Source: Verrucomicrobiota bacterium (GTDB lineage Bacteria; Verrucomicrobiota; Verrucomicrobiia; Opitutales; Coraliomargaritaceae). From it: 64,000 nucleotides of DNA. Of the stretch, positions 1 to 64,000 are shown one piece after another. A program made the translations under genes and the position numbers. The notes below the pieces were generated by a model. The model saw only the letters and a list, made by a program, of their open reading frames with translations. It ran no database searches and was not told the DNA's origin. Numbering within the stretch: position 1 is the stretch's first letter; the number at the start of each line of letters is the position of its first letter. The stretch is from assembly GCA_039815375.1 (NCBI GenBank), contig JBCBZJ010000008.1:32001-96000 (forward strand). Reading direction: 5' to 3'.

Positions 1-143
1 GTGGCGGTATTGGCACCGGTGGACGAGGTGGTGTGGGCGTTGGAAGCGGTGTTGGAGTCAGCCCGAACAAGACCAAGCTACTCAAACGAATTGTTTTCGA
101 CCGACAGACTGGTTTGGTCAGCAAGGTCGAGTCTTTCAACTAG
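1..143 (+). CDS. 3' end of a partial CDS with a Gly-rich tail (possible lipoprotein)
   Basis: Frame from nt 3 reads [46 protein letters not shown], ending at TAG 141-143, 5 nt before nadC. Confidence 0.55.
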
Positions 144-148
144 GTAAA

Positions 149-1078
149 ATGGCTGCCGAACGACGCTATAGCTGTGAATTTTTGAGTAGTCGCCTGAGCT
201 GGGTGGACTTGGATGCGGATTACCTGCGTCAGTTGGTCGGTCTTGCAAAAATTGAAGATATGGCCGGTGCCGGTCTCAAGCAGCGCCCTACCCGTTTGGG
301 TGATGTGACTACGGCTCTCATGCCCGAAGGAGCTCATGGCTCGGCCAAGCTGGTGGCGCGTGAGCCGATGGTTCTGAGCGGCATAGGAATGGTCTCGTTG
401 ACTTTGGAGGCCTATGGCGAGGCTGTTGAGTTCGTGCCGTCGGTTGCAGATGGAGATCTCCTGGCAAGCGGCGACGTGATAGGCACCTTGCAAGGCGAGG
501 CTGCTTTAATGCTTCAGGCGGAGCGGGTTTTATTGAATTTCCTGCAGCATCTCTCCGGCATTGCTACTGAGACACGGACTTACGTCGACGCTTTGGGAGA
601 GAGCTCTACGGTGCTGCTCGATACACGTAAGACATTGCCTGGATACCGGGTGCTGCAGAAATATGCCTTTGCATGTGGCGGCGGCGTGAACCACCGCATC
701 GGCTTGTTCGACCGAGTCATGCTCAAGGATAACCATCTTGAAGTGGCCGGAGCGAATGGTGGCGACCGGCTGACTGAGGCGGTTGCTCGAGCAAGAAGCA
801 CCTGTGAGGATCTCCCGGTCGAAGTGGAGGTGGATCGTGTCGACCAGATTGTTCCTGTGCTGGAGGCGGGGGCCGACGTCATCTTGTTGGATAATTTTTC
901 GATCGAAGAACTGAAGACTGCAGTTCGGCTAATTGAGAGGCGTGCCTGCACCGAAGCCAGTGGTGGTATCCGCCTGGATACATTAGGAGATCTGGGGCAA
1001 CTCGGTCTCGACTTTATTTCGACGGGTGCACCCGTTCACCAAAGCACTTGGAAAGATATTGGTCTGGACTGGTCATGA
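149..1078 (+). CDS. nadC: Nicotinate-nucleotide pyrophosphorylase (quinolinate phosphoribosyltransferase)
   Basis: Motifs [58 protein letters not shown]. Confidence 0.96.
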
Positions 1079-2097
1079 GTGACAAGGCTTTCGCTTTCCA
1101 AAATCGCGCAATCGACTCAGATAGTGTGTTCATACTCAAAGCTCTCAAGGATGCGGGAGACGATTTCCTCTCAGGTAGTGTTTTGGCAGAGCAGCTCGGC
1201 GTGTCGCGCCCTGCGGTCCATGGAAAACTTGATAAGCTTCGTGAAGAAGGATTTGAAATTGAGGCGGTGCGTAACCGAGGCTACCGCATCACAAAAGAGC
1301 CGGAAGTCCTGCATCCTGCGCTTCTTCGACAAGAGCTCGACGAGTTGGGAAGCTCCATCAGCTTGATTTTCTTTTCCGCGATTGACAGCACAAACAATGA
1401 AGCAGAGCGCCGGATTGCCTCAAGAGAGCCCGCCCCCTTTGCGATTGTTTCCAGTTGCCAGACAAATGGTCGCGGTCGCTTGGGTCGCGAATGGTATAGT
1501 GCTTCTGCTGATAACCTTTATCTATCTGTATTGTTTGAGCCCAACATTCCGCCGCAGCAGCTTCAGCATTTTACGCTTTGGTCGGGTATCTGCATCTGCC
1601 GAAAACTGCAGGCATTGGTTCCGGATGCACCTCTCCAAATAAAGTGGCCGAACGACCTGCACTGCAAAGGGCGAAAAGTTGCAGGCATGCTGACCGAAGC
1701 GAAGATGGATGCCGATTGCATTCGGAGCATCGTTTTCGGGCTGGGACTCAACGTTAACTCGAACCCGAACGATTTCCCGTCTCAAATACGAGCTTTGGCC
1801 ACGAGTTTATATGCGATTTGCGGTATGGAGCTGCCGCTGAATCGTGTTGCCGCCTCTGCTATATCTGCAATTGAGGAGGCATACTCTATATGTATTGAAA
1901 ATACGGATACAAATTCCCTGCCGGAAGCCTGGTCAGCGCTCGATGTGTTAAGGGGCAAGCTGGTTACTGCGGTTATAGACGGAAAAGAGATTTCTGGAAT
2001 TGCTGCAGGGATTGACTCCAGCGGAGCTCTCTTGCTCGCTATGCGCGATGGAAGTGAACGTGCGATCCGGGCGGGTGATGTGACTTTGAAAAAATGA
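1075..2097 (+). CDS. birA: Bifunctional biotin--[acetyl-CoA-carboxylase] ligase / HTH repressor
   Basis: N-terminal HTH ([16 protein letters not shown]), [30 protein letters not shown] overlaps nadC stop. Confidence 0.95.
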
Positions 2098-2861
2098 AGC
2101 AGCTTTGCATAGATGTTGGGAATACGGGCACGCATTATGGCTTGGTCGAAGGCCGCGAGGTCAGTGCTACTGGCCATTTCCCGACAGCTGCGTTCCTCAA
2201 GGGGCCTTCGAAACTGTTTTTCGATACGGTCGCACCTCTTCTGGCTGAGGCAAAAAGGGTTTCGTTCTGCTCTGTCTTCCCGTCGGTAAATGAAAACCTG
2301 CGTGCGAGCCTTTCGTGTGTGACTTTACCCCTCTTCCATCTGACCCACGAGAGCTGTAGGGGCTTGGACTTGGTCTATCCCAAACCGGCCGAGATTGGCC
2401 AGGACCGTATCGCGAACGCCATTGCAGCTCAGGAGTTTTTCGGCACCCCGGCGGTCGTTATCGACATGGGCACTGCAGTGACTCTCGATATCATTTCCTC
2501 TGAGGGGTATGAAGGTGGTATCATTGCTCCCGGAATAGCGGTTATGCGAAAGTATTTGCACGAGCAAACGGCTCTGCTTCCGGAGCTTTCGGAAGATGAT
2601 CTTGTGGATGTGAAAGGTGCGATCGGCAAGTCCACGGTTCACGCCATGCAGATTGGCGTGGCAGTTGGTTTCTCCGGTATGGTTGAAGCTTTATTGCAGC
2701 GAGTCAGAGTCGAAATGCTTCTGAAGAACGATACTGAGCCAGTAGTTCTTTCGACCGGCGGTAGCGCGACCAGTTTAACCGGTGACTGGTCGCAGAAGTG
2801 TGAATTTGTTCCGGACCTGACTCTGGTGGGCCTAGCTGCTGCAGCTCAGCGAGCAGGCTGA
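2094..2861 (+). CDS. coaX: Type III pantothenate kinase
   Basis: [30 protein letters not shown] motifs; follows birA. Confidence 0.95.
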
Positions 2862-2862
2862 T

Positions 2863-3099
2863 TCAGTCTTCACCGTCTTCGCCAATAGCCTCTACCGGGC
2901 AGCCTTCGAGCGCTTCCATGCAGAGCTCTTCGTCCTCCGGTGTCGTTGGCTGGGTATGAACGAAGGAATATCCGCCGTCTTCGTTCCGTGTGAAAAAGTC
3001 CGGAGCGGTTTCACGGCAAAGATCACAGTCGATGCACTGTTCATCGACGTAAAATTTTCCTTCTTTGTTTTCTGGCCATTTTTCGTCCTTTTCTGCCAT
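2863..3099 (-). CDS. Ferredoxin (single cluster)
   Basis: FYVDEQCIDCDLCRETAP...CPVEAIG. Confidence 0.93.
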   Translation of the reverse strand: MAEKDEKWPENKEGKFYVDEQCIDCDLCRETAPDFFTRNEDGGYSFVHTQPTTPEDEELCMEALEGCPVEAIGEDGED

Positions 3100-3249
3100 G
3101 TGCGGCAACATCAGGCATTTAGCTACGGAGTCAAGCGGAAGCAGCAATCCAAATCAGAGGAAATCACTCAGCACTTGCGCCAGAGGAACTGCTAGACATA
3201 TTTGGGGTCCTTTTGCGTGCAAGGCACTAGCTTTGCTAAGATTATTGAA

Positions 3250-4185
3250 ATGCCTTTATACGACCGACCATATATGCGCCAGACGCCTGATGAGCCCGAG
3301 AGCGCTAAGGCCAGCATGGTAACCACCCTGTTGGTGATCACGGTAGGCGTTTTTGTTTTACAAGAGGTGCTCGACGTCTTTCTACCGGGTCCCGGTGGTC
3401 GTGGAAACTATTTCCTCGCAGAGTGGTTTGCGCTGAGTGCGGAGCATTTCATGCAGCTGAAAGTCTGGACGATTCTCAGTTATGGCTTTCTCCACAGCGA
3501 TGCCTGGATGACCTTCTTTTTTATCCCGATACCGTTCGCGCACTTGGTCTTCAACATGCTTATGCTCTATTTTATGGGCCGGCATGTCGAAGCAGTGTTG
3601 GGGAGAGAGCAGTTTCTCTTTTTCTACTTAGGCTGCATTTTAGCCGGAGGGTTATTCTTTTTACTCTTTAATTTCAACAATGCTCATCTGGCGATTGGGG
3701 CGTCAGGAGGCATTGCCGGAGTCTTGTCTTACTTCTGCCTACGCTATCCGGAGAGGCAACTCGTCCTGATTCCGATCCCGATTCCGGTCAAGGCGAAGTG
3801 GATTTTCTACTTCGGACTTGGGGTTTCGCTTCTTGGCGCTTTTGGAAAATGGTTCGGATATGTCGACGGTATTGCGCACTCGGCCCACCTTGGCGGCATC
3901 GTTGCTGCGATAGTTTATTACCGCTTTTTGCAAGATGCATCCGGCAGCTTCCGCAATCGTTCCGGGGCGGCTAAGTCCTCTGTTGAACTGCCTGATTGGT
4001 TCAAACGGAAGAACCGACAGACGTCCGTTCGCAAGCCCAACTATACCGTCAATCGCACAAACCGAGACGATCTCCAACAAGAGGTGGATCGTATTCTCGA
4101 CAAGATCAACGCAACAGGATTTGGCTCTCTTTCCGATATTGAGAAGGAGACGCTCGACCGAGCTAAAGATATTCTACGTAACTAA
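3250..4185 (+). CDS. Rhomboid family intramembrane serine protease with C-terminal cytoplasmic domain
   Basis: [20 protein letters not shown]-terminal [17 protein letters not shown]. Confidence 0.92.
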
Positions 4186-4186
4186 T

Positions 4187-6592
4187 ATGAGTCGTTCTTT
4201 CCGTTTCTTCGCGCGGGCACTGGTCCCCGCTCTTGCCACTCTCCTGCTCTCCTGTTCTTCGCAAGCCGTCGAGGAGACCGACAAGCTCGAGCCTTCACTC
4301 GAGATGGCTTCGCAAACACGCTGGGTGGTGAATACGATCAACGCCCGTCATTATCTTCGCGAAAGTATGCAAAAGCTTGATGGCGAAGAAATGGTGCAGG
4401 CCTACATCGAATCCTTCGACTATTCGCGAATGTATTTTCTCCAGCCTGAGATCGAGAAATTCAACTTTCGCTTTGCTTCCGCGATGGAGAATTTTCTTGA
4501 GAAAGGTAATCTTTATGCCGCCTTTGAGATTTACGAGACCTTCAAGTCCAAGGCGCTGATGCGGAAGCAATGGACTCTTGCGCGGCTGGACGAGGATTGG
4601 AACTTCACAGTCAACGAAACCTTCCGCCCGGATCGCCGTGAAGAGCCTTGGCCTGCCACAGATGAAGAGGCAGATGCCCTTTGGGAGCGCCGTTTGAAGT
4701 ATGAACTCCTCAACGAGCTCATGTCTCTGGCCTCTGAAGATACCATTTCTTCCGATGCGGAATCTTCGGAAGAGATGCCTAGCGTAATGACCGATTCAGG
4801 CAAGGACGACGATGAAGAGTTCGACCCTGCGAAAATCCAGCGACTTCTCGAAGACAAGGTCTTTTATGCCGAGAAACTTGATGAAGCCCGCGATAAGATA
4901 CGCCGCCGCTACGAAAGAAACCTGAAGCATACCATCGAACGCGAGGCAGCAGAAGTGCAGGAGTCCTTTATTAATGCGATGACTCAGCTCTTCGACCCCC
5001 ACTCTACTTTCCTTTCTTCTGATACGCTCGAGAGCTTTAACTCTTCGGTCCAGAACTCTTTTGTCGGAATCGGTGCGATGCTTCAGGATGTCGACGGAAT
5101 CTGCACGATCAAAGAGCTTCTTCCCGGTGGCCCTGCCGAGGAGTCCCGTCAGCTTGAGCCCGAAGATGAAATTCTTGGCGTCGCTCAGGGGAGCACAGAG
5201 TTCGAAGATGTTATCGACATGGAGCTTCGCTATATTGTCCGAAAAATAAAAGGCGAGAAAGGCACGACAGTGCGCCTCCTTATCCGCCCCGGTGATTCTG
5301 CCGATCCTTCCGTTCGTAAAATCGTTTCTATTACCCGCGATGAGGTAAAGCTCACTGCGAATCTTGCCAGCGCCACTCTGATCACTGTTCCGGTAGACGG
5401 TGAGCGCAGCGTTCCGGTGGGTGTGATCGAGCTGCCCTCGTTCTATGGTAATATTGGTGCAGGCAATACGTTGACTACCACCTCGGACGACGTAACTGAG
5501 CTACTGAACAAACTACGCAAACTCGGTGCCGAAGGTATTATCCTCGACTTGAGAATGAACGGTGGCGGCCTGCTGAGTGAAGCGGTTCGTTTGGCCGGGC
5601 TTTTTATTCCTGTCGGTCCAGTGGTTCAAGTTCGTGACAAAGATGGTCGCACTGATGTCCTTTCCGACCGCGATCCACGCATGCTGTGGGACGGGCCTTT
5701 AATTGTTCTAACGTCTCGCTTCAGCGCCTCCGCTTCGGAGATTGTAGCCGGTGCACTTCAGGATCACGACCGTGCACTCATTGTAGGTAACAGCTCGACC
5801 CACGGTAAAGGAACCGTTCAGGAGGTTTATCACATGAACAACAGATTGCCCTTCTCCTGGTTTAAGACTGCCGAACCGGAAGCACGCCCCGTGGCTTCAA
5901 AGATAACAATCAAGCAATTCTATCTTCCTGACGGGAGCTCGACTCAAGTGAAGGGTGTGCCTTCGGATATCGCGCTACCCTCGGTCAACGAGTTCCTCCC
6001 TATCGGTGAGGACGACCTGCCACATGCTTTGCCCTGGGATCAAATTAAGAAAGTCGATTGGATTACCGACTGGGCTAAATTGAAAGTCGATAGCCCGGAA
6101 GACCCTGCTCTTCTGGAAGCTCTGGGTTCTGCAAGCCAGGCTCGCCAGGACACGCTCGAAGAATTCCAATTTCTCAAACAACAGATCGAATGGAGGCGTG
6201 AACGTTTCGACGAGAAGGAAATTTCCGTTAACCTCGCTGAGCGTATCGACAGAAAAATTGAGGAACAGGCCTACATCGAGGAACTTGATGATACCTTTGA
6301 TGTACTGAAGGAGGAGAATTACCCAATGACCGAGGTCCTGCTGGCTGTCACTGAAGAGCAGAATGCCTTGTCCGAAAAAAACCTTTCTGAACCAATTGAA
6401 GCAGGAGACTACGAAAAGAAGGCAGATACACCACAAGCTGCTTCCGAAGCCGACCAGACGATTGAAATTGCAATGGAGGAAGAAGAAGAGGACGAACCAA
6501 GCTATGATATCTATTTGCGCGAAAGCGCCCGCATCATGGCAGACTGGATACTCGAAGTCGCTCCGGAGCGATTGGTGAGTATCAGCAAGTAG
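4187..6592 (+). CDS. prc: Carboxy-terminal processing protease (S41, Prc/Tsp-like)
   Basis: [41 protein letters not shown]-terminal signal peptide. Confidence 0.9.
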
Positions 6593-6599
6593 TCCATTG

Positions 6600-6726
6600 A
6601 TCGTGGTTTTGTTTAGGAATTACAACATTCGGGAATCTATTACGGACCTTCGAGCCTTTTGACTTCGACGGCGAGTATCCTGTAGCGCACAAAGCCAGCC
6701 AAGCATCAAGCACCTTTCAGAATAAT
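6600..6726 (+). pseudogene. Possible eroded nucleotidyltransferase remnant
   Basis: Fragments FEPFDFDGEY and IKHLSE* end at the start of the next small ORF; family resemblance is recalled, not searched. Confidence 0.3.
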
Positions 6727-6916
6727 GGAAGCTGGGAAAAAAGACTTGTGGAAGGCTGCAACTTTTAAAGGTGCACGGAAAGCGCAGAATGCTGAATTTG
6801 CGCAGCGATCTTTAGTTGAACGCCTCCGCTGGTGCTGCGAAATGTCCGAAATGATTCGGTTACGTGACATATCAGAAGGCAAAGCACCGCCCGCTTTTCG
6901 GGACCGCTACAATTGA
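6725..6916 (+). CDS. Small hypothetical protein resembling partners of nucleotidyltransferase TA-like pairs
   Basis: 63 aa, [15 protein letters not shown]...ERLRWCCEM; converges on and overlaps the prmC 3' end. Confidence 0.5.
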
Positions 6917-7749
6917 GCAAAGTAGAATCTGGCGCGGCCGCTCAGGTCTGCACGGCTTTCACCCTTTAGCCCCGCGCTTTTGGAAAGCTCGTCCAGTGCG
7001 CTGTGTTGGGCAATGCCGGTCTCCAGTGCGAGTAGCCCGCCTCCAGCAAGGTAGCCCGGGGCTCCAGTTACAATTTGCCGCAGGTCATCGAGGCCGTCGG
7101 CTCCTGAAACTAAGGCGCTGCTCGGCTCATGTTCTATTACCTCGGCTTCAGCAGTCTGCATTTCTACGTCCGTCAGATATGGTGGGTTGGAAACGATGAG
7201 GTCGAATGCTGCTTCCCCTGAAAGTGCTGACCACCAGTCACCTTTTTTAAAACGTATCCGATTTCCGGATACATACTTTTCTGAGTTGTCTCTGGCCAGT
7301 TGGAGAGCATCCGCACTTTGATCGGTTGCGAGCACCTCAGCCTCTGGAAAGGCTACGGCCAGCGCAATGGCGATGGCTCCACTGCCGGTGCCGAGATCGA
7401 GTATACGGGCCGGTGGTTGACTCATACGGTTGCGAATGTATTCGACGAGTTCTTCCGTTTCCGGACGCGGGATAAGCGCTCGCGTATCGACTTTCAGCTT
7501 CAGCCCCGAGAATTCGACGGTACCCAGAATATATTGGAGCGGCTCGCGCTGGGCGCGTCGTTTAACGAGTGGACGCAGTTCGTTCAACTGGCTTTCGGTC
7601 AGTGGGCGTTCGATATCGAGGTAAAGCTCCAGCCTTTTCAAGCCGAGCACGTGGGCGATCAGGAGGTCGGTGTCCAGTTTCGGATTGGGAACGTCCTTTC
7701 CTACAAAGTAAGCAACGGTCTTTTCCTGGATCTCGCGGATGCTTAACAT
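6907..7749 (-). CDS. prmC: Release factor glutamine methyltransferase
   Basis: [29 protein letters not shown]. Confidence 0.97.
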
Positions 7750-7771
7750 GGATTCATTTGAGCGGATGCTC

Positions 7772-8086
7772 CTACGGGTTGATTAGAGCTATGCCAAGGT
7801 CTTTAAAATCCTTCGTGTGCCGACTCACAAGGGTCAGGCAATGGCACTTCGCCGTTGCTGCAATCCGTGCACCGATTGCAGGCAGTGTGCGGATATTGGA
7901 AAACATCGATCTCGTTTCACAGACTGGAAGAGTACCCGCCAGAATGCTGATCCAGCACGTATGCAAACAATGCCGTGCCTGAGAGGCAAGAATATGAACA
8001 TCGGCCGAGCGTCGTCGAATCTCAGAGATGCCTTTTGTATCCATTAGAAATGGCACTGAGAGGGTATCTAATAAGTTACTTCTCAT
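7772..8086 (-). pseudogene. Degenerate VapC/PIN toxin
   Basis: FLMDTKGISEIRR and IAATAKCHCLTLVSRHTKDF...LINP match PIN N- and C-terminal motifs; middle shortened and the conserved Asp is lost (AIGARIAATA). Confidence 0.7.
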
Positions 8087-8124
8087 GTCTTGCGAAATCG
8101 AAGCCAGCGAAGCGGGAATCGGCT

Positions 8125-9213
8125 CTAGGCTTCCTGTTTGTTCAGCAGGTTTTCGATCCGGGCTTCGTAGTCGTAGTTCTGCAGCGCATTGATTAGCTCC
8201 TCGAGATCGCCGTCGATGACAGATGGGAGTGAGAGGTTCATTCCGATCCGATGGTCACTAAGACGGCCTTGGGGATAGTTGTAGGTGCGGATACGTTCGG
8301 AGCGGTCGCCGGTTCCAATCTGGCCCTTCCGCTCAGCGGCATACTTTGCATTTTCTTCGTCAATCTTTGCTTGGAGCAGTCGCGAACGCATCACTTCCAT
8401 GGCCTTCGCCCGGTTCTTGATTTGTGAACGTTCATCGGCGCAATAGACACTCACTCCGGTTGGCTTGTGGACCATCATGACAGCTGAGTCTGTGGTGTTG
8501 ACGTGCTGGCCCCCTGCTCCGCTAGCGCGCATGGTCGAGATTTCAAGTTCGTTCGGGTTGATCTCGATATCGACATCTTCCGCTTCCGGCAGCACGGCTA
8601 CGGTTGCGGTCGAGGTGTGGATGCGCCCTTGAGTTTCCGTGGCCGGAACGCGCTGGACACGGTGCACGCCACTTTCGAATTTCAGGTATTTGTAGGCATC
8701 TTCACCAGTCAGTTTGAATATGATTTCTTTAAAGCCGCCGACGTCAGCAGGACTGGAACTCATGGTCTCAATGCGCCAGCCGCGGCTTTCCGCGTAGCGG
8801 CTATACATACGGAAAAGATCTCCCGCGAAGATGTTGGCCTCGTCTCCGCCGGCGCCGCCGCGGATTTCCATTACAGAGTTACGGCTGTCGGTTGCATCAG
8901 GCGGGATCATCGCGACGAGCACTTCCTTGACCAGGCTGTCGCGCTGGTTTTCCAAATCGCCGAGCTCTTCTGCTGCCATCTCACGTAGTTCGGCTTCAAC
9001 CGATTCGTCCTCCGCCATCAGCTTGTTTTCTTCAATCTGCTGAACCGTATTATGGTAAGCTTCGAATTTCTCTACGAGGCTGCTCAGTCGTTGATGTTCA
9101 CGCGAGATTTCGGCTGCTCGTCTTTGGTCTGAGTAGAAATTGGGTTCGGCCATCTGTATGTCGAGCTCGGCGAGCTTTTCTTTGAATGGCCCGATGTCGG
9201 GTATCTTGTGCAT
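8125..9213 (-). CDS. prfA: Peptide chain release factor 1
   Basis: GGQ motif, RF1-type PAT tripeptide (VQRVPATE), [11 protein letters not shown]; upstream of prmC. Confidence 0.97.
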
Positions 9214-9284
9214 GGAGGGTGCGCCTTTCTGAAATATGCGTTGCAGTAAACAAGCTAGCCCACAACTATCAGGAGTTGCCTGCA

Positions 9285-10307
9285 ATGATGAAAAAGAACC
9301 TCCATCGCCAGAACATCGTCGCTTGTGTCTGGGATTTCGACAAGACGCTCATCCCCGGCTACATGCAGGCACCGATTTTTGAGGCTTTCGGAATCGATGA
9401 GGATCACTTTTGGAAGGAGGTCAATGCCCTCCCCGAAATCTATGCGCAACGGGGCACTCGTGTTTCTTACGATACGATTTACCTGAACCATTTGCTCAGC
9501 TATGTGAAGAATGGTTGTCTGAAGGGGTTGACGAATCAACGCCTGCGCGAACTCGGGAGCGAGCTGGTCTTCTATCCCGGTCTGCCTGATCTATTTGAAA
9601 AGCTGAAGGAAGTCGTCGCTTCGCGTGCAGAATACAAGAAACACAACATCACGCTCGAGCATTACGTTATCAGCACCGGGCTGGCAGAGATGATCAAGGG
9701 CAGTGCCATTGCGCCACACGTCGATGGAATCTTTGGCTGCGAGTTTATTGAAGCACCGCTCCCGCCGAACTATTCGAAGCAGGACGAGTTACCACTTCAG
9801 ATCGATTTCGAGCTCAGCCAGATTGGCACGATCGTGGATAACACGATCAAGACCCGCTACATCTTCGAGATTAACAAAGGTAGTAACAAGAATCCCAGTA
9901 TCGATGTGAACGCCTCGATGGACCGGGTGGATCGCAGGATTCCGATCGACCGAATGATCTATACTGCGGATGGCCCGAGCGATGTGCCGGTCTTTTCCGT
10001 GGTCAAGAGTAATGGAGGCAAGACCTACGCGGTTTTCAATCCGGAGAGTGAAGCTGAGTTCGCCCAGAATGATGCCTTACTCCACGCAGGTCGTATTCAC
10101 GCCTATGGTCTGGCCGATTATACGGAGAAAAGCACGACTGCGAAGTGGCTACGTATGCATGTGCGCCAGATTTGTGACGCAATTGTGGCCGAGTGCGAAG
10201 ACGAGCTCTCCAAGAAGGTTCGTCGTGCTCCCCGTCATTTGCATGATGATGAAGAAGAGGATTTGAAAAGAAGCACTCCGGAGCCACAGGAAGAACTTTT
10301 CGGATAA
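9285..10307 (+). CDS. HAD-family hydrolase
   Basis: [21 protein letters not shown]. Confidence 0.85.
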
Positions 10308-10391
10308 GAAGAACTTTCGACTTATCCCGCAGGCTATTTCCTGATCCTGCACTATAGCGTGGAGGTGTCCTAAGCAAAGCGAAGATTGACA

Positions 10392-10462
10392 AGGATGGGT
10401 GCCCTCAGCCGTCCACCGTGCCTGCCGGATGTGACGGACGCTTGAGGGCAGGCGTCCCTACC
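10392..10462. repeat. GTAG-family REP doublet (left arm degenerate)
   Basis: Reverse complement of 10436-10462 (GGTAGGGACGCCTGCCCTCAAGCGTCC) differs by one base from 30264-30290. Confidence 0.8.
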
Positions 10463-10476
10463 CTGTGGAGAACGCT

Positions 10477-10853
10477 TCATTCGGCAGCCTCTTTATCGGG
10501 CACCCAGAACTGCATCACGAAGGGCTCCGGCTCTTTCGGGTGGGCGGCATCATAGCGCTTCTTTGCCTCAGCTAGGGCGATGCGGCGCTGGTGCTCGATT
10601 TTGAGAGCCGCGAGATGCGTATCGTAATGCGCGAGCAGGGCTTCGAGCCCGGCATTGTCCTCGCCCCCTCCGAAATGACTTCTACTTTTTCCAGTTCTAC
10701 AAGGCGTGCGGCCCCATGTTTCAGCTTTACCGCTTCGCGCGATTCGATGATCACATCCGCTTCGGAAGGGCTGAGAAAATTAGCATCTGTTCCACCGAAC
10801 AGAGCCAACGGGGCCAGGCATAGAAGGAAAATCCGAAGTAAGTAGCGTTTCAT
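10477..10853 (-). pseudogene. Secreted protein remnant, frameshifted and probably internally deleted
   Basis: Signal peptide MKRYLLRIFLLCLAPLALFG; a second frame from about 10660 reads AGLEALLAHYDTHLAALKIEHQRRIALAEAKKRYDAAHPKEPEPFVMQFWVPDKEAAE*. Confidence 0.65.
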
Positions 10854-11008
10854 AAATTAGTAAAACGAGCGACAGCTTGGAAAGTTTACTTCGGTTTGAA
10901 AGTATCAGATATTCTTTTTGGATATTTTGTAGGTTCCAGAGTGGTATAGGTGCCGTTCAAAGAGCGAATCGAGCACTATTCCTATTAAAAGCCTGTAATG
11001 CCATTAGC

Positions 11009-11201
11009 ATGTTCGGCCAAAGAAGTTTCGAGGGCCGGTGTTGCAGTTCAGCTGCTGCAGAAGAAGTTATCCGAGATAGATATCAAGGAGAGTCTTCAGT
11101 GTATTGAGGCCGTGTGATACAGGATCAAGGTGGTGACGCTGACCCGTCTAAGGGAAGCATTAAGTGTGAGTTGGGAAACTCTTTTACCCGGCCTCGATTA
11201 G
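11009..11201 (+). pseudogene. Eroded XRE-family HTH regulator
   Basis: LLQKKLSEIDIKESLQCIEAV*YRIKVVTLTRLREALSVSWETLL with an internal TGA at 11115-11117. Confidence 0.55.
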
Positions 11202-11234
11202 AGTAAGAGTTGTTTTCATATGCAAAAACGACAA

Positions 11235-11262
11235 TTGACATAAGCGCAGCTAAATATATTAT
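11235..11262 (+). promoter_or_regulatory. Sigma70-like promoter
   Basis: TTGACA-16 nt-TATTAT, 12 nt upstream of ATG 11275. Confidence 0.5.
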
Positions 11263-11274
11263 TAAGCACAGCTT

Positions 11275-11733
11275 ATGAGTTTGTGGTTTGTATTTATTTC
11301 AGGCGCATTTTGCGGGTTGGTTGGTGCCTTTGCCATGACCTTTTTTATGGCGTGCGTGAGCTCAGCTTACGGTAAGCGGGTTGATATGACTCTTGCGCTT
11401 GGCAGCTATTTCATTCGGACCACGGATGGAGCGGTTATAGTCGGCCGCTTGATACATGCTGTCTCCGGCTTGGTTTTCGGTGTCGCCTACTTTGCCATCA
11501 TGCATGCGATGGGTGCCTTGGTTTTCCCTTACGCTATTTTTCTTGGTTTGGGCTTCGGCTTTTTCCACGGCTTGCTCATGAGCTACATGCTGATGTTCTA
11601 CGCAAGCGAGCGCCATCCGATCGATGACTACCGTAAAGCGACGCTTGAGGAAGGCTTACTGCACCTTGTAGGCCACTTGATTTTTGGTGGCGTGACGGGT
11701 TTACTCGGGGCGTTGGTGACGTTGATTCTTTAA
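11275..11733 (+). CDS. Hypothetical integral membrane protein (about 4 TM)
   Basis: Hydrophobic helices with His residues (IHAVSG, FFHG, LHLVGHLIFG). Confidence 0.8.
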   Translation: MSLWFVFISGAFCGLVGAFAMTFFMACVSSAYGKRVDMTLALGSYFIRTTDGAVIVGRLIHAVSGLVFGVAYFAIMHAMGALVFPYAIFLGLGFGFFHGLLMSYMLMFYASERHPIDDYRKATLEEGLLHLVGHLIFGGVTGLLGALVTLIL

Positions 11734-12016
11734 CCCGCATTACGCAAACGAACTTCTCAAACTGTATTTCGATTGCTGTAAATGTTTATCAATCAACCAC
11801 ATTTCTAATGGCAAAGGATTAGGGATGTATTCACAGAAATGATATTTTCGAATTGTTCCGGTTCCGGCGGCGGCCGGACCGGTCTTGTCGCTTCGCTCGG
11901 AACTTAGGCGACCGAAGCACGTGGTTGCCTGTCAGCTCAGCAGTCACGTATTCTTATATGCTCCTTTGACCTTTAGTTGCCGAGCGCCCCCGCTCATCCT
12001 ATTGCATAAGGTGGGT

Positions 12017-12940
12017 TTAACGCGCCGGAAAGTAGATCGTAGTCTGGATTTCAGATTCGGGTTCGTGATCGGCCTGAGTGTCGTAAACCTCGAAAGGAAA
12101 GCAGGCTTTGCTGGCGGAAAAGACCTTTGCGCGTCCATGGAGCATACCGGCACTCCATGCGTTGCCAAGGTGACGATAAGGTCCTGTGTGGCGGACTGCA
12201 TAAGCTTTGCATGCGGGCAGCTTACCTGAGATCAGATTGTCCGGCATGCTGGCAGGAAGTTGCTCCAGAGGAAGTCCGACGGTGTATTCGACGAGGCCTT
12301 TTGAGAGTTTCCACTTTGAATAAATGCTGAAAGGAGGTGCGGTAGGGGTGAGCTTCGAGTCCTCTGTGCACTGGAAGAGGCGCTTAAAATCAGCCTCCAT
12401 CTGGTTTGGCATCTCCTTGATCGTAGTGCTGCGCTTGAGGCCGATGTATTGGCAGCCTGAGTATTTCTGGTCGGGCATGAATTCAAGATGGCTGGGGACT
12501 CGGCCAAGGGAGGCAAGATCGCTTAGCATATTAAGACCACGGTCATAATCCATTCCGACAAGGGACTCCATCATGCCTTTTAGGAAAAACATAAAGAAAG
12601 GCAGTGTACCATCCATCCGCCAAAGTACTCGTGTGCCGGTGCCTTCTGGAGAGAAGACGAAACGGACATCGGATTTCGACTTCCATGGTTTGGTTATCGT
12701 CAACCTGTAATTGATGGAGCGCTTGTCGTCTTCTTCGATTAACTCCATGCGACCGCTTCCGGTAACCTCACCGTTCCAGGTGTAGCTGCGTCCGTCGGCA
12801 GCGAAGGCGGTTTTGGCCTCCGGTTCGGCAATCAGCCAAGGTGACCATTCGGGCCAGTGTTGGAAATCACGCACGAGTGCATAGACTTGTTCGAGAGGCG
12901 CGGGTATAGTGAGTGAACGTTCAATCAGGAGTTTTGGCAT
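12017..12940 (-). CDS. SRPBCC domain + GyrI-like effector-binding domain protein
   Basis: DFQHWPEWSPW, DYDRGLNML; C-terminal HTGPYRHLGNAW, FEVY, TTIYFP. Confidence 0.88.
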   Translation of the reverse strand: MPKLLIERSLTIPAPLEQVYALVRDFQHWPEWSPWLIAEPEAKTAFAADGRSYTWNGEVTGSGRMELIEEDDKRSINYRLTITKPWKSKSDVRFVFSPEGTGTRVLWRMDGTLPFFMFFLKGMMESLVGMDYDRGLNMLSDLASLGRVPSHLEFMPDQKYSGCQYIGLKRSTTIKEMPNQMEADFKRLFQCTEDSKLTPTAPPFSIYSKWKLSKGLVEYTVGLPLEQLPASMPDNLISGKLPACKAYAVRHTGPYRHLGNAWSAGMLHGRAKVFSASKACFPFEVYDTQADHEPESEIQTTIYFPAR

Positions 12941-13016
12941 GATGTGTCCTCTCTATAGCGTTTTTGTTTGGGTTGAAGTGAAAGGTAGAGTGATTTCGCG
13001 TTCCTTTTGTCTGCAT

Positions 13017-15863
13017 CTAGCCTCCGGGTGCTTTCAGAACCATGCGGACTGCATCGAGACGGAGGTGGGATTTTGCGATGTGGCGGGTGACATCGGCAAT
13101 GACGTTTTCGGCGATCTGGATTTCTTCTTCGCGGACGTTGGGGTTGACCTTCTGTAGTTCTCTCAAACGTGTAGCTTCGCCATCGAGACGGGCGTGTGCC
13201 ACTTTCATGGCCTCTTCGAGAAGGATGGATTTTGACTCACGCGCATAGTTTCGCGCTGAGCGAAGCATTTCGGGCACCAGAGCCTGCAGAAGTTCGGGGT
13301 TCTGTTTGAGCCTAAAGGCTTCCTCGTCGATACAGTCTTTGTTGATCGTGCTGTGGAGGAAATCCTCGCTCCGGTTTTCACCTGCCATATCGACTAGAAT
13401 ACGAATCGGTGTAGGTGGCAGGAAACGGTCCACATGGAGTCTGGATGGCGCGACACTTTCGAGCACGTAGATGGCTTCGATCAAAATGGGTGGTGCATCA
13501 TGTCTGGCATCTTCCCAGACGACAATGCAGCTGTTTCCCTTCTCCGAGCTGAGCATTAGGTCGATTGCACCCCGCACCATGGGATGGTCCCAGGTCAGGA
13601 AGTCTATGTCCTCACGGCCGAGTGCCTTGGTCCTGTCGCAAGTCACCGTGGTGCCCTCCTCCGGAAGGCCGGGAAAGGCATCGGTAAAGAGTTGCCCGGG
13701 CTCTAAGTGAAAAGTGCGGCTGTCGAGGTCGTCAACTGTTACGCCGAAGTGATCGAAGATGCGGTTCATGAAACCGTCCAGCGACCTTTCGGCATCCTGC
13801 TGCTGAATCTGTGCAACCAACTCCGAGGAGGCTTCTTCACGGAAGGAATTCAGCGCGATCAATCGGTCTTGCCCCTGGCTGAGCCTGTTTTCCAAGTCAT
13901 TGCGAAAACTTCGACTATCCTGGATGAGCTGCTCAATTTCTTGAAGCGTTTCAGGTTCATTGTGATGAATTTCTGCTCCGAGCTGACGGACTTGTTGGCC
14001 AAAACGATCGAGGTAGGCATTGCCGCCTTTGAGTGAGTGCTTCACGCCATCGAGGCCTTCGTGGTGCCAGCGGACGAGCAGTTCCGTCCAACTGTGCGGG
14101 AGCAACGGCAAATGGATCCGAATCGTTTCCGTCTGACCGATACGATCCAGGCGGCCGATACGCTGCTCCAGGAGTTCCGGATTGAGCGGCAGATCGAAGA
14201 GCACGAGGTGGTGGGCGAATTGGAAGTTCCGGCCTTCGCTGCCGATCTCGGAGCACAGTAGAATTCGTGCACCGTCCGGTTCAGCAAACCAGGCGGCATT
14301 GCGGTCGCGCTGAAGAAGCGTCAGTTCCTCATGGAAGAGGCCCGCCTTGACATTGATTTCCTCGAGCAGGGCATCGTAGATGGCTTGGACTTTTTCACGG
14401 GTTCGGCAAATGAGTAGGACTTTCTCATGCTCACCCAGATCCTTCAGGAGTTCCGCGAGCCACTGAATCCGCGGGCCGTGCCGGAAGTTGTAGCTTTCAG
14501 CTTCTTCCCCCACACCTGTTTCATTTTCAAATTCTCGCAGGAGTCGTGCTTCCATGTCTGCCTTGGAAATCTTGGCTCGTGGCTCGAGTTTGGCGGGAAA
14601 AGCCTCGCGTTGAGGGAATCCTTCAAGCGCATCACGCGTATTGCGAAAAATCACCCGGCCTGTTCCGTGGCGATCAACTAACTGATTCAGCAGTGATGCG
14701 GGATTCTTCAGTTCGTTCTGGAACCGGGTATCGTCAAACTCTGCGAAGACCTCTCGCAGGTAGGTGATGTCTGCAGCTTCGAGCTTTTCTCCCGTCACCA
14801 GTTTGTTGGCGACGGCGGCCACTTTCGAGTAGCTGGCTTGCTCCGCTCGGAACTTATCCAGATCAGGATATCGATCCGGGTCGAGTAGGCGCAGGCGGGC
14901 AAAGTGGCCCTCCGCTCCAAGTTGCTCCGGCGTGGCGGTGAGCAGTAAAAGTCCGTGGCTGTTTTTGGTCAGGCCTTCGACGAGTTCGTATTCCAAACTC
15001 GCCCCTTCCGGCGTCCACTCGAGATGGTGTGCTTCATCAACGACCAGCATATCCCACTTGGCCTGAAGTGCGCATTCGGCCCAGCGGGAGTGTTCCAGGA
15101 GGGTCTTGACACTACAGATGACGAGCTGGTCTTCATTGAAGGGATTGGCATCGGGGTCGACTGCAGTGGCCGACTCGCAATGGTCTGCATCAATTAAGGT
15201 GAACCAGAGGTTAAAGCGACGCAGGAGTTCCACAAACCACTGGTGAACAAGGGATTCAGGGAGAACGATGAGGATGCGCTGGGCTCGACCGGTGAGATGT
15301 AGACGGTGTAGAATGAGGCAAGCTTCGATGGTTTTTCCAAGTCCTACCTCGTCGGCCAAGAGCACGCGGGGCATGTAGCGATTGGTGACTTCGGACGCAA
15401 TATACAGTTGATGCGGAATCAAATCGATACGCCCACCGATAAAGCCGGCAACCGGAGACTGACGTGCATGATTCATCCGGCGAATCGTTTCGTAGCGTAG
15501 GTTGAACGATGCTGACTGATCAATTTGTCCTCCAATCAGCCTGTCCTCCGGTTTGCTAAAGCTGATCGTATCCGCCAGATCTGTTTCGGGAACTTCGCTA
15601 CTTCCAGCGATGTAGGTCAGCCGCCCCTCGCTCTCGCGAACCTCTTCGATTACAAGGGTCTCGCCATTTTGAGAGTGAATGGTGTCTCCCTTTCGAAACT
15701 CGACTCGTTTGATTGGTGCGTTGGCAGCAGCATAGATTCGCGCCTCGCTTGATGCTGGAAAACGAATTTCGACCTGATGTCGTGAGGCAGACTCGAGAAT
15801 GCCGAGCCCCAACTCGGGTTCGGTTTCGCTAATCCAACGTTGCCCGGGTGTAAAAACGGTCAT
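13017..15863 (-). CDS. rapA: RNA polymerase-associated SWI2/SNF2 protein RapA
   Basis: GQRWISETEPELGLG, LADEVGLGKT, DEAH, LLTATP, GSEGRNFQF, EQRIGRLDRIGQ. Confidence 0.96.
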   Translation of the reverse strand: MTVFTPGQRWISETEPELGLGILESASRHQVEIRFPASSEARIYAAANAPIKRVEFRKGDTIHSQNGETLVIEEVRESEGRLTYIAGSSEVPETDLADTISFSKPEDRLIGGQIDQSASFNLRYETIRRMNHARQSPVAGFIGGRIDLIPHQLYIASEVTNRYMPRVLLADEVGLGKTIEACLILHRLHLTGRAQRILIVLPESLVHQWFVELLRRFNLWFTLIDADHCESATAVDPDANPFNEDQLVICSVKTLLEHSRWAECALQAKWDMLVVDEAHHLEWTPEGASLEYELVEGLTKNSHGLLLLTATPEQLGAEGHFARLRLLDPDRYPDLDKFRAEQASYSKVAAVANKLVTGEKLEAADITYLREVFAEFDDTRFQNELKNPASLLNQLVDRHGTGRVIFRNTRDALEGFPQREAFPAKLEPRAKISKADMEARLLREFENETGVGEEAESYNFRHGPRIQWLAELLKDLGEHEKVLLICRTREKVQAIYDALLEEINVKAGLFHEELTLLQRDRNAAWFAEPDGARILLCSEIGSEGRNFQFAHHLVLFDLPLNPELLEQRIGRLDRIGQTETIRIHLPLLPHSWTELLVRWHHEGLDGVKHSLKGGNAYLDRFGQQVRQLGAEIHHNEPETLQEIEQLIQDSRSFRNDLENRLSQGQDRLIALNSFREEASSELVAQIQQQDAERSLDGFMNRIFDHFGVTVDDLDSRTFHLEPGQLFTDAFPGLPEEGTTVTCDRTKALGREDIDFLTWDHPMVRGAIDLMLSSEKGNSCIVVWEDARHDAPPILIEAIYVLESVAPSRLHVDRFLPPTPIRILVDMAGENRSEDFLHSTINKDCIDEEAFRLKQNPELLQALVPEMLRSARNYARESKSILLEEAMKVAHARLDGEATRLRELQKVNPNVREEEIQIAENVIADVTRHIAKSHLRLDAVRMVLKAPGG

Positions 15864-16079
15864 TCCCGGATCGTCGTCTTCGCAACCTCTGAAGTCAAAG
15901 CGAAGTTTCCTGGTAGTTCTAAGGGTGCAGGTGCAGGCCGAAGCGGTATGGCGCAGTTTTCAGACAAGCCACTAGTGCGGCACAGCTTGCCTGAACGCCC
16001 TGCTCCACCAATACTCAAAAGTTTCAAATCACTGCACATCAAAATTGAAACGAGCCTCTCGTTCCCCCACTCTGCTCTG

Positions 16080-16919
16080 ATGGTTCAATCCGGAACAGAT
16101 TGGTTTATCCCCGACGGCGTCAATCAGGCTGAGGCTTTGGCGCGGAGCTCCCACATGGGTATCGGCGCGCATCAGGATGACCTCGAGTTTATGGCCTACC
16201 ATGGAATTAGCTCCTGCTATGAAAGTGAAGGTGCATGGTTTGGTGCTGTGACTTGCACGGATGGCGGTGGTAGTTCACGCGCCGGTCAGTTTGCCGACAA
16301 GAGCGATGACGAGATGAAAGTGATCCGGGCCGAAGAGCAGCGCAACGCGGCTGAGATCGGCGGCTACAGTTTTGTGGCTCAGCTTGGCTTGGCCAGTGCG
16401 CTGATCAAAGATTCTGCCGGACGGCCAAAGTTGGTCGATCTGCTCGAAGACATTTTGCTCAAGAGTCAGCCCGAAGTGCTCTATACGCATAATCCTGCAG
16501 ACCGTCATGCAAGCCATGTGGCGGTTTGTTTAGCGGTAGTCGAGGCAGTTCGTCGCTTGCCGCCCTACTCCCGTCCAAAGAAGATTTACGGCTGCGAGGT
16601 TTGGCGTGATCTCGACTGGCTCGCTCCCGAAGACAAGGTTGCGCTCGATGTCAGTGGACATCGCGAGCTGGCGGAGAAGCTGAACGCCTGCTTTCAGTCG
16701 CAAATTGCCGGTGGTAAAAACTACGGTCAGGCGGTGATGGGTCGGCGACACGCAAACGCAACCTTCCATGAAAGCCATTCCATTGATTTGGTCGATCAGC
16801 TCTGGTATGCAATGGATCTGACTCCGTTGGTTGAAGACGGGAGTCTCAGTGTAACAGAATTTGTTGAAGCCAAGCTGGATCGTTTCCGGCGATCCGTGCT
16901 CGATGAGCTTTTAGACTGA
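16080..16919 (+). CDS. PIG-L family deacetylase
   Basis: GAHQDDLE, TDGGGS, THNPADRHASH. Confidence 0.88.
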   Translation: MVQSGTDWFIPDGVNQAEALARSSHMGIGAHQDDLEFMAYHGISSCYESEGAWFGAVTCTDGGGSSRAGQFADKSDDEMKVIRAEEQRNAAEIGGYSFVAQLGLASALIKDSAGRPKLVDLLEDILLKSQPEVLYTHNPADRHASHVAVCLAVVEAVRRLPPYSRPKKIYGCEVWRDLDWLAPEDKVALDVSGHRELAEKLNACFQSQIAGGKNYGQAVMGRRHANATFHESHSIDLVDQLWYAMDLTPLVEDGSLSVTEFVEAKLDRFRRSVLDELLD

Positions 16920-16982
16920 TCCAAGTCCCTGAACTACATTGACTTGACGCCGACGCCCTTTCTGTGAACGTAGCCGGTCCTC

Positions 16983-18341
16983 ATGCCAGCCACTGATACG
17001 ATTGTTGCACTTTCGACGCCACCGGGCGAGTCCGCGATTGCCGTGATTCGTCTCAGCGGTCCCGGCTGTGCAGAGCTCAGTCTGGCTATTTCAGGTAGAA
17101 AATCGCCCCTGGTCATGCGGCATGCCCACTTTTCCAAGTATCTTTCAATCAACGACAAGCAACTTGATGAAGTGGTTTTAACTTTCTACGGGGAGGGTCG
17201 ATCCTTTACCGGTGAGGATACTTTGGAAATCGCCTGTCATGGTAATCCACTCATTATTCAAAATATCCTTGAAGACCTCATGGCGCGTGGCTGTCGTCCC
17301 GCTGAAGCGGGTGAATTCACCCGAACCGCCTTTATGAATGGGAAAATGGACCTCAGTCAGGCCGAGGCGGTATCAGATCTCATCCGGGCTCGCTCTGAGC
17401 GAAGTATTGAGGCAGCGCAGAAGCAGCTTCATGGTTCGGTTGGTCGGAGAATGAGTGAGTTGACTGACCAGCTGCTCAGCGTGATGGCGCAGATTGAGGC
17501 CTATATCGATTTTCCTGAAGAAGATTTACCCGGCGAAGATCAGGCCGGTCCTGCTGCAGACCTTCGTCAATTGGTTCGAGACATCGCTGCATTGATTGAA
17601 ACGCAGCATTACAATGCTTTACTTCATGAAGGAGTAAAGACCTTGATTGTCGGCGAACCAAACGCAGGTAAGAGCAGTCTTATCAATGCACTCGTTGGCT
17701 CTGAAAGGTCTATTGTTAGTGAGATTCCGGGCACTACTCGCGATTATGTTTCAGCTTTTGTCATGCTCGGCGCATGGCGTATCGAAATTTTGGATACGGC
17801 AGGTCTACATACGGCCGGTGACAGAATCGAACGCATTGGAATCGAACATACGATCGAGCAATCCGAGACGGCAGATTTCTTTCTTCTGATGCTTGATTCG
17901 TCAGCGCCCTGCCCTGCCCTGCCGGAACCGTTGCTGGTAAGGATGAATCCTGAGAATACACTGGTTATCGAGAACAAAACGGATCTTTCAGATTCCAGAG
18001 ACCAATCCGATTTTCTAGAGGCTTTTAAGCACGTGCGGCTGTCGCTCCTTAATCGTGATGGTCTTGAGAAATTACGTCAGATTTGGCTCGAAATGATTGA
18101 GTCTGGAGTTCACGTGCCACAGTCAGATGGCGTAATTGTCAATGCGCGTCATGCTACTGAACTTCAGCAAGCCGTTGATAATCTGAAGCTTGCATTGTTA
18201 AAGATGAAAGACGGCGAGCTGTCCGAGTTGATTGCCGCAGACCTCCGTGACGCAGTCGAATCAATTGGCAAGGTTGTGGGTAAAGTCGACAACGAGCGTA
18301 TGTTGGACAGTCTTTTCAAACAATTCTGCATTGGGAAATGA
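16983..18341 (+). CDS. mnmE: tRNA modification GTPase MnmE
   Basis: [32 protein letters not shown]-terminal FCIGK. Confidence 0.97.
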
Positions 18342-20263
18342 GCGCAGGACTAAAACACGGGAAACACCAGCCATACGACGTAATTGTCTGTGGTGCAGGC
18401 CATGCAGGTTGTGAAGCCGCTTTGGCTGCCTCGCGTCTTGGTGCCAGCACCCTACTCCTGACGGGTAATTTGGATACGATTGCCCAGATGAGTTGCAATC
18501 CGGCGATTGGCGGCCAGGCCAAGGGCCATATGGTCCGTGAAATTGATGCCTTGGGCGGCGAAATGGCCATTAATACAGACACAACGGCGATCCAGTTCAG
18601 GTTGCTGAATGCATCCAAGGGGCCGGCAGTTCAGGCCCCTAGAGCGCAATGCGATAAAAAAGCCTACCAATTTCGTATGAAACATATCATCGAGCTGCAA
18701 AACGATCTGGATCTATTCCAGGCCATGGTGCAGGGCTTGATTTTTGATGGAGACCGCGTTGCAGGAGTCCGGACGAATCTGGATATCGAATTCTATGCCA
18801 AAACGGTGGTTGTAACCACCGGGACCTTCCTACGCGGACTTATGCATGTCGGCCAGAACAAGAATGAAGGCGGCCGGATGGGCGATTTTTCGGCAAAGGG
18901 GCTGTCCGGGTCGTTTTTAGAGGCAGGAATTGAGCTCGAACGTCTGAAAACCGGCACGCCGGCTCGAATTTTGGGTAGTAGCATCGATTTTTCGAATTTG
19001 GAGGAGCAAAAGGGCGATCCGGAGCCGACTCTCTTTGCTTTTTACGATACCCGAGGCTTGAGCGATTTGTTCCACGTGGAACAATCGGAAGAAAAGGAGC
19101 GATTAATTCGTGAATTGTTCCACGTGGAACATTTTGGCCAGGAGAAGCTTGGTTGGTTACCGGGTGAAGACCAAGTTTCGTGTTGGATGACCTATACTGG
19201 CGAAAAGACCAAGCAGGTAGTTGAGGGCAACTTGCACCTTTCGGCAATGTATTCAGGTGAGATCGAGGGAACCGGGCCACGTTATTGTCCCAGCATCGAG
19301 GATAAGTTTGTGCGTTTTACCGACAAGGACCGGCATATGCTTTTTTTGGAGCCGGAAGGGCGTAACACAAACGAATGGTATATCAACGGTCTCTCGACCA
19401 GTTTGCCCTTTGAAGTACAGCTGGATATGCTGCGTAGTATCGATGGTCTCGAGAGCGTCCATATGCTGCGCCCGGCCTATGCGGTGGAGTATGATTTTGC
19501 GCCGCCGACACAGCTTTTTCCTACGCTTGAATCGAAGAAGGTGGAAAACTTGTTCTTTGCCGGCCAAATCAATGGAACGAGCGGCTATGAAGAAGCCGCA
19601 GGTCAGGGGCTGATTGCCGGCGTCAATGCGGTGCAGAAGATTAGGGCAGGGGAGCCATTAGTCTTGAAACGCCATGAGGCCTACCTCGGCGTGCTGATTG
19701 ACGACCTTGTTACGAAAGGGACCCAGGAGCCCTATCGGATGTTCTCAAGTCGTGCGGAGCACCGTCTGCTTTTCAATCATCCAAGTGCGGAACTTCGTCT
19801 TCTAGAACATTCCAAAAGATTGCAATTAATTGATAGTCAACGCATTGAGAAGATAGAAGAAAAGTCGAAGTCAATAGATCAATGGTCTGATCGTTTGGAA
19901 AATGAGCGCCTTGACGGAGAGACTTATGCGCTGCATTTGCGCCGTTCGCGTTCACAGGGAGACTTCCCGGATGCACTTAAGGCCGAACCACGTGAAGTCC
20001 GTGACGAAGTGCACTACCGAGTTGTCTTTAAGGGTTATTTGGAGCGTGAGCAAAAGCAGATCGAGAAGATGCGGCACATCGATAAGATTAAGATTCCGGA
20101 GCATTTTGATTTCTCCGAAGTAAAGGGCCTTCGCAATGAGAGCGCGCAAAAACTCAAGGAAATCGCTCCGCAGACTTTGGGGCAGGCCAGCCGCATCAGT
20201 GGGGTCAATCCAGCGGATATCAGTATTTTAATGGTTCATCTGGAAGCTCGCTCAGGTCGATGA
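18338..20263 (+). CDS. mnmG: tRNA uridine 5-carboxymethylaminomethyl modification enzyme MnmG (GidA)
   Basis: [49 protein letters not shown]. Confidence 0.97.
19068..19083. promoter_or_regulatory. parS centromere-like site 1 (inside mnmG)
   Basis: Perfect palindrome TGTTCCACGTGGAACA. Confidence 0.88.
19116..19131. promoter_or_regulatory. parS centromere-like site 2 (inside mnmG)
   Basis: Identical palindrome TGTTCCACGTGGAACA, 48 bp downstream of site 1. Confidence 0.88.
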
Positions 20264-20288
20264 ATTGTAGGCCTGGGAGCCTCGTCAG

Positions 20289-20305
20289 GTCACAGTTACG
20301 TCACA
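20289..20305 (+). promoter_or_regulatory. Putative OmpR/PhoB-type direct repeat box
   Basis: GTCACA-gttac-GTCACA with 11-bp period, upstream of the response regulator. Confidence 0.35.
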
Positions 20306-20473
20306 TCAAGGTGTCGAACCGGTAAAATCCATTTCTCTTGGCAGGACATGCGGTCTTCTGCGTTGACGGCTCCGCGACCTGAGACCCAATGAGCTTTGTT
20401 ACATTTGCCAGTCTTTCTGCTGGCACATTCACTTTAAAGTCACATATCCACAAAGCCTGCCTGGAGACCATCG

Positions 20474-21175
20474 ATGATGACCTTGTCTAAAACGAATCGT
20501 ATTCTTGTGCTCGATGACGAGCCAGACGTGACCGAATTATTGGAATATAAGCTGGAGCAGGAAGGTTACAAAGTCGAGGTTCTGAATGATCCTTTGGCTT
20601 TCGTGGCAAAGGTCCGTGATTTCGAGCCTGATTTGATGGTGCTCGATATTATGATGCCGGAGTTGAACGGTCTTCAGCTCTGCCGCATCGCACGTTCCGA
20701 TCCAGCGATGAAAGAGATCCCGATCATTTTTCTCACTGCTAAGGGAGAAGCTGAGGATCGGGTCAGGGGCCTTGAAACCGGAGCCGATGACTATATATCT
20801 AAACCGTTCAATACCAAAGAGTTAATGCTTAGGGTAGGGAATGTTCTTAACCGTGGTTTGAAAAGTGAGTCTGCCGGGGTGAAGCGAATAGAGATTGCAG
20901 GTGTTGTCATCGATGAGGAGTTGCATCAGCTCACTGTCGATGCCGAAAACATCCCCTTGACTGCGACTGAGTTTCGTCTGCTTAAGCTCTTGATGGAGCG
21001 GAAGGGAAGGGTGCAGTCGCGTGAGCATTTGCTCGTCAATGTCTGGCATTATGACACGGATATTGAGACGCGCACAGTGGACACCCATGTGCGCCGCGTC
21101 CGTGAAAAGCTCGGCCCTTATGCACATTTGATTGAGACAGTGCGTGGCGTCGGCTACCGTGCCGTCGATATTTGA
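20474..21175 (+). CDS. phoB: OmpR/PhoB-family response regulator
   Basis: VLDDE, LDIMMP, GADDYISKPF, winged helix TRTVDTHVRR, ETVRGVGY. Confidence 0.8.
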   Translation: MMTLSKTNRILVLDDEPDVTELLEYKLEQEGYKVEVLNDPLAFVAKVRDFEPDLMVLDIMMPELNGLQLCRIARSDPAMKEIPIIFLTAKGEAEDRVRGLETGADDYISKPFNTKELMLRVGNVLNRGLKSESAGVKRIEIAGVVIDEELHQLTVDAENIPLTATEFRLLKLLMERKGRVQSREHLLVNVWHYDTDIETRTVDTHVRRVREKLGPYAHLIETVRGVGYRAVDI

Positions 21176-22467
21176 TGGCTTGGCTTTTTTTCATTATAAC
21201 GCTCATCGTCGCGATTGGGCTGGCCCGGCGCGGTTTGCGGATGCGCCGTCTCATACGAGACTTGGAGGATGCTGCCCGATCGAAGCGCCGTCTTTTGCCC
21301 GAGGAATCCGAACTTACCTTGAAGGCGCTGGGTGTCGACGGTCTGGTTCGGGAGCTTAATGATGCGATCGATCGTTATAACCACCATGAAGCTGAAAATG
21401 CGGGGTATTTGGGACAAGTGGAAGCCATGCTGCGTGCAGTGCAGGAGGTGGTTATCGTATTTAATACAGAGCGTAAGGTGGAGTTTGCCAACCGTGCGGC
21501 GGAGCGTCTCTTTCGCAATGGGCAGTCACTGAAAGGCCTTCGTTTGGAAGGTGTGATGCGTTCGCTGGCGCTGCTGGAGTTTCTCGAATCTCCGGAAGAG
21601 ACGGAGACGGTGGAACCGAAGCAGATTAATATTGGGCAGGACAATGAGACGCTCTGGTTCGAAGCCTCTTGTGCAAGAGTCCGCAGTATTGAAGGCGGCA
21701 ACAATGCAAGTTCCACTTTGCTCGTTTTGCACGATATCACACAGCTTAAGCGGCTGGAAGTGATGCGGCGCGACTTCGTAGCCAATGTTTCCCACGAGCT
21801 GCGAACACCTTTAACCATTATCAAGGGTTTTGCCGAAACCCTGGTCGATGACGATGCCACCTTGAAATCAGACGCGAGACGTCGCTTTCTCGGTAAGATT
21901 GTGGGCAACGCAGAGCGGCTGAATGTGCTGGTTGAGGACTTGCTGACACTCTCGCGTCTGGAGTCGAAGCCGGATCAATTCGATCCTGTTGTTCAGTCGC
22001 TGAAGGGGCTAATGGAGGATACGATCGAGAACTACCGCCCGCGCATTCATATCGGCCAGCAGGTGATGTGTTTATCTTATGACGAGCGAGTGGGGGATTT
22101 CGCATTCGATCAATATCGTATCAACCAGGTCCTTGATAACCTGGTTGAAAACGTCTTTCGCTATGCTCCGGAGTTTACCAGTCTGGTCATGAAGGTCGAG
22201 TATGATGAGGCGGGCAACATGGTCGTCTGTTCGGTCAACGACGATGGCCCCGGCATCCCCGAGAAAGACATCTCGCACATCTTTGAACGCTTTTATCGTG
22301 TCGATAAAGGCCGCTCTCGTGAGGGTGGTGGCACGGGCCTCGGCCTGAGCATTGTGAAGCATATCATTCAACTGCATGGTGGCACCGTCCATGCAGAGAG
22401 TGGTCTGGAGGGGGGCACCTCGATTGTTTTCAAGTTGCCTTATAAGACTGAAGCAGCCCCTGCCTAG
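21172..22467 (+). CDS. phoR: PhoR-like PAS sensor histidine kinase
   Basis: RRDFVANVSHELRTPLT, DDGPGI, FERFYRVDKGRSR, GGTGLGLSIV. Confidence 0.8.
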   Translation: MMAWLFFIITLIVAIGLARRGLRMRRLIRDLEDAARSKRRLLPEESELTLKALGVDGLVRELNDAIDRYNHHEAENAGYLGQVEAMLRAVQEVVIVFNTERKVEFANRAAERLFRNGQSLKGLRLEGVMRSLALLEFLESPEETETVEPKQINIGQDNETLWFEASCARVRSIEGGNNASSTLLVLHDITQLKRLEVMRRDFVANVSHELRTPLTIIKGFAETLVDDDATLKSDARRRFLGKIVGNAERLNVLVEDLLTLSRLESKPDQFDPVVQSLKGLMEDTIENYRPRIHIGQQVMCLSYDERVGDFAFDQYRINQVLDNLVENVFRYAPEFTSLVMKVEYDEAGNMVVCSVNDDGPGIPEKDISHIFERFYRVDKGRSREGGGTGLGLSIVKHIIQLHGGTVHAESGLEGGTSIVFKLPYKTEAAPA

Positions 22468-22509
22468 ACGCTTGACGGCTCCACGGCTCGCCCCGCATAA
22501 ATCGCGGCG

Positions 22510-23106
22510 ATGGAAATTTCAGAAAGTTACGCTCGCGAGTTAGCCAAGCAGGCAGAGCGCAAAGCCGAGCTGCGCGCGGTCCTTGAATCGGATCTTGCTG
22601 GCGTGGAATCAATCCTCTTTGAAGCTGGCTGTGGCCATGGGCACTGGCTGACGGGCTACGCAGAGGCTCATCCCGAGAAGATCTGTGTGGGGGTCGACCT
22701 GATTTCGTGGCGAATCCGTAAAGGTTTGGACAAACGCGAGAAGCGTGGTCTGAGAAACCTTCACTTCTATAAAGCCGAGCTTGTTGAATTCCTGGAAGTG
22801 CTTCCGCCTGAGATTCGCTTTGAACGAACGGTTCTCCTTTTTCCGGATCCCTGGCCCAAAGCCCGCCACCACCGTCGTCGTATGGTGCAGACTGAGCTCT
22901 TGGACCAGGTGGCCAAGCGGACGGGCCGGGGAGGGCAGTTCTGCTTTCGTTCGGATGATCGACCTTATTTCGACTGGACCATTGAGCATTTAGCGGCCCA
23001 TTCGGAATGGCAGATCGACGAATCGGCAGACTGGCCCCATGAGCAAGAGACCTACTTCCAAGACCTGATGGACGAGTATCATTCGGTCGTCGCAGTCAGA
23101 GCCTAG
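22510..23106 (+). CDS. trmB: tRNA (guanine-N7)-methyltransferase
   Basis: [29 protein letters not shown]. Confidence 0.88.
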
Positions 23107-23333
23107 ATCACATCGAGCCAGATGATGAGGGCGAGCTGTGCGACAAGCGCGACCGTGAGCAGCGCATAGACAAAGAGCATGAAGTAGTCGGTGGCAAACT
23201 TGCGCTCGGGCAGTTGTTTTGGCTTCCGAGGCTTCGGGTTTTCCCGAGTATCTCCCCCCCCGACAACCACTGAACTGCCCTTGTGATCACGAAGGTGGGA
23301 AATCCGATCTGTTAGATTAGTCAGCTCAGGCAT
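23103..23333 (-). CDS. Small hypothetical membrane protein
   Basis: Single C-terminal TM helix ([24 protein letters not shown]); start uncertain. Confidence 0.6.
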
Positions 23334-23523
23334 GCGGGGCATAACATTTAAGGGGAGGGAGCATCTGGCAAGTTTAGAACCAGCCACCTGAATAATGGGT
23401 GCCATTAGCAGACCTTATCCTGCTCTACGTCCCGCAAATCGGGTGTTGACGAGGGTAAGAAGCGTCTTCATCACGTTCGGCTTTTCTCGGTCTTGGCCGC
23501 GTCAATCAACCCTCAGGTTCTTT

Positions 23524-24369
23524 GTGAACAAGCTTCTGCCAACAGCCTTCTTATCGATTTTAAGCACCTCTGCACTGCAAGCAGCCGATGGTGGTGTCAG
23601 TCCGTCTCCCTATAAGTTGACCGAGCTCTTCGGGTTGCCTCTAACCAACTCGATTGTAACGACTTGGGTGATTTCTCTTTTTCTTATTGTCGGCGTGCGT
23701 CTTTGGATCGGTAAGCCGCAATTGATTCCAAACAAGGGGCAGGCGGTGATCGAAAGCCTGATTGATGGCCTGCGTGGCCTGCTTGAGCCGATTGTTGGTA
23801 AGAAAGCATTCCCACTCACTTTCCCGCTCCTGATCGGATTGTTCCTATATATAATGGTGCATAACTGGAGCGGACTTTTCCCAGGTGTTGGCGTTTTCGG
23901 ATTCTACGACGACTACGGTAATTTGAAATACTGGATGCGTCCGGCTAATGCCGACCTGAACTCCACTCTTGGCATGGCGCTTATCGCGATGGGAGCTTGG
24001 CTCTTCATTAGTCTCAAAGTTGCCGGGCCAAAGTTCTTCATCTGGGAGCTCTTTGGCAACAAGGCAGACAAGAAGGAAACGCCGAAGCCCATCTACCTGA
24101 TGCTGATTCCCATCTTCCTGGGCGTTGGATTGATCGAAGTCGTTTCTATCGCTTTCCGACCGGTGTCCCTCTCTTTCCGCCTCTACGGTAACGTCTTCGG
24201 CGGAGAAAATCTACTCGCCAGTATGACTGGTATCGCGCCTTACGTCATCCCAGCGATCTTCTACTTCTATGAAGTGCTCGTTGGCGTGGTTCAGGCACTT
24301 ATTTTTACACTACTCGTGGCCATCTATGTTGGCCTCATGACCAACCACGACGAAGACCACGCCCACTAG
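23524..24369 (+). CDS. atpB: F0F1 ATP synthase subunit a
   Basis: [32 protein letters not shown]; probable GTG start. Confidence 0.95.
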
Positions 24370-24452
24370 ACTTTCCGTGTCCGGGACCATGTAGCAAACC
24401 GTGGACGGCGCAGAAACTAACTAAATACAAAAAAACTCAATACATATATATC

Positions 24453-24665
24453 ATGTTCGGAATCCTTGCACAAATCACTGGCGAACTAAATCTTCACGTA
24501 GCCGCAGCTGCTCTCGCCGTTCCTGTTGGCATCGGTCTTATCGGTTTCAAGGCTTGTGAATCTGTTGGTCGCAATCCAGAAGCATCGACTAAGGTCCTTG
24601 TCCAATCCATCATCGCGATGGCTTTCGCCGAAGCGATTATCTTCTTTGCCATTTTCCTTGGCTAA
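24453..24665 (+). CDS. atpE: F0F1 ATP synthase subunit c (H+-type motif)
   Basis: GIGLIG...GRNPE...FAEAI. Confidence 0.95.
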   Translation: MFGILAQITGELNLHVAAAALAVPVGIGLIGFKACESVGRNPEASTKVLVQSIIAMAFAEAIIFFAIFLG

Positions 24666-24735
24666 GAAGTCTTAGAATTTGCCGACGCCTGGAATAGGGC
24701 GTCGGCCTTTTCGAATTCCAAACATTCTTTTCTTC

Positions 24736-25347
24736 ATGAAGGCCTTCAACACCGCACTCATCTTTGCTATCCTTCTACCGCTCGGCCTTTTTGCCGCAGC
24801 TCCAGAGGTGTCTGAAGCTGCAGCCGACGTCGGCAAGCTTGAGGCAATCACCGGCAAGTTCGGTGTGACATGGCCCACTCTGATCGCACAAATGATCAAC
24901 TTCGGTCTTGTTGCGGTTGTTCTTTATTTCTTCGCCGTCAAGCCCGTCGCCAAGACACTTGACGAGCGCCAGCAAAAGATCGCCGATGGTCTGCAGTATG
25001 CTGAAGAAATGAAGACCCAGCTGGCTGAAGCCGAGCGCGAGCGTGCCGAAAAGATCAAGGAAGCTGCGCAGGAAGCGCAGCGTATCCTGAGTGAGGCCCG
25101 CGAGCAGTCTAAGGAAATGATCGAGCAGAAGACTCAGGAAGCCGCGGCCCAAGCCGAGGCGATCATCCGTAAGGCCAGCGAAGCGACCGAGCTTGAGCGC
25201 CAGAAGATGCTTTCCGATGTTCGCCAGGAAGTGGCCCGCCTGGTTGTGGCGACGACTTCGACGGTTCTTTCCAAGGAACTTTCCGATGCGGACAAACAAA
25301 GCTTCTCCGACGCAGCGGCCAAAGAGCTGGCTGGTTCTGCAAACTAA
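24736..25347 (+). CDS. atpF: F0F1 ATP synthase subunit b
   Basis: [22 protein letters not shown], coiled coil. Confidence 0.94.
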
Positions 25348-25368
25348 TTTCCTGCCGATTCGAAACTC

Positions 25369-25764
25369 ATGACCCGCGACAAGAAAGTCCTTAGCTTTGC
25401 CAAGAAGCTGGTTGAGATGTCCCGCGATGACGGGGTCGTGACTGAAACCAAGGTTTCCGAAGTGCTTGCAGCGATAAAGCAAGTGAAGCCGCGTCGTGAG
25501 TTACTTGTGCTCAAGACCTACCTTCACTATATCCGCAAGGCCGTCGCAGAGCAGACTGCAGTTGTCGCTACCCCAAGTGCTCTTAGCACTGACGCACTCG
25601 CTTCAATCGAGTCCAATTTCTCTTCTGTCTATGGCCGCCCGATCACTGCGGTCACCACGACCGACAACTCTCTTATCGCCGGCGTTCGCGTTCGTGTTGG
25701 CGATGATGTTTACGATGCATCCGTCGCAGGCCGCCTCAAACGCCTCGCCGAGAACGTTCACTGA
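25369..25764 (+). CDS. atpH: F0F1 ATP synthase subunit delta (short form)
   Basis: SLIAGVRVRVGDDVYDASV; position in operon. Confidence 0.92.
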   Translation: MTRDKKVLSFAKKLVEMSRDDGVVTETKVSEVLAAIKQVKPRRELLVLKTYLHYIRKAVAEQTAVVATPSALSTDALASIESNFSSVYGRPITAVTTTDNSLIAGVRVRVGDDVYDASVAGRLKRLAENVH

Positions 25765-25797
25765 TCAATTTCAATTTACTTAGTCTATTCTTAAGCA

Positions 25798-27342
25798 ATG
25801 AGCACCATAGTCGAACAGATCGAAAAGGAAATCGCCTCCTTTGAAGCAGGCGCCGTCAAGTCCAACACCGGCAAGATTGTCACCATCGCGGATGGTGTCG
25901 CTAAACTCGAAGGCCTCTCCGGCGTCATGTATAATGAAATGATCGATTTCGGCAGCGGCGTCTACGGTCTTGCGCTCAACCTCGAAGAAGACGAGGTCGG
26001 CTGCGTTATTCTTGGGGACTACTCCAAGCTCAAGGAAGGCGACGAAGCCAGCACCACCGGCAAACTTCTCTCCGTTCCTGTAGGTATGGGTCTGCTCGGC
26101 CGCGTGGTTGATGCCATCGGCCAGCCTGTTGATGGCAAGGGTCCAATCGATTCCAGCGAAACTTATCCGGTCGACCAAATCGCCCCCGGCATCATCCCGC
26201 GTAAGTCTGTCGATCAGCCGCTTCAAACCGGTATCATGGCGATTGATTCAATGATTCCAATCGGCCGTGGCCAGCGTGAGCTTATCATCGGTGACCGTGC
26301 GACGGGTAAGACTACCATCGCGATCGACACCATCATCAACCAGGCCAACATCAATAACCAGCACCGCAACGAAGACGGTAGTTTCGAAGAAGGCTTCCGT
26401 CCGGTTTACTCCATCTACGTCGCGGTTGGACAAAAGAATTCCAATATCGCGCGCACCATCAACGTGCTCGAGAAGGCTGGTGCAATGGAATACACCATCA
26501 TTGTCACTGCTCCGGCTGCGGACAACCCGGCCAACCAATACATTGCCCCATTCTCCGGTGCATCCATGGGTGAGTTCTTCATGAACAACGGCATGGACGC
26601 GCTTATCGTCTATGATGATCTTTCCAAGCAAGCGGTTGCTTATCGTCAAATCTCGCTTGTCCTGAAGCGCCCATCCGGTCGTGAGGCGTATCCGGGTGAC
26701 GTTTTCTACCTGCACAGTCGCCTTCTTGAGCGTTCTGCTCGTGTCAATGAAGACAACGGTAACGGTTCGCTGACAGCGCTTCCGATCATCGAGACTCAAG
26801 CCGGCGACGTGTCCGCTTACATTCCGACCAACGTGATTTCCATTACCGACGGTCAGGTCTTCCTCGAAACCGACCTTTTCAACCAAGGTATTCGCCCCGC
26901 GGTTTCCGTTGGGCTTTCCGTTTCCCGTGTGGGGTCTGCTGCGCAGATCAAGGCGATTAAGAAAGTTGCCGGTAAGGTGAAGCTTCAGCTTGCTCAATAT
27001 CGTGAGCTTGCCGCTTTCGCACAGTTCGGTTCCGACCTCGACGCCAAGACCAAGTCCCAACTCGATCGTGGTGCCCGCGTCGTTGAGCTCTTTAAGCAGA
27101 CTGCTTTTAATCCGATCCCTGTTGAAGTTCAATCCTCTCTCATCTGGGCGGTTCAGAACGGTTACTTCGACTCCGTTGACGTGAAGCAAATTGTTGAAGC
27201 AACCACCAGCCTTCGTGAGTTCTTCGAAACCCGTGGCGCGAAAATCATGGATACGGTCCGTGCAGAAAAGGCATTCAGCGAAGAAACTGAATCAAGCCTG
27301 AAGAGCTCCGTCGAAGAGTGGCAGGCCGGCTTCAGTGCCTAA
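25798..27342 (+). CDS. atpA: F0F1 ATP synthase subunit alpha
   Basis: [27 protein letters not shown]. Confidence 0.98.
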
Positions 27343-27392
27343 GCACCAGAGTAGTTTCCAACTTCCAACTTCTTTTTTCTAACTTCTAGCAA

Positions 27393-28292
<900 letters not shown>

Positions 28293-28307
28293 GCCCCCTT
28301 TATCTAA

Positions 28308-29756
<1,449 letters not shown>

Positions 29757-29792
29757 ACCTTCCGACCTTCATACCCTTAACCTTCCCACCTG

Positions 29793-30206
29793 ATGTCGCT
29801 CACACTCGAAATCATTACACCTGACGAAAAGGTCTTCTCTGCGGAGGCCGATCAGGTCGTATTGCCCACTGAGTCCGGCGAAACCGGTATCCTTACCGGC
29901 CACGTTCCTTTGGTCACCAAGGTCAAAGCCGGTGAGCTCAAGGTCATCAAGGGTTCCGACACCGAATTCATCGCAGTCGACCACGGCTTCGCCAAGGTGC
30001 TCGGCAACACCGTTTCCGTGCTTACCGAAGCAGCTATTGATGTGAAGGATATCGACCTATCCGAACTCGACTCCGCACAGTCCCGTGCCGAATCCGCGCT
30101 CAAGGAAGCCGAAGCCGAAGGTATCGACCCCTTCGAACTCGAGCGCCTCGAAAAGAACGTCCAGTTCCTTCTCGCGCAAAAGATGGCCAAGGGCCGTCGT
30201 CGGTAA
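29793..30206 (+). CDS. atpC: F0F1 ATP synthase subunit epsilon
   Basis: LEIITPD, GETGILTGHVP. Confidence 0.96.
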   Translation: MSLTLEIITPDEKVFSAEADQVVLPTESGETGILTGHVPLVTKVKAGELKVIKGSDTEFIAVDHGFAKVLGNTVSVLTEAAIDVKDIDLSELDSAQSRAESALKEAEAEGIDPFELERLEKNVQFLLAQKMAKGRRR

Positions 30207-30226
30207 AACAGGCAGCAACTATTTTC

Positions 30227-30259
30227 AAAACGCGGTTTCGAAAGACACCGCGTTTTTTT
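30227..30259. terminator. Intrinsic bidirectional terminator after the atp operon
   Basis: AAAACGCGGT-loop-ACCGCGTTTTTTT. Confidence 0.85.
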
Positions 30260-30263
30260 GTGG

Positions 30264-30340
30264 GGTAGGGACGCCTGCCCTCAGGCGTCCGGTTTCGTCA
30301 AACAAGAATCGGCGGACGTGTGAGGGCACACGTCCCTACC
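30264..30340. repeat. GTAG-family REP doublet
   Basis: GGTAGGGACGCCTGCCCTCAGGCGTCCG ... CGGACGTGTGAGGGCACACGTCCCTACC; inverted arms, each with an internal hairpin. Confidence 0.85.
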
Positions 30341-30749
30341 TTTCTATCAGCTTCAGGGCCTCCCGCGCATTCACGATTCGAACGCCCCCAACTTCTTTCA
30401 ATTTCAGCAAGTCGTTCTTATCACCCGTCACCAGCAAGTCTGCACCACCTTCGACCGCAGTTGCCAGTATCCAGTTATCATCCGGATCGGATGATTCGGT
30501 CCTCGGCTTAGCGATACCTATAATCTCCGCCATCGCATCGATATTCTCAAGCAGCAGACTCGCTTCCATCGGCTTGATGTAAGGCTTGAGCTTTTCATAG
30601 CCCAACACGCGCCGCAACTCATCGATCTGCCAGCTTGAAGTGACCAATTCAAACTGTCCGGCCTCCCATGCGAGGTAGAGCTGGTCGGGTGGAGTGTCTT
30701 TGGTCAGCAAGGCACTGACCAAGACATTCGTATCAAGCACCAGCTTCAC
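30336..30749 (-). CDS. PIN-family putative TA toxin
   Basis: VLDTNVLVSAL, DPDDNWILATA, LVTGDK. Confidence 0.92.
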   Translation of the reverse strand: MKLVLDTNVLVSALLTKDTPPDQLYLAWEAGQFELVTSSWQIDELRRVLGYEKLKPYIKPMEASLLLENIDAMAEIIGIAKPRTESSDPDDNWILATAVEGGADLLVTGDKNDLLKLKEVGGVRIVNAREALKLIER

Positions 30750-30969
30750 GCGACCATTCGATGGCTTCGCTAATGGCAGCTTCGATCAACTCGGGTGGAG
30801 TGTCTGCATTCCGCTCCTTCACAGTGTCCACCGTTTCCCGGAAAAGCGCCTGCCGCACCGCCTGATCGACGAACTTGGACAAATCGCCCTTCTTCGCCCC
30901 CCGCATCGCGAGATGCGTGCGCACCATCCGGTTCGTCTTTTCAGGAATGACTAAAGTCCATCGGCTCAT
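30733..30969 (-). CDS. Ribbon-helix-helix antitoxin
   Basis: MSRWTLVI...RTHLA..G.KKGDLSKFVDQAV; overlaps the toxin start. Confidence 0.85.
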   Translation of the reverse strand: MSRWTLVIPEKTNRMVRTHLAMRGAKKGDLSKFVDQAVRQALFRETVDTVKERNADTPPELIEAAISEAIEWSREAGA

Positions 30970-31011
30970 ATACGCATAATCATATAAGCATACAAAAGAA
31001 GTCAAGCCTCC

Positions 31012-31062
31012 CGAAAAGAACGTCCAGTTCCTCCTCGCGCAAAAGCTCGCCAAGGGCCGTCG
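31012..31062 (+). repeat. Diverged direct copy of the atpC 3' end (30149-30199)
   Basis: 51 bp with 3 mismatches; reads EKNVQFLLAQKLAKGR. Confidence 0.92.
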
Positions 31063-31064
31063 CA

Positions 31065-31123
31065 GGTCGGGCTCGTTATCCTTAACGAGCCCGAGCGGAT
31101 TGATAAGGATATCAATCCCTACC
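31065..31123. repeat. Second REP-like doublet (different sequence class)
   Basis: GGTCGGGCTCGTTATCCTTAACGAGCCC and CGGATTGATAAGGATATCAATCCCTACC hairpins. Confidence 0.75.
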
Positions 31124-31139
31124 AGATAAACTCATTTTC

Positions 31140-31172
31140 AAAAACGCGGTTTCGAAGGACACCGCGTTTTTT
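31140..31172. terminator. Duplicate of the atp terminator; also placed to end the convergent methyltransferase transcript
   Basis: AAAAACGCGGTTTCGAAGGACACCGCGTTTTTT, nearly identical to 30227-30259. Confidence 0.85.
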
Positions 31173-31174
31173 GT

Positions 31175-31984
31175 TTAAGCGATGCAAGCGATTGATCGGA
31201 CCAACAGTTCAGTAGTTTTTCCGCGTCTGGCGGAATCTGAAGCTAAGACAGTTGCTCTAGAGAGTGAATCTTTTATCCAACAGGTATTACCGTATAAATT
31301 TCTTACGGCTGCGTGATCTGCGTTAGATATAACTATTTTTGCCCCAGATTCAGCAAGTTGAGTTAACATGTTTGCTAAGCGTTCTTGATCTTCCCAAGAG
31401 AAAATCCGCTCGTTGTATTTTACGAAAGCGTTGTTATTATGCTTAACTGTGTATGGGGGGTCGACATAGATCACGTCACCTTCTTTGTAATGGGATAGTG
31501 TGACCTCAAAGTCATCGTTGATGAAAGTCACTCCTTTTAATGCTGACGAAATTGCTGAAAAGTCATCATCCGGTAGCAGAACAGTATTTTTAGTTCCTTT
31601 GGGCACATTGAATTCTCCTCGGAGGTTTACTCGGTATAACCCATTAAAGCATGTTCGATTTAAATAAATCATTCGGGCCGCTTGTGAGTAAATGCCTCTT
31701 GGAGCATTAGATCTTACCTGATAATAATAGCTATCTGAGTGTTTCTCGGCATGCGCCTTAAGATGCTTTCTTACCAAAGTTGGATTATTCTTTAGCGCTA
31801 AGTAAGTGTTGATAAGCTCCTGGTTATAATCACCTAGAATACCTTTAGAGGGAAGCACGGTGAAAAAAACAGCCCCACTGCCAACAAAAGGCTCAATGAA
31901 CCGGCCACTAAACTCGGGAATGAGTTCGCGATGGTTCGACATTAACCAGCGCTTTCCCCCTGCCCATTTGAGAAATGGCTTCAC
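31175..31984 (-). CDS. Dam-family (D12 class) DNA adenine N6-methyltransferase
   Basis: KPFLKWAGGK, EPFVGSGAV, YLNRTCFNGLYRVN, YVDPPY. Confidence 0.95.
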   Translation of the reverse strand: MKPFLKWAGGKRWLMSNHRELIPEFSGRFIEPFVGSGAVFFTVLPSKGILGDYNQELINTYLALKNNPTLVRKHLKAHAEKHSDSYYYQVRSNAPRGIYSQAARMIYLNRTCFNGLYRVNLRGEFNVPKGTKNTVLLPDDDFSAISSALKGVTFINDDFEVTLSHYKEGDVIYVDPPYTVKHNNNAFVKYNERIFSWEDQERLANMLTQLAESGAKIVISNADHAAVRNLYGNTCWIKDSLSRATVLASDSARRGKTTELLVRSIACIA

Positions 31985-34308
31985 ACTATAGCTCCTTCAG
32001 CAGAATCCACACTTTCGAGATCTGATATGCGACCAACGAATTCCTCATAAATGAAGTCAATATACTCGAACTCGTTTAATTTATACTGACGCATCTCAGT
32101 GGCATGAGCAGGCTTTCTGCGAAGCTCATTAACTCGTTCCATCCATTTCAGATTTTTAGATAATCCCTTCTCTCCAGGTTCAGGAATATTGAAATATTCT
32201 TTAAATACAGGCCAGTTGGATTTACTCTCAACGACTTTTTTGTATTCAATAAAGTCTAGATAATTATCCAGAGACAAGCGCACTTCAGGGTCGTCCTCTA
32301 ATGACTTTTCATAGGCACGTGTCTTGATCCTCTTATCAGAGATACCGTTGTCCCAGTAAGACTTCAGTCCGTGTATACTAATCAACGTCTCGAAGATAGT
32401 TTTGTGAACTAGTATATTCAACTGCTTAAGCTTATGATCGGCATCAGCGGTTCTTTCCTCTGATTGCTCTTGCTGCCAATCTTCGTATCCTTCGGGAGTA
32501 AAATCATTATGGGTCTGCTGAACAAGAGAACATAATCGGTAATAGTATTCTCGTGGTCCACCGGCTCCAAATTGCACCTTAAATTTTGCTTCTACTTGTA
32601 TATCGGTCGTATTCGCGAACCATTCAGTCACTGGCTCGAGATATTCTTCTATCTCGGATAATAGATCGGACTCAGAACATTCTCGTGCATTAATTGCCTT
32701 CTCTGATTCCATATATCCAATTATTGAGCCTAGTAGCATTATATGGGCTTGAATCGCTACGTTTGTGCAATACTGGCCGGATTTTCCGATTCGCCATTGG
32801 TGTGGGTTCGCACTTTCTAAAATTGAAAAATATGAGTTTAGGACTGTATGCGCTCGCTGCAGAGTTTCCTGATCGGTAAGGCCAGATAATGGCCCAGGCT
32901 CATATTCTTTTCTCCGGAATATCGAGCCCACAAGTCTTGAGCGTCTTATGCCATCCTTGATCGCGGGAACAGTTAAGCATGTGGTTTCTGTCGGCGGTAT
33001 GCCTTGTTGGGTTACTCGATTGTAAAGCGGTTCGCCGACATCTGTATTCATGAGGCCAATAAGTCTAGCTGCAATAGCTCCGATTCTTTCCCCCGGATTT
33101 TCTGAGCCCCATTTTAACTCACCTTCGAGATCATCAAGTAAGGTCTTGGGGACTGGTTTCTGTTGCGAATTGATCTGAACAAACAAATTAGCCTCCTCTT
33201 CTTGTTTTAGTTTCTCAAAAGCGATGACAAATATGTTCTGATCTAAAAACTTATTATCAAGTGGAGCGTAACCGTAAAGGCGATGCTGGCCGTCAATTAT
33301 CCATGCGGATCGATACTTATTTGGCAGTATCAGTTTTCCAAATTTAACAGCGCTGCTTGGATCATCGCTTAGTTTCTCAAACTGACATTTATCAGTGAAG
33401 TTTAGGAGAATGTTGTTTGGAAAAAAACCTCCATCATGGATGAATTTTGATACTTGCCTCAGTCGTGTTCTCTTTACCAAGCGTTGATATGTTGGTGCTC
33501 CGTCTGGGTCATTTAGAGATCGATGGTTAACAAAAGCTATTTTTAGCATTTGCCGAGGAGTTGATACGAAAGAGTAGTATTTCTTACCGCCTAGCACTCC
33601 CTGAACTGCTGGAATCTTTATGCCATCCATCTCTGGGATCTTTTGGTTTTTGAGATATTCCGCTAAGAATTGGAAACGCGCAGCTGAACGTAGGTGCTCC
33701 GAGATCTCTAAGAAATACCTTAGCTCACGTTCAGTTAGAATATTTATATTCTGGCCCTTCGCGCGCTCTTTATCGGGAACGCTCCATACAATATTATGCG
33801 TGACAAAGAACCAAAGGATCTTGGGCTTAAAGTCGGTGCCGTAATGCTTCTTTATCGCATTGGCTATAGGTTTCTTGAGGTTAGAGAACTCGTCGATATC
33901 TTTCTGGAGGGATTTTCGAACGACTTTGTTTGCCGATTTACATTCCATAACCAGCACTGTCTCGTCGTCTTTTGCGAAGACATCTATTTGTTTCTCTAGC
34001 GGCTGTGCTCCCTTTCGTTCAATTCGTATTTTAAATTGCCTTCCACTTGAGATCTCCGGATAGCCCAACAAATATAATAGATACCAAGCCTTGTTTTCTA
34101 CAATTTCGTCGATCTTGCGTGGCCTTCTTAAACGTGTTTTAAGCTTAAGTTCTTCTTCAACCTCCCACCCCTCATTAACGTGCTCTTCTACAAGAGACTT
34201 TTTTACTGATACTACCTCGTTTGGCTTTCTGCGTTTGGCGGCTTCTCTCTTGATTGAAGCACTGTTTGTCAGTAACGGGCCTATGTAATCAGTTGTTATT
34301 CGAGGCAT
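31981..34308 (-). CDS. DGQHR (DndB-like) domain protein with N-terminal PD-(D/E)xK nuclease and C-terminal Swt1-like HEPN domain
   Basis: QIDVFAKDDETVLVMECKS; YQRL...FFPNNILLN...WIIDGQHRLYGY...LFVQINSQQKPV; LDF...NWPVF...VNELRRKPAH. Confidence 0.88.
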   Translation of the reverse strand: MPRITTDYIGPLLTNSASIKREAAKRRKPNEVVSVKKSLVEEHVNEGWEVEEELKLKTRLRRPRKIDEIVENKAWYLLYLLGYPEISSGRQFKIRIERKGAQPLEKQIDVFAKDDETVLVMECKSANKVVRKSLQKDIDEFSNLKKPIANAIKKHYGTDFKPKILWFFVTHNIVWSVPDKERAKGQNINILTERELRYFLEISEHLRSAARFQFLAEYLKNQKIPEMDGIKIPAVQGVLGGKKYYSFVSTPRQMLKIAFVNHRSLNDPDGAPTYQRLVKRTRLRQVSKFIHDGGFFPNNILLNFTDKCQFEKLSDDPSSAVKFGKLILPNKYRSAWIIDGQHRLYGYAPLDNKFLDQNIFVIAFEKLKQEEEANLFVQINSQQKPVPKTLLDDLEGELKWGSENPGERIGAIAARLIGLMNTDVGEPLYNRVTQQGIPPTETTCLTVPAIKDGIRRSRLVGSIFRRKEYEPGPLSGLTDQETLQRAHTVLNSYFSILESANPHQWRIGKSGQYCTNVAIQAHIMLLGSIIGYMESEKAINARECSESDLLSEIEEYLEPVTEWFANTTDIQVEAKFKVQFGAGGPREYYYRLCSLVQQTHNDFTPEGYEDWQQEQSEERTADADHKLKQLNILVHKTIFETLISIHGLKSYWDNGISDKRIKTRAYEKSLEDDPEVRLSLDNYLDFIEYKKVVESKSNWPVFKEYFNIPEPGEKGLSKNLKWMERVNELRRKPAHATEMRQYKLNEFEYIDFIYEEFVGRISDLESVDSAEGAIV

Positions 34309-34339
34309 GTATGTAGATTTTCTTTTTTGCGTTACATGT

Positions 34340-34381
34340 CAAGGTGCTGATCTCGCTCGCCAAGGTGCTGATCTCGCTCGC
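34340..34381. repeat. Perfect 2 x 21-bp tandem repeat containing GATC
   Basis: CAAGGTGCTGATCTCGCTCGC twice. Confidence 0.9.
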
Positions 34382-34560
34382 GACGAATGTCTAAATCAAC
34401 CTATGATGCGACTTCCGTATTCAGTAAGAATTCAACAGGCGCGTGCTTGGATGCTCCTTAAGAGTGTGAGCTTTAGATATTGGAGTTATTCTCTCGAATG
34501 CTCATATTGTGCCTCCGTCGGAAAAGCTCAACGGAGCACCTTTGCGAACCTGAGGTTGCA

Positions 34561-34953
34561 TCATACAAGCACTTCGAATTCGGTGAATCTCTTTAAGGCC
34601 TTATCGAAAGTCTGTGTTTTTGAAACGCCTTCATGCTTCGCGCGAAGTGCGACGATATGCTCGGGCAAATCACCTTTTTTACGGCTGCGCCGAATGGCTT
34701 CGGTCAGGAGACTGCCATGCTCAATTTTGAATCGGGTATCCGCAGTCACGCTCTCCAGAACAGATAGAATTTCGGATTTAGTGAGTTCATAGGCGGACAA
34801 GACCCATGCGGTCTCGATAGCAATGACGAGGGATATCCAGATGGGCTCGCCTCGACGATGCGCCTTGTTTAGCTCGGCGCGGGCGATAGCGAGTTGAGCT
34901 GGATCATCTTCGGTCAAATGCCGAATGAGGACATTCGTGTCCCACGCCTTCAT
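34561..34953 (-). CDS. VapC/PIN toxin
   Basis: WDTNVLIRHLTEDD, IETAWVL, TFDK. Confidence 0.9.
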   Translation of the reverse strand: MKAWDTNVLIRHLTEDDPAQLAIARAELNKAHRRGEPIWISLVIAIETAWVLSAYELTKSEILSVLESVTADTRFKIEHGSLLTEAIRRSRKKGDLPEHIVALRAKHEGVSKTQTFDKALKRFTEFEVLV

Positions 34954-35207
34954 GAGTTCTTGAAGGACTTCACTGCTCCGGCTTTCGCCGCCGCTTTCAT
35001 TTCTTCAATAGAGAGCCGCTTCTTGCGCTTCATGAATTTGGCGGCGGCACCGTCGCTGACCATAGGAGTTGACTGCTTCTGAAGAACGATTTTCCCAGCC
35101 TGGTTCGATTCGAATTTCACCTGATCTCCTTTATGCAGATTCAATTGCGTTCGAATTTGCTTGGGGATCGTGATCTGGTGTTTGCTTGTAATCGTTGCAG
35201 TAGCCAT
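34950..35207 (-). CDS. AbrB/MazE/SpoVT-family antitoxin
   Basis: ATITSKHQITIPKQIRTQLNLHKGDQVKF. Confidence 0.92.
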   Translation of the reverse strand: MATATITSKHQITIPKQIRTQLNLHKGDQVKFESNQAGKIVLQKQSTPMVSDGAAAKFMKRKKRLSIEEMKAAAKAGAVKSFKNS

Positions 35208-35208
35208 G

Positions 35209-35233
35209 CCTTACAATTTGGTAATATGTAAGG
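35209..35233. promoter_or_regulatory. Probable TA autoregulatory operator
   Basis: CCTTACA-N11-TGTAAGG inverted repeat between a minus-strand TTGACA (35237-35242) and the antitoxin ATG. Confidence 0.55.
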
Positions 35234-35238
35234 AAATG

Positions 35239-35646
35239 TCAAGTGGCCCTTGTCCAATCTTCAACCGTGAGTCCGGCGACTCGACCGAACTCTTTTGTGT
35301 TGTTGGTAACAAGAGCCATGGAATGTGCACGTGTGATGGCGGCGATGAAGACATCTTTCGGGCCGATGGGGTCGCCGCGTTGGGCGAGGTCGGTTCGGAT
35401 GTTAGCGTAGTGTGGGCTGACTTTGGCGTCGAAGGGGAGTCTTGCGAAGGGTTTCACGAAGGCTTCGATCTTGGCTGCGTTCTGCGCTTTTTGCTGACTG
35501 CGGCTTACGTCATAGAGCAACTCAGCGTAAACGATTTCCGGAATGTAGATGTCTTTCGGCCGGACACTTTGCAGGCGTTCCCGAATAGCTGGATGGCTGC
35601 CCTTCAGGTAGTAGATGATGCTATTGGTATCCAAACAATACTTCAT
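35239..35646 (-). CDS. VapC toxin
   Basis: YCLDTNSII, IVYAEL, IGPKDVFIAA, LVTNNTKEFGRVAGL..EDW. Confidence 0.93.
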   Translation of the reverse strand: MKYCLDTNSIIYYLKGSHPAIRERLQSVRPKDIYIPEIVYAELLYDVSRSQQKAQNAAKIEAFVKPFARLPFDAKVSPHYANIRTDLAQRGDPIGPKDVFIAAITRAHSMALVTNNTKEFGRVAGLTVEDWTRAT

Positions 35647-35879
35647 AGCGCTTCGCGGGGGCTATCGGCTACGTTGTCCAGATCGTCGTGCTGCTTGAAC
35701 TCGGGGTCCTTGATGCTCCCGAAGAGGCTGAAATAGTCCTCCGGCCAGATCTGCCCGTCATCGGCAGCTGCGCTCAACTGTTCGCAGGCCCAGCTCGACA
35801 GAGAACGATTGGCCCGTTTCGCCGCGAGTTTGGCTTTTGCCTGTGTCTCTTCGTCGATGTAAATGGTGAGTTGTGCCAT
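35643..35879 (-). CDS. CopG/RHH-like antitoxin
   Basis: MAQLTIYIDEET...SLSSWA...WPEDYFSLFGSIKD; overlaps the toxin start. Confidence 0.85.
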   Translation of the reverse strand: MAQLTIYIDEETQAKAKLAAKRANRSLSSWACEQLSAAADDGQIWPEDYFSLFGSIKDPEFKQHDDLDNVADSPREAL

Positions 35880-36007
35880 GAATAGAAAGCTAGTGTGACA
35901 TAAGAGTATTACAAGTATAAGTGCACATATAATTGTATTTCCCGTAAGTTTACATACAGGTTTTCAAAGTCTTGCATCAGCAACGCCGTTAGCCAATCTC
36001 TCGCAAA

Positions 36008-36940
36008 ATGGATATGGAAGAAGAAATTGAGACTGTTGTTGAAGCCGCCGAAGAGATGGCTGCTACCGCTGAAACCATGGCCGAGGCTGCTGCTCCTGTG
36101 GCAGAGCCTGCGAGTGCGGGCATCGATCTCGAAGCGATCCTGCAATTGATCGTAGAGAAGATTTCCGAATACGGACTGAGCCTTTTAGCCGCAGTTGCAA
36201 TTTTTGTGATCGGTCGACTGATCGCAGGCTTTCTTACCTCGAAGCTGCGCAAGTTACTTGAGGCGCGCAAGGTTGAGCCATCGCTGGTTGGCTTTGCTGC
36301 GTCCATGACACATGCGCTGTTGATTGTAGTGGTTTTGATTGCTGCATTGGGTCAGCTCGGGATCCAGACGACTTCTTTCGTGGCCATCATCGGTGCGGCA
36401 GGCCTTGCGATTGGCCTGGCTCTGCAGGGTTCGCTTTCCAATTTTGCGGCAGGCGTCCTGATTCTGGTTTTCAAACCCTACCGCGTTGGTGACTACGTTG
36501 TTGCGGGTGGTGCCGAGGGTGTGATCGAGGAAATTGGAATCTTCACGACAACGCTGGTCACACTGGATAACCGCACTCAGATCCTTCCGAATTCGATCGC
36601 CACCAGTGGTGTTATCGAAAATTACTCGATCAAGGGCATACGCCGTCTCGATCTTGTAGCCGGTGTCAGTTACGGTGATGACATCGTCAAGGTGAAGAAG
36701 ATTCTCCACGAGATTATTGATAGCGAACCAAGAATTCTGACTGAGCCATCGCCACGGATCGGCTTGATGGAAATGGCGGACAGTTCAATCAATTTTGCCT
36801 TTCGTCCATGGGTGAAAGTGGAGGACTATTTCGACCTCTTCTTTGACCTCCAGGAGCAAATCAAGATCCGCTTCGACGAAGAAGGTATTACAATTCCATT
36901 CCCGCAGCGCGATGTGCACCTCTTCAAGGAAGAGGCTTAG
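36008..36940 (+). CDS. mscS: Small-conductance mechanosensitive channel
   Basis: GAAGLAIGLALQGSLSNFAAG, KPYRVGD, IPFPQRDVH. Confidence 0.94.
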   Translation: MDMEEEIETVVEAAEEMAATAETMAEAAAPVAEPASAGIDLEAILQLIVEKISEYGLSLLAAVAIFVIGRLIAGFLTSKLRKLLEARKVEPSLVGFAASMTHALLIVVVLIAALGQLGIQTTSFVAIIGAAGLAIGLALQGSLSNFAAGVLILVFKPYRVGDYVVAGGAEGVIEEIGIFTTTLVTLDNRTQILPNSIATSGVIENYSIKGIRRLDLVAGVSYGDDIVKVKKILHEIIDSEPRILTEPSPRIGLMEMADSSINFAFRPWVKVEDYFDLFFDLQEQIKIRFDEEGITIPFPQRDVHLFKEEA

Positions 36941-37006
36941 CCTTAACTCCGCAGAATGTTTTGCACCCTTGTATTTGCTGAGTAAGCCCGCTATCTTAAA
37001 CCGACT

Positions 37007-37318
37007 ATGATCGATCTCGTTAAGAAAACGATGCTGGCCGGCGTAGGTCTGGCTGTCGTGACAAAGGACAGGGTTCTTGAGTCACTGGATGAATTGGTAG
37101 AGAAGGGCAAGCTGACCAAAGAGGAGGCAGCTGAGATGTCGGACAAGATTGTTGAGGAAGGCAAAGTCGAAACCGAGAAAGCGAAGGTTGAGGCAAGTAA
37201 GCTCTTCAAAGAGATGTTGCACCGCGCCAATGTCGTGACTCAAGACCAATACGACGAGCTGTCTGCCCGTGTGACTGAGCTTGAGGGACGTCTCAACAAA
37301 GAGTTTCCGAATGAGTAG
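37007..37318 (+). CDS. Phasin-like / PHA synthesis regulator family protein
   Basis: KKTMLAGVGLAVVTKDR...DELVEKGKLTKEEA. Confidence 0.75.
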   Translation: MIDLVKKTMLAGVGLAVVTKDRVLESLDELVEKGKLTKEEAAEMSDKIVEEGKVETEKAKVEASKLFKEMLHRANVVTQDQYDELSARVTELEGRLNKEFPNE

Positions 37319-37449
37319 TATAGTTCGTTGAATGTTGATGGTTGTTCGATGGCAATTTCCGAAGGTAGGAAATTGCTTGCCCTAAGCCTTTGTTGCATCG
37401 GTGAGAATCCTGTAGACCTGAGGACAGGTTTCCCTAGCTTGGAACCAAA

Positions 37450-39099
37450 TTGAAGCCTTTTAATTATCTCGCCAACGCAGTGCGTGCACCGGAGATCGTT
37501 GCGATTCTGGTGCGGTGGGGCTTTGAAGACTTGTTGCTGCAGCTCGATACACCGCAGTTCCTGCTCAAGAATCTAGTCCGCAAGAAGGTGAGTGGGCTCT
37601 CGCCTTATGAGCGTGTGCGTGCTGCCTGCGAAGAGCTGGGACCGATTTTTGTTAAGTTTGGACAGATCTTGAGCACACGTCCGGACAAGCTGCCGGAGCC
37701 ACTCGTGATGGAGCTGAAGAAGCTCCGCAGTCAGGTGGAAACACAGGACTTTGAACGTATTCGGCCTGTTTTGCTGAAGGAACTGCAGGGTGAGCTAGAG
37801 GACTTCTTCAGTGAGTTTGATACCAGCCCGGTCGCGGCCGGTTCTCTGGGTCAGGTCTATCGGGCAAAGTTGCTGTCCACCGGAGAGACGGTTGCAGTCA
37901 AGGTTCAACGCGACGATATCCGCAAGACCATCTCTTCGGATCTGGAGATCATTGGATGGTTTGCCCGTCAGTTGCATACCCGGATCGATTATTTGCGTCC
38001 CTTCAATCTGCCGACTTTGGTGCGTGAGGCCGAACTGCGCCTTGAAGACGAATTGGATTATCGTAACGAGGCAGACAATGCGGAGATTTTCCGCTCGCTG
38101 AATACCGATCAACCCAGGGTCTTTGCGCCAAAAGTCTATCGGAACTTCACCACACGGCGCCTGCTTGTGACCGAGTGGGTGGAGGGTGAGTCGCCGGACG
38201 AGGTCGAATTTTCTCCTGAGGAGGCTGCGGAGCTCGCCAAATTGGGTGGTGAATCCGTGTTCCACCAGATTGTAGGCACCGGGTTTTTCCATTCGGACCC
38301 ACATTCCGGCAATATGCTGATCACTCAGGACAAGCGAATTTGCTTTCTTGATTGGGGGCAGGCGGGGCAGATCACTCTGGAAATGCGCTATGCCTTGGCA
38401 GACCTCTTTGCAGCGATCACTTCGCGCAATGCGGACAAGGTGATTCGAGTAGGTGAGCGTATGTCAGTGAGCAACCGACGAATTGATCGCCGCCGTCTGG
38501 AGAAGGAAGTGACTTTTTTGCTCAATAAGTATCGTGAATTCGGTCCTTCGGGGACAAAGATGGGAACGGTTGGCCTGGAGATGCTTTATATCTTCGGCAC
38601 CAATGGTATCGAGGTGTCGCCGGATTATGCGCTGCTTTCTAAGGCGATCCTCTGTCTTGAGGAAAGTGCGCGCACGCTTGACTCGAACTTTGACATTCAA
38701 GAGGTGGCCAAACCTTTCCTTGTTGAATTGAATAAGGAGCGCTGGAGCTTTGAAGGCATTTCGCGGCAGACGGCCTATCCGATTTTGGCGATGCTGCGCA
38801 GGATGCAACAGATCCCGGAAAATGTGCAACGGATTCTGCAGCGCCTTGAGGAAGAGGATATTCGGATTAATCTCCACCACGCAGGCACGGAGGATCTGCA
38901 GGGCACCTTTAATGCTTCAATGAACCGCCTGACAGTTGGCATTATTGTCGGTTCCTTGATCATCGGTTCCTCTCTGGTCATCACGACTGGCGTGAAACCC
39001 CTCTTGTTCGGCTATCCTGCGATTGGAATTCTCGGATTCATCGCTTCGGGTCTTCTAGGTCTGTATATTGTCGTTTCGACGCTGCGAAAGCACTACTGA
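37450..39099 (+). CDS. AarF/ABC1/UbiB-family kinase
   Basis: LGPIFVKFGQILSTRPD, AAGSLGQVY, AVKVQ, FHSDPHSGN, LDWG. Confidence 0.92.
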   Translation: MKPFNYLANAVRAPEIVAILVRWGFEDLLLQLDTPQFLLKNLVRKKVSGLSPYERVRAACEELGPIFVKFGQILSTRPDKLPEPLVMELKKLRSQVETQDFERIRPVLLKELQGELEDFFSEFDTSPVAAGSLGQVYRAKLLSTGETVAVKVQRDDIRKTISSDLEIIGWFARQLHTRIDYLRPFNLPTLVREAELRLEDELDYRNEADNAEIFRSLNTDQPRVFAPKVYRNFTTRRLLVTEWVEGESPDEVEFSPEEAAELAKLGGESVFHQIVGTGFFHSDPHSGNMLITQDKRICFLDWGQAGQITLEMRYALADLFAAITSRNADKVIRVGERMSVSNRRIDRRRLEKEVTFLLNKYREFGPSGTKMGTVGLEMLYIFGTNGIEVSPDYALLSKAILCLEESARTLDSNFDIQEVAKPFLVELNKERWSFEGISRQTAYPILAMLRRMQQIPENVQRILQRLEEEDIRINLHHAGTEDLQGTFNASMNRLTVGIIVGSLIIGSSLVITTGVKPLLFGYPAIGILGFIASGLLGLYIVVSTLRKHY

Positions 39100-39164
39100 G
39101 TTTGGCTGTTGCACATCTGTTCTTGATATTCAGCTAGATACGGGCTTACTCTATGAAAATAATA

Positions 39165-39230
39165 GCCTGAAAACCCCTCAGGCAGGGCTGGCAAGCCCAA
39201 GCTTTTCCGAAAACCCCTTCGGGAGATGCT
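39165..39230 (+). ncRNA. Candidate structured 5' leader of rny (three hairpins)
   Basis: GCCTGA-AAACCCC-TCAGGC, GGGCT-GGCA-AGCCC, TCCGAA-AACCCC-TTCGGG. Confidence 0.45.
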
Positions 39231-40773
39231 AATGCCGAAAAAAGTTATGACTTTGGAGCATATTCTGGAGCTTTCGATAGGTGCCGTCCTAGGTGCCGGG
39301 TTTGTTATGCTCGCTTTGAAGTCAAAAGTCGCTCGTGCCGCGGAGGCGCAGCGCCTGAAGATCGAGGTTGAAGCGCGGGAGGCACAGCTCAAGCTGAAGG
39401 AAGATCGAGCAAAAATGGAGCTCGAGCTTCAAAAGAAGCAGGGGGAGCAGGAGCGTGTTCTTGCCGGCCGCGAAGATGAGTTGTCTGTGAGAATTCGTGA
39501 GCTCGAGCGTGAGTCAGATCGTTTGGAGGGCTTTGATAAGCAAAACGAAGAAAGAGCGAAACAACTTGTTAAAGAGCAGGTATTATTAGGAGAGGCCGAA
39601 CACGAGGCTGAAAAAGTGCGCCGTCTTTACCGGATGAAGCTTCACCAAATTACTCAGATGGATCAGGACGATGCTCGACAGCTATTGCTCCGGGCAGCGG
39701 AGCAGGAGTGTGACCAGGAGATACGTGATCTCAGGCGCACAAAGCTGAGCCGCTCAGAAGCCGAGATTTCCGATGAGGCCAAACGCATCCTTTTGGCGGC
39801 CATGCAGCGGATTACCAGCCAACCCATGAATGACGCCACTGCGACTGTCGTCAACTTGCCCAGCGAGGAAATGAAAGGGCGTATCATCGGTCGGGAAGGT
39901 CGGAACATCAGAACTTTTGAACATGCTACCGGCACAACCCTGATGATCGATGAGACACCGGACTCAGTGCTCATTTCCTGTTTTGATCCGGTCCGCCGTG
40001 AAATTGCCCGTATTGCGCTCGAAGCCCTACTGCGCGACGGACGTATCCATCCTGCCAGCATTGAGGACGAAGTGATCAAGGCTGAGGACGAGATGCTAGC
40101 CAATGTGATCGATTTGGGTGAGGGGGCTTTGCGCAAGCTCCGCCTCCACGACGTCCACCCCGAGATTGTTGCCCTGTTGGGTAAATTGCATTACCGGCTT
40201 TCCAATAACCAAAACACGCTGGCACATTCCGTTGAAGTGGCGAATCTCTGCGCTTTGATTGCTTCGGAGATCGGCTTGGATCCTGCTGTAGCCAAACGTG
40301 CAGGCCTTTTCCATGATATTGGAAAGGCGGTCGATGAGGATTATGAAGGAAGTCATGCCATGGTAGGTGCGGATGTGATCAAGCAACACGGTGAAGACCT
40401 CCGGGTCGTCAACGCGACTGCAGCACATCACAATGAAGTGCCCGCTGAGACACCCTACGCCGGTTTGGTAATGGTTGCCGATTCACTTTCGGCGGTTCGC
40501 CCGGGTGCCCGCGCTTCATCGATCGATGGTTTTATTCAACGGGTGCGCAGCATTGAGGAGATTGCGGCGGCTGAAAACGGAGTCAGTGAGGCCTATGCGA
40601 TTCAGGCTGGCCGAGAGGTTCGCGTTATTGTTGAGCCCGATGTCATCGGCGATGAGGAAGCCCGTCAACTGGCTCGATCCATTCGTCAGCGTATCGAAGA
40701 TGAATTAAACTATCCGGGCACTGTTGAGATTACGGTGATACGTGAACAACGATTTAAAGAGACTGCGGTATGA
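39226..40773 (+). CDS. rny: Ribonuclease Y
   Basis: N-terminal TM + coiled coil, KH domain [15 protein letters not shown] domain [20 protein letters not shown]; start may instead be 39232 or 39247. Confidence 0.95.
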
Positions 40774-41813
40774 TGATGCGCCAAACAGTCCTTGTACTTC
40801 TTATCCTGGTCCTTGAGGCAGCGACTATCCATGCTGCTTCGAGCATCGTTACAATGCGATCCGGTGAGCGACTGATTGGTGAGGTGTTACCCGGTTCTGA
40901 TACGACTACTCTGGTGCTCAAGTCTGCTTTGCTTGGTGAGCTCAAGCTGCCGCGCAATGAGGTGATTTCTGAGGAAGCCTTGTCGGCGGCTATCGCAGCA
41001 AAGCCTCAACCCGCGCCCGCAGTTGCGCCGTCAGAGCCTCAAATTGCTGCACAAGACAAGAATCTCGTGTTAACTGAAGAAGAAGTCGCTCACATCGAAG
41101 AGCGTCGTCTGATTGAACAATTTCAGGACTTGAAGACTCCTGACAGTTGGAGTGGCACCCTTCGTGTCGGAATGAACTTTAGTGACGGGGACAGTAAATG
41201 GTCTGAAGCTTATGCGAAGGGTAACCTGATTATTGATCCGGAGGGCAGTCGAAACTACTATCGAATAAGCGGTTCATATACCTACCGTGAGACAGAAAGA
41301 GGTTCAACAACTGTAAAATCAACAGATCGCTATGACGGTAATCTGACCTATCGGCGTGACTTCTCTGAAAGAATTTTCCTTCAGGGCACTGCCGCAGGTC
41401 GAGTTGACCGGATCAAAGGGATAGAGCGTGAGCTGCAGGGCTTGGTTGGTGCCGGTGTTCGGTTGAAGCCAATCGAAGATATGGAATTTATAGTCGGCGG
41501 TGGTGGCGGGGCCGAAGAACTTGATGTTGACTTTCAAGACACGCGTAGCGGCGTTAATCCGGTTGCCAATGTTTTTCAGGAAGTCACCTGGAAACCTTCG
41601 AAGAAGATCACGCTGGCTCAGGAGTTTAATTACTTCATCAATCCAGAAGAAGGGGAGCAATATAACTATATTCTAACTGCGGCCTTCCGCTACCGTTTAA
41701 CAGACCTTTTCGGTCTGGAATTTTCGTATAACGAGAATTTCGACAATGATGTCGGCAACGGTAATATCAAAGACGACATCCGCTGGCGGAATGCTCTAGT
41801 GGTCTACTTCTGA
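40770..41813 (+). CDS. DUF481-like outer-membrane beta-barrel protein
   Basis: Signal peptide, alternating beta strands, C-terminal aromatic LVVYF. Confidence 0.75.
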
Positions 41814-41814
41814 C

Positions 41815-42000
41815 TGGAATCGCACAGTTAACGCGCCAGTAAAGAATCTTCCTTAGGGCAGGTAGAGCAACATTGGAGCTGACTCCTGATCGCTGGTATT
41901 CTTCGTTAAAGACGTTTTCGATATTCAAGCCCACGGTTACATCTTCATTGAGATCATGGCTCGTACCGAGGTCGACTCGAATGTAGTCCCGGAGTGTAGC
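41815..42000 (-). pseudogene. C-terminal remnant of a TonB-dependent receptor
   Basis: DYIRVDLGTSHDLNEDVTVGLNIENVFNEEY, then after a frameshift GRFFTGALTVRF. Confidence 0.7.
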
Positions 42001-42033
42001 GCCGCCGATGGGGCAGAGCGAAATTAACGACCG

Positions 42034-42062
42034 TTGGGGAGCGCTACTGAGGCGCTCCCCAA
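42034..42062. terminator. Hairpin, probable terminator of the barrel gene
   Basis: TTGGGGAGCGC-tactgag-GCGCTCCCCAA. Confidence 0.6.
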
Positions 42063-42102
42063 CTTAGATAATGCCTGTGAAAACCGACAGGTCGCCGAGG
42101 AT

Positions 42103-43200
42103 TCAGAAAGCTTTTTGCCAACCAAGCGTTAAGATCCAGTCGGTTTCGAGCTGGTAGCCATTCAGGTCCTGCCACAGGGGGAGCCGTAAATCGGCTGCGA
42201 TGCGATGACCTTCCAGAGCACCAGAAGGAGCCAGTAGGTTTAGGCCAAGGATTGCGTCGATTCTTTCGCCACCGTAGTTTTCATTGAATGCCGTAGTTAC
42301 TGAATTTAGGCCCATCGGGCCATTGGTGCCGACATCATCCTGAGTGCCTCTGAGCTCTCCCTTGTATTGGTAACTGAAACCGCCGTTTAGGCCCAGCCAA
42401 TCGGTTAGGTTGTATCCGGTCCACGCGATCGATTCGAAGACGTGCCCGAGCCGGTAACCGTTGTCGTTCTCGCTTTCGAGTCGAATAATGCCGTTGGCTT
42501 GAGCGCCCCAAGACCATTTCTCAAACTGTTGAACAAAGGTAAAAGACGGGAGTAAGTCGTAAGTGCCTGAACCAAGCTGCATAGCCGCTGGCAACTGATT
42601 GACATTGAATGTGGGGGGCATGCCGGGGCGAGGGGTGCGGTCCTTTTCATCAATAGATCCGGTTGGTAGACTTAGGCCGATTCCGACGTGAGCCTTACGG
42701 TTGCCCTCAAGATAAAAGCGATAAAGTGCAGTTAATCTGGTATCGCCCCAACCGCTGCTCTCTGTGGTGAAGGTGTTGCCGCCGACAACATTGAACAACA
42801 TGGCTGGTGCGGCTGGATTTATCAGATGGTCCATTTCGCTTTCCAGATAGTTTGCCATCAGCATGAGCGTAAGCTTGTCCGAGGGTGCATACATCAAGCC
42901 GAACATATGCATGTCCATAGACATCTCTGTAGGAGTGACGGTGTAGCCGCCGTCTGCTGCGAAGACTTCGGTGGAAGAAACCCGGTCGGTGCCGTTACGC
43001 ATGCCGTCCATCTCCATTGACATGAAGCGATAAGAAAGCATGAAGCCGCCTTTGGCGTGTGTGTGGTCGCCCATGACTGAGATGGAGGCATGACCGTCGG
43101 GCCCTTCATGGCCTGCTGGACAGCAGGGAAAAGCTGGTGTGGGAATATCTGCAGAGCAGATAGATGCGATGAATAGTAGTGTCGTGGTATAGATTTTCAT
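42103..43200 (-). CDS. Met/His-rich outer-membrane beta-barrel transporter (possible Cu uptake)
   Basis: Signal peptide, PDGHASISVMGDHTH, MSMEMDGM, MSMDMHM, SGWGD, MQLGSG, C-terminal WQKAF. Confidence 0.8.
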   Translation of the reverse strand: MKIYTTTLLFIASICSADIPTPAFPCCPAGHEGPDGHASISVMGDHTHAKGGFMLSYRFMSMEMDGMRNGTDRVSSTEVFAADGGYTVTPTEMSMDMHMFGLMYAPSDKLTLMLMANYLESEMDHLINPAAPAMLFNVVGGNTFTTESSGWGDTRLTALYRFYLEGNRKAHVGIGLSLPTGSIDEKDRTPRPGMPPTFNVNQLPAAMQLGSGTYDLLPSFTFVQQFEKWSWGAQANGIIRLESENDNGYRLGHVFESIAWTGYNLTDWLGLNGGFSYQYKGELRGTQDDVGTNGPMGLNSVTTAFNENYGGERIDAILGLNLLAPSGALEGHRIAADLRLPLWQDLNGYQLETDWILTLGWQKAF

Positions 43201-43298
43201 GGTTGTGACGTGCGCACGCGCTGCAAGGATCCGCGCCGAGGCACTTTAAAAGTGAAGCTTGTATGTATTCCGCATATGAAATGCGGTCTGGTTTGGTT

Positions 43299-43712
43299 CT
43301 AAACCAAGCTTCGCGGTGGCGGTGTCGGCACCTGCTGGCCGACCGAACGATACAACCAGGTTTCGAAAATCCGATCTGCTTTCGAGCTGTGCGGGACCGG
43401 CACGCGAACGGCTCGCTCAAGGCCCAGCATCAACTTCAGGCTTTTGTAATCGTTTTTCGGTGGCAGCGGAGTGCTCTCGTCCTGTTTCTCTTCAACTGAA
43501 TCAATAAGCCGGCACAATTCGCAGGGGCGGTCGCCTCCGAAAGTCTCTCGGAAGGCCTGCTCAATCGAGCTTTCCTGTGAGTAGCTGGTCAGCATCCACG
43601 CCCAAGCACCCAGCTGCAGAATAGCCAGCGGTCCCACTGCGAGCCATAGGCATACGATAAGAAGGCTAGACTTGCCGACTGAGCGTAGGAATTTGAGTGT
43701 ATTGAAAGTCAC
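43299..43712 (-). CDS. Small CxxC / C-terminal PPPR protein (DUF2946-like leader)
   Basis: N-terminal TM, TFGGDRPCELC, C-terminal VPTPPPRS. Confidence 0.75.
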   Translation of the reverse strand: MTFNTLKFLRSVGKSSLLIVCLWLAVGPLAILQLGAWAWMLTSYSQESSIEQAFRETFGGDRPCELCRLIDSVEEKQDESTPLPPKNDYKSLKLMLGLERAVRVPVPHSSKADRIFETWLYRSVGQQVPTPPPRSLV

Positions 43713-43882
43713 GAGAAAAACTAGCGCACTGGGCTATGTTTTCTGAATGCATTCTGGCCGCAGGTGAAGTTGTTTTTTCGAATAAAATCAAATCAAGGTC
43801 CCGCGATTAGCGGCATTAATTTACTATTTTCAACTGGTAGTATGTGATTGCAGGGGGGTCGTTAATGCAAGTTACTAGCATT

Positions 43883-45922
43883 ATGAAAATACTCTTTTGT
43901 GTATGCTCTGCATTTCTGCCCCTCAGCTTGATATCGCATCCTATTTTTGAATTGGAAGACTACGAAGTAGTCAGCCGCGAAACAAATTTGATCGGCGAGA
44001 CGCTAGCTGCGTCGCAGGGTGTATACGGACAAGAGGATCTTGAATATCGTCCAATTCTGAGAACTGGAGAAGTGCTTGAGGTAGTGCCCGGTTTGGTCGT
44101 TACACAGCATAGTGGCACGGGTAAAGCGAATCAGTATTTCCTACGCGGCTTCAATCTTGATCACGGAACCGACTTTGCGACTTTCGTTGATGGGATGCCC
44201 GTCAACATGGTCACGCACGCTCATGGACAGGGTTACTCGGACTTCAACTTCGTCATCCCAGAGCTCATTGAATTTGTGAGCTATACGAAAGGTCCTTACC
44301 ACGCTGCTTTGGGTGATTTTTCCTCCGCAGGCTCGGCTCAGATCAAGACAGTTGATCGTCTTGAACAAGGTCTGGCCACCCTGACGATCGGCGAAGACAG
44401 CTATTACCGGGGTGTTTTAGCAGATAGCTTCGATATTAGCGACAAAGAGACGGTTCTTTTTGGTGTTGAAGGCCACTATTATGATGGGCCGTGGGAGATT
44501 GGGGAAAACCTGAACCAGTTTAAAGGTCTTGCGAAATACTCACGCCTATTGGTGGATGGTGAGCTGTCTTTTACCTTCCACGGGTATGATGCAGAGTGGG
44601 ACTCTGCCGATCAAATTCCGATCCGGGCAGTCCAGCAAAACCTTATTTCGCCGCTCGGTTCGATCGACGATGATGTCGGTGGGGAAAGTTCGCGCTATAG
44701 CATTTCGACCGACTATCGTAAGGAAACAGCCAGTGGTGTGACTGATGTGAACGCATACGCAGTTTACTACGACCTGAACCTTTGGTCCAACTTCACTTAT
44801 TTTTTGGAGGACCCGATCAATGGTGACGAGTTTGAGCAAGCAGAGGAGCGCATGATCTATGGCGCGAGTGTTGCCCATAATATTCCGAACGCCAACTGGT
44901 TTGAACGCCCTGCGCGCCACACTTTCGGAATGCAGGTCCGCTATGACGATATTGATGGAGTCGGCCTCTATCAGACTGCTGGTCGACAGCGTATCGGGAC
45001 AGTCCGCGAGGATGATGTAAACGAATTCTCGACAGGTTTGTTTTATGAAAACGAGATTCAATGGACAGATCGCCTGACATCGATTGTGGGTCTCCGAGCG
45101 GACTATTTCTATTTCGACGTCGAGAGCGATTTACAGGCGAACTCTGGAAATGAGGATGACTTTATTGCCAGTCCCAAACTCAATCTGATCTATAGTTTGA
45201 GTGAGGAGGTTGAACTCTACGCGAGTGCAGGCCTCGGGTTTCATAGTAACGATGCAAGAGGAACGACAATCACGCTCGATCCCACTGACCCACTACTCAT
45301 GACGCCTGCGGACCAAGTCGACCCGCTTGTTAAATCAACGGGGGCAGAAGTGGGCATGCGCCTATCGTGGAATGAGAAGCTGAATAGTTCGGTTTCATTC
45401 TGGTGGCTCGAGCTGGATTCAGAGCTGCTCTACGTCGGTGACGCGGGAGCGACCGAGGCGAGTATAGGGAGCGAGCGCTATGGTATTGAGTTTGCCAACT
45501 ACTATCGACCGTTCGACCAGCTGATCTTCGATCTCGATTTTTCTGTGACGCATGCTGAGCTGGAAAACGGAGACGAAATCCCTGGTGCGCTTGATACCGT
45601 TCTAAATGGAGGAGTCACCTATCAAAACGATTCCGGGTTCTTCACGACGCTGCGTGTCCGCTACTTTGGTCCGAGGCCACTCGTGGAAGATGGCTCAGTT
45701 GAGTCAGATAGCTCCCTCGTCTTCAACTACCGTATCGGTTACGATATCTCGGAAAGTCTTCGCATTTCACTCGATGTGCTGAATCTCTTTGATTCGGATG
45801 ATGATGACATCAGTTACTTCTATGAATCACGTCTCCCGGGCGAAGTGGTTGGTGTGGAAGACGTCCACTTCCACCCCATTGAGCCGCGAACAATCCGCGG
45901 AACTTTGACATACCGTTTTTAG
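43883..45922 (+). CDS. TonB-dependent receptor
   Basis: Plug TQHSGTGKANQYFLRGFNLDHGTDF, NLFD, HFHPIEPR, C-terminal YRF; start may be 43865. Confidence 0.93.
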   Translation: MKILFCVCSAFLPLSLISHPIFELEDYEVVSRETNLIGETLAASQGVYGQEDLEYRPILRTGEVLEVVPGLVVTQHSGTGKANQYFLRGFNLDHGTDFATFVDGMPVNMVTHAHGQGYSDFNFVIPELIEFVSYTKGPYHAALGDFSSAGSAQIKTVDRLEQGLATLTIGEDSYYRGVLADSFDISDKETVLFGVEGHYYDGPWEIGENLNQFKGLAKYSRLLVDGELSFTFHGYDAEWDSADQIPIRAVQQNLISPLGSIDDDVGGESSRYSISTDYRKETASGVTDVNAYAVYYDLNLWSNFTYFLEDPINGDEFEQAEERMIYGASVAHNIPNANWFERPARHTFGMQVRYDDIDGVGLYQTAGRQRIGTVREDDVNEFSTGLFYENEIQWTDRLTSIVGLRADYFYFDVESDLQANSGNEDDFIASPKLNLIYSLSEEVELYASAGLGFHSNDARGTTITLDPTDPLLMTPADQVDPLVKSTGAEVGMRLSWNEKLNSSVSFWWLELDSELLYVGDAGATEASIGSERYGIEFANYYRPFDQLIFDLDFSVTHAELENGDEIPGALDTVLNGGVTYQNDSGFFTTLRVRYFGPRPLVEDGSVESDSSLVFNYRIGYDISESLRISLDVLNLFDSDDDDISYFYESRLPGEVVGVEDVHFHPIEPRTIRGTLTYRF

Positions 45923-45934
45923 AGGAGCGTTACA

Positions 45935-47131
45935 CTAGTGCTGAAGTGCATAGGCTAGAGTTTTGCCTTCGTGCTGAATAGTGACATGATTTTGTCGGTC
46001 GTCACGCTGGCTGGCTTCGGTGTGCCCGATAACCTTTGCGGGAATGCCGAAGGATTCGCTTTGGGCGATGATGGCATCGGCAGCTTTGGGGTCGCAAAAG
46101 ATTTCCATACGATGGCCCATGTTGTAAACGCGGAACATTTCTTCGTCGCTTGTGCCGCTGGCTGTTTGGATGGCCTTGAAAATCGGTGGTATGGGCAGGA
46201 AGTTATCCTTGATGTGATGCACTCCGGTGCCGAAGCGTATGCACTTGGTTTGGCCGCCTCCGGAGCAGTGAACCATGCCATGAATGCTTTGGCGATTTTC
46301 GCTCAGCAGTTTTTTGATAACGGGCGCGTAGGTGCGTGTCGGGCTAAGTAGTGCGTCGCCAACTGTAATGGTCGAGTCTGGAAGCGGATCGTCCATTTTG
46401 TAGGGGCCGCAATAGAGAAAACGCGGATCGGTGCGGGCGTCGGCAGTTTCCGGATACTTTTCGAGATAGTAGGGGCTGAGCAGGTCGTGACGTGCGCTGG
46501 TCAAACCATTGCTGCCGATGCCGGAATTTTCGAAGGTTTCATAGCTGGCTTGCCCGGAGGATGCGAGTCCGACGATGGCGAGTCCGGGCTTGATATCAGC
46601 ATTGTCGATGACATCGGCGCGGTCCATCACGACGACGGCGCAGGAATCGACCGTGACCGTTCCGGTCAGGTCGCCGACATCGGCAGTTTCGCCACCTCCG
46701 CTGTGGACGCCGACACCGTAATCGCGAAGTGTGGCAAGGAAGTTTTCGGTGCCTGAGATGAGTTGGGCTAGGGCTTCGCCGGGGATGGCACGGGCATTGC
46801 GATTTACCGTGCTAGAGATGAGTATGCCGTCAATGGCGCCAACGCAAAGCAGGTCATCGATATTCATGACGAGACTGTCTTGAGCGGTTTTGCGGAAAGC
46901 GGATGGATCGCCAGTCTCACGGTAGTGGAGGTAGGCGAGGGTGCTCTTGGTGCCGGAGCCGTCGGAGTGAATAATATTACACTTCGTGGGGTTTCCGGTA
47001 AGGACATCCGGGCCGATCTTACAGAAGGCTCCAGGGAAGACGCCACGGTCGAGGTTGTCTACGACGGCGTGGACTTCGGATTTTGAGGAGGAAACCCCGC
47101 GTTGGGCGTAGCGATCAGATGGATTGCTCAT
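45935..47131 (-). CDS. purM: Phosphoribosylformylglycinamidine cyclo-ligase (AIR synthase family)
   Basis: [36 protein letters not shown]. Confidence 0.85.
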
Positions 47132-47137
47132 AGAGAA

Positions 47138-47780
<643 letters not shown>

Positions 47781-47788
<8 letters not shown>

Positions 47789-48455
47789 ATTCAGGTCCAG
47801 CGATAATTTTGCAGATATGGTCAACCACCTCTTCCAGAGTCATCGGCGCGGTATCGACCTGCGTCGCTCCATTTGGGCAGACAAGGGGTGCGGTCTTGCG
47901 AGTTGAGTCGAGTTTGTCGCGGGCAGCAATGGAGTCGGTCTGCCCCTCTTTGGCTCGGCGCGCAGCACGGGTTTTCTCGTCGGCATGTAGGAAGAACCGG
48001 TAGGGTGCGTCCGGGAGGATGACTGATCCGATGTCGCGCCCCTCCATAATGAGCCCGGCGAAGCCGTTCGCCCGACCTACATCTGCCTGACTTCTCTGGT
48101 AGTTAAAAAGAAAATTTCGAACAGCTTTGATGGTCGCAAAGCGTGCGACCGCAGCATTCACTTCAGGTGAACGGATCTCTGCATCGCGTGGCACTACTCC
48201 GTTGATGCTGATTTTGGCACTCCGGCCTTCGAGGGTGGTGTCGAGTTGCAGCTGCTCGAGCAGATTAGGGATCGCATCCGGCATTTCAGGGTTAGCTTCT
48301 GCTTGAAGAAGTGCGTAAGTGACTGAGCGATAGTGGGCACCTGTGTCGACATGCATAAGCCCGAGACGCTCTGCGATGCCTTTTGAGGTGGATGACTTGC
48401 CTGTGGCAGCACCGCCGTCGATCGCGATGATTTTGAAAGAGCTGTCTTCAGGCAT
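47781..48455 (-). CDS. cmk: Cytidylate kinase
   Basis: IAIDGGAATGKS, DTGAHYR, EGRDIG. Confidence 0.94.
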
Positions 48456-49803
48456 GTCGAACTTGTTCTAGTGCATCGAAGAATGCGGGAAAGGTTTTTC
48501 CACAACACGCGGGATCGTTTATCGCAAGCCATGGCAGCCCATCGCCCAGCAGGTCATAGCTGCCCAGAATGCCGAAGCTCATCGCGAAACGATGGTCTTC
48601 GTAGGTCTCGACGTTTAGCAGTTGGCCGGAGTTTCGGGCTTTCATGGCGCGAGCACGCAGTTCGTTGGGTTTCGGCTGAATAGTGAGGGCGTCATCCTCT
48701 TCTTTCATGAGCTGCCCAAGCTTTGAGAGCTCCGTAGCCATGCCGGCAATGCGATCCGTTTCCTGATGGCGGGTGTGCCCGATCCCCGTGATGCGAACTG
48801 ACCCTCCCAAGAGCGGCGCAATCGCAGCATAGGTAAGGAAGGTATCAGAAAAAGCGTTGAAATCGATTTCGCGGTGACCGCGCTGAATCTCTTCTGAAAC
48901 TCGGCGAGCCGCGATCCATTCGTTCTTTTCGGCATCGACGCGGAGTCCGTGGTGAGCGAGCACTTCGACGAAGTGGGCATCGCCCTGCAGGGGGTCCGGC
49001 CCTAGATTCGGGATACGAAGGCTACCTCCCTGGATCAGGGCAAGAGCGAGAAAGTAGCTTGCAGCAGAAATATCAGGCTCGATCGCGTAGGTCGCAGGGC
49101 TCGAGTAGCGAACCGGCTCCAGATGATATTCGCCCTCGTTGCCTGGTTCGAGTGGAGCACTACCAAAGGCCTCCCGCATTTTTAAAGTGATGGCGACATA
49201 GGCAGGGCGAACTTCCCGGCAGTTAAGGCTAATCCCATTTTCCTCGTCTGCAGATGAAAGCAGTAATGCTGAGAGGATTTGACTGCTCGCGCTCGCATTT
49301 ACGTTCGCCTGCCCTCCACTAAAGCCTTTCGCTTTAAGTATGAACGGAAAATGCCCCGGCTCACCTTGAAAATCGAATTCGGCAGCGCCGAGTGCTGCTA
49401 AGGCGTCGAGCAGGCCGGACATGGGACGTTTGCGCATGGCATGATCGCCATCGAGTTGATAGCTGCCGCCTTTTTGACGGGCGAGAAGCGCAGTAAGGAA
49501 ACGTGCGGCCGTGCCGGCATTACCAACATCCAGAGTTGCGGAGCTGCAGGGAAGCTGTCCCGAGCAGCCTCTTATTCGAATCTCGCAGGTTTCTTCGTCA
49601 GTTGAAATTTTGAAACCGAGAGCTGCCAAAGCCCTCAGCATAATACGTGTGTCACGGCTGAAAAGGGCACCTTTAAGCGTGGTCTCTCCCTCTGCCAGCG
49701 CCGCCAAAACGAGGGCGCGATTGGTGATGCTCTTCGATCCGGGCAATTGGATCTCGCTCTCAAGCGGACGTTGGAAAGGCGTTATCGGTAGAGGGTCTAT
49801 CAT
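48448..49803 (-). CDS. aroA: 3-phosphoshikimate 1-carboxyvinyltransferase
   Basis: PGSKSITNR, GNAGTAARF, SSQ, ETDR, DHR, KTFP. Confidence 0.96.
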   Translation of the reverse strand: MIDPLPITPFQRPLESEIQLPGSKSITNRALVLAALAEGETTLKGALFSRDTRIMLRALAALGFKISTDEETCEIRIRGCSGQLPCSSATLDVGNAGTAARFLTALLARQKGGSYQLDGDHAMRKRPMSGLLDALAALGAAEFDFQGEPGHFPFILKAKGFSGGQANVNASASSQILSALLLSSADEENGISLNCREVRPAYVAITLKMREAFGSAPLEPGNEGEYHLEPVRYSSPATYAIEPDISAASYFLALALIQGGSLRIPNLGPDPLQGDAHFVEVLAHHGLRVDAEKNEWIAARRVSEEIQRGHREIDFNAFSDTFLTYAAIAPLLGGSVRITGIGHTRHQETDRIAGMATELSKLGQLMKEEDDALTIQPKPNELRARAMKARNSGQLLNVETYEDHRFAMSFGILGSYDLLGDGLPWLAINDPACCGKTFPAFFDALEQVRHA

Positions 49804-49804
49804 C

Positions 49805-50653
49805 TTATCGCTTGAGCTGATCTCTGTAGCTTTTGCCGCGCTCAAGCTTTTGTTGAAGTGCGTTTGCATCATCGTTCAAGAGAGAGCTTTTGAAGCTGTG
49901 GAGCTCGTTTTCCAAGCCATTAATCGCACGAACGACTTCCTCCCGGTTACTGACCAGAATCTGCCGCCAAAGGCCCGGATCCCCTGAGGCGATGCGTGTC
50001 GTGTCGCGAAGGCCGCCACCAGCCAGAGAGCGCCATTCATCCCTTTGCCCTGACAGGTAGCTGCAGAGCGCTGCGGCCAAGACATGTGGGAGATGGCTGA
50101 TGTGGGCGACGATCTCATCATGCTTTTCCGGAGAGGTGCGAGAGACTAACATTCCGAGTTCCTTCCAGAACTGGCTGATCGTCTCGGCTGGGATGTGGGG
50201 AGTCCCCTCCAGAGGCGTAAGGATGCAAGCAGCATTTTCGAAGAGATCACCCTTCGCATGAGTCATACCATTCTGCTCCGATCCAGCCATGGGATGAGAG
50301 CCAAGAAATGTAGCACTACCCAAGTTGACGCCCTGAGCTTCGCGGCATATCCGGCTTTTGGTGCTGCCTACGTCAGTAACTACTGCGTCGGCTTTGAGGG
50401 CTGGAGCGATGCGTTTAAGTAGGGGAATGATGGTTTCGACAGGTGTGCAGATGATAATCAGTCCGCTGTCTGCTACGGCTTCTTCAGGGCTATCGAAGAC
50501 TGCATTACACCAAGGTTGGGATAGGCAGTTGGCACGTGTTTCCGCACGCCTGGACCAACTGTTTATAACCCTTGCCAGCCCGCGCGCATGCGCTGCCATC
50601 CCGATGGAAGCACCGAGTAGGCCTGGCCCCAGTATGGAGATCTGATCGAACAT
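49805..50653 (-). CDS. tyrA: Prephenate dehydrogenase
   Basis: GPGLLG, DVGSTK, HPMAGSE, SHLPH, RDTTRIA. Confidence 0.93.
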   Translation of the reverse strand: MFDQISILGPGLLGASIGMAAHARGLARVINSWSRRAETRANCLSQPWCNAVFDSPEEAVADSGLIIICTPVETIIPLLKRIAPALKADAVVTDVGSTKSRICREAQGVNLGSATFLGSHPMAGSEQNGMTHAKGDLFENAACILTPLEGTPHIPAETISQFWKELGMLVSRTSPEKHDEIVAHISHLPHVLAAALCSYLSGQRDEWRSLAGGGLRDTTRIASGDPGLWRQILVSNREEVVRAINGLENELHSFKSSLLNDDANALQQKLERGKSYRDQLKR

Positions 50654-50789
50654 TGATTGCGAATTGCTTTCGTATAGGCGTTGCAGTAGAGCTGACAACC
50701 GCGAATTGAGTTCGCCTTTTGCCTTGCGGCGCGATACTCGTAAGGTCATTTAGGCAGACCAAATTTGCAGCGCCAGTCCAAATTTAAAT

Positions 50790-52544
50790 ATGGCCAAGTT
50801 AAAGAACAGACAACGTCCCCGTTTGCCTCACGAAAGCAGCCCTTTGCGTAAGGGGCTGATCGCTCTTTTGTTTATTGTTGCAGCCGTCATGGTGCTGGGA
50901 GGCTTCTGGCTTCTGTCCAAGATGGGGCCTCGAGACGTCGATTTCAGAGACTTGAACACGGGAGTGGAGATTTCGGAAGATGTTCTGGCATTAAACGAGC
51001 AAAGTATAGAACTCGAAATACAGTTTGAGGAGATCCTCGCATTACGTGACGCCGAGTTTGAGGATATCGCCATACTCAAGGAGGCACTCGACCTGCAGAA
51101 ACAGTATTTGGATTCGGTTCAACTAGTGGATACTGAATCCACCAAGCGTTATCGTAGTTTGAATCAACGCTACCAGGATCTTGCCGGAGGCCTCTTGCGT
51201 AAGCAAAGTCTGTCGCTTGAGTCGCAGGCCGAAGCGCTCGCACGGGCTTTGGATTATGAAGCTGCAAAAGAAAAATATCGAGAGGCTTATGATTTGCAGG
51301 ATGAAATCAACGAACGTTTTCCCATTAGCACCGCTTACGATGCGCGCCGGGCGAGTTATCTTGAGCGTACAAGCCAATCTTTTGCTGCTGAGCCGATATT
51401 TAAACGCAGCGTTCAATACCAAGTCGAGGGGGAGAAGTTTATAACTGATAAAAACTGGGAGAAGGCTGAGATAGCTCTGAAGCAAGCAATCGCGATTCAG
51501 GACAAATTAAACCGCGAATTCAGAGGAACTAAACGTGCCAGTGTTTCAAGATTGGAGCAGCTGCGTATCCAGCTGATTGGAATTCAGTCCGGTCAGAATA
51601 ATCTAGAGATCGAAAGAATAGAATCACTGGCAGATAAACGCAGGGCTGAGGGGGAGAATATGGAGGCGGCGAGCCTTTATCAAGAAGCGGCGCGACTGCA
51701 GGCTGAATTGAACGATGAGTATCGCGATAGCCCTTATGCTTCGTCCGAGCGAGTCGCTGAGTTTCGAAGAAAATCCGAAACTGCTCAGAGTTTTGAATTA
51801 GGTCGTAGCGTTGAGCGAAATCACGGGGTGTTAAAACAACTTCTGGCTGAACGTCGCACCTATGAGGCTGCAGATGTCATCGTGGGTATGCGTCGTGATA
51901 TCAAAAAGATGAAAGAGGCCTACCCCAAAAGTTCCCTTAATGACGAGGAGCTGGAATTGAAGATTCGTTACCTCAATCTCGTTCAAAGTGATCTCGGCTT
52001 TATACAGGACCGCATCTACGATGCGCTTTTGCCCATTCCAGAGGAGAACGAGTGGAAAATCCTCCGAACGGAGGTCTCCCAGGCGCTGTATTCATTGATC
52101 ATGGGCACAAATCCGAGTCGTAATCTCGGTGAAGTAAACCCCGTCGATTCGGTTAGCTGGATTGAGGCAAAGAGCTTCTGCGAACGATTGTCATGGATCA
52201 TGGGCGCATCCGTTCGTTTGCCAACCCAGAACGAGTTTCGTGGAGCGCTCGGCCGTTTGCGTTACGTCGTTCTGGAAGACCACGTCTGGAGTGCTTCAAA
52301 TGCCGAAGGCAACGCGCAGCCGATTGGCAAGAAAACACCGTTTGCCAGTGGTTGCTTCGACCTCTTGGGCAATGTTAGCGAGTGGTTGGAATCTGTCGAC
52401 CGTTTCGAGACCGAAGATGCGCTTCACATTGGAGGTAATGCTCAGGACCAATTGGAGGTTATTTTCACAGTTCCTGTTCGTGAGGCACCGCGTGGTGAGC
52501 GCAATCGTATGACTGGTTTTCGTATCGTGATGCGGACAAGCTGA
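50790..52544 (+). CDS. Membrane-anchored helical protein with C-terminal FGE/SUMF1-like domain
   Basis: N-terminal TM; TEVSQ, PVDSVSW, RLPT, DLLGNVSEW, GFR. Confidence 0.85.
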   Translation: MAKLKNRQRPRLPHESSPLRKGLIALLFIVAAVMVLGGFWLLSKMGPRDVDFRDLNTGVEISEDVLALNEQSIELEIQFEEILALRDAEFEDIAILKEALDLQKQYLDSVQLVDTESTKRYRSLNQRYQDLAGGLLRKQSLSLESQAEALARALDYEAAKEKYREAYDLQDEINERFPISTAYDARRASYLERTSQSFAAEPIFKRSVQYQVEGEKFITDKNWEKAEIALKQAIAIQDKLNREFRGTKRASVSRLEQLRIQLIGIQSGQNNLEIERIESLADKRRAEGENMEAASLYQEAARLQAELNDEYRDSPYASSERVAEFRRKSETAQSFELGRSVERNHGVLKQLLAERRTYEAADVIVGMRRDIKKMKEAYPKSSLNDEELELKIRYLNLVQSDLGFIQDRIYDALLPIPEENEWKILRTEVSQALYSLIMGTNPSRNLGEVNPVDSVSWIEAKSFCERLSWIMGASVRLPTQNEFRGALGRLRYVVLEDHVWSASNAEGNAQPIGKKTPFASGCFDLLGNVSEWLESVDRFETEDALHIGGNAQDQLEVIFTVPVREAPRGERNRMTGFRIVMRTS

Positions 52545-52605
52545 TTCTCGACTTGAATCAAGGTTCTGGTTGCTAGGCTGCTTTATTCTGCTATTATTTA
52601 ATACT

Positions 52606-52749
52606 ATGAATCCAATCCCAGAGGAGGAATTCATAACACGCGGTCAGCACAGAGCTGATCGGGCAAAGAGAATTATTCTTTCGGTGATGGTGATTTTCAT
52701 TCTTTTGCCGCCTATTCTTGCATGGCTTACCGGAGCCCTAAGTTTTTAA
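52606..52749 (+). CDS. 47-aa single-TM protein (absent from the ORF track)
   Basis: MNPIPEEEFITRGQHRADRAKRIILSVMVIFILLPPILAWLTGALSF*; stop is 13 nt before the next gene. Confidence 0.6.
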   Translation: MNPIPEEEFITRGQHRADRAKRIILSVMVIFILLPPILAWLTGALSF

Positions 52750-52762
52750 GTTCAAGAATGGC

Positions 52763-53776
52763 ATGAAAAAAACCATTTATATTCTCAGGGGATTCTTTCT
52801 TCTTTTGAGCTTTTTGGGCTGCCTTTTGTTGAATTACGCGGTTAGCGATTGGAGCTTATTGACGATTGTCCCGGTCGGGATGGGAATCGCTGTTCTTGTG
52901 ATCCTCACTGATCTTTTGCTTGAAGGGTTTTCACTGCGTGGACTTTCCGCGATTACCTTTGGTCTGGCAATCGGAGCATTGATTGCATTTCTCCTCTCTC
53001 AATCACCGCTATTTGAGCCGCTTGAGCGTGATGAGGATCTCGCTCAGATGGTTTTCCTGACAAGATTGCTTCTCTATGTGATTTGCATGTATCTGGCGAC
53101 TGTTATCGCATTGCGTGGAAAAGATGAATTCAACCTGGTTATACCGTATGTTCGATTCAGCTCTGAAATGGTCGAAACACCCCTGGCTGTGGTCGATACG
53201 AGTGCCCTCATCGACGGTCGTATTGCTGCGATTTGTGAGAGTCGTTGGTTCGGATTTGAAATTGTTATCCCCCGCTTCGTTCTCGATGAACTTCAGGCGA
53301 TAGCAGACTCTTCAGATTCTTCACGAAAGGAAAAGGGCCGCAAAGGTCTCGAGGTGTTGAATCGATTACGTGAGATGAAACACCTCGATTTACGCATCCA
53401 TGAAAGTGATGTCCCAGATCGAAAGGCGGTTGATTCCAAGTTGGTCTACCTCGCCGATACACTAAAAGCGAAGTTGCTGACGACCGATTACAATTTGGCC
53501 AAGTTGGCTGAGTTCCATAATATTGAATGGCTCAATATTACATCACTTGTCCGTGCCCTGAACCAAGAAGTCTCTGTTGGTTCGAGACTGGACGTCGAGC
53601 TTGTTCGTCCCGGCAAAGATCCTCATCAGGCCATCGGCTATTTACCAGACGGGTCAATGCTCGTCGTGAACAACGGGAAAAACTTAATTGGTAGGGAAGT
53701 TCGGGTTGAGGTGGATTCGGTGGTGCCTTCATCCGGTGGGAAGATGATATTTGCTACGCATCAGCGGGAGATTTAA
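52763..53776 (+). CDS. Membrane PIN/TRAM domain protein (YacL-like)
   Basis: TM region, VDTSALIDGRI, TTDYNL, GYLPDGSMLVV. Confidence 0.92.
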   Translation: MKKTIYILRGFFLLLSFLGCLLLNYAVSDWSLLTIVPVGMGIAVLVILTDLLLEGFSLRGLSAITFGLAIGALIAFLLSQSPLFEPLERDEDLAQMVFLTRLLLYVICMYLATVIALRGKDEFNLVIPYVRFSSEMVETPLAVVDTSALIDGRIAAICESRWFGFEIVIPRFVLDELQAIADSSDSSRKEKGRKGLEVLNRLREMKHLDLRIHESDVPDRKAVDSKLVYLADTLKAKLLTTDYNLAKLAEFHNIEWLNITSLVRALNQEVSVGSRLDVELVRPGKDPHQAIGYLPDGSMLVVNNGKNLIGREVRVEVDSVVPSSGGKMIFATHQREI

Positions 53777-53933
53777 TCCCGAAACAGGGTGAGTTTTAAA
53801 ATTCTGTTAAACCCTTGGTGGTCAGTGATTTTTCTTGGATTGCTAGCTCTACCGTATATCACTTAATCAAGCTGGGGGGCGTTTCCTCCAGATTTATATA
53901 ATATACATAATAATCCAAATAAGGAATATCATC

Positions 53934-54278
53934 ATGAATACCAAATCTAAAAAAGGTTTTACTCTCGTTGAAATCATGATCGTGGTCGTTATCATCGGTC
54001 TCTTAGCTGCAATGGCTATCCCAGCCTTCCAGAAAGTTCGTGAAACGTCCCAGAAGAAGACTATTATCAACAATCTTCGCCAAATTGCTTCTGGCGCTGA
54101 CCAATACTTCCTTGAAGAAGGTCTGACAAAGGTTACTGTCGCTGACATCACTGGTGGCGATCAATACATCAAGTCGCTCAAGAAAGTTTCTGACGAAACT
54201 TACCCTGTATCTGTTCTTAGCACAGACACTGTTCTCACAGCTGCGGGTGCAGTTGTCTCTGCTTCGATTGCATTCTAA
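53934..54278 (+). CDS. Type IV pilin-like protein
   Basis: Class III signal KKG|FTLVEIMIVVVIIGLLAAMAIP; has its own terminator. Confidence 0.92.
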   Translation: MNTKSKKGFTLVEIMIVVVIIGLLAAMAIPAFQKVRETSQKKTIINNLRQIASGADQYFLEEGLTKVTVADITGGDQYIKSLKKVSDETYPVSVLSTDTVLTAAGAVVSASIAF

Positions 54279-54300
54279 GCTAGCGAATCTGAATTTAATC

Positions 54301-54332
54301 AAAAGCCGCCTGTTAGCAGGCGGCTTTTTTTT
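54301..54332 (+). terminator. Intrinsic terminator after the pilin gene
   Basis: AAAAGCCGCCTG-ttag-CAGGCGGCTTTTTTTT. Confidence 0.9.
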
Positions 54333-54440
54333 ATTTTTGTATGGCCGACATGAGGAATCCAAACTTTGTTGCGGCATGCGTATTGTATAGGATCGTAGAT
54401 TTCGCGATCCGCACGAATATGCCCTGAATTTTACTAAACG

Positions 54441-56264
54441 ATGCCAGACATTAAGCCAGCTGCCCTTCTGCTGTCCTCTGTGATCATAGCTCTGGTATTG
54501 CCCCTGTTTTTACTTTCCCCTGCTCAGATACAGTGGGTCCTACAGTATTGCACGTACTGGGTCATTCTCGCCCTGCTTGTGTTTTTTATTCTTGGGCTGG
54601 TGCGTTTAAGTTACGACCCGAATGTTCGTGATGACTGGCTTGAGTGTTTTCGTCCGCTGCAACTCCTATTTATAGTCGGGATGTCCTGGCTTATGATCAG
54701 TCTACAACCGACCGGTTATAAGGTTGTGATGGACGAGCCCGTGTTAATTGTTACGGCCCAGCAGATGCATCAGGAAAAGCAGTTTCTTGTGCCCTATAGC
54801 TGCTATGAACTTGGTGGAGTGTTTTACACTTTTGATGGATACGTGGACAAGCGTCCCGGATTCTATGTTTTTTTGGTAAGCCTGTTGCATGATTTGACAG
54901 GTTATCGAACCAGCCAGGGCTTCGTCCTGAACCATCTTTTGGTTGTTATATTTATTGCTTTGTTGGCTGTGGTCGGCCGCAAACTATGGCCGGCTTTAGG
55001 ATTCTTTGTGGCTCCTCTTCTCGTTTTAACCGTGCCTCTATTTTCGATCAGTGCGAACGGTTCCGGGTTCGACTTCCTTAACGTCCTGATGGTTCTGGCT
55101 ACTGTATATCTCGGAGCGATTTACTATAACTCTCCTTCTGAGGAGCGTATGAATCTTTGCATCCTATCGGCAGCTTTACTAGCCCACACAAGATATGAAT
55201 CAGCAATGTATGCAGTCCCTATTGGACTTCTCGTGATTCTTGGGTGGCTTCGAACAAGACGGATACTTGTCTCCTACACGACGAGCCTTATTCCGCTTGC
55301 ATTTTCGCCACTGCTCATGCTCCAACTGATGATACGATCTACACCTGAGCATTGGCAGATTCGCGGTGAAAGTGGCGAGCCTTTTTCTTTAACCTATCTC
55401 GGTGAGAATCTGGAGGCTGCAGCAAATTTCTTCTACCAGTTTGGCCCCAACCAGCCGAATAGCTTTTATGTTAGCGCTTTGTTTGTAATTCTTCTCATCA
55501 CATGTCTCCTCCGGTGGCCAAGTTTGCGGAATCGATTGGCAGACTTTAAGCCGCCGGAAGGCTGGCCGGCCTACCTACTGCTCGGTTTTGGAGCGACCGG
55601 GCTGCTAGGCCTATTAATGTTTTACCATTGGGGACAACTTGATGACTCGGCTGCGTCGCGGCTAGCCATGCCTTTCATTTTGATGCAGATATTGACGATC
55701 ACTTACCTGTCGTCGCTTGTTTTTCAGGTTAGATTGAGTGGTTTAATTTTTGTTGCCTGCGCTGTTTTTTATTTCATGGGGGTTTCAAGGCCTGTTTGCG
55801 CATCGACGTCTTTCCTTTCGACCTATCCCTCCGTGCGGCAAGCGATTTGGACCCGGGAGAAAGTTATCGAGCATCGTGATGAACCAGCACTTTTTGTTCT
55901 ACAGCAGCGCCTGATTCCAGTTGGTGAAAGAAAATCCGGTTTGGAGATTCGGACTGCGATTGAGCGCAAGGCGCAGCTGGCACTCCATTTGGAACTCCAG
56001 ACCTTTTCAGAGGTTTATCTCTTTTTCACTCAAGACCGCACTGATACCGGGACAGGAGACTACACAAGGTTCGAATTGGGTTCACATTTTGAATACGAAG
56101 TGATCGAAAGCCAACGGCTGGACAGAATACGGGAAGTATTCATGGCAAAACTAATCCGAGTCAAACTCGACGACGATACCAACCCCTACGAGAGTCTGAA
56201 AGTCTTCGATGGTATCGATAAGCCGGCTGAGTGGAGCGCATTACACCTCTCAACGCTGCCATAA
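54441..56264 (+). CDS. GT-C fold (ArnT/PMT-like) membrane glycosyltransferase
   Basis: Many TM helices, luminal MDEP acidic motif, DKRPG, TRYES. Confidence 0.7.
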   Translation: MPDIKPAALLLSSVIIALVLPLFLLSPAQIQWVLQYCTYWVILALLVFFILGLVRLSYDPNVRDDWLECFRPLQLLFIVGMSWLMISLQPTGYKVVMDEPVLIVTAQQMHQEKQFLVPYSCYELGGVFYTFDGYVDKRPGFYVFLVSLLHDLTGYRTSQGFVLNHLLVVIFIALLAVVGRKLWPALGFFVAPLLVLTVPLFSISANGSGFDFLNVLMVLATVYLGAIYYNSPSEERMNLCILSAALLAHTRYESAMYAVPIGLLVILGWLRTRRILVSYTTSLIPLAFSPLLMLQLMIRSTPEHWQIRGESGEPFSLTYLGENLEAAANFFYQFGPNQPNSFYVSALFVILLITCLLRWPSLRNRLADFKPPEGWPAYLLLGFGATGLLGLLMFYHWGQLDDSAASRLAMPFILMQILTITYLSSLVFQVRLSGLIFVACAVFYFMGVSRPVCASTSFLSTYPSVRQAIWTREKVIEHRDEPALFVLQQRLIPVGERKSGLEIRTAIERKAQLALHLELQTFSEVYLFFTQDRTDTGTGDYTRFELGSHFEYEVIESQRLDRIREVFMAKLIRVKLDDDTNPYESLKVFDGIDKPAEWSALHLSTLP

Positions 56265-56276
56265 TCTGAGATAAGG

Positions 56277-58109
56277 ATGACAGAGAATTCTCATAGTTTC
56301 CCAAAGATCGAGAAGTATCGTGGATTCGTTTTCGTGTTCAGCATATTCTTTGCGGTTGCCTTCTCTTTTGCATTTCCGATCGGGGGAGCCGAGGCATTCC
56401 TAAAGTCGAGTGCGTATTGGTTTGCTTGGGTCCCTTGTGTGCTCTTCATTTTTTATTTATTGAGCGAGGCCCGATCGAGTGGGCTTCGAAATCTGACTGG
56501 TTTGAAACAGTGGAGACTATGGACGTTTCTTGCAGTTGCCTTCGCCTGTCTCTTATTGGTGCATGCTGAGTTTGGCTACAAGATCGCGATGGATGATTAT
56601 GTGCTCGTGGCAACGTCTCAGAATTTCCACTACACTCGCGAGTTTTTTGTTCCAACATCAGGCTTCTGGAAGGGAGGGGGTGCAGACTTTGTATTTCATG
56701 ACGGCTATATCGACAAGCGTCCGTGGCTATATCCCTTTATTGTATCGATTGTTCATGACCTCACTGCGTTTCGCGTAGAGAATGCATATCTCGTCAATTT
56801 ACTTTCGGTTGGTGTGCTTATGCTTGCCGCGTTTTACTTTGTAAAAAGAGTAGCTACAGCGCGTGGTGCGATACTTACCTGCTTATTGATCGTGAGTATC
56901 CCGCTCATTGCGCAGAATGCAACGGGTGCCGGTATAGACATGCTCAACGTGACCTTGCTAATGGTCACAATGCTAATTGCAGCGAAGTATCTGGAATTAC
57001 CCAGTGCAAAAACCGAAGGTCTATTAATCGTTAGTGCGATACTGTTGATGTATTCCCGATATGAGTCTGCCATCTATGCCATACCAACAGCACTTATTGT
57101 TGCATTGGGCTGGTGGCGAGCCAAGCGAGTGTTTCTTTCTATACCAGCGATTTTGTCTGCCCCGATGCTGGTTGGCTTGATCCTGCAAAATCGCATCTTC
57201 CGCAGTTCGGAGGCTCTATGGGAACTCCATTCAGGAACGGCGCAGGCCTTCGGGTTTGCCAACATCGCAGAAAATCTACCTCGCGCGCTTTATTTCTTTT
57301 TCAGCATGGATGGAACCTTGGCGAACGCTCCGTGGATTTCAGCCCTGGGAGTCTTGTCCCTTTTGTTCTTTCTTCTCTATTTGTATCGTGAGTTGAGATC
57401 TGTAGGTAAGCTTCCAGCCGCAACGCAAGCCCTTTCTATTTTCAGTTTCTTTATTGTTCTGAATTTCATCATACTTCTGGCTTACCATGATGGTAAATTG
57501 GACCGGCTCTTTGCCTCGAGGCTGAGCCTACCCTTTTACTTGTTACTTGCGTTGGCACCAGGTTTTGCCTTTCGCGAATCATTTTCGCGCCCCATCACAT
57601 TTCGCATAGTAACAGGGGTAACGGTGCTTTTTTTGATTGGATGGACTTTGCCCATGAATTCAAAACAGGTTTTCACTCAGCGTAATTTCATTAAGAAAGA
57701 TTTGGATTGGCTTATTGGGGAGGTCGGAACGAAGGTGCGACGTGACGATCTTGTGATCGACCAATATTCAACGGCATGGTCGATCCATAAAAAAACTGCA
57801 CTTAAACCATTAGTTGCGATTCAGAGTCTGGACTGGATCGACAAAAGATTGAGCGCAGGTCGCTTATCGAACGTTTATCTGGTGGAGCGGCTTGAGTATG
57901 TTATTGTTGATGGAAAGCCCCAACTTCAGACGTCGACGTATCCTGAGGGGATTTTTGATAGGTCACTTCTGTTCGAACGGAGCTTCCGGCCCTTTTCTCT
58001 GGTTCGGGTTTATCGTTTGGATGAGATTTATCCGGAGCGCCTGCCCGATGACTGGGTCGAGAACCGGATTGGAGGCAATGTGCAGAACTATACCTACACG
58101 GGCTTGTGA
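56277..58109 (+). CDS. GT-C fold membrane glycosyltransferase, paralog of the previous gene
   Basis: GYKIAMDD, DGYIDKRP, HDLT, SRYES, SRLSLPF. Confidence 0.7.
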   Translation: MTENSHSFPKIEKYRGFVFVFSIFFAVAFSFAFPIGGAEAFLKSSAYWFAWVPCVLFIFYLLSEARSSGLRNLTGLKQWRLWTFLAVAFACLLLVHAEFGYKIAMDDYVLVATSQNFHYTREFFVPTSGFWKGGGADFVFHDGYIDKRPWLYPFIVSIVHDLTAFRVENAYLVNLLSVGVLMLAAFYFVKRVATARGAILTCLLIVSIPLIAQNATGAGIDMLNVTLLMVTMLIAAKYLELPSAKTEGLLIVSAILLMYSRYESAIYAIPTALIVALGWWRAKRVFLSIPAILSAPMLVGLILQNRIFRSSEALWELHSGTAQAFGFANIAENLPRALYFFFSMDGTLANAPWISALGVLSLLFFLLYLYRELRSVGKLPAATQALSIFSFFIVLNFIILLAYHDGKLDRLFASRLSLPFYLLLALAPGFAFRESFSRPITFRIVTGVTVLFLIGWTLPMNSKQVFTQRNFIKKDLDWLIGEVGTKVRRDDLVIDQYSTAWSIHKKTALKPLVAIQSLDWIDKRLSAGRLSNVYLVERLEYVIVDGKPQLQTSTYPEGIFDRSLLFERSFRPFSLVRVYRLDEIYPERLPDDWVENRIGGNVQNYTYTGL

Positions 58110-59398
58110 TACCTATGTCTGGGAAAACCCGATTGAACTTTTTTCATCTCGGCTTGATCGTCGCGGTGGTTTTCTGGATTTTGTTTCACTTCCTTTATCC
58201 GACGATGTGGAAGCAAACGATCGGTCCTATGTCTTTGGGAACAGAGGCTCCCGTATACCCCTTCCTGGACATGCACGGACGTCTTGCAGCGCATGAAGCA
58301 TGGTCTACCGGTTTTGATGTAATCTATAATCCGAATCCGCTTGATCCTTTGGGAAGGCAAAGTGTAAAGCCGAGCTGGGGACTCAAAATTTCCTCTCTGG
58401 GAATGTTCCGGGACCAACTTGCAGTCGCCTCCAGTATAGCGATTTTCGGGGCGCTCATTTGTATGTTATCGGTCTTGCGTGTCCGCAGTATTGGAGAAGG
58501 GATTTATGCCTTCTTGCTCATCGCGAGTCCTGCTCTGATGCTTAGCTTTGAGCGAGCGAATGATGATCTCGTATACTTCTCATTTTTAGGTCTTATCCCG
58601 CTTCTGCTTCGAGATTCGGAGAAACCCAAAGCTTATCTATTCTGGTTGTGTTGGTTTGTTATATTTATGTTAGCTCCAGCCAAGTATTATCCAGGAGCTG
58701 CTTTCGCCATTTTCCTGGTCTCCCCGCCAAAGCCTGGGCTATTTTGGCAGTTATTCTTCGCCGGCCTTATTTTTGTGGGTGTCGTTCTGGGTTTTTATTG
58801 GAACGAGATCAACTATCTGCGGAGTGCGGTTCCAAGTCCTAGTTTTTTCATGGTTAATGGTTTGCCAGTATGGTTACGCCATTTGGAATTACCCGGATTC
58901 GTGCGTGTTATGGCCTCTGCGCTCATTGCTTTTATGGTATTGGCGGGCGTAAGCACAATGTGGAGACAGGTACTTTTTGAGAAAATAAGTATCTCAAGTA
59001 AGAGATGCTACGTCCTTGGCCTATCGATCTACCTTTTTTGCTACCTGCTGAATTCGAACTACGACTATCGCTTTGTTTTCCTAATCTTTTTGATACCAGC
59101 TCTGTTTGAACTTACACAGGCCATGAAAGATCGGCATCAGTGGAAGAGAATGCTATACACGCTTTTGATTTGTTTGTGTGTGCTCTTATGGGTTGATGTT
59201 CTTGGTTATCACTTTGTTAAGAACTGGGTATCAGAACCCTTACAAGTGCCTGTGGTGGAGCAGGTGACGTTATTTAAAAATTTGACGCTGTTTTTTCTGA
59301 TTCTACCGCTCTCATGGATCTTCGGTTGCTTCATAGGGCCAGGTATTTTTTATGTCTTTGGTTTAGAGCGCTTCAGGGAGCTCCCGAGCAAGAACTAG
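58106..59398 (+). CDS. Polytopic membrane protein, GT87-like GT-C
   Basis: ERANDDL, KYYP, NYDYRF motifs among TM helices. Confidence 0.55.
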   Translation: MIPMSGKTRLNFFHLGLIVAVVFWILFHFLYPTMWKQTIGPMSLGTEAPVYPFLDMHGRLAAHEAWSTGFDVIYNPNPLDPLGRQSVKPSWGLKISSLGMFRDQLAVASSIAIFGALICMLSVLRVRSIGEGIYAFLLIASPALMLSFERANDDLVYFSFLGLIPLLLRDSEKPKAYLFWLCWFVIFMLAPAKYYPGAAFAIFLVSPPKPGLFWQLFFAGLIFVGVVLGFYWNEINYLRSAVPSPSFFMVNGLPVWLRHLELPGFVRVMASALIAFMVLAGVSTMWRQVLFEKISISSKRCYVLGLSIYLFCYLLNSNYDYRFVFLIFLIPALFELTQAMKDRHQWKRMLYTLLICLCVLLWVDVLGYHFVKNWVSEPLQVPVVEQVTLFKNLTLFFLILPLSWIFGCFIGPGIFYVFGLERFRELPSKN

Positions 59399-61357
59399 AG
59401 AAAAATCATCGCTGCTCCGCGCGATGATGAATGGCTCCCACTTTTCAGAATAGTGGCCCATCACAAGTAGGTAGTCCATTTGAGATATGGAAAAGTATTC
59501 GATTGCTTTTTCGATTTCGATTTTCCCGATGTCGCGTATGCGGTCCATAGGAACCCAATAGAGATCAGGTCTTTCAAGATAGTAGCCGTAGTGCATGTTG
59601 TGGCCACCCGTATAGAGGGCGACTGTGCTATACTCAGGTATATCCAGTAATAGTGTTTCAGGATCTCCCTCGTGGAGCGTTTCCTTGGTGAGCAAGGTTC
59701 CCCATCTATAGTTCTCACTTTGTTCGGCGAGGACTCGAGTGAAAGGCCCTGCATGTGTGAGTGACTCTTTGCTTATTTTAATAATTGGATTCTGAAAATC
59801 GGTCAGTTTGATGGACAGCATCGCAAGCGATGCGATCGCAATAAGACTGCTGCTTACCCATTTGCGATTGAAAGTATCCAGCGTGACCGCCATCGCGGGG
59901 GCCAAGCTCAAGAAAAACAAAGTAAAAAAACGGCTATTGTTGATCATCCACGATATCTCGATTGAGATGATCAATAGATAGACTACCGGAGGTAGTATCA
60001 GCACGGCTATCTGTTTTGGCGATCTCCAGAATGCTATCGGCAGGCAGATGAATAAAAGAATAGCGCTGATGGGCCCGAACCAAGCCATGTTTTCGTCAGG
60101 CACCCAAGTGATTGAAAACGGACCTCTTGATGAGCCGACCTGTTCAAAAATGGGTTCAAAATGCTGGTGATAGAATTTGTTTAGCTGTTTTGATAGAAGA
60201 GGTGACCCTATGAGTTTACTTACGTAAACATCACTCAGGAAGTCTAATTGTAGTGTTTGAAACCCATAGCGAACCAGGTTTGCCACTGCACCTTTTGCAC
60301 CATCATTTTGAGTGCTTCTCTCTGTGAAACTTTCAGGTCCTGTCCAGGATTCATAGTGCTGGCTGTTAGCTGCGAAAAGCCAGATATTGGAGAGGATGAA
60401 AACGATGACGAGAGACGACAGGACAAGGGCCCATTTTTGCCGCGCTTCGTCTAGAATCTTCCTCATTTGATCGATTTTCCATAACTTCAGTTTGATTATA
60501 GCCAGCAGTCCAAGTCCTGGGATGAAGGCGAGAAATGTTGTCTTGGCCGACAAGCCATAAGCAGCAAGAATCAGGAGACCCAAAAGAGCGTTCAGCTTCG
60601 TTTTCTGATCCATTTGGATAACCAGAAAAAGTGCAGACATGCCCGCTGCAGCCATCAATATGTCGTTTTTTGTGCTGACTGACTGTAGAAGTAAGCCTGT
60701 CATACTAAGAAGTGCAAATGCAGTGCAAGCTGCGACTTGTTGGTTGGAAAAATTGCGGGCGATTGCATAAACCAGTGCGCCGATTGCCAGAAAAGAACTC
60801 AGGCTGAAGATACTTGTGCAGCTTACCGTGCCGAAAACGACGAAAGGGTAGAAGAGTATATCGGCACCGACCGGAAAGATGACTTGATGGTATCGATTAA
60901 AGTTCTCCAAAAAGAAGCTATTCTCCTGAATGAAAAGGAAGACACGGGGCAAGTGGTAAGTGAGTGTGTCAAAATTTCGAACAGGTAGTAAAAGAACCTG
61001 TGCAACGCTGTATAAGATGAGCAAAGATAACGGCACTACGATGTAAGGGTAACGCCTTGCCGCGGCTACGCCGGTGCGCCAGTCGTCTTTTAAGCTATTG
61101 GGTGTGAAGACGCAGGTGCGAATCACCCAGACGAGAAGAGCGATAAGCACGAACCAGTGCCATACTCCGATTCCAGTCAGGATACGGACTTGGAAGATGA
61201 ATGACAGTAGGGCTTGCGTAAGCGGCACGCTCAGGCCGAATGCTGCCATTGGATTCAGATGTCCGCGCAGACTCAGATACACTGCGATGCAAACCAGAGT
61301 GTAGTATAGGGCTATGCCCAAGCCAAAAAGTAGTTCCAATGAAAAGAGTGAATACAT
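59363..61357 (-). CDS. GT-C fold membrane glycosyltransferase
   Basis: NFDTLTYHLPR, STKNDI, AKTT; many TM helices. Confidence 0.65.
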   Translation of the reverse strand: MYSLFSLELLFGLGIALYYTLVCIAVYLSLRGHLNPMAAFGLSVPLTQALLSFIFQVRILTGIGVWHWFVLIALLVWVIRTCVFTPNSLKDDWRTGVAAARRYPYIVVPLSLLILYSVAQVLLLPVRNFDTLTYHLPRVFLFIQENSFFLENFNRYHQVIFPVGADILFYPFVVFGTVSCTSIFSLSSFLAIGALVYAIARNFSNQQVAACTAFALLSMTGLLLQSVSTKNDILMAAAGMSALFLVIQMDQKTKLNALLGLLILAAYGLSAKTTFLAFIPGLGLLAIIKLKLWKIDQMRKILDEARQKWALVLSSLVIVFILSNIWLFAANSQHYESWTGPESFTERSTQNDGAKGAVANLVRYGFQTLQLDFLSDVYVSKLIGSPLLSKQLNKFYHQHFEPIFEQVGSSRGPFSITWVPDENMAWFGPISAILLFICLPIAFWRSPKQIAVLILPPVVYLLIISIEISWMINNSRFFTLFFLSLAPAMAVTLDTFNRKWVSSSLIAIASLAMLSIKLTDFQNPIIKISKESLTHAGPFTRVLAEQSENYRWGTLLTKETLHEGDPETLLLDIPEYSTVALYTGGHNMHYGYYLERPDLYWVPMDRIRDIGKIEIEKAIEYFSISQMDYLLVMGHYSEKWEPFIIARSSDDFSLVLARELPEAL

Positions 61358-61386
61358 CCTATCTGGGCATTCAGGACTTCGCTGAG

Positions 61387-61776
61387 TTAAGACGTGGTGT
61401 CAGGTCGGCGTATGACTTTCCACCTATGAAGAACAATATAGCGGACGACCATGAAAAAGGCGAGTATAACAGCGGTGGATAGCCAACCTGAGGCGATCCC
61501 GGAATCGACAGCGAAACTGATAGCGAGCGTCGCAATTAGTGTAAGCGTAATGTTGCTAAAGGTGTATCGCCAGAAACTGGGAACGATCGTTTGTGCCCAG
61601 AGGTAGACGAAATACTTCAGGACAAATAGAAAGCTGATGATGCAAAGTGGCGTAATGAACGCATGCATTTCCATGAGGTCCAGCGCGACCCAATTCAGTC
61701 CTACCGCAAAAAAGTAGAAGAGAACACCCACGGATACAAAGGCACCGAAGTTTTTGAAGTAGTATGGAATACTCAC
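61387..61776 (-). CDS. GtrA-like 4-TM flippase candidate
   Basis: 129 aa, four helices, FVSVG...FWRY...RYIVLHRW; sits in the GT2 operon. Confidence 0.55.
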   Translation of the reverse strand: MSIPYYFKNFGAFVSVGVLFYFFAVGLNWVALDLMEMHAFITPLCIISFLFVLKYFVYLWAQTIVPSFWRYTFSNITLTLIATLAISFAVDSGIASGWLSTAVILAFFMVVRYIVLHRWKVIRRPDTTS

Positions 61777-61782
61777 ACGGGA

Positions 61783-62385
61783 CTATTTCCGAAGGATAAC
61801 GACGAAAGTCGGTGTTAGCAGGCTGAGTAAGCTGCTAATTCTGAACCTCAGGAGGAAGTAGGGGAAGAAGCCGTAGATTTTCGCCTCAGGAAAGATTTTT
61901 CTTATATCACGTTCCCTAAAAAATTGAAGGTGTGTCGGGTTTTGTAGTTCTTTACGCGTCTTTCCAAAGAGCCCGGCCACGGTATAGAACCAGAAGTAAC
62001 TGTTTGGTGTGGTTAGCAGGAGCTGACCGCCGTGTTTCAGCATCCGAAAAGCTTCGTCTCGAAAATGCTTCGGGTCTTCCAGATGCTCGATGACTTCACT
62101 GCACCAGATGAGATCGTAGGATTCGTCGGGGTAAGGTAGATCCTCATTCGCATCGATCACTTGCGCCTCATCATAGACTTTCTCGACGTCGATCGACGTT
62201 ACAGTGTAGCCTTCAGATTTGAGCCACTCGGATTGAATTCCTTCCCGGCATCCCACATCGAGAGCGGTTTTTCCATTTCCAGACTCAACGTGCTCCAAAG
62301 CAATGAGTTTTCCTTTGGTTGTGCCGCGCAGGTTGCCTTGGCCGAGGTCTATAGGAAGGCTCTTTAGAAAAGAAGTAAAACTCAT
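61783..62385 (-). CDS. Class I SAM-dependent methyltransferase
   Basis: ALDVGC, SEVIEHL, LLTTPN. Confidence 0.9.
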   Translation of the reverse strand: MSFTSFLKSLPIDLGQGNLRGTTKGKLIALEHVESGNGKTALDVGCREGIQSEWLKSEGYTVTSIDVEKVYDEAQVIDANEDLPYPDESYDLIWCSEVIEHLEDPKHFRDEAFRMLKHGGQLLLTTPNSYFWFYTVAGLFGKTRKELQNPTHLQFFRERDIRKIFPEAKIYGFFPYFLLRFRISSLLSLLTPTFVVILRK

Positions 62386-62413
62386 CGTCTGATTAGTTGT
62401 GGATAGCCGAATT

Positions 62414-63394
62414 TTAGGAAGGCCGTTTGTATCTAACAATATGGTGATCCAGTTTGGCTGAAATTTGCATGATCAGCTCACCGAGTATACCGATCATCAC
62501 CATGTTGAGGCCCAAGACCGAAAGTAACACGGCAACCAGAAAAAGAGGTCGATCTGCGAGCGCTTCTCCCATGAAGAGCTTTAGGTAAACGAGGTAAGCG
62601 GTTGTTGCGATCCCGATAGCGCCAATCAACAACCCTGTGAAGCCGAGCAACCGACCGGGCAACATGAGGTAAGGCTTGCGATGGGAGTGAACCGTAAAAG
62701 CGACGGATGCCAGATCCAAAAAAACGCTCAAGCTCTTCAGCTTTCCTTTATAGGAGGAAACACCAGCCTTTCGTTCGGCAAAAGGCACCTCGAACTCGGT
62801 GATCCGGGACGTATGGATCGAAGCAAGATCTGGTAGAAAACGATGCCATTCGCCATAGAGCCGGAACGATTTAGCAATTTCACGCTTCATGCCCTTGAGG
62901 CCACTCCCGCGATCACAAATTTTGAGGTCGTTAAGTCGATTGAGTAGTCCATTTGCCAGTCTGCTCTTTAGTGCATGCGAGGCACCCCAGCGGTCTTTTC
63001 TTGATGTATTGACAAAGTCATAGCCGCTGTCGAGTTCTTCGATCACTTTAAGTATTTCCTCTGCTGGTATCTCTAGATCGCCGGAGAATAAAATGACATG
63101 TGTTCCTCTGGCGGCATCGATACCGGCCTGATAGGCTCTGGTTTGACCATAGTTGCGAATTAAATCTATCGGAACCACCCGATCGTCATCGCGTGCCTTG
63201 GTTTTTATCCGTTCCAAAGTCCCGTCTTTGCTGCCGTCGTTAACTGGAAGCAACTCAAAGGCTTCGCCTTTTGATTCCAGCACCCCCACGATCTCCTCAA
63301 GTGAGTCCGAAATGTTATCCTCTTCATTCAAGCAGGGAATGATAACAGAGACTAGTCTTTGATCGGGGGATCTATCTGCATCCGGTTTAAGCAT
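62414..63394 (-). CDS. GT2 polyprenyl-phosphate glycosyltransferase (ArnC/GtrB-like)
   Basis: SVIIPCLNEE, VNDGSKD, RNYGQ, YGEWHRFLP, two C-terminal TMs. Confidence 0.9.
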   Translation of the reverse strand: MLKPDADRSPDQRLVSVIIPCLNEEDNISDSLEEIVGVLESKGEAFELLPVNDGSKDGTLERIKTKARDDDRVVPIDLIRNYGQTRAYQAGIDAARGTHVILFSGDLEIPAEEILKVIEELDSGYDFVNTSRKDRWGASHALKSRLANGLLNRLNDLKICDRGSGLKGMKREIAKSFRLYGEWHRFLPDLASIHTSRITEFEVPFAERKAGVSSYKGKLKSLSVFLDLASVAFTVHSHRKPYLMLPGRLLGFTGLLIGAIGIATTAYLVYLKLFMGEALADRPLFLVAVLLSVLGLNMVMIGILGELIMQISAKLDHHIVRYKRPS

Positions 63395-63423
63395 ACTATC
63401 TGCGGATTTTCTTGAGCGGGGAT

Positions 63424-64000
63424 TCAGGTGGGCTTTCTTGCGATACAGATCAGACTCTGGCCCTTAAAGGCGTTTAAGCGGATTAAGTCCATGATTTTGG
63501 AAAAATGTATCAGCACTCGATCAAAGAATGCGACATTTTTGGCATCGATTGTTTTTCGCTTGAATACTTTAAAATTCAAGAGCCATAGCCAATAACCAAG
63601 GAAATTGAAGTAATAGAGTTCAGTGATTTGGAGGCCGGCAGATTCAATTTTATCGGTCATACTCCTTTTCGTGTAGCGCCTGTAGTGTCCCATGAGATTA
63701 TCGATGGATGCATAAATCTCGGGATGTGCGGGAACCAGTAGACATACGCGGCCCCCTGGCTTCAAGAGAGCGTGCCAATTTTTTAGTTCTGCAATATCGT
63801 CTTCTATATGCTCAAGAACATTTACGCTGGCGATCGCATCGAAAGATCGATGGCCAACCAGTTCACTTGAGTAGGCGTTCAAGTGCTCGGCATTCGGAGC
63901 GGAAATCTTCAGTTCGTCGTGAAACTGAATTTCGGGTTCTAACGCGGTGACGGCTGCACCTTCGGCGTATTGCTGGATTATCTGTGTAAACTGACCAATG
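63424..64000 (-). CDS. Class I SAM-dependent methyltransferase (5' partial)
   Basis: Frame stays open to the window edge (IGQFT...ALEP); NVLEHIEDD, LKPGG, GHYRRY. Confidence 0.88.
   Translation of the reverse strand, partial: IGQFTQIIQQYAEGAAVTALEPEIQFHDELKISAPNAEHLNAYSSELVGHRSFDAIASVNVLEHIEDDIAELKNWHALLKPGGRVCLLVPAHPEIYASIDNLMGHYRRYTKRSMTDKIESAGLQITELYYFNFLGYWLWLLNFKVFKRKTIDAKNVAFFDRVLIHFSKIMDLIRLNAFKGQSLICIARKPT

What the first reader, a model, noticed from the sequence alone, without database searches (positions are those of the whole stretch)
31175..34308. Candidate undescribed defence system: nuclease-DGQHR-HEPN protein coupled to a Dam-family methylase
Seen: a two-gene operon with a GTGA stop/start overlap, visibly AT-richer than the flanks and surrounded by TA modules. 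The large protein has an ID-x11-ECK PD-(D/E)xK motif, a central YQR...DGQHR domain, and a C-terminal NW..F...RRKPAH (Rx4H) HEPN-like motif. Established: DGQHR domains belong to the ParB/Srx-like nucleotide-binding group found in DndB and DpdB, and Rx4H HEPN domains are often RNases. No dnd, dpd or ssp genes are in this window. Inference: a restriction-modification-like system in which m6A marks self DNA, a nucleotide-gated ParB-like module controls the DNase, and HEPN may add an abortive RNase backup. I cannot match it to a named system.
Basis: partly seen in the sequence, partly recalled or inferred. Interest (0 to 1): 0.85.

Follow-up and report, generated by a model that had tools for sequence, protein, structure and literature searches.

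The report
Methylase-paired nuclease-ParB-HEPN defence cassette
Two overlapping genes on a patch of low-GC, likely imported DNA encode a DNA adenine methylase and a three-part protein predicted to cut DNA, bind nucleotides and cut RNA; the pair recurs across many bacterial phyla and is likely an untested anti-invader system in which the methyl mark would keep the cutter off the cell's own DNA.

Summary
Observation confirmed. An intact 775-aa gene (PD-(D/E)xK fold, DGQHR/ParB-Srx, Rx4H HEPN fold) overlaps a Dam/DpnM-class methylase by GTGA, at 42% GC against 51% for the genome. The family is large (762 clusters at 50% identity) and patchy (3 of 301 genomes of the order). In 159 of 162 informative loci a candidate DNA-marking enzyme lies beside it: Dam-type 139, other adenine methylases 6, radical SAM 14. 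Searched from the methylase side, 13 of 16 hits lie beside a DGQHR protein: 8 this one, 5 a stand-alone DGQHR protein plus a small membrane protein. The constant core is therefore methylase plus DGQHR domain, and the outputs vary. Best reading: a methylation-gated restriction and abortive-infection cassette (0.5); the mechanism is inferred and the target site unknown. It matches no named system. The closest tested one is PD-lambda-5 (ParB/HEPN plus D12 methylase), whose profile does not match. A 2013 survey probably listed the ParB-HEPN fusion. This scan found the same pair, and the radical-SAM swap, earlier on other DNA. New variant of a known kind.

The parts
31981..34308 (-). 775-aa three-domain effector gene (nuclease-DGQHR-HEPN)
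   Evidence: ORF; TIGR03187 141.7 bits over cut-off 58.85; 2,097 homologues at E<=1e-20
33655..34119 (-). PD-(D/E)xK nuclease-fold domain, residues 64-218 (E71, D109, E122, K124)
   Evidence: Model matches AF1548 Z 11.9 (rmsd 2.0, 114 aligned), Card1 and Can2 Z 9.6, NucS/EndoMS Z 8.2; conservation
33154..33624 (-). DGQHR / ParB-sulfiredoxin domain, residues 229-385 (H262, YQR 274-276, DGQHR 339-343 at 33280-33294, N380)
   Evidence: Pfam DndB E 1e-13; model matches PadC Z 8.6 (rmsd 2.8, 100 aligned), KorB 7.0, sulfiredoxin 6.3; most constrained domain, 40 columns at >=90% in 148 sequences
32467..33153 (-). All-helical domain, residues 386-614, shared with stand-alone DGQHR proteins; role unknown, candidate DNA-binding or dimer part
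   Evidence: TIGR03187 covers 234-529 and DpdB profile 231-564; no clear fold match
31999..32466 (-). HEPN-fold domain, residues 615-770, with N727, R730, H735 (Rx4H at 32104-32121)
   Evidence: Model matches AbiF Z 8.2, AF_0298 HEPN 7.1, Swt1 C-terminal domain 6.0 (moderate for a helical bundle); a homologue scores HEPN_Swt1 E 8e-4, under cut-off
31175..31984 (-). Dam/DpnM-class (D12) N6-adenine DNA methyltransferase of a distinct subfamily (DPPYTVxHNNN motif)
   Evidence: PF02086 E 1e-50, TIGR00571 over cut-off; closest solved relative M.DpnII-1, E 2e-52; motifs; only D12 match in the genome
31981..31984 (-). GTGA stop/start overlap, suggesting translational coupling
   Evidence: sequence; small overlaps or gaps recur in most related loci
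31136..31172 (.). Hairpin with T/A runs on both sides, 92% copy of the hairpin after atpC (30222-30258); likely ends the cassette transcript
   Evidence: D2, I13; terminator role inferred, not flagged by the scan
30998..31067 (+). 86% copy of the last 70 nt of atpC (30135-30204): trace of an insertion at the end of the ATP synthase operon
   Evidence: D1
34340..34381 (.). Exact 21-nt tandem duplication 31 nt upstream of the start codon; role unknown
   Evidence: D3; no shared upstream motif among 34 close homologues
30336..30972 (-). Flanking RHH_6 + PIN_3 toxin-antitoxin pair, between the two atpC-end copies
34561..35879 (-). Two more flanking toxin-antitoxin pairs (MazE-like + PIN; RHH-like + VapC)

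Best explanation
This is likely a mobile, methylation-gated defence cassette: the methylase is predicted to put m6A on a short host site, and the DGQHR/ParB domain of the large protein would act as a nucleotide-dependent switch that senses unmarked DNA and turns on the fused DNA-cutting and RNA-cutting domains. Shown here: two intact coupled genes on low-GC DNA, three conserved domains, near-constant pairing with a DNA-marking candidate, and pairing of this methylase subfamily with DGQHR proteins even where no nuclease is fused. Inferred from known families: m6A chemistry, NTP binding, DNase and RNase activity. Inferred without test: that unmarked DNA is the trigger, that the DNase attacks the invader and HEPN arrests the cell. 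Odds: modification-linked defence of some kind about 0.85; this particular wiring about 0.5.
For: Effector-anchored: first set 81 loci, 72 Dam-type methylase adjacent on the same strand, 2 another D12 methylase, 3 MT-A70, 3 cut by a contig end, 1 shortened gene with a convergent Dam-like gene. Second, more distant set of 93 loci: 67 Dam-type, 14 radical SAM, 1 other D12, 11 none, of which 9 have a contig end within 800 nt. Methylase-anchored: 13 of 16 non-seed hits in three samples of 401 genomes lie beside a DGQHR protein, 5 of them a nuclease-free DGQHR protein with a small membrane protein; control: 0 of 22 weaker Dam-like hits had a DGQHR match within the roughly 1.5 kb flanks. Effector and methylase distances correlate (Spearman 0.54, 80 pairs, permutation maximum 0.09). 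Patchy spread: 3 of 301 genomes of the order and 6 of 401 of the phylum, counts including this genome. Precedents: PD-lambda-5, ParB/HEPN plus D12 methylase, protects E. coli broadly (PMC9519451); SspE couples NTP hydrolysis in a ParB-fold domain to a fused nuclease (PMC9646914, PMC13251355 abstracts); HEPN domains fuse to restriction subunits (PMC3710099).
Against: No activity, expression or methylome data. The target site is unknown: GATC is not depleted in the cassettes (z +1.7 and +1.8). In SspE the mark is needed to activate, the opposite wiring. Two loci (L114, L124) carry a full-length effector with no marking gene seen in over 2 kb each side. Three of 16 subfamily methylases sit with other partners (HerA, SIR2, plain ParB). 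The catalytic lysine position is T or R in 10 of 15 radical-SAM-linked copies. Fold scores for ParB and HEPN are moderate (Z 6-8.6). Loci were chosen by similarity and kin are not independent; the methylase profile was built from effector-adjacent copies.
Confidence: 0.5

Rival explanations
1. SspE-like wiring: the DGQHR domain reads the m6A mark on self DNA, and the mark is required to switch on nuclease activity against invaders; without the methylase the effector is silent rather than toxic.
For: SspE needs the host mark and hydrolyses GTP to license its nuclease; SspE and BrxU appear weakly in the fold search of the middle part (Z 4.0, 3.5); equally explains the constant pairing and the two partner-less intact copies.
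Against: SspE uses DUF262 plus HNH and a sulfur mark; here the writers are ordinary sequence-specific methylases of the kind that protect self DNA in Type II systems.
Confidence: 0.2
2. Plain Type II-like restriction-modification: the PD-(D/E)xK domain restricts on its own, the DGQHR part is a DndB-like self-regulator and HEPN a PrrC-like backup.
For: DndB represses its own operon (PMC4507180 abstract); PrrC-type logic proposed for R-M-linked HEPN; methylase best matches Type II methylase profiles.
Against: The nuclease domain is less constrained than the DGQHR domain and absent from the membrane-protein version; no shared operator-like motif upstream of 34 homologues.
Confidence: 0.15
3. Selfish addiction module: the pair persists because loss of methylation kills the cell, with little antiviral benefit.
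For: Lies among three toxin-antitoxin pairs at an insertion site; patchy across phyla.
Against: Full-length homologues on only 5 of 72,556 plasmids and none of 50,697 phage records; three conserved enzyme domains exceed what addiction needs; PD-lambda-5 is antiviral.
Confidence: 0.1
4. The large protein is a stray DndB/DpdB component and the methylase an unrelated neighbour.
For: DndB and DpdB profile hits.
Against: All equivalog scores far under cut-off; no DndC, DndD or DpdA in the genome; 159 of 162 informative loci paired.
Confidence: 0.02

Closest known systems
PD-lambda-5 (Vassallo et al. 2022, PMC9519451)
   Same: Two genes: a ParB-fold protein labelled ParB/HEPN plus a D12 methyltransferase; the authors read it as a compact RM + Abi system; validated against phages.
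   Different: PD-lambda-5A has a ParBc-type domain at its N-terminus and no PD-(D/E)xK or DndB hit among its ten listed HHpred matches. Its profile does not match this protein; the methylase matches PD-lambda-5B only at E 4e-8.
SspABCD-SspE and GmrSD/BrxU (DUF262 NTPase + HNH)
   Same: ParB/Srx-fold nucleotide domain with related motifs (QR, DGQ(H/Q)R, FxxxN; PMC4619093) fused to a nuclease and tied to a DNA mark.
   Different: HNH instead of PD-(D/E)xK, no HEPN, sulfur or glucosyl-hmC marks instead of m6A; weak fold scores (Z 4.0, 3.5).
DndB and DpdB (DGQHR proteins of the Dnd and Dpd systems)
   Same: Same DGQHR domain and following helical part; DndB was described as ParB-like fused to HEPN (PMC3632139).
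   Different: About 350 aa, regulators or helpers of modification; here flanked by two nuclease domains and paired with a methylase; equivalog cut-offs missed; no dnd/dpd writers in the genome.
DpnII-type Type II R-M (DpnM/Dam class)
   Same: Methylase closest to M.DpnII-1 among solved structures; two-gene writer plus nuclease layout.
   Different: No similarity of the partner to any solved protein by sequence; extra DGQHR and HEPN domains; methylase has K where E. coli Dam has Y138 and its own HNNN motif.
Swt1-like HEPN fused to ParB, example Saro_3948 (Anantharaman et al. 2013, PMC3710099 Table 1)
   Same: Probably this family: the 31%-identical homologue on Novosphingobium pNL1 is the only HEPN_Swt1 match on that plasmid.
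   Different: One table entry, 'mostly active'; the passages read do not mention the N-terminal nuclease or the methylase link. The old locus tag was not matched directly and the paper's neighbourhood file was not readable.

Membership tests
PD-lambda-5 | Match to PADLOC PD-Lambda-5_A profile | tested here: not met
   No hit at E<=0.1 on the protein or in the genome
PD-lambda-5 | Adjacent D12 methyltransferase | tested here: met
   PF02086 E 1e-50; PD-Lambda-5_B only E 4e-8
PD-lambda-5 | Anti-phage activity | not testable with these tools
   needs phage challenge
Dnd phosphorothioation | DndC and DndD writers present; DndB equivalog score | tested here: not met
   DndC none, DndD under cut-off; TIGR03233 22.5 bits against cut-off 328
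Dpd 7-deazaguanine system | DpdA present; DpdB equivalog score | tested here: not met
   No DpdA match; NF041060 84.6 bits against 300
SspE / GmrSD | DUF262 fused to a C-terminal HNH domain | tested here: not met
   No DUF262 or HNH Pfam hit at E<=1; the C-terminal domain models as a helical HEPN-type bundle
SspE / GmrSD | Mark-stimulated NTPase licensing a nuclease | not testable with these tools
   needs biochemistry
Type II R-M | Cognate sequence-specific methylase next to a nuclease gene | tested here: met
Type II R-M | Cleavage at or near an unmethylated site without NTP | not testable with these tools
   target unknown; word-depletion test uninformative
DGQHR domain (TIGR03187) | Profile over cut-off; QR, FxxxN and DGQHR motifs | tested here: met
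   141.7 bits against 58.85; motifs invariant in 128 of 128
HEPN RNases (Swt1/Abi2-like) | Helical HEPN fold with Rx4-6H | tested here: met
   Fold Z 6-8.2 to AbiF and other HEPN structures; R730+H735 in 96 of 128; the Pfam HEPN_Swt1 cut-off is not reached
PD-(D/E)xK nucleases | Restriction-endonuclease fold with D...ExK | tested here: met
   Z 11.9 and 9.6, Foldseek E 3e-5; D109, E122, K124 present

The most novel reading that the evidence does not exclude
DGQHR domains are general readers of DNA marks that plug exchangeable writers (Dam-type, a second D12 type, MT-A70, an unstudied B12-type radical SAM enzyme) into exchangeable outputs (DNase plus HEPN RNase, or a small membrane protein). 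This cassette would be the simplest two-gene entry to that class, and the radical-SAM versions would write an unknown DNA modification.
Probability: 0.3. Interest if true: 0.85.

Novelty: new variant of a known kind. Interest (0 to 1): 0.6.

Why it matters
The role of the DGQHR domain is unsettled: DndB is called a repressor, DpdB an ATPase helper, and SspE's related domain a mark-sensing switch. This two-gene cassette uses an ordinary, easily mapped methyl mark, so it makes the question directly testable in E. coli with point mutants. The family is large and matched no model in the defence library searched (PADLOC 2.0), so such genomes are under-annotated. The partner swaps point to a radical SAM enzyme that may modify DNA in a new way, and to a nuclease-free, membrane-protein version for which no description was found.

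Tried and rejected
Target site from word depletion under a synonymous-codon shuffle: no signal, only general TTA bias; GATC z +1.7/+1.8 in Dam-linked genes and -2.9 in 12 radical-SAM-linked genes, not significant over 136 words. Host genome word bias: GATC 0.90, uninformative for a recent arrival. Effector-methylase complex prediction: no verdict. Sequence search of the PDB with the effector: 0 hits at E<=1. Foldseek of the middle part: nothing at E<=0.001; the helical domain 386-614 has no clear fold match, which does not show a new fold. Upstream operator motif: none above shuffles in 35 regions; promoter scan at chance level. Expression: no RNA holder listed. Zymomonas methylome as a route to the site: the passages read from PMC8432527 never mention pZZM405, so it says nothing on this methylase; a recalled RGATCY link was not found. 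The Zymomonas 440-aa neighbour does not align with the effector profile. Ten of 81 effector genes look interrupted against one methylase, but six are from one series of MAGs and may be assembly errors, so this was not used. Literature: ten full-text searches found no paper characterising this pair; subscription journals, REBASE and DefenseFinder were not available, and Maindola 2014 (PMC4241021) was not held.
Full report
Observation. The two genes are real and intact: a 775-aa ORF at 34308-31981 and a 269-aa ORF at 31984-31175, both on the minus strand, overlapping by GTGA. The cassette is 42.2% GC in a 50.8% genome; 0.12% of 3,387 equal windows are as low. It follows a duplicated copy of the atpC 3' end and its hairpin (70 nt at 86%, 37 nt at 92%) and lies among three PIN-type toxin-antitoxin pairs. 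This reads as an insertion site behind the ATP synthase operon (inference). A full-length homologue was found in 3 of 301 genomes sampled from the order and 6 of 401 from the phylum, this genome included.

Anatomy. The small gene is a D12-class adenine methyltransferase, closest to M.DpnII-1 among solved structures, and the only D12 match in the genome. Across 112 cassette copies R118, N120, N126 and P128 are invariant; by the alignment R118 and P128 face E. coli Dam R124 and P134, while K132 (95 of 112) faces Y138. That these Dam residues read GATC is recalled, not from a call; the site may be related to GATC but is not known. The large protein carries TIGR03187 DGQHR over cut-off and misses the DndB, DpdB and DGQHR_dnd_1 equivalog cut-offs. 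An AlphaFold2 model (mean pLDDT 85) matches PD-(D/E)xK nucleases at residues 66-199 (AF1548 Z 11.9, Card1 and Can2 9.6) and HEPN structures at 616-770 (AbiF 8.2, AF_0298 7.1). A separate model of residues 225-615 matches ParB/sulfiredoxin proteins (PadC 8.6, KorB 7.0, Srx 6.3; SspE 4.0). The ParB and HEPN scores are moderate; motif conservation carries part of the weight.

Family. There are 2,097 homologues at E<=1e-20 among 7,998 candidates scored and 762 clusters at 50% identity at E<=1e-30 (this count includes fragments). Of the best 150, 127 full-length ones plus the query were aligned: DGQHR 128 of 128, D109+E122+K124 90, R730+H735 96. In 148 proteins from fetched loci the DGQHR domain has 40 columns at 90% or more, the nuclease 8 and HEPN 7. 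In Dam-linked copies R/H is kept in 117 of 122 and D-E-K in 104; in radical-SAM-linked copies 15 and 5 of 15.

Neighbours seen from the effector. First set, 81 loci (best 80 of 527 confirmed genome hits plus one viral): 72 have a Dam-type methylase adjacent on the same strand, 2 a different D12 methylase, 3 an MT-A70 methylase, 3 are cut by a contig end, and one has a shortened gene with a convergent Dam-like gene. Second set, 93 loci reaching 30-35% identity relatives: 67 Dam-type, 14 radical SAM (often with a GHKL ATPase and a second DGQHR-like gene), 1 other D12, 11 none, 9 of these with a contig end within 800 nt. Dropping the 12 cut loci, 159 of 162 are paired. No other neighbour recurs widely. 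On a quick tree of 115 middle domains, six label changes are needed among 108 labelled rows, four for radical SAM and one each for MT-A70 and the second D12 type; the tree is unrooted, so direction is open. Effector and methylase distances correlate (0.54 over 80 pairs), which fits travel as a unit but is partly shared ancestry. The radical SAM module also travels alone: 12 plasmid records hold it against 5 with a full effector.

Neighbours seen from the methylase. A profile of cassette methylases was run over three samples of 401 genomes (at most six candidates scored per genome). Nineteen hits reached E<=1e-82; without the three seed genomes, 16. Eight lie beside the 775-aa type, five beside a 180-200-aa protein with 2-4 predicted membrane helices and a stand-alone DGQHR protein of about 385 aa, one beside a plain ParB gene, one a HerA gene, one a SIR2 gene. 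None of 22 weaker Dam-like hits from the first sample had a DGQHR match in its roughly 1.5 kb flanks. The membrane + DGQHR module also lies beside the effector in 6 of 169 effector loci, and with the methylase on a Roseateles plasmid; Zymomonas pZZM405 pairs the methylase with another DGQHR protein and an unknown 440-aa gene. The membrane proteins are one divergent family with no Pfam match and only a weak SLATT-like PADLOC hit. So methylase plus DGQHR domain is the constant core and the nuclease is optional.

Mechanism. I commit to a methylation-gated cassette: m6A marks self; the DGQHR domain binds a nucleotide and, on unmarked DNA, switches on the PD-(D/E)xK DNase against the invader and the HEPN RNase to arrest the cell (0.5). 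Genes, domains and pairing are shown; the chemistry follows from the families; trigger and order are inferred. The main rival is SspE-like wiring in which the mark activates rather than blocks (0.2); then plain Type II restriction with accessory domains (0.15), addiction (0.1) and chance neighbours (0.02). Nothing here separates the first two.

Known systems. PADLOC gives only partial DpdB/DndB hits for the effector and its distant relatives. The genome has no DndC, DndD over cut-off or DpdA. The closest tested system is PD-lambda-5: Table S1 of PMC9519451 lists it as 'ParB/HEPN, methyltransferase', validated, and the text calls it a compact RM + Abi system with broad protection; its HHpred table shows ParBc, only weak HEPN-type hits and a D12 methylase. 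Its A profile does not match here, so this works like it in outline but is not a member. PMC3710099 Table 1 lists a Swt1-like HEPN fused to ParB (Saro_3948), probably the pNL1 homologue. What I saw of each paper: passages of PMC4619093, PMC3632139, PMC12914056, PMC12839542, PMC8432527 and bioRxiv 2022.05.12.491691; abstract and passages of PMC10853773; passages and supplement rows of PMC9519451; passages, Table 1 rows and section 10 of PMC3710099, whose large additional file was not readable and may describe these neighbourhoods; abstracts of PMC9646914, PMC13251355 and PMC4507180. Ten searches found no characterisation of this pair, within an open-access library only.

Earlier notes of this scan. 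Three findings on other genomes describe the same Dam-linked pair and eight the radical-SAM or partner-swap versions. I had reached both readings before seeing them and count them as no support. The PD-lambda-5 comparison and the membrane + DGQHR module do not appear in the lines shown.

Verdict. Real, widespread, apparently untested; a new variant of restriction-modification coupled to abortive infection. Interest 0.6; the most novel reading has probability 0.3 and would merit 0.85.

Noticed in passing
window 30135-30258 and 30998-31172: The 3' end of atpC and its hairpin are duplicated (86% and 92%) around a PIN/RHH toxin-antitoxin pair; a related PIN pair lies right after atpC in relative G032. 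The end of the ATP synthase operon looks like an insertion hotspot in this family.
   Followed up: partly
window 30264-30340: A 77-nt imperfect inverted repeat overlapping the PIN stop codon, with further copies on contigs C11, C33 and C54 of this genome and in relatives; REP-like.
   Followed up: no
G000 whole genome: GTAC is strongly avoided (observed/expected 0.17, next lowest 0.64), suggesting a long-resident GTAC restriction system unrelated to this cassette.
   Followed up: no
L351:4367-6084, L352:4409-6156, L355:1939-3661, L358:1872-3559, L359:1940-3670, L228:4783-6488, L337:4792-6521: Three-gene unit: this methylase subfamily, an unnamed 2-4-helix membrane protein and a stand-alone DGQHR protein, with no nuclease-fold gene; candidate membrane-type abortive system.
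   Followed up: partly
L082:8149-12289, L083:8287-12510, L103-L110, L112, L138, L144, L154, L164, L176: A conserved radical SAM protein (CxxxCxxC, B12-binding-like N-terminus), often with a GHKL ATPase and a DGQHR-like gene, stands where the methylase usually is; no PADLOC match.
   Followed up: partly
L003, L016, L027, about 100 nt upstream of the effector gene: Upstream sequences that by eye resemble integron attC ends; some copies may be integron cassettes. Recognition is from memory, untested.
   Followed up: no
L336:1133-4795 (Zymomonas pZZM405): DGQHR protein (496 aa), unknown 440-aa protein and the same methylase subfamily in one operon, close to a DUF4433 + macro-domain pair.
   Followed up: partly
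L107:1-3758, L112:1-3548, L114:9668-13599: A ParB-like gene, small gene, helicase-like gene and second ParB-like gene recur beside three effector copies.
   Followed up: no
P0180, P0228: Longer family members (981 and 910 aa) with extra N- or C-terminal parts; P0228's tail matches PADLOC PDC-S14.
   Followed up: no
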